Of a stretch of DNA of 32,000 nucleotides, positions 1 to 32,000 are shown in pieces; positions within the stretch are counted from its first letter, which is position 1, and each line of letters starts with the position of its first letter. Source of the stretch: Edaphobacter aggregans (GTDB taxonomy: Bacteria; Acidobacteriota; Terriglobia; Terriglobales; Acidobacteriaceae); contig NZ_RSDW01000001.1 in NCBI RefSeq assembly GCF_003945235.1, forward strand, positions 5,340,001 through 5,372,000. The letters run 5' to 3'. Both the position numbers and the translations under genes were made by a program. Under the pieces are notes generated by a model. The model saw only the letters and a list, made by a program, of their open reading frames with translations. It was not told the origin of the DNA and ran no database searches.

Positions 1-1
1 G

Positions 2-214
2 ATGAACTCGATAGTCTTCAGATTGCCAGATCGATTCCCACAATTCTTGTGGCTTCGCAAAACGTGCTCTCTCTGCACATCAATAGAATTCGAAGCCGCA
101 GAAGTGCAGCCACTCGATGCGCTCTTAAGCTTCTTTGCACTGAAACCAGTCCGGTGCCTTAATTGTTGGCGTCGCTATTACTGGTTTGTAAGAAAGGGCG
201 AATCCTCGATATGA
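2..214 (+). CDS. hypothetical small zinc-ribbon-like protein (CxxC-26aa-CxxC); possibly truncated by the window edge
   Basis: 70-codon ORF from the track. The Cys pairs CSLC and CLNC lie 26 aa apart and are followed by WRRYYWF. No upstream context is visible. The DNA at about 30-90 also weakly resembles the intergenic repeat family, so coding status is uncertain. Confidence 0.3.
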   Translation: MNSIVFRLPDRFPQFLWLRKTCSLCTSIEFEAAEVQPLDALLSFFALKPVRCLNCWRRYYWFVRKGESSI

Positions 215-272
215 ACATTCCAGCACAGCGCAAATCTGCCTCAGGTTTCAGCGAATCCAAGGAAACACTTAT

Positions 273-644
273 TTGAAAAATTCTGAATATTCTTTCGGTT
301 CTACATCGAACGATCTGCTATTTAAGCTCGATCCAAAGCTGCCGCATTCTTATCTCAATTATCAGGTAATCGCGCAAAACAGAGAAGAAGTGCAGGATAT
401 CCAGAACGCCCCATCCATCAGTATCAGCACATACCTGACCGACTCGGCACAGACGCAGCTTCTCACGACAATTAGCGTTTACAGTCAAAGAGGCGAAAGC
501 ACTGATCAAATTCGATTACTCTACATGAACGCTGTTGCGTGTTCGGTATGGCACGATATGGGCAGGTCAGCCCTAATAATCGGTTCAGTACATCGTCCAC
601 CGAAGACGACTTCGCTGACATTTGGAGTGCCATTTAGTGAATAG
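273..644 (+). CDS. hypothetical protein
   Basis: 123-codon ORF with a TTG start in a visibly AT-richer stretch. No recognisable motif and no clear SD. Confidence 0.2.
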   Translation: MKNSEYSFGSTSNDLLFKLDPKLPHSYLNYQVIAQNREEVQDIQNAPSISISTYLTDSAQTQLLTTISVYSQRGESTDQIRLLYMNAVACSVWHDMGRSALIIGSVHRPPKTTSLTFGVPFSE

Positions 645-826
645 AAGGTGTTTTAGGTCGCATTACGCGGCCCCTCAGATGCATCTTCGACCTTGGCAGT
701 AGCGACACCAATTAGGGCGCAACCGTATCTTGACAACAATAAGTGCACAAGCCTACGGTTAACACCGAGCGAGTCTCTTTCTTACTCTTTCAGGTTCACT
801 GAACTAAGTCAGCCCATCTGAAGTTT

Positions 827-855
827 TTCCTCTTAGACCTACTGCTAAGGAGGAA
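827..855 (+). promoter_or_regulatory. SD-sequestering hairpin in the hsp20 5' UTR (candidate RNA thermometer)
   Basis: uuccucuuag (827-836) pairs with cuaaggaggaa (845-855). This gives 10 bp with a single bulged G849 and an 8-nt loop. The SD AAGGAGGA (847-854) is fully paired, and the ATG is at 863. Confidence 0.45.
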
Positions 856-862
856 CTGCGTC

Positions 863-1363
863 ATGACACTATTGACCGGTTGGGAATCCGTCCGCGAATT
901 ATCCGCTATGCAAGACCGCATGAACCGCATGAACCGTCTTTTCCGCGAGTCGTATGGGTCCGAAGTGCCGGAAGAGGCGTTGACAACCACCACCCTCGCA
1001 CCGCCAGTGGACATCTACGAAGACGAGCACAACATTATTCTGAAGATCGAAGTCCCGGGCATCGACGAAAAAGAAATTGATGTTCGCATTCAGAACAACA
1101 CCCTCACCGTCCAAGGCGAGCGCAAGATCGAGAAGGAAGAGAAAGAGGAGAACTTCCGCCGCGTCGAGCGGCAATACGGAAGCTTTACTCGCTCGTTCAC
1201 ACTTCCCAGCTCCGTGGATCCGGGGCAAGTGAGCGCCCGCTGTGATAAGGGCGTGCTGAAGATTAGCTTGGCCAAGAAGGTTGAAGCCAAGCCCACGCAG
1301 ATCAAAGTCAATGTTGGCGGCGAGAAGACGCTCGAAGCCGTGACTCCAGGAAAGGCTGCATAA
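863..1363 (+). CDS. hsp20: Hsp20/alpha-crystallin family small heat-shock protein
   Basis: 166 aa with a typical alpha-crystallin core (PPVDIYEDEHNIILKIEVPGIDEKEIDVRIQNNTLTVQGERK...FRRVERQYGSFTRSFTLPSSVD...KGVLKISLAKK). Strong SD AAGGAGGA about 9 nt upstream. Confidence 0.95.
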   Translation: MTLLTGWESVRELSAMQDRMNRMNRLFRESYGSEVPEEALTTTTLAPPVDIYEDEHNIILKIEVPGIDEKEIDVRIQNNTLTVQGERKIEKEEKEENFRRVERQYGSFTRSFTLPSSVDPGQVSARCDKGVLKISLAKKVEAKPTQIKVNVGGEKTLEAVTPGKAA

Positions 1364-1381
1364 ACCGGTAACGAATGGAGA

Positions 1382-1420
1382 AATGGGAGGTTGGCTTTAT
1401 ACTGCCTCCCATTCTATTTT
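1382..1420 (+). terminator. stem-loop downstream of hsp20 (probable intrinsic terminator)
   Basis: Perfect 9-bp inverted repeat aatgggagg (1382-1390) / cctcccatt (1405-1413) with a 14-nt loop, followed by ctatttt. Confidence 0.5.
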
Positions 1421-1886
1421 CCCTCCACGCGCCTCCGCCGCTGTGTCGCCAGTCTGTCTGCCCCAGCGTTCCGCCAGCGTCGAGCACTCACAATACATGA
1501 AAAAACTCTACGAGGGGGCGTTCCTCACCTCCGAAGATAAACAATCTCCCGTAACTCCATCGTCAACTATGAAGTCGGCCTTCACCAGCCAGGAGGCCGC
1601 TAGGATTAGTTACGAGAACCGCTCTTGTCGTCAGTTATCCCGTTATTTCTGGATTGTCGGCAATCCGGGAAAGAATCCGCGTTACAAATCTCGATCAGCG
1701 CAAAATCGCCAATTCACTCATCGTGGAATGCGAGCCACATGGCCGAATATGTATGGTCCGCCGTCCGACTGCAAGGAAAAAGCTAGAAGCGAACAAGACA
1801 AGTCTGCGCAAATGTATTCGGCCTTTGGTCGAGCACTGCGCTCCTGGCCAGGATGAGTTGCGCGCGTATCTGTCCTTATTAGTCGG

Positions 1887-2875
1887 TCGGTTGTTGCAAA
1901 CCAACGCGTCCAGCAGGTTTCCAGACACGCCGTTGTGACTGTTCTTTCGTCCTTGCTGTTTCTGTGCAGACCTTGGTGGGTAAACTTTAAGCCGTCGTCG
2001 TAGTGCGGTAAAGTGGGAGCGCGTCAGCGCTTCCAAGCCGCAGGCGTCTTTTCCGCGCTGTTCTATGATGCTGTGATCATGTTGCTGTTCGGTCGGTAGT
2101 CTTCTCCGCTGGATAGCACCGCCCATGCGATGCGGGCCAGCTTATTGGCCATGGCGACCACGACGACATTTTTCGGAGCTCGGGCATCAAGCGCATCCAG
2201 CCAAGCTCCGATCGGCGCTCGATCCCGCTTGATCCGCAGCACTGCAACCCGTGCTCCGTGGATGAGGATCTTGCGCAGGTAGACGTTGCCGCGTTTGCTG
2301 ATGCCGAGCAACCTTGCCTTGCCTCCAGTCGAATACTGTCGTGGCACGACACCGAGCCACGCAGCAAAGTCGCGTCCCTTTCGAAAGGCTGCGCCGTTGC
2401 CGATGGCGGCTACGATGGCTGTGGCCACGATAGGCCCGATCCCCGGAATCTGTCGGATGCGAGTACACCCCGGATCGGCGGCGGAGATCCGTTCCAGCTC
2501 GAGGCTGAGTCTTTTAATCTGGTCTTCGACAGTCTTCCACTCGTTCCAACGGAGATCGAATGGCTTTACAAACTGGGCTGCGATCAGCCGCACATCATGG
2601 CCTTGCTTCCGCAACGCGCGTGCAAGAAAATGCGCTCCATGCCTCCAGTCCGATCAACGATATCTGCATGTTCGCGGTGTACGTCAGCAGTTGTCGTTGC
2701 GTGAACTTCTTCCGAACCAGCACCTTGCCGGCTACACCAAGCGCTGCCAGGTGAAACGTCGTCTTGCCAAGATCGATGCCTACCGAAACTATCTGCATAT
2801 CGATGATCCTCCTTATTAGAAGCAGCCACCACGATCAACCTGCCCAAGCAGGTCAATCAAGCGGCGGACCATCTC
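1887..2875 (-). mobile_element. decayed IS110-family element, copy 1 (boundaries tentative)
   Basis: Contains the broken transposase at 2063-2798. It is bracketed by the identical 9-mer attagtcgg at 1878-1886 and 2876-2884, both inside repeat-family units. No terminal inverted repeats were seen, as is usual for IS110-family elements. Confidence 0.3.
2063..2798 (-). pseudogene. IS110-family transposase, frameshifted and internally deleted
   Basis: N-terminal ORF 2595-2798 reads MQIVSVGIDLGKTTFHLAAL..LEAW, the DEDD-type start. The C-terminal ORF 2063-2614 carries IPGIGPIVATAIVAAIGNGAAFRKGRDFAAWLGVVPRQYSTGGKARLLGISKRGNVYLRKIL. The expected AHFLARALRKQGHDV is readable only after a frame change near 2615-2640. 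About 100 codons normally found between QFVKPF and the coiled-coil region are missing, with the junction near 2555. Confidence 0.85.
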
Positions 2876-3034
2876 ATTAGTCGGCAAATCGGACAAGTCG
2901 CCGAAGGCAAGTGGTGGCCGACTCCCATTTCCGGATAGCCGGTTTTACGTCCAGGTGGACTGGATTTGTAAACACTGGCTGACTTACGAAGACTAATCTC
3001 GCCGTCGAAGTCGGATAGCTTCCGGTTAGTCTAC
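2876..3034. repeat. array of about 5 units of the dispersed quasi-palindromic intergenic repeat
   Basis: Units include attagtcggcaaatcggacaagtcgcc (2876-2902), tttccggatagccggttttacgtccaggtggac (2928-2960) and gccgtcgaagtcggatagcttccggttagtctac (3001-3034). The 24-mer at 2930-2953 is identical to 8081-8104. Confidence 0.7.
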
Positions 3035-3323
3035 AAACCACTCAGAACGCGGAATCCCTCTTCAGGTTGATTTGTTCCGTAGGGTTGTTCATTCACCCGA
3101 TGAGGGGTGGCTGCTTCCATGTGCCGTCGAGTGTCTCGGGCTTGGGGCCCGTAGAGGCGCATGAACACCACGAATGGTCCGTTTGGCGCGGGCAGCCAAC
3201 TGGAGTCCTTGTCCGTTCCCGGCGAATCGTGTTGGATGTGGAGGCGTCAGACCGCCGTCGGCGTCACTTTGCAAGTCCGGCAACACCTGAGAATTGATGA
3301 GATAGCGGTGGAGGGGATTGGCA

Positions 3324-5258
3324 TCAGCCTACTTTGATCGCCCGCACCTCTGAGGCGCGCTCATCGACCGGGATCATGGGCAGTCCGCCTTTGGTCTTGA
3401 TGGGCAGGCTGCGGAGGTAATCCATGACCGCCTGCCATTCTTTGATCTCCCGGACGGCACCTCCCTCCGTCATCGCGTCGACACTGCTTTTATCCACCGT
3501 ACCCGGCGGGGGAAGCAGGTCGGGAGTGTCGCCACGAGGGTCGTCGAGTAACTCGGTCTTCGCCTTGAGCGGCTGCCCCTCCTTGTTCTTGGGCACAAGA
3601 GTGAGTTTGCCCTTTGTGTATGTCGGGATGGCCACAACTATCTTGCCGAAAAACAGAGGGCATGTGAGGCAGTACAAACGCTCTTCCTTCCCTGTGATGT
3701 CGATCGCACGGTAGCCGTGATCTAGGTCTCCTATTTCGATCGCCGTTACGACGTCGAACATTGGGCGCGACATATCGTAGCGAAACCGCATGCCCGAGGT
3801 GCGGGGAAAAGTTTCGCCCGGGTGGGTCGGATTATCCACAAGCAGAAATTCGAGCATATGCTTCAACTCCTGGCCCGTGAAGTAAGCCGTCACCAGGGCG
3901 CTGCCTGCCGTTGTATCCACGATACCGGCGCCGAGGGGTGCCACAGCGAACACGTCGTAGACCGTCTGCACGCCTGACTTCCCCCGTGTTAAACCCGCGC
4001 GCATCATTGCATTGGCGGTGATTGCAATGTCGGCGTTGGTGGCTTTGCGGAATGAGTCGGTGACGAGGTTGGCGAGGGGCGTGCCGGCGGCGATGTCTGT
4101 GAAGGTGTTGGGCAGATCCTGCGGCGCCACCGCCAGCGGCTGATCAATGCTGTAACCGCGGGACGCGAATACGACCTTGGTGACAGTCTTCTTGTACCCG
4201 TTGATCTCGTCGGTTATGGCCCGGTCGCCAGCAATGGTGTCGTCAATCGGGTGGAGCTGGTAGGACTCCACCGTCAGCTTGCCGCCGTCCACAGTAATCA
4301 CCAGTTCGCCGAGGTTCTGTCCATACTTCCCGGCCTGCACCACGGGGGTGCGACCGTTGACGATAATCGCATCTTGCAGCGCAGTATGGCTGTGGCCGCC
4401 AATGACCACGTCGATGCCGGGCACGGCCTCAGCCACGCGCACGTCATCGCCGCCGGTGAATTTCCCGTCCTTTCCTCTCGCTACGCCGCCGTGGCTAAGG
4501 CAAATAACCACATCCACCTTCTCTTTCTCGTGGAGAACATTCACCATATCCTTGGCGGTCTCGATGGCGTCGGGGAACGAAGCTGCACCGCCTTGGGTGT
4601 AGACTCCGGCTTCTTTGCCGAGCAACCCGAAGATGCCGAAGCGTACACCGCCGCGCTCGATCACGAGATGGCGGCGGATCACCCCATCCTTCGCCAAACG
4701 CTGGAGATCGGCCAGCGTTGCGTCTGTCCCATCGAAGTTAGTGTTCGAGGCGACGATCGGAGGAACATGTCCAGCTTTGGCGGCCACTCCGATGGATTGA
4801 CCCAGTCCGTCGGGACCGAAGTCAAACTCGTGGTTTCCGAAGGTGGTGGCATCGTAACCCATCCGGGACAGGAGTTGCAGTTCGGCGCCGGTCTCGCGAG
4901 TGGCCCCGCCGAAGGCGGTCCCCATGCTGTAGTCCCCATCGTCCAGGATCAGCACCGCGCCGAGACCCTGGCGCGCTTCCTTCCTCTGGCGAATTAACGC
5001 GGCTAGACGAGCGTATCCACCCAGTGTCTTGTCGTCGCCAGTGCTGAACGGGGTGTAGTCCGAGGCCGGGCCCAGCCCGATGAAATTCGAGTGGAGGTCG
5101 TTGGTGTGCAGGATGGTGAAGGTCTTCTTCCCCTCCGCTGCCATGACCAAGTCCCCACATAAAAGGATTGCGGCACCGACCGCCGCTGAGCGAGCCAGGA
5201 ACTCGCGACGGGATGGTGTTTCACTTCCCACGAGATATTGTTGCCGTGTGGTCTTCAT
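3324..5258 (-). CDS. bifunctional metallophosphatase/5'-nucleotidase, TAT-exported
   Basis: 644 aa with a twin-arginine signal (SRREFLARSAAVGAA). Metallophosphoesterase motifs HTNDLHS, DDGDYSMGT, GNHEFD, LSHGG and GGHSH are followed by a 5'-nucleotidase C-terminal-type region. Confidence 0.9.
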   Translation of the reverse strand: MKTTRQQYLVGSETPSRREFLARSAAVGAAILLCGDLVMAAEGKKTFTILHTNDLHSNFIGLGPASDYTPFSTGDDKTLGGYARLAALIRQRKEARQGLGAVLILDDGDYSMGTAFGGATRETGAELQLLSRMGYDATTFGNHEFDFGPDGLGQSIGVAAKAGHVPPIVASNTNFDGTDATLADLQRLAKDGVIRRHLVIERGGVRFGIFGLLGKEAGVYTQGGAASFPDAIETAKDMVNVLHEKEKVDVVICLSHGGVARGKDGKFTGGDDVRVAEAVPGIDVVIGGHSHTALQDAIIVNGRTPVVQAGKYGQNLGELVITVDGGKLTVESYQLHPIDDTIAGDRAITDEINGYKKTVTKVVFASRGYSIDQPLAVAPQDLPNTFTDIAAGTPLANLVTDSFRKATNADIAITANAMMRAGLTRGKSGVQTVYDVFAVAPLGAGIVDTTAGSALVTAYFTGQELKHMLEFLLVDNPTHPGETFPRTSGMRFRYDMSRPMFDVVTAIEIGDLDHGYRAIDITGKEERLYCLTCPLFFGKIVVAIPTYTKGKLTLVPKNKEGQPLKAKTELLDDPRGDTPDLLPPPGTVDKSSVDAMTEGGAVREIKEWQAVMDYLRSLPIKTKGGLPMIPVDERASEVRAIKVG

Positions 5259-5580
5259 TGTTGTCCCTTCAATGGTGGCTTGGTCTTCGCGGCAAAAAAC
5301 AACAGCACCACTGCGACACTTCGACAGGTCTTATTCTTCCAGCCATAGCTCTGTCTTCCCACAACGTAACGAACATCAGCAACTCACCTGCAGCCTTATT
5401 GGCCAGCCGCATCCGTATGGAAACGAAGTCTATAAGGACTGTGCTGACCGCTCCACTAGCAATATTGGCAGTTCGAACGGAATATTGTCTGAGCGTCGTG
5501 GGATAGATCCCGAATCATGGGCAATCCAGAAGTTATTCGTCGTCCGTGGATTAGCAACGATACGCGCTGGTGTTCACTGA

Positions 5581-5637
5581 CGTCCAGTCGGGGACTTTCC
5601 ACTTGGACGAAGAGTCGGCTTTCCGGACAAGTGACCC
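5581..5637. repeat. two units of the dispersed intergenic repeat
   Basis: cgtccagtcggggactttccacttggac followed by gaagagtcggctttccggacaagtgacc. The second matches the consensus AAGTCGGnTTTCCGGcAAGT. Confidence 0.6.
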
Positions 5638-5953
5638 TCTCGTTCAACTGTTGCTAACAGCACGATGCACTCATTGAGTGGCTTGGCGTTTTCGCATCTT
5701 TTGACAGCGATGATGCCCAAATTAACTTCGGGATCGCCAACAACCTATTTCCGTCACAATCAAGTCCTAAGCTTGACGTCACTTGCAAGCTCTCCTACCA
5801 TTCAGATGCATCAGCGAGCCGCTCACCCGATACAGCCATCCCTTGGTGAGAGTACTCCGCTTCACGGGCCCTTCTTCCGTTGTGTTGGCTAAGTTCCGAA
5901 CGTCGTTCCAACGTCTCGTTGAACATTAACAAACAAAGATCGGAGATTCCTCG

Positions 5954-6535
5954 ATGCAGAAGACGAAGCCCGTTTTCTTCGCGCTTGCCATCTTTACGTT
6001 CTTGTCTACATCCTTTGTGACCGCGCAGGAAGTTCTACCTAAACCCGAAACTCCATTACAGGGAAAGATCGGACGCACCGTCGCCGAATCCAAGCCTGAT
6101 TTTCCGAAGAGTATCGAAGCACCGAAAGGCGCTCCAAACGTGTTGCTCATCCTTACAGATGACGTTGGGTTAGGTGCAAGCAGCGTCTTCGGGGGTCCGG
6201 TTCAGACGCCGAATTTTCAGCGGCTTGCCGACGGCGGGCTTCGCTACAACATGTTCCATACCACGGCCCTTTGCTCGCCAACCGGGGCAGCGCTGATCAC
6301 CGGACGCAATCACCGCAGCGTCGCCAGCGGTGTCATCACAGAGATGGCAACAGGATATCGGGGATACAATTCGCTGGCGCCAAACAGCGCGGGCACTGTG
6401 GCCGAAGTTTTGAAGCAGAACGGCTACAACACATTCTGGTTCGGCAAAATGCACAATGTGCCGGACTGAATGTCGAGTCAGGCTGGCCCATTCGATCTCT
6501 GGCCGACCGTCCTTGGCTTTGAGTACTTCAGCTAG
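5954..6535 (+). pseudogene. arylsulfatase remnant (N-terminal roughly 190 codons only)
   Basis: Signal peptide, then the sulfatase N-terminal pattern PNVLLILTDDVG...CSPTGAALITGRNH. The sulfatase signature CxPxR reads CSPTG here. An in-frame TGA at 6467-6469 sits where homologs have W (NVPD*MSSQAGPFDLWPTVLGFEYF). Similarity ends at the TAG at 6533-6535. Confidence 0.8.
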
Positions 6536-6704
6536 GTTAGGAGCATTCCGAGACCCACAAAGGATGCACATGACAGAGGTCTATGCTGCGGCGCGGTCGA
6601 ACTGCACTAGAGAAATCGGGCGGATGCTCGATGCGAATCCAGATTTGGGCCGAACTCGACGTTTGATCAATACCAGAGCCTGGATTTCAACCAAGGAGAA
6701 ATGG

Positions 6705-7730
6705 ATGACTTCGCAGATCAAATCTGGAGGCTTGGTGCTTGCACTCATCATCATGGGATTTGCTTCATCTTCGCTCGCTCAACAGAAGGGGCAATGGGTC
6801 CCGGGACAATTCGGTCTCAATGCCGGTGTGATTCCCGATCCCGGCATCACTTATGGCAACCTGTCGCTCAATTACTCTGCCAGTCGATTGAATAACTCCA
6901 ACGGAGACCGCGTTATTCAGAATGTCACGGGAACGTACTCGTTCTGGGTGAATGAGAACATCATCTACTACGTCCCGAAACATAAGTTCCTCGGCGGATA
7001 TTTCATGCCCTATGTTGCACTCAACTACGCGTCCGGTTCCGTGGTGGCTGACCTTACCCTGACATCAACTAACCTCAGTGCTGGCGGTGGTGGATCAGGT
7101 TTTGCCGATATGTATGTCCAGCCTGTGAACCTGGGTTGGCACTTTGGGAAGCGGGTCGACTTCAATGCCGGATACTCTTTCGTCGCCCCCACCGGTCGAT
7201 ATACAGCGGGAGCGAGCGACAACGTGGGTTCCGGATATTGGGGTAACAATATAACGAGTGGCACCACGTACTACATCACCAAGAACAAGGGAACCACCGC
7301 AAACTTAGCCACCGCCTGGGAAATCCATGGGCAAAGACAAACCGCCAGCGTGCCGGCGGGCCAGTTCAGCTACAAAACGCCCGGACAGGCATTCACTACT
7401 GAGTGGGGAGTCGGGCAGGTTCTTCCCCTGAAAAAAGATTTCAGCAGACTGCTCCAACTCGGATTGGTAGGGTATGACCAATGGCAGGTTACGGGTAGCG
7501 GCGGAACGGTAATCGTTGCCGGTATCCCTGTCCCTGCGAGTAGAATTCCGCACTACTCAGTTCATGGAATTGGTCTTCAGTCTAATTTCATCCTTCCAGC
7601 GAATGGTCTGGCGGCATTCTTCAAGTACTACGACGAGTATTCGGCCAAGGCTCGTCCGCAGGGACGCACTTTTGTTTTCGGCTTTTCGTGGACCTTGCGG
7701 ATTCCAAAGCCACTGCCTGCAAATCCGTAG
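6705..7730 (+). CDS. outer-membrane beta-barrel protein (MetA-pathway/'transporter' OMP-like)
   Basis: 341 aa from ATG 6705, with AAGGAG 6 nt upstream. Signal peptide ...GFASSSLAQQ. The sequence is Gly/Tyr/Asn-rich with an alternating pattern. GSGFADMYVQPVNLGW...APTGRY resembles that OMP family, from memory. The upstream part of ORF 6456-7730 is non-coding-looking. Confidence 0.7.
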   Translation: MTSQIKSGGLVLALIIMGFASSSLAQQKGQWVPGQFGLNAGVIPDPGITYGNLSLNYSASRLNNSNGDRVIQNVTGTYSFWVNENIIYYVPKHKFLGGYFMPYVALNYASGSVVADLTLTSTNLSAGGGGSGFADMYVQPVNLGWHFGKRVDFNAGYSFVAPTGRYTAGASDNVGSGYWGNNITSGTTYYITKNKGTTANLATAWEIHGQRQTASVPAGQFSYKTPGQAFTTEWGVGQVLPLKKDFSRLLQLGLVGYDQWQVTGSGGTVIVAGIPVPASRIPHYSVHGIGLQSNFILPANGLAAFFKYYDEYSAKARPQGRTFVFGFSWTLRIPKPLPANP

Positions 7731-8018
7731 CCCAACCACAAACGGGTCAAGACGGCAAACCGTAATCTCCTAGCAAGCCCGGCGAGTCGAGGCAAATCCA
7801 GCTGACCGCCGATCCGCGCCAGTTGGCTCGCTACGATTCAGCCGCCTCGCAGTGGCGCGTCGCACCGGGTGTTGACCATGTGGCCCTAGGCAGGTCAGCC
7901 ACTGATCTCGTGCTGAAGGCGACACTCAGATATCCGGGCGCCTTTTCGGAAAGAGAGGGCCCACAGTTGGCGGTAGCAGACCAATGCGCTGATTGAGAAG
8001 GCGTAACGCTGCAATCAC

Positions 8019-8111
8019 TTTGCCGGAAAGTCGGTTTGTCGGACAAGTGCCTGTGGGCCGGCATCTATGGAAATCACTTCTCCGGATAGCCGGTTTTACG
8101 TCCACTTGAAC
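8019..8111. repeat. array of units of the dispersed intergenic repeat
   Basis: tttgccggaaagtcggtttgtcggacaagtgcc (8019-8051) and ttctccggatagccggttttacgtccacttgaac (8078-8111), with a degenerate unit between them. Confidence 0.7.
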
Positions 8112-8291
8112 TGGGAGGACATCAGTAAACAGAAGCCCACTTCTCGTTACCGATCGATACTCGATGAGTGCCTCGGCGATTTGTCATCAAGCGAGACAGC
8201 CAGATCGCGGCACCAATCTCCGGAATTCCAAAGATTGACGTCGTGTCTAGTGGATTTTATAGCGGGTTTGACACTCCCAAATACCATGACT

Positions 8292-10448
8292 TCAGGGAAG
8301 CGAGATGCGATAGAGATTGCGGTGCACCGCGGTATTCACGTAGGCATAGTGTGAGAGGTCTTTGCCGGGGACGAGTTCTGCGCGGCTAATCGACTGGGCA
8401 CCGGGAACTATGCTCGGTTCTGCAAGCGGCTGGATGCCTCCGGGAGGAAGCTCCGGCAGGGTTTCTCCGGGGCCAACCGGAATAGCGAGGCTTCGTCCCG
8501 GAGTCGCTGGTGACGAGGCTTTGATCGGAACAAACAGGAATCTCCCGCTCGACGACCATACCGGGACGCAATCGCTTACGCATATGCGGCGCGGAGATCC
8601 ACCGCCGAGCGGAATCGCCACGACCATGGGTATAACGCTGTTGCCTTCAGGATAAGGAGCGACTGCCATCAGCCACCTTCGCCCTGGCGAGATGCTTTGC
8701 ACTTCGCTGATTGGGTATGGAAGGACCTTGGACCGTCCGGAGCCATCCTGATTCATCTGTTCCAGATAATTGACGTTTCCCTCTGCAAGCCGAAACAGAA
8801 TCTGCCCCTGTGGGCCGAAGTAGGGCGTTGTTTCCCCGGAATGGCCGATCTGCCGGGCAGGGAATCTTCTGTCAATCGGGGCGAGCCACACTTGGGACCT
8901 GCCGTCGCGGCCCAGACTGGCGTAGACAACCTGTTTTTCATCCGGCGACACATCGTAGGAGGTCATGGAAGTTCCGGGAAAGACCGCTTCGCTCTTGCCA
9001 GTGTCTAGCGTCAAACGCCAGAGTTCCGGGCCAGCATTCACGTCGTGATGGCGCAGAAGGTAGTAGAGGGTTTTATCGTCCGCTCCAAAGGACGGAGGCG
9101 AGAGGTCCGCGACGATCTCTCCTTCGGACGATAGGGATCGTTCCCCCGCAGCATCGTGGATCCAGATGGAGCTTTCACGCGCGCCAATCGAGGAAATGAC
9201 GGATCGGCCATCCTGCTCGACGGCCAATCCTTCCTCTTCTGACGGGCCGAAGGTGATCTGCTCCGGGCGGCCGTTTGGAGATCGCTGACGCCAGAGATGA
9301 CTTTGGCCTTGAACGATCGCGATGAAGTACATCCACGAACCATCGGGAGACCAACCTGCGGCGGTGCAGGCACCATCTGGCCCTATTAGTTTTGGAGCGG
9401 ACTTGCCGACGAGAGAGATGAGCTGGCACAGCGTCCAATCTCCCTGTCCGTTCATCTCGACTACAAGAGCTGATTTGCGATCAGGGGAGGCGAATGAGTA
9501 ATGGGCCATGGCCCGTTCGTGAGGGGGGAAATAGAGTTCGCGAAAGTCGTCGCCCGTTACTGTCTCGGTGACGATCCCCATATGTAGGCCGGAACGGATT
9601 CTGGAGAAGAGAAAGTAGTGTGGGTCGAGCCAGGTCAGTCCTGCCGCATTGTTAAGGAGAAGATGCGGGTCGCCGCCTAATACCGAGATGGCGTAGGTGG
9701 CGAAGGAGGAACCCTCCAAGACCGTGTAGGCGATCTGCGAGCCGTCTGGCGAGAATGCCAGGCCATATCTCGACTGCGCATCATTGGTCAGAGGTCTGGC
9801 TTCGCCATCGGGGAGCATCTTGACATAGATTTGACCGGCCGGCATGAAAGAGCTATCTCCGCGGATGAACGCGAGGATATGACCATCTGGCGATAAGGCG
9901 GGATCTGAAGCAGAATCAGTGAAATCGGTTAGCTGTGTGTACTTTACGACGGCCGGATGGGCGCGGAAGGAGGAATAGATCGGGATGCCGATTGTGGCGA
10001 TTACCGCGAGGACTCCTGTTGCGAAGAGGAGCCATCGCACTCTTTGGTTGCCAGCAACTAGCGCCGGAGAAGAAGCAATGCGATTTGGCGGCCTCTGAGA
10101 GATCTCGGCGTGTGCTTCGGACTCCAGTGGCTGTGTTCCGTCTTTTACTGGAGCGATGAAGCGATAGCCGACGCGCGGAATGGTTTCGATGTAGCGGGGA
10201 GAGTCGGCCGAGTCGCCGAGCGCGTCGCGAAGCTTCTGGATGGACTTGTTCAGTCCATGATCGAAGTCGATGAAGACGTCGGAGGGCCAAAGTCGCTGAC
10301 GGAGCTGTTCGCGGGTGACGATCTCGCCGGGCGATTCGAGCAGGACAGACAGAAGCTGAAGAGGCTGCTGCGACAGCCGGATCTTTATTCCGTTTTTGGT
10401 CAGTTGCGCGGCCTTGAGGTCGAGCTCGAAGAGGCCGAAGCGAACCAT
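8292..10448 (-). CDS. membrane-anchored CadC/ToxR-like wHTH regulator with periplasmic TolB-like beta-propeller
   Basis: N-terminal OmpR/CadC-type winged helix (FGLFELDL...RLSQQPLQLLSVLLESPGEIVTREQLRQRLW...PRYIETIPRVGYRFIA) and one TM helix (WLLFATGVLAVIATIGIPIY). It then has repeated SPDG-type PD40 motifs (SPDGHILAF, SPDGSQIAY, SPDGSWMYF, SPDEKQVVY). I chose the start at MVRF (10448). In-frame ATGs at 10529 and 10562 are alternatives. Confidence 0.85.
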   Translation of the reverse strand: MVRFGLFELDLKAAQLTKNGIKIRLSQQPLQLLSVLLESPGEIVTREQLRQRLWPSDVFIDFDHGLNKSIQKLRDALGDSADSPRYIETIPRVGYRFIAPVKDGTQPLESEAHAEISQRPPNRIASSPALVAGNQRVRWLLFATGVLAVIATIGIPIYSSFRAHPAVVKYTQLTDFTDSASDPALSPDGHILAFIRGDSSFMPAGQIYVKMLPDGEARPLTNDAQSRYGLAFSPDGSQIAYTVLEGSSFATYAISVLGGDPHLLLNNAAGLTWLDPHYFLFSRIRSGLHMGIVTETVTGDDFRELYFPPHERAMAHYSFASPDRKSALVVEMNGQGDWTLCQLISLVGKSAPKLIGPDGACTAAGWSPDGSWMYFIAIVQGQSHLWRQRSPNGRPEQITFGPSEEEGLAVEQDGRSVISSIGARESSIWIHDAAGERSLSSEGEIVADLSPPSFGADDKTLYYLLRHHDVNAGPELWRLTLDTGKSEAVFPGTSMTSYDVSPDEKQVVYASLGRDGRSQVWLAPIDRRFPARQIGHSGETTPYFGPQGQILFRLAEGNVNYLEQMNQDGSGRSKVLPYPISEVQSISPGRRWLMAVAPYPEGNSVIPMVVAIPLGGGSPRRICVSDCVPVWSSSGRFLFVPIKASSPATPGRSLAIPVGPGETLPELPPGGIQPLAEPSIVPGAQSISRAELVPGKDLSHYAYVNTAVHRNLYRISLP

Positions 10449-10700
10449 CTCGTGGGTCGGCAAAACAGCCACTCCGCACCTCCCGTACCGGTGAAGAACA
10501 GATTTTACACCCGTATGGTGCGTATGCATGAACCCTTCTGATCCTCTGTCGACTGGGGACAAGTTCCCCTAATTCCTTGCAGCAACAGGGATTGCACGGG
10601 GACAAACAAATCGCCCCGCGGGCATTGCTCTAAATCGTGCCGGTGCCGCAGACTCGGGCAACGTCGCTGGTTTGGAACAGTCCCGAAAAGGAGAAACATC

Positions 10701-11318
10701 ATGGATCGAATCGTCAGGAACTTAGTAGTCTCAATCACCTCGGACGGCAGGTTGCGGCTGCGGCTCTTCCGCGGCGGCCTGGCACTGCTTGCCGCCCTAT
10801 GCCTTTTTATTCTCCCAACCGGTGCCAACGCAGCCTGCGGAAGGTTCGACGCACCAGGCCTGCACTCCGTGATTAAATTACCCGTGGTTCCGCAGGCCGC
10901 TTTTGATTTCCCCTCACCCTTTGAAGCCAGGCCAACGGTCGTTGGCCTCTGGCATGTGATCTACACCAACAGCGTCAATCAGGCGACCTTCAACGACACC
11001 TTCGACATGTGGCACGCCGACGGGACAGAGTTTGAAAGTGCGTTTCTAGCCCCGGCGGGCGGCAACGTGTGCGTAGGAGTATGGAGGCCGACGGGCGCGC
11101 GGAGTTTCACTCTCCATCACATTGGCTGGCTCTTCACTCCAAGCACTCCTTTGGCTACGGCTACCAACACCTTCACCCTCGATGAGGAAGTTACGGTGGC
11201 CGAGGACAACAAATCTTACAGCGGCCGCTTCACTTTCAAAGTGTGGAACCTGGACGGAAGCCCCACACCAGTTGAAGTGACCGGGACGATGGGAGCCACG
11301 CGAATTACGGTCAATTGA
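10701..11318 (+). CDS. secreted hypothetical protein
   Basis: 205 aa with AAAGGAG 7 nt upstream. Signal peptide LALLAALCLFILPTGANA. No motif I recognise. It is divergent from the regulator at 8292-10448. Confidence 0.65.
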   Translation: MDRIVRNLVVSITSDGRLRLRLFRGGLALLAALCLFILPTGANAACGRFDAPGLHSVIKLPVVPQAAFDFPSPFEARPTVVGLWHVIYTNSVNQATFNDTFDMWHADGTEFESAFLAPAGGNVCVGVWRPTGARSFTLHHIGWLFTPSTPLATATNTFTLDEEVTVAEDNKSYSGRFTFKVWNLDGSPTPVEVTGTMGATRITVN

Positions 11319-11343
11319 CGGGTTTCTGGTTCTCTGGATCGAC

Positions 11344-11382
11344 GAGCGGTGCCGACGTGATGCATTCACGCCGGCACCGCTC
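11344..11382 (+). terminator. stem-loop after 10701-11318 (no T-tract)
   Basis: Perfect 11-bp inverted repeat gagcggtgccg (11344-11354) / cggcaccgctc (11372-11382) with a 17-nt loop. Confidence 0.4.
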
Positions 11383-11485
11383 GCAAGAGTGCAAGAATCG
11401 GCGCTAGTCGGCTTGTGTTGACTCCCAATCGTTCAGCCTGTCGCGGCTTGGCTCTCAGTTACTGCTAACAGATGGGATGAGAAGG

Positions 11486-11557
11486 CCGGTCTCCAGCGGG
11501 ATGCGTTAAGCTCCCAAGTTATCGACGCGCCTGAAGCGCGGGAGACAAGGAGACCGG
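11486..11557 (+). promoter_or_regulatory. long-range stem enclosing the SD of the IS110 transposase
   Basis: ccggtctcc (11486-11494) is the exact complement of ggagaccgg (11549-11557), which overlaps the SD AAGGAG just before ATG 11560. An inner hairpin cgcgc-ctgaa-gcgcg lies at 11527-11541. Confidence 0.4.
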
Positions 11558-11559
11558 CG

Positions 11560-12663
11560 ATGAAGAAGCTTACCACTACGATGATGCAGCAGACACTCAA
11601 CAAGCAGGACCGATGCCTGACCGTCGGTCTGGATCTGGGCGACAGGTCGAGCTTTTATTGCGTGCTCGATGAAGCAGGTAACGTCCTGATGGAGCAGAAG
11701 GTGAGCACGACGCCCAAGGCGATAAAAGAGATCTTCGGAGCGATGCCTCGGAGTCGTATCGCACTGGAGACCGGAACGCATTCACCGTGGGTAAGCCGGT
11801 TGCTTAGCGAACTGGGTCATGAGGCGATCGTGGCGCACGCGCGCAGCGTGCGACTGATCGGGGAGAGCAGGCGCAAGGATGATCGGCTTGACGCCATGAC
11901 GCTCGCGCGACTGGTACGGATCGATCCACATCTGTTGTGCCCAGTGAAGCATCGCAGCGCCGAGGCACAAGCGGATCTGACGGTGATCCGAGCGCGAGCC
12001 GCTCTGGTCCGTACACGAACGATGTTGGTCAACGCGGCCCGCGGCCTGACGAAGTCCTACGGGGAACGACTCCGCGGATGCAACGCACGCGGGATGAACC
12101 CGAAGGCAGCTCAGGATCTGAGTCCGGAGTTGAAGTATGCGCTGGAGCCGATGATGCTCGAGATAGAGTCGGCCAGCGAACGGATCTGCGAGTACGATCA
12201 GATGCTCGAGTCTATGGCGCGGGACAGGTATCCAGAAGCGGAGCTGCTGAAGCAGATCAAGGGAGTGGGAACGCTCATCGCCCTCACCTACATGCTGACG
12301 CTGGAAGATCCTTATCGTTTCCGCAAGAGCCGGGATGCAGCCTGCTACGTGGGGCTCCAACCTGGAAGGCGCAACTCGGGACAGAGCGAGCCGCAGATGC
12401 ACATCAGCAAAGAGGGCGATCCGTACCTGCGAGCACTCCTGGTGCAGGCTGCACATCATGTGCTCGGTCCGTGGGGAGTTGACAGCGATCTGCGCCGTTG
12501 GGGCATGAAGCTGGCTGAGCACGGAGGCAAGCGCGGGAAGAAACGCGCCGTGATCGCAGTTGCGCGTAAGCTGGCCGTCCTGCTGCATCGACTCTGGGTG
12601 AGCGGAGATGTTTATGTGCCGATACGGCCAGGCGGCCGGGACACACTGCCGGCAGTGGCATAG
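11560..12663 (+). CDS. IS110-family transposase (DEDD N-terminal domain plus IS116/IS110/IS902 C-terminal domain)
   Basis: 367 aa and uninterrupted. Motifs: VGLDLGDRSSFYCVLDEAG, RRKDDRLDAMTLARL, IKGVGTLIALTYMLTLEDPYRFRKSRDAACYVGLQPGRRNSGQ and HISKEGDPYLRALLVQAA. Confidence 0.95.
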   Translation: MKKLTTTMMQQTLNKQDRCLTVGLDLGDRSSFYCVLDEAGNVLMEQKVSTTPKAIKEIFGAMPRSRIALETGTHSPWVSRLLSELGHEAIVAHARSVRLIGESRRKDDRLDAMTLARLVRIDPHLLCPVKHRSAEAQADLTVIRARAALVRTRTMLVNAARGLTKSYGERLRGCNARGMNPKAAQDLSPELKYALEPMMLEIESASERICEYDQMLESMARDRYPEAELLKQIKGVGTLIALTYMLTLEDPYRFRKSRDAACYVGLQPGRRNSGQSEPQMHISKEGDPYLRALLVQAAHHVLGPWGVDSDLRRWGMKLAEHGGKRGKKRAVIAVARKLAVLLHRLWVSGDVYVPIRPGGRDTLPAVA

Positions 12664-13112
12664 TTCAGTCCAGATATGCGGAGGTTTACCGTCATAAGCC
12701 GAGTTCCGGTGACTGCGTCATTGGCCTGGCCCAACACTCCATCTGCAAGATCGAGTGAAAGGTCGCACTAACAGGTGGCAGCACCGGCTGAATCGAGAAC
12801 ACCCAACTTGCACCGAGCGAGCAAACGCTCACACCAGAGTGCGGATGGAAGGGTGGCGACAATAGCGGCAGCTCGGCGTGCAAGCAATCGCGTTCAGACC
12901 GGCAGGGAGATGAATTTGTCCCGAACTACACAAAAACGGGTTGACACCGACCGGCCTTCTCATGGAAGGCCAATTCACTCATCGAGATTTCCGGCTCGAC
13001 GTTAGTCAACACAAGCGCGTTTATCAGTGCTGACGTGAAAGTCGATTCTGGCAGCGTCTCAAAGCAAAAACGTCTTAACAATGTTGCGAAACGACCGAAA
13101 TTGCACATTTGT

Positions 13113-14024
13113 TTATTGATCGCGCATGCGAAGTAGCTTGCCACGCGCTAAGGCTCCTAGCCCGAGCAACCCCGTTCCGAACAGAGCCAGCGAGGAAGGC
13201 TCGGGTGTCGGAACCGGAACCGCTCCTTGGATCACTCCTGCAGCCGGGTCGAAATTGCTTATGAAGCTGGTGCTGCCCTTCGTCAGGTCCAGGCTGCTTA
13301 TTTGACCCGTGAGGTCATTGAAAGCGTAGTAGGTGCCGTTGACGCCGGCCACTGCTCCGATGCCTAAGTCGGTCGCGCCAACAAGCGTTGCAACTCCCGT
13401 TAAGGGGTCGATCTCGTATAGCGCTGGATCGACTACGGTACTGACAATCGAGAAGGACGTCAGGTCGAACACAAAGGCGTCGAAGGTCTCGTATAGTTTT
13501 CCCTCTGCGCCAAAAATGGCCTCATCGTAAAAATTGATCGTTCCGTCGGGGTTAAGACTGCCAGGGACGTAGGGGATAACTGGAATTCCAGTCGGCCCAA
13601 TCAAAGTCGCGACGCCGGTTAGAGGATTCACCGTATAGAGGCTGTTCTGGAAATCTGTTGCATAAACCTTCCCGGCTAAGCTGCCAAGAGTAGCAGCCGA
13701 CGTTGGTCCACAAGGTGAGGACACCGTTGCGCAGTCGTCCAATCCCGTTGGGCCGACGAGCGTCGGCGCACCGGTCGCGGGGTTGATGGAATAGAGATTG
13801 CTGGAGTACGCAAACGTTACCAGCGATCCGTTTGGCGTTGCAGCTAATCCGAAAGATCCCGGTTCGGGTTGTGCCAGTCCGATTTGCTGAAACGCCCCGG
13901 TCGCCACATTCATGGTGCCGAATTGCTGGGAACCGTTGACGATGTAGACCAGAGTGTCAGCTTTAGAAGCGGTTGTGGCTAGGACAAACGCCAAAGAAAT
14001 TATCAGCGTGGAATTAACTCGCAT
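13113..14024 (-). CDS. PEP-CTERM-anchored secreted repeat protein
   Basis: Start at MRVNSTLIISLAFVLATTASKA, with GGAGG 9 nt upstream. C-terminus PTPEPSSLALFGTGLLGLGALARGKLLRMR is a PEP-CTERM sorting signal. Internal repeats have the form LYxxNPxTGxxTLxGPTG. Confidence 0.85.
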   Translation of the reverse strand: MRVNSTLIISLAFVLATTASKADTLVYIVNGSQQFGTMNVATGAFQQIGLAQPEPGSFGLAATPNGSLVTFAYSSNLYSINPATGAPTLVGPTGLDDCATVSSPCGPTSAATLGSLAGKVYATDFQNSLYTVNPLTGVATLIGPTGIPVIPYVPGSLNPDGTINFYDEAIFGAEGKLYETFDAFVFDLTSFSIVSTVVDPALYEIDPLTGVATLVGATDLGIGAVAGVNGTYYAFNDLTGQISSLDLTKGSTSFISNFDPAAGVIQGAVPVPTPEPSSLALFGTGLLGLGALARGKLLRMRDQ

Positions 14025-14248
14025 TTGTGGATACCTCCGTGAGATGCCGGTGAATACCAAGAGATCAACCGGTAACAACATGGGCATCAAAACTCACATG
14101 ACGAGCCTGGTCAAAGAAACTTATCGTGAAGGCTTCATTAATGGCTAAAAGGTTTTCTTTCAGTTGCCTAGGAGGAGCCATTAACTGCATTCGATCCGGT
14201 GTTAGACTCGAGTCCTGTTCAGTCCTGGGTGGCTTTGGGGGGTGAGGT

Positions 14249-16630
14249 GTGCAGATACATCCCGGAACTGTCTACCAATTTGGTCCCTTTGAGGTCCATT
14301 CCAGTTCTGGCGAACTCCTGAAAAACGGTCTGCGAATAAAGCTGCAGGAGCAACCCTGTCGGCTGCTGGTAGCGCTTTTAGAACGCCCCGGGGAAGTGAT
14401 CAGTCGCGAGGACCTGCGCAATCGGCTTTGGCAGGACGATACGTTTGTCGATTTTGAGAATGGCCTCCGCGTGGCAGTCCGCAAACTGAGGGAGGCACTG
14501 GGCGACGATGCCGAGAATCCTCGGTACGTGGAGACTATACCCAAGCGGGGGTACCGCTTCCTGGCTGCCGAGGTTCGTCGAGCAGATGCTCTCCATCCAA
14601 TTTCGAGTTCGACGGAGACTTTCCCATCGACGGAGAACAAAGCCGCCGGATCCTTGGATGTAAGACCCAAACAGGAGGCCAGGACCAAATGGCAGTGGTC
14701 GCTCAGATGGACGCTGGTTATGATTGCGCTTCTGCTCATCGTCACAACATTGACACTGTCATCGAAGTTCCGGCATCGCAAAGTCCTCACCGGCAAAGAC
14801 ACTGTCGTTCTCGCCGACTTTCTAAACTCGACCGGCGATCCCCTGTTCGATGGCACCCTGCGTCAGGGCTTTGTGGTCCAGCTTACCCAATCCCCGTTTT
14901 TAAGCCTCGTCTCTGACGAACGCATTAGCCAGCTTCTTGTCCTGATGGGCAAGCCCGCCGCAACGCGACTTACCCCGGAGATCGCCCGCGATATCTGCGA
15001 GAGAAACGCAAGCGCTGCCGTTCTTGACGGCTCGATTGCAAAACTTGGTAACCGGTACGTTTTGGGTTTGGGGGCGAAGGACTGCAGGAGTGGGCAAGTA
15101 CTCGCCGAGCAACAGTCCCAAGCGGCGAGTAAGGAAGAAGTGCTGGATGCTCTCGGTGAGATGTCTGGTAAATTTCGGTCTCAACTCGGTGAGTCTCTTG
15201 CTACGGTCGAAAAACACAATACGCGCCTCGAGGATGCAACGACGGCTTCTCTTGATGCGTTTAAGGCTTATAGCACAGGATTAAATGTCGTCTCCTCAAG
15301 CGGAGAAGAAGCAGCCGTTCCGTTCTTCCAAAAGGCGATTGAACTCGATCCTCAATTCGCAGCCGCCTACGCGGAACTCGGCGTCATGTATGGCGCAATT
15401 GGCGAATCCGCTCTGTCGGCGGAGAACACCGGCGAAGCATACAAATTAAGGGATCGCACGAGTGACATTGAGAGGTTCTTTATCACTGCCTCTTACTATT
15501 CGCGTGTCACAGGAAACTACGAAAAAGCGCAACAGACTTGCGAAGCGTGGGCACAGGCCTATCCTCGCGACCCAAGGCCCTACACTTACCTCTCTGCCTT
15601 TATTCTTCCGGCATCTGCGCGATATGAGACGTCGCTCGCAGAGGCACGGAAGAGACTTCAACTCGATCCCAACACTGCTATTGGATATATCGTCCTTGCC
15701 GCTGGCTACATGTTTCTCGATCGTTACGGCGAGGCCGAAAACACACTGCGACAAGGTTCAGAACGCGGACTGGAAACGCCTGAAACCTTGGGTCAGCGCT
15801 ACGACCTTGCTTTCCTGCAAACCCACACCCGCGAGATGGAGCAGCAAGTGGCCTTGTCACAGCGAAATGCTGACACCGAAAACTGGCTTCTTGATCATCA
15901 GGCTTTTGCATTGACCTATACCGGCCGCTTGCGCGAAGCAAGAACCAAGTCACGACACGCCATCGAACTTGCGGAACAGACGACACACATGGAAAGGGCA
16001 GCCTTGACCGAAGCCGGTGCAGCCGTACGGGAGGCCTTCTCCGGGAATGCTCCCGTGGCAAGAAGAGGCGCAGCGACAGCATTAAGACTCTCGAACCAGC
16101 GCGAGGTAGAGTATGGCGCAGCATTTGCGCTCGCTCTCGCGGGTGATAATGTGGGCACTCAAATGCTCGCAGACGACCTCGATAGTCGTTTCCCTGAGGA
16201 TACCTCCGTACGATTCAGTTATTTGCCCACGTTGCGCGCATTGATCGCGCTAAAGCGAGGCGATCCTGCGAAATCCATTGAACTGCTCGAAGTCAGTGCA
16301 ACTTATGATCTTGGGACGCAACGCAGCACCATTCACGGCCTCTTTGGAGCTCTCTATCCCATCTACGTTCGAGGCGAAGCCTATTTAGCCTTACATCGCG
16401 GTGCCGAAGCGGCCGCGGAGTTTCAGAAGATTCTCGATCACCCGGGAATTGTGATCAGCGATCCTGTAGGTGCGTTGGCGCATTTGGAATTGGGCAGGGC
16501 TTACATCCTCCTAGGAGATAAGAAGAAGGCTGACCAAGCCTATCTGGATTTCCTAACTCTATGGAAGGACGGCGATTCCGACATCCCTGTTCTAAAGCAA
16601 GCCCAAGCCGAATATTCAAAGCTCAAATAA
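14249..16630 (+). CDS. membrane-anchored CadC/ToxR-like wHTH regulator with TPR sensor region
   Basis: 793 aa with a GTG start preceded by GGTGAGG. The wHTH (FGPFEVHSS...KLQEQPCRLLVALLERPGEVISREDLRNRLW...PRYVETIPKRGYRFLA) matches the regulator at 8292-10448 at about half of its positions by eye. It also has a TM helix (WTLVMIALLLIVTTLTL) and a long helical TPR-like C-terminal region. Confidence 0.85.
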   Translation: MQIHPGTVYQFGPFEVHSSSGELLKNGLRIKLQEQPCRLLVALLERPGEVISREDLRNRLWQDDTFVDFENGLRVAVRKLREALGDDAENPRYVETIPKRGYRFLAAEVRRADALHPISSSTETFPSTENKAAGSLDVRPKQEARTKWQWSLRWTLVMIALLLIVTTLTLSSKFRHRKVLTGKDTVVLADFLNSTGDPLFDGTLRQGFVVQLTQSPFLSLVSDERISQLLVLMGKPAATRLTPEIARDICERNASAAVLDGSIAKLGNRYVLGLGAKDCRSGQVLAEQQSQAASKEEVLDALGEMSGKFRSQLGESLATVEKHNTRLEDATTASLDAFKAYSTGLNVVSSSGEEAAVPFFQKAIELDPQFAAAYAELGVMYGAIGESALSAENTGEAYKLRDRTSDIERFFITASYYSRVTGNYEKAQQTCEAWAQAYPRDPRPYTYLSAFILPASARYETSLAEARKRLQLDPNTAIGYIVLAAGYMFLDRYGEAENTLRQGSERGLETPETLGQRYDLAFLQTHTREMEQQVALSQRNADTENWLLDHQAFALTYTGRLREARTKSRHAIELAEQTTHMERAALTEAGAAVREAFSGNAPVARRGAATALRLSNQREVEYGAAFALALAGDNVGTQMLADDLDSRFPEDTSVRFSYLPTLRALIALKRGDPAKSIELLEVSATYDLGTQRSTIHGLFGALYPIYVRGEAYLALHRGAEAAAEFQKILDHPGIVISDPVGALAHLELGRAYILLGDKKKADQAYLDFLTLWKDGDSDIPVLKQAQAEYSKLK

Positions 16631-16720
16631 TGACGCTAAACCCTTCGACAGTTCTGGCGAGTCCGAGGTGCCGGAATAAGTCCTGATAGGTCGGCTTCTC
16701 AGAAGTAATAAGTTCGCTCG

Positions 16721-18180
16721 ATGAGTGCATTGTTTGAATGCTAAGTCTGGGAGGAGCACGAGGTGTTGCAAAAGGCTGAACTCAGCTGTGAGGCTGATTC
16801 AGAGAACTACCTCGGAGGCTCCTCAGAGACGATTATGTATTACATCGGACTTGATGTTCACACGAAGACGATCAGCTATTGCGTAAAGGAAGCAGCTGGT
16901 CATGTGCACCGGGAAGGCAAGATCGGTGCGACGAGAGGTGAGCTTGATGCATGGATCAAGACGTTACCTCAACCTCGGATGATGGCCATGGAGGCGACGA
17001 TCTTCACCGGCTGGATTTACGATCACCTGCTTCCGCAGGCCGAGAAGGTGAAGGTGACCCATCCGCTGATGCTCCGGGCTATCGCCGCGTCCAAGAAGAA
17101 GAACGACCGTATCGATGCCGGCAAGATTGCCGACTGCCTGCGGTGCGACTTTCTGCCCGAGTGCCATATGGCTTCGACGGAGATTCGAGACCGACGCCGT
17201 ACGTTGCGCTACCGGAACCAGGTGATACGGCAGATGGTGCAGATGAAGAACCGTGTATCGGGGCTGCTCATGGAAAGCGGGGTCAGCTATGACAAGCAGC
17301 GGCTGCATAAGATGGTTACTTCAGCGAACTGTTCTCGACCAACGAGGAGATCAGCGACAGCATCCGGCCCCTGCTTCGGCTTGGCCGCGAACACATCCTG
17401 CGAGGTCAACGACTGGATCGTGCGCTGATCAGTTCACTGGAACGAGATCCGCTGCTGTCGGAGCGGTTGAGACGACTGAGGACGATCCCCGGAGTCGGTC
17501 CCATCACCGCGCTGACCTGGGCCCTGGAGATCGGAGACTATACCCGCTTCCCATCGGTGAAGGAAGCCATCAGCTACTGCGGACTATGCGGCGCCGAGAA
17601 GAGCTCTGCCGAGGTGATGCGCATGCCGATTTCCAAGCAGAGGAACAAGCACATCCAGCATGTACTGGTGGAAGCCGCCAAGCTGGCGCCCCGAAACTCC
17701 CACGAACTGGCCCTGCTCCGGGAGAAGGAAATTCAGCGAGGGAACAAAAATCGGGCCACCCTGGCGGTAGCCAGGAAGCTGGTGGCCTACATGCTCGCGG
17801 TAGACCGCAGGAAACAGGACTTCGTGCCGGCCGAAGAGTTGGCGGCCAAAGCAGTGGCTTGAAAAAACCTTCCTAATAAGGAAGAACAAAACAAGATCAT
17901 TCGATGCGCAGGCTGCCAGGTCCTGCACTAAATCGCCCGGGCGACGGAGGAAACTCCCGAGGCTCTCTTCGCATTGTTTCGGGACTGGCAGAGAACACAA
18001 ACTCAATCTTCTGCGACAGCTCTACGGAGCTTGAGGCAGCAAATGGATGTCCGGTCCTGCTGGGAGCAGGGACCACTAGCCGAGAGGCACACGTGCGCAG
18101 GACGATGACCCGATCAGACCGAATGCGCGCACTCCTGAGCGCGCCTAGAAATATCGTGCCCTTTTCTTGACAGATGACTT
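16721..18180 (+). mobile_element. IS110-family element, copy 3, inactivated (boundaries only bracketed)
   Basis: The broken transposase at 16835-17862 lies between repeat-family units at 16671-16720 and about 18180-18209. The bracket is about 1.46 kb, within the usual IS110-family size range. Exact ends are not determinable by eye. Confidence 0.3.
16835..17862 (+). pseudogene. IS110-family transposase with a single frameshift
   Basis: MYYIGLDVHTKTISYCVKEAAG...KKKNDRIDAGKIADCL...KQRLHK is in one frame. The sequence continues as GYFSELFSTNEEISDSIRPLLRLGREHILRGQRLDRALISSLERDPLLSERLRRLRTIPGVGPITALTWALEIGDYTRF... in the frame of ORF 17467-17862. The frame change is at about 17308-17316 (cataagatggttac). 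Confidence 0.85.
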
Positions 18181-18290
18181 ACATGGATGGCGATTTGGCA
18201 ACAATTGACTCTGGATGCGGCTCAAGGACCGAATGGCCGGGTATACTTCCTGCGGTGAACATGCCAGTCACTTAACTAGGAGTTGCCCAT

Positions 18291-20429
18291 GTGAGTAAGC
18301 CATTCCATGTTTGTGCGGTGCTGCTCTTTTTTTTGCCCGCTCTCGGATTTGCGCAGCGGGACCCGCCTGTTGCAGAAGGTGCGGCGCAGCCCGCGGCGGT
18401 GTCCTCGCTCCCCAGAGACACGGCGGAAGGGCTCATCAAGCTCGACGTGGTGGTGACGGATAAGTCGGGGAAATCAGTCCCCGGCCTCAAATCCAGCGAC
18501 TTTACGTTGTTAGACAACGGCGAACCCGAGAAAGTTCTCTCCTTTCAGGCGTTCGATGGAATCACCGCCAAGCCAGATCCTCCTGTTGAAGTCATTTTTG
18601 TCATCGATACATTGTTTCTGCCCCCGCACCTAATTCCGATCGCAAAGAACGAGGTCGAGAAGTTCCTACGGCGGAACAACGGCCATCTCGCTCAGCCCGT
18701 ATCTATCTTTCTTCTTTCCGAGACCGGTCTTTCGTCTACACCCCAGCCCTCCACCAACGGGACCGCTTTGGCTGACGCGATCGCTCGTGGAATTTGGCAG
18801 ACGCCGGCGTTCCATGGAACTCAGACTCCCAAGGAAACGGCTCAACTCTTTCAGGAGCCAAGAAGTGGCCTCTCTCTGATGTCACTTGGTTCGATTGTTC
18901 TGGAGGAGCGCCGGAAGCCCGGTAGAAAGTTACTTTTTTGGCTCAGCCCCGGCTGGTGGACGGTGGCCTGGGATAATCCCTTCCATGACATCACTGAATT
19001 CTCAACCCGGCTGCGGGAAGCGCGGATCGCCCTCTGGAGTTGGCCGTATCCGGATGGGGATCTTACCTACAAGAACTTCCTGGCGCCCGTGAAGTCCGCA
19101 CGCAAGGTGAGAAACGAGAATTTTCTCTTGAATGTTCTTGCGACGCAAAGCGGCGGCGGGGTGCTGGAAACGCGTAGCGACTTGGCGGAGATGATCAGCA
19201 AATGTGTCGAGGAGGCGAGCGTCTTTTATTCGTTCACGTTCGATCCCCCGCACACGAACGAGGTGGATGATTATCGCGATTTGAAGGTGGTACTCCGCAA
19301 ACCGCAGTTGACGGCCCGCACCAGCACCGGGTACTACAATGAACCGGTCTACTACGATCAACCTTCCGGGGCTGACCGCATATCGATGGACCAGTTGGAA
19401 CAGATGCTAGGGGCGGCCCGTGATCGCGGGGACAAAGAGGTTGCACGCGAGCTTTACGGCGTGGAGTTGACGGAGCGAATGAGCAGCACAAGATTATCGT
19501 CCTGGAAGACCCGCCTGCCCGGAAAAGAGTCTCGGGCTGCGCTGGTTGCGCTGGCCGACAGATCGGTCTTCTTACCCCTGCCAGCAGCGGACATTGCCTC
19601 CACCGCACCGCCGGATATGGCCACGCAAAGGCTGATACTCGCGCGAGCCGTCGATTATGTGAGCAAAACTGTCGTGAAGTTGCCGGACTTTTTCGCAACG
19701 CGGACAACGGTCCAATATAACGAACCGCCACTACCAGAGGATGCGACGTGGAAGACAGCGATGAGCGATCAGTCATTGCACGTAACGGAGACGTCCAACA
19801 CGACAGTGCTCGTCCGTAACAGCAAAGAAGTAGTTGATTCAGATACCAGGAAGAGAAAGCAGCGGAAAGCCCGCCTGGATACCGAGGGAACTTTCGGGCC
19901 AATTCTCGCCATGGTGTTCGTGGATGCCGCAGCGGCCCACAGCGAATTTACCTGGAGCCATTGGGAACAGGGCACGGACGGACTCGAGGCGGTCTTCCGC
20001 TATACGATTCCTTACGATAAGTCTCAGTTCGAAGTTGGATTCTGCTGCCTCGCCGATCCCGACGGAACGATCTTCTTCAAAAAATATCCAGCGTACCAAG
20101 TCGAGATCGCGATCGACCCAGCGAGCGGGGCCATCGTTCGCGTGGCAGTGAACGCGGATCTGGGACCGAAGCTGCCGATGCTAAGTTCCGGCGTCATGGT
20201 CGAGTACGGACCCGTGGAGATCGGCGGGAAAACTTATATCTGCCCAACGAGAAGTGTCTCCATTCAAAGGACGCGGACCGTGAAGCTTGTGAAAGAGTGG
20301 GGTGAAAGCTTCGGAGTCTATGCACGATTTGAGACGATACTGAACGACTTCTCTTTTGGGCAATATCACATCTTCCGTGCGCAGTCGCGGATATTGCCGG
20401 ACGACACCCCTGTTCCGAAGGAGAAGTAG
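18291..20429 (+). CDS. secreted VWFA-related (acidobacterial-type) protein with a long uncharacterised C-terminal region
   Basis: 712 aa with a GTG start, AGGAG 8 nt upstream and signal peptide CAVLLFFLPALGFAQ. The N-terminal LIKLDVVVTDKSGKSVPGLKSSDFTLLDNGEPEKVLSFQAF matches the pattern I recall for the VWFA-related acidobacterial domain. The MIDAS position reads VIDTLF rather than DxSxS. Confidence 0.75.
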   Translation: MSKPFHVCAVLLFFLPALGFAQRDPPVAEGAAQPAAVSSLPRDTAEGLIKLDVVVTDKSGKSVPGLKSSDFTLLDNGEPEKVLSFQAFDGITAKPDPPVEVIFVIDTLFLPPHLIPIAKNEVEKFLRRNNGHLAQPVSIFLLSETGLSSTPQPSTNGTALADAIARGIWQTPAFHGTQTPKETAQLFQEPRSGLSLMSLGSIVLEERRKPGRKLLFWLSPGWWTVAWDNPFHDITEFSTRLREARIALWSWPYPDGDLTYKNFLAPVKSARKVRNENFLLNVLATQSGGGVLETRSDLAEMISKCVEEASVFYSFTFDPPHTNEVDDYRDLKVVLRKPQLTARTSTGYYNEPVYYDQPSGADRISMDQLEQMLGAARDRGDKEVARELYGVELTERMSSTRLSSWKTRLPGKESRAALVALADRSVFLPLPAADIASTAPPDMATQRLILARAVDYVSKTVVKLPDFFATRTTVQYNEPPLPEDATWKTAMSDQSLHVTETSNTTVLVRNSKEVVDSDTRKRKQRKARLDTEGTFGPILAMVFVDAAAAHSEFTWSHWEQGTDGLEAVFRYTIPYDKSQFEVGFCCLADPDGTIFFKKYPAYQVEIAIDPASGAIVRVAVNADLGPKLPMLSSGVMVEYGPVEIGGKTYICPTRSVSIQRTRTVKLVKEWGESFGVYARFETILNDFSFGQYHIFRAQSRILPDDTPVPKEK

Positions 20430-20519
20430 ATTGCCCGAACAGGTCAGTTGGCTCGTACAGGACGATACGCTCATCGAACTCGCGGTTAGGACCCAATCTG
20501 CGGATTAGTCCTGATCAAC

Positions 20520-20780
20520 GCGCTTGAATTTACCAATCAGACTGTAGTTCCCGGAAAGTCGGATTTTCGGCAAGTTCGGTGACGTTTCCGAAAACTCCGT
20601 TTTACCGGGAAGTTCGACGATAGGCACGGGCATCGGGCGAAGGATTACTTCCGGATTCACAGCCATCCGGGGATGAATACACTGCTGATCGTCGGCTTCG
20701 ACTGGCCCTAATAGGAGGGGCCCGAAATTGGCTTTTAGGAAAGCAGGTTTTAGTACTTGAACCAATCTGAGCGTGAGGTG
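20520..20780. repeat. longest array (about 8 units) of the dispersed quasi-palindromic intergenic repeat
   Basis: Two well-preserved tandem 36-nt units: ttcccggaaagtcggattttcggcaagttcggtgac (20548-20583) and gtttccgaaaactccgttttaccgggaagttcgacg (20584-20619). They are flanked by progressively degenerate units, for example ttccggattcacagccatccgg (20649-) and cccgaaattggcttttaggaaagcagg (20721-). Confidence 0.75.
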
Positions 20781-20782
20781 CC

Positions 20783-21211
20783 TCAGATTCTCAATGAGGT
20801 ATTCGGGAACGCCTTCCTTGTGAAGCGCCTGAGTAGCAGGACATAGAAGAGGGTGGTGAGAAAGCCGATGAACAGCGCCATTGAAGCTCCTGCACCATCC
20901 CCTTGCCAAGTGATCCGACCATATTCGAGCAGCGGCCATCCCAACAGAAAACAGGGGCCGATTGCCGTTCCAATGGCCAAGATGGCCCAGGTACGCCAAC
21001 CATCTGCGTTCTTGAAGTAAATAACGAAGGGCAGAGCGAGGACCCAACCTGGGAGCGTAAAGAGTAGGTATACCGGCAATATCTGAACAACCGGCCTTGC
21101 ATACCTCGGTCCGAATTGGACTGCAGCGTGTACGATGCCCAGGAGGGCGAAGGCCGCAAATGCGAGAAGCATGCAAGCGAATGCTAAGGCCATTCGTTTC
21201 GGAGTCGTCAT
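20783..21211 (-). CDS. small integral membrane protein (4 predicted TM helices), function unknown
   Basis: Start at MTTPKRMALAFACMLLAFAAF, with GGGGAG about 7 nt upstream. There are four hydrophobic stretches. It is preferred over the overlapping Arg/Pro-rich ORF 20505-21176. Confidence 0.55.
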   Translation of the reverse strand: MTTPKRMALAFACMLLAFAAFALLGIVHAAVQFGPRYARPVVQILPVYLLFTLPGWVLALPFVIYFKNADGWRTWAILAIGTAIGPCFLLGWPLLEYGRITWQGDGAGASMALFIGFLTTLFYVLLLRRFTRKAFPNTSLRI

Positions 21212-21328
21212 GTAATGCTCCCCGGGGTGACGACCTCGAATATTAGCAGAACCCGCAACTAACCCTACCCGGGGCAGACTTCCTATTCCCGGACGTATCA
21301 CCGTCAATCCGAAAGTAATCCTGCAGTG

Positions 21329-21409
21329 CCCGCAAAGTTACATTATCGGCAAGTTCAAACCGCGGTCGACGAAGTTTCTCAAAACCCCGTTTTACTCTAA
21401 AGTGTGAGG
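21329..21409. repeat. two units of the dispersed intergenic repeat
   Basis: cccgcaaagttacattatcggcaagttcaaacc (21329-21361) and gtttctcaaaaccccgttttactctaaagtgtgagg (21374-21409). They are collinear with the pair at 20548-20619. Confidence 0.7.
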
Positions 21410-21419
21410 CTAGTGAACG

Positions 21420-21758
21420 GTGAGATATCAAGGGGTAATTGAGCGGGACCGAGAAGAAGTGGAACTTCTTCTGCGAAGCAACGACGAGCATGAGGTTCAG
21501 GACGCGCTTCTCAGTGCGGCCTACTACGATCCAGATTGGAGATGGGTTCAGGGGAAGTGCCTCGCTCTTAGTCACCATCCTGGTCCCAGAGTGCGATGGA
21601 TCGCCGCAACTTGCTTAGGCCATCTCGCAAGAATCCACCGTCAGCTCGACCTTGAATTGGTACTTCAAAGATTGGCCGAGTTGAAGGCCGACCCATTGGT
21701 CAAGGCAGGTGCGGAGGACGCATTAGACGACATCCGCTTTTACCTGAAGTTCCAGTAG
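21420..21758 (+). CDS. small HEAT-repeat-like hypothetical protein
   Basis: 112 aa with a GTG start. Three helical repeats have the HEAT-like pattern (EHEVQDALLSAAYY, GPRVRWIAATCLGHLA, DPLVKAGAEDALDDI). The last 8 codons are encoded by a repeat-family unit. Confidence 0.5.
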   Translation: MRYQGVIERDREEVELLLRSNDEHEVQDALLSAAYYDPDWRWVQGKCLALSHHPGPRVRWIAATCLGHLARIHRQLDLELVLQRLAELKADPLVKAGAEDALDDIRFYLKFQ

Positions 21759-21791
21759 CTCCCGTAAAGTCGGGTTTCCGGCAAGTTCGAC
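21731..21791. repeat. two units of the dispersed intergenic repeat, the first inside the 3' end of the CDS
   Basis: catccgcttttacctgaagttccag (21731-21755), then the stop codon, then ctcccgtaaagtcgggtttccggcaagttcgac (21759-21791). Confidence 0.7.
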
Positions 21792-21840
21792 AGCTCCGGT
21801 ACGACTGGATCATGGATGCGCGGTTAGGGAGGCCGCATCC

Positions 21841-22797
21841 ATGTACCAGAAGCGAAAAGCTAGGCGCCGTTCGACTAGGACAACGTTGCGCCTACCCGAC
21901 CTCGATCATTCTAAGAACTCTGTTCTTCAAAGCCTTGGATCTGCGGCATCGAAGCGGACCTACGGGGCCGCTATCGAAGATTTCATAACGTGGTACTGCT
22001 CAGAGCCGCGTCTCGCCTTCGGACGAACCGTGGTGCTGAGATATAGGTACGAGTTGGAGTCCCGCAGACTAGCCCCAGCGACGATTAATCTGAGGCTCGC
22101 AGCGGTCAGACGACTGGCTTACGAAGCGTCCGACAACGGCCTTCTCAATCCAGATCTAGCGGCAGGCATCCGTCGGGTGAAAGGGGCGAAGCGCCTCGGA
22201 ATGAGGATTGGCAACTGGCTCACTGCTGGTCAGGGTAGAAAGCTGCTTGAGGTGCCCGGTTCGGGTTCAATCAGAGATAAGCGTGACCACGCTATGCTCT
22301 CCCTGCTGCTCGGTTGCGGTTTGCGACGTGCGGAGCTGACCGGGTTGACGGTGGACCACCTCCAGCAAAGAGACGAGCACTGGGCCATTATCAATCTGTT
22401 CGGGAAGGGAGGTCATGTTCGAACGGTGCCTGTTCCCAGCTGGGTCAAGCTAGTTCTGGATCAATGGCTCACTGCTGCCGGTATCGAGGAGGGAGTTGTC
22501 TTTCGGCGTGTCAGCCGAACAGGAACTGTCTGGGGTCCGAAGATAAGCGAAAAACTTGTTTGGTGGGTGGTCCGGGAGAGGGCAAAAGCCGCAGGCATCG
22601 ACAAGCTAGCACCTCATGATCTCCGGCGCACCTGTGCTCGGTTGTGTCATGCTGCCGGAGGAGAACTTGAGCAGATTCAGTTCCTGCTTGGCCACCGCTC
22701 AGTCGAGACCACCGAACGATATCTGGGTTGCCGCCAAAGGCTCGCATCCGCAGTCAACGACAAGATCGGTATCGAGCCAACCTCCGGCGCTCCCTAG
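21841..22797 (+). CDS. tyrosine-type site-specific recombinase/integrase
   Basis: 318 aa. The catalytic region reads GLRRAEL ... GKGGHVRTVPVP ... APHDLRRTCARLCHAAGGELEQIQFLLGHRSVETTERYL (R, H-x-x-R, H and Y present). The N-terminal SAM-like core-binding region includes TINLRLAAVRRL. Confidence 0.92.
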   Translation: MYQKRKARRRSTRTTLRLPDLDHSKNSVLQSLGSAASKRTYGAAIEDFITWYCSEPRLAFGRTVVLRYRYELESRRLAPATINLRLAAVRRLAYEASDNGLLNPDLAAGIRRVKGAKRLGMRIGNWLTAGQGRKLLEVPGSGSIRDKRDHAMLSLLLGCGLRRAELTGLTVDHLQQRDEHWAIINLFGKGGHVRTVPVPSWVKLVLDQWLTAAGIEEGVVFRRVSRTGTVWGPKISEKLVWWVVRERAKAAGIDKLAPHDLRRTCARLCHAAGGELEQIQFLLGHRSVETTERYLGCRQRLASAVNDKIGIEPTSGAP

Positions 22798-22804
22798 GGC
22801 TCAA

Positions 22805-22863
22805 GTTTCCGAAAACGTGACTTTGCGGGAACGCTGCCTTTCGCGGAGAATCGAAGTTGGTGC
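22805..22863. repeat. units of the dispersed intergenic repeat
   Basis: gtttccgaaaacgtgactttgcgggaacgctgcc (22805-22838) plus a degenerate unit. It shares aagtttccgaaaa with 20584, 21374 and 31506. Confidence 0.65.
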
Positions 22864-22884
22864 ATATCCAACAGGCAGGGTCTT

Positions 22885-23214
22885 ATGACACTTGACGAAG
22901 TTCGGGCGTTGGTGCGTGCGCAAAGTGCCGAGAACCTCTCGGTCACAAATGCCCACCGCATAAAGTTAGAGCAAGCGATCATCTCACCCCAAACAATCTC
23001 GCTAATCTTCCGAACGGTCGTAGATGGTCGCGTGAAGGACCAAACCTTGAATGCCTGGCTCGTCGGGCAAGAGGGGACAGCCGATGGCTACAAGATTGTT
23101 ATGCGGGAAGATGGCAAGCAGTTCGGTCTCGCCTCAGTTGGTTTCCCACATGATAAACATCTGATCTTAGTCGGATGGTATAGCTCGCTGCTGTCAGCAT
23201 TCCTAGCTATGTAG
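22885..23214 (+). CDS. hypothetical protein
   Basis: 109-codon ORF with ATG start, plausible composition and no motif I recognise. It is bracketed on both sides by repeat arrays. Confidence 0.45.
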   Translation: MTLDEVRALVRAQSAENLSVTNAHRIKLEQAIISPQTISLIFRTVVDGRVKDQTLNAWLVGQEGTADGYKIVMREDGKQFGLASVGFPHDKHLILVGWYSSLLSAFLAM

Positions 23215-23217
23215 ATT

Positions 23218-23415
23218 GGTTCCCTGAAAACGGCGTTTTGGGCAACTACGATCTGCCCTCCAACCCGAACTTGCCGCAAAGCCGACTTTACGGGCGGTAC
23301 GAGGATTACTTCCGGAATGGCGGTGACTCGTTAACCCCAAACCTTCATTCAAGGACATACAGCAGGCGAAGCCGCACAGAGCAGTTGACGTCTTGCCGAA
23401 GTTATCTGCGAAAGG
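23218..23415. repeat. array of units of the dispersed repeat in mixed orientation
   Basis: ggttccctgaaaacggcgttttgggcaactacgat (23218-23252). The reverse complement of 23264-23294 is cccgtaaagtcggctttgcggcaagttcggg, nearly identical to 21761-21791. Also attacttccggaatggcggtgac (23305-) and a reversed unit at 23384-23415. Confidence 0.7.
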
Positions 23416-23416
23416 G

Positions 23417-23854
23417 TCACTTATCTTTGTGGGATTTGCGCCTGTTTCCAGGCGCGCTGGGTGCGGTGTTTGGTTGATTGCCTGGGCCCGGAGCGGGCCT
23501 TACTTTGCCGGTTCCCGATCCCTCAGCAGACGCTTCGGGTAATTGTGCACTAGTTTGGGGCCGGGTAAGTGCTATCCGGATCGCCACGCCGTTCTTTTTG
23601 CCAGGATCGATGTTGTAGTCGGCGGTGACGGGCAGATTGTTGACGAATCCGTCGCGCAGGAGGCTGAACATTGCCTGGCGGGCGGGAAGGTTGTTGTCAT
23701 TTCGAAGTTGAAAGCCGTAAGCACCATCGCTGATTGCGTTGAGGCAGAAGACAGCTTCTACATCCAGCTGATCGTTTGGAGGACCAAAGCCGGTGCCAAG
23801 GTCGTGGGCGCGAAGAAAGACAACTTTTCCGGTTTTTTCAAGCAGGTTGGGCAT
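23417..23854 (-). CDS. small protein: N-terminal roughly 95-aa domain paralogous to the C-terminus of the upstream gene, plus a disordered Pro/Gly/Ala-rich basic tail
   Basis: 145 aa. GAGGAG lies 8 nt upstream and overlaps the upstream gene's TGA. Residues 1-95 (..KVVFLRAHDLGTGFGPPNDQLDVEAV...YGFQLRNDNNLPARQAMFSLLRDGFVNNLPVTADY..) align without gaps, at about 40% identity by eye, to the last 95 aa of 23867-24940. Confidence 0.7.
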   Translation of the reverse strand: MPNLLEKTGKVVFLRAHDLGTGFGPPNDQLDVEAVFCLNAISDGAYGFQLRNDNNLPARQAMFSLLRDGFVNNLPVTADYNIDPGKKNGVAIRIALTRPQTSAQLPEASAEGSGTGKVRPAPGPGNQPNTAPSAPGNRRKSHKDK

Positions 23855-23866
23855 GGTTGAGTCTCC

Positions 23867-32000: not shown

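Follow-up and report, generated by a model that had tools for sequence, protein, structure and literature searches.

Short inverted-repeat units bracket small gene modules over 20.5-31.6 kb of the window (the whole stretch of 32,000 nucleotides that was analysed) and flank the gene of a Xer-like tyrosine recombinase found at 21841-22797. The reading that we favour, with a probability of about 0.6, is that the units are heterospecific core recombination sites of a cassette or module system served by this recombinase. The anatomy of the sites, the grammar of their arrangement, their linkage to the recombinase gene and the presence of homology breakpoints at the units were all observed directly and are presented first, followed by the model built on them and by the explanations that compete with it.

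Units, gene modules and polarity

The window is acidobacterial chromosome-like DNA with a G+C content of ~55%. Its genes include those of a TIGR03436-type acidobacterial VWA protein, a PEP-CTERM protein and an ECF-type sigma factor, three IS110-family genes, and regulators in which Trans_reg_C is fused to TPR or PD40 repeats. The preliminary description had reported a dispersed, intergenic family of quasi-palindromic repeats not recognised as a described element. With an nhmmer profile built from twelve of its best units, 13 units were detected at E <= 0.003; they lie within 20.5-31.6 kb of the window and are distributed over 8 spacers. A strict unit pattern matched four times in the window relative to 0.00 matches expected (100 shuffles). 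The profile search over ~1 Mb (the window and 124 related loci) yielded 420 units and none in reversed-sequence decoys; note that the unit-bearing loci were gathered by the G-type pattern (see below), so that G counts and local density are biased upward. The family is thus real and enriched over shuffled sequence, and its consensus recurs in related genomes. No Rfam match was obtained at the gathering threshold over the whole window or at E <= 1 over 20.4-31.7 kb, and no description of the family was found in the open-access literature by keyword or by unit sequence.

The distribution of the units is narrower than first proposed. Instead of almost every spacer they occupy 8 of ~28, and these are confined to the right-hand third of the window. 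The weaker copies suggested at 1663, 12685, 12985, 16671, 18189, 29886 and 31212 have no profile support, and those at 5609 and 8019, counted among the best-preserved units, match the profile only marginally (E 0.1-1.4). What had been taken for a second subtype of the unit (2928, 8078, 28500 and 28532) is a separate, though related, family named T, of which the window carries eight copies.

The consensus of the 420 units reads AsTTsCCGnAAA, a 6-bp centre, TTTnCGGsAAsT and then TCGa. A unit is therefore composed of two mirror-image 12-bp arms around a 6-bp centre, which is 7 bp long in some lineages. Centre positions 1-3 are GTC in 254 of these 420 units and ACG in 147, with hardly anything else. 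Two exclusive centre types are thus distinguished, G (GTCGGG) and A (ACGGGG), with three of the six positions being different. The features of the array, followed by those found elsewhere in the window, are the following:

20544-20580, plus strand: G-type unit, centre GTCGGA, left half of a convergent pair (E 8e-12)
20579-20615, minus strand: A-type unit, centre ACGGAG, right half of the 20544 pair (E 1.5e-5)
20616-21321: module M1, one 174-aa ORF (20783-21307, minus strand) without Pfam or NCBIfam family
20639-20683, plus strand, and 21284-21323, minus strand: T-family motifs at both ends of M1
21322-21358, plus strand: G-type unit (E 1.6e-7)
21367-21402, minus strand: A-type unit (E 3.6e-5)
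21403-21754: module M2, one 112-aa ORF (21420-21758, plus strand)
21755-21792, plus strand: solo G-type unit, 48 bp upstream of the recombinase start codon (E 4e-11)
21809-21843, plus strand: predicted hairpin, GGGAGG in its loop and the recombinase ATG in its 3' stem (from the sequence)
21841-22797, plus strand: Xer-like simple tyrosine recombinase, 318 aa (PF00589, 4.6e-23)
22799-22833, minus strand: solo G-type unit, 1 bp past the recombinase stop codon, left boundary of M4 (E 8e-10)
22834-23218: module M4, one 109-aa ORF (22885-23214)
23219-23254, plus strand: A-type unit (E 9.5e-9)
23265-23301, minus strand: G-type unit (E 2e-9)
23302-25190: module M5, a 145-aa ORF and a 420-aa NF038122-family metalloprotease, both on the minus strand
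23301-23336, plus strand, and 25126-25166, minus strand: T-family motifs at both ends of M5
25191-25220, plus strand: A-type unit (E 4.9e-7)
25225-25261, minus strand: G-type unit, degenerate, centre GTCCG (E 0.003)
25262-28415: module M6, an ECF-type sigma factor, a 208-aa ORF and a 611-aa beta-lactamase-fold protein, all on the plus strand
28416-28454, plus strand: A-type unit (E 5.6e-6)
28449-28488, minus strand: G-type unit (E 2.9e-9)
28489-31500: module M7, an aspartyl-protease-domain protein (plus strand) and two GNAT acetyltransferases (minus strand)
28489-28524 and 28523-28565: two T-family motifs at the left end of M7
31501-31533, minus strand: degenerate unit, centre not typable (E 1.6e-4)
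2923-2962, plus strand: T-family motif
8072-8113, plus strand: T-family motif adjoining a marginal relative of the main unit (8020-8043, E 0.05-0.1)
1743-2879, minus strand: IS110-family element, degenerate copy

The arrangement of the units obeys a strict grammar. Close pairs (<= 60 bp apart) are convergent, with their TCG tails facing, in 105 of 106 cases; 98 of them combine a G and an A unit, one is G/G and none is A/A. The spacing inside these pairs is -7 to +40 bp, and the tail-to-tail meeting of adjacent modules yields quasi-palindromes of ~72 bp. Inverted pairs that make palindromes had indeed been noticed from the start. Direct tandems are absent, the unit at 20584-20619 reported as one being an inverted copy, and long tandem arrays decaying outward are not what the window shows. 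The spacer at 20430-20782, described as all array, is about one third repeat: it holds the 20544-20615 pair and the T-like motif at 20639-20683, the rest having no similarity to the unit.

Neighbours in divergent (head-to-head) orientation never lie close together. Between them are 285-6320 bp (median 810), and 107 of 119 such neighbours are heterotypic, so that gene modules of 0.3-6 kb lie between unit heads with one G and one A site. Short modules carry a single ORF (the longest ORF covers a median of 87%) whose direction is unrelated to the G-to-A polarity (37:40). Their products are mostly proteins of unknown function: six of ten short-module proteins have no Pfam family and the rest belong to CarboxypepD_reg, DUF4279, DUF7674 or TonB_C. 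In M1 and M5, inverted T motifs stand just inside the two ends of the module. A second recombinase, absent from the window, may use them as its sites.

The polarity of the sites was coded as R for G+ or A- and as L for G- or A+. It is the same in 165 of 184 consecutive sites, and from pair to pair in 32 of 32. The triplet that defines the type is on the module side of each site and, because of this position, inversion of a module would flip the polarity. Flips are found at the recombinase gene, in the window as well as in the related loci L002, L110 (which carries a remnant of the gene), L212 and L129 and in plasmid pACIX905. The exception is L213, which is without the downstream G site and without a polarity flip.

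The recombinase gene and probable module exchange at the units

The protein encoded at 21841-22797 has the catalytic R, H-x-x-R, H and Y residues, and its GLRxxEL, HDLRR and LGH motifs and Tyr align to XerD. Its scores are far below the cutoffs of all models compared: 111 bits with the XerC model (cutoff 335), 100 bits with that of XerD (cutoff 330), 44 bits (cutoff 265), from the C-terminus only, with the integron integrase model TIGR02249 and 19 bits (cutoff 435) with PRK15417. The closest solved relatives are XerD (59 bits, the best) and XerA, while the IntI4 structure reaches 30 bits and again in the C-terminal part only. Judged by its sequence, the protein is a recombinase of the simple (CB + CAT) Xer-like type, 318 aa long and apparently without an arm-binding domain. 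More than a hundred relatives share 66-97% identity with it, nearly all of them near 318 aa in length. No relative of the recombinase was found in 50,697 phage records, and 2.9 million viral contigs gave a single pattern match, probably due to chance. In the hairpin that precedes and includes the start codon (21809-21843), pairing in the inner stem is kept with changes on both sides at three of four pairs among 14 homologs.

The recombinase gene forms a module of its own, enclosed by two inverted G sites. This situation recurs in ~9 unrelated contexts. The G+ / gene / G- frame, with a gap of 1006-1024 bp, is found in the window and in loci L001, L002/L003, L004 (= L116, from E. modestus, whose recombinase gene is frameshifted) and L046; the same layout is present in L212 and in the Granulicella tundricola conjugative plasmid pACIX905. 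The upstream solo G unit is in the matching position in L001, L002, L046, L212 and pACIX905. The genes around the frame differ from context to context and its placement is non-syntenic. The recombinase modules are 92-94% identical in DNA, and the homology ends at the outer ends of both units.

Breaks of homology at units were also found on a wider scale. Of 151 ends of homology blocks between different assemblies (>= 80% identity, >= 250 bp, IS excluded), 48 fall no more than 30 bp from a unit centre, relative to 4.3 expected (maximum 12) when block ends are placed at random, a null that ignores the intergenic preference shared by units and block ends. For this reason clean single cases are more telling. 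In Edaphobacter aggregans a 92% match to M4 starts at the G centre and runs to the A head arm, between unrelated flanks; the other window genes shared in DNA with these loci are only ~68-79% identical. An exact-protein look-up gave no record for six window proteins, the 109-aa M4 protein alone being on record, and this exact protein is encoded by two metagenome contigs (L210 and L211). In both contigs the identity to the window is 100%, starting within the G- unit (22799) and continuing through M4 and the next pair into M5. To the left of the G- unit, the recombinase gene of the window is replaced in L211 by an A+ unit and a 29-nt spacer. L210 leaves the window homology inside the 6-bp centre of the G- unit (GTCA/CG); its divergent part is made up of the opening 30 nt of a short metagenome contig, where an assembly effect could be responsible. 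Modules bounded by units at both ends in both genomes were identified in L022/L088, L038/L120 and L017/L057. Clean presence/absence of a unit pair between syntenic genes was not found in this small data set; the L037/L085 indel proved to be an unrelated palindrome.

A scan of 185,579 species genomes with the G-type pattern returned at least 120 blocks, each up to 8 kb long. Among the matches listed, ~105 blocks are from Acidobacteriaceae (Granulicella, Edaphobacter, Tunturiibacter, Terracidiphilus, Bryocella, strains KBS 89 and TAA 166, and many MAGs), and the others are single matches in unrelated taxa, in line with chance. The listed matches also show that units occur at several distant positions and contigs per relative genome, clustered in arrays. 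The recombinase gene is found in four or five of the listed blocks (at least 120); since most of these 8-kb blocks do not have it, the enzyme would have to act in trans. In the complete plasmid pACIX905 all 22 units are intergenic: 17 lie in the accessory region of 70-92 kb around the recombinase gene and the other five at 7.8-26.7 kb. Its transfer and replication backbone carries no units (whole plasmid scanned).

The wider recombinase family was sampled in 80 metagenome loci coding for relatives at 61-69% identity. Profile-detectable units are absent from most of them. GCCGAC is nonetheless found 14-36 nt past the stop codon in 30 of 76 relatives, within a shared motif, as compared to 1 of 76 in the control orientation, and GTCGGC upstream of the gene in 13 of 79 versus 2 of 79. 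This enrichment suggests that the G centre is kept while the arms change. The shared flank motif of these distant relatives resembles the T family of the window by eye; searching their flanks with the T profile gave one match only, so that the resemblance rests on inspection. Inverted repeats flanking the distant homologs scored above shuffles in local alignment in 8 of 68 cases relative to 4 of 68 for the direct-repeat control, a weak signal; of the two tests, that of the centre motif was informative.

A recombination model and competing explanations

Core sites of tyrosine recombinases, among them dif, lox and FRT, are organized as inverted arms around a 6-bp centre. In the model that we propose, two recombinase monomers would sit on the inverted 12-bp arms (AsTTsCCGnAAA and its mirror image) and cut where the arms meet the 6-bp centre. 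Because strand exchange requires the overlap sequences to match, the two centre types on shared arms would be heterospecific: with their differing centres, G would recombine only with G and A only with A. The constancy of polarity is a further argument against recombination of G with A, because inversion of a single module would flip it.

Direct G x G (or A x A) recombination would release a circle composed of one module and one G/A pair, which could re-insert at any G (or A) site and thereby restore the observed grammar. Arrays would grow outward from the recombinase gene as mirror images. Starting from G+ / gene / G-, insertion of the circle at a G site would give the order (G+ A-) M G+ gene on the left and gene G- M (A+ G-) on the right, and these predicted orders match the order found in the window. 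Alternatively, a double crossover with incoming DNA, one at G and one at A, might swap the module. Recombinase binding, the cleavage positions, the circles and the heterospecificity of the sites are put forward here from sequence patterns.

The competing explanation that fares best, though we consider it unlikely, is a REPIN-like one. The convergent pair would be a mobile non-autonomous element, copied into intergenic DNA by the flanked recombinase acting in the role of a RAYT; settled pairs would function as terminators or structural elements, and the gene mosaic would reflect ordinary island turnover. The units are indeed short, intergenic and present on many contigs per genome, they form inverted doublets, and one recombination gene per genome is flanked by inverted units as RAYTs are. 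The inverted doublets and the flanked low-copy gene are formal traits shared with REP/BIME. The initial REP/BIME-like assignment fails on the enzyme, the folding, the tag (see below) and the grammar. A look for a RAYT gene had been suggested; the flanked gene codes for a PF00589 tyrosine recombinase, not an HUH Y1 transposase, and none of the 23 window proteins scanned matches a Y1 transposase family. Self-inserting pairs are not expected to keep polarity, to flip it at the recombinase gene or to hold a strict G/A composition. Furthermore, the genes on either side of units differ, so that a pair is not a simple indel between conserved genes, and the small data set provided no clean gain or loss of a pair between syntenic ones.

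Folding gives a mixed answer on this explanation. For two of the five pairs in the window, folding is more stable than in shuffles (z ~-3.7; individual z values of -3.6, +0.8, -0.5, 0.0 and -3.8), but the other three pairs and the single units (z ~0) show no folding excess. Compensatory change between pair partners was not detected either, the partners being no more alike at variable positions than random ones. The hairpin core first described, and the compensatory changes suggested as a check on it, are thus not supported. The unit sequence is highly conserved across genera. Taken together, the lack of an Rfam match, of a consistent fold and of a covariation signal indicates that the units behave as duplex protein sites and not as selected hairpins. 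A single-stranded DNA hairpin with a central bubble, in the style of attC or of the CTX attP, was considered and rejected: the G/A mismatch would give the bubble, but folding is otherwise unsupported.

Binding of a repressor or nucleoid protein unrelated to recombination is less probable still. The units would then be operators, and module borders would coincide with them as both are intergenic. Inverted arms suit dimeric DNA-binding proteins generally, and all sites are intergenic, some of them between divergent genes; however, exclusive centre types, strict alternation and polarity over tens of kb are left unexplained, as are the fixed G+ / gene / G- frame in unrelated contexts and the L210 junction, where 100% identity gives way to unrelated DNA inside the centre. 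That the units are crossover sites of Hin/Gin-like invertases or resolvases is very improbable, even if the A-type unit (TTCCCGCAAAACGGGGTTTTCGGCAA) resembles the hix and gix sites (TTCTTGAAAACCAAGGTTTTTGATAA) and serine recombinase genes recur on pACIX905 and in L002/L003, because among the plasmid, the window and the 124 loci such genes are found in only four places (pACIX905, L002, L003 and L090; none in the window), they have no fixed position relative to the units, unlike the tyrosine recombinase gene, and a type-determining centre of 6-7 bp fits the overlap region of tyrosine recombinases better than the 2-bp crossover of serine recombinases.

Comparison with known systems

If the cassette reading is correct, it carries several implications. 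The two-centre design suggests a rule that forbids inversion or loss of modules and yet allows their oriented exchange. The recombinase could become a tool, as a compact single-protein enzyme with two orthogonal sites. With the units as a simple marker, accessory-gene arrays can be located in acidobacterial genomes and metagenomes. A target preference of the IS110-family element (window copy at 1743-2879), which is found inside A-type units in related genomes, is explained by the units as well.

In their working, the Acinetobacter dif modules and integrons are the closest systems. The dif modules resemble the present system in their short core sites, whose inverted arms enclose a 6-bp centre, in an alternating site orientation, in small gene modules flanked by inverted sites, and in the presence of the same module in different company. 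They use the host XerC/XerD and one asymmetric C/D site, whereas a single dedicated Xer-like recombinase encoded within the array and two site types differing in their centre are found here. A tail-to-tail G/A pair at every border, with 'tail' modules that are nearly always empty, is also unlike dif modules, as is the host, the system being carried by chromosomes and plasmids of Acidobacteriaceae. A further likeness is the targeting of sites by insertion sequences at a fixed position, by IS1202-family elements in dif modules (PMC10132070) and by an IS110-family element in the present units.

Integrons, too, have arrays in which most cassettes hold a single ORF and are of unknown function. Imperfect palindromes of ~70 bp separate the cassettes, a tyrosine recombinase gene lies at the array origin, and arrays without the recombinase gene exist as well. 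IS1111-attC elements are IS110-family elements that target the attC sites of integrons. The integron integrase IntI has an extra domain and the recombinase described here is not an IntI (44 bits versus the cutoff of 265). Moreover, attC sites are conserved in their folded structure, whereas the present units are conserved in sequence; an identity of the units with attC sites was rejected on these two grounds. Integron ORFs are co-oriented with their sites, in contrast to the 37:40 ratio observed here, and, unlike integron cassettes, arrays run both ways from the gene and modules can hold several genes.

The likeness to REP/BIME and REPIN-RAYT systems is formal. It comprises short intergenic quasi-palindromes, mostly in inverted doublets, and a DNA-cutting enzyme whose low-copy gene lies between inverted repeat copies, with enzyme clades that have their own repeats. 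The REPIN-RAYT enzyme is an HUH Y1 transposase and here it is a tyrosine recombinase. REPs feature a conserved GTAG (or CGTC) tag at one end (PMC3733652). Such a GTAG tag is not conserved in the 420 units, whose consensus upstream of the left arm is nnAnTT, GTAG being present in some copies only. Two other differences are the lack of a hairpin signal and the polar, clustered arrays bounding exchangeable modules. In shufflons, segments are found in both orientations, while the pair-to-pair polarity is the same here in 32 of 32 cases.

Cassette exchange between heterospecific lox or FRT sites is a laboratory method that blocks inversion and excision and allows oriented exchange. It likewise relies on two variants with the same arms and different centres that flank a cassette in inverted orientation. 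That arrangement is engineered; the one described here would be natural and would serve a predicted exchange. Dif modules, integrons and REPIN-RAYT systems each have defining features that are absent here. We tentatively propose, at somewhat short of an even chance, a previously undescribed gene-cassette system of Acidobacteriaceae. Its recombinase gene would lie between inverted G sites, with arrays extending outward both ways and heterospecific G/A-bounded modules that amount to a natural form of cassette exchange, and sister clades would have their own site families. It would then represent, beside integrons and Acinetobacter dif modules, a third natural way of packaging and shuffling small accessory genes by site-specific recombination, operating in one of the most abundant soil lineages on chromosomes and on a conjugative plasmid.

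Flanks of the recombinase gene

Upstream of the Xer-like tyrosine recombinase gene lies a hairpin whose layout is the same in distant homologs while its sequences differ.

21809-21843: hairpin; its loop carries GGGAGG, its 3′ stem includes the recombinase ATG

Pairing of the inner stem is kept across 14 sequences, with changes on both sides in three of the four pairs. The hairpin is likely to provide translational control of the recombinase. On the other side of the gene, GCCGAC is found 14-36 nt 3′ of the stop codon in 30 of 76 distant homologs (metagenome loci L129-L208), against 1/76 in the control orientation, and is embedded there in a common motif (..GGAAGGnTT GCCGAC nAyCCG..AGAAT). The centre of the G-type unit is kept across the recombinase family, with differing arms.

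A second repeat family and a variant unit

The window holds a second repeat family, T, with a consensus of about ACTTCCGGnTTGCCGGTGAyACGTCCAGAA. Both ends of gene modules M1 (20616-21321) and M5 (23302-25190) carry T motifs just within them, in inverted orientation. The family is rare outside the window (5 copies in other loci). By eye, T resembles the motif found 3′ of the stop codon in the recombinase relatives of 61-69% identity. A variant unit, distinguished by its tail (CACTTG..CCGGAAAGTCGG..CGGACAAGTG), scores only marginally against the main profile.

2923-2962: T copy
8072-8113: T copy
20639-20683: T copy
21284-21323, minus strand: T copy
23301-23336: T copy
25126-25166, minus strand: T copy
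28489-28524: T copy
28523-28565: T copy
5600-5633: variant unit
8016-8049: variant unit

Insertions and indels at units

A-type units are interrupted by an IS110-family element of ~1.4 kb at TTCCCGnAA/AACGGGG (the slash marks the junction), in an orientation constant in all cases; joining the two flanks of the element regains an intact unit. Among the matches listed, 21 copies occur in 17 of ~105 unit-bearing blocks, including two in the related locus L045 (3110-4487 and 5100-6477) and others in L026, L051, L054, L015 and L111. The window copy is degenerate, its split transposase made up of several ORFs, and appears to be placed in a site like the variant unit. Two additional IS110-family genes share ~27-35% identity with this element; one is intact (367 aa; NF033542, 213 bits) and the other consists of two ORFs.

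1743-2879, minus strand: degenerate IS110-family element
11560-12663: IS110-family gene
16763-17876: IS110-family gene

Two contigs of one MAG differ by a 163-bp indel (L017 5496-5658 versus L070 1902/1903), which starts exactly where arm meets centre in an A-type unit (TTCGCGAAAA/ACGGGG). An unrelated palindrome of ~100 bp (GAGTGAATAGTGAAGAGTGAATAAAG...) at L085 7573-7674 is missing from the same place in L037.

Relations to plasmids

Window positions 13135-14594 share 74% DNA identity with positions 3277-1816 of L009, a locus from a 756-kb plasmid of Tunturiibacter lichenicola. This stretch covers a PEP-CTERM/DUF4394-like gene and runs into the beginning of the adjoining Trans_reg_C-TPR regulator. 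The Granulicella tundricola conjugative plasmid pACIX905 (NC_015060.1) carries, in accessory arrays, two copies (97-98% identity) of a gene pair whose serine recombinase gene has relatives in L002/L003 and L090.

67576-68648 of pACIX905: serine recombinase and HNH endonuclease genes
84112-85172 of pACIX905: second copy of this pair
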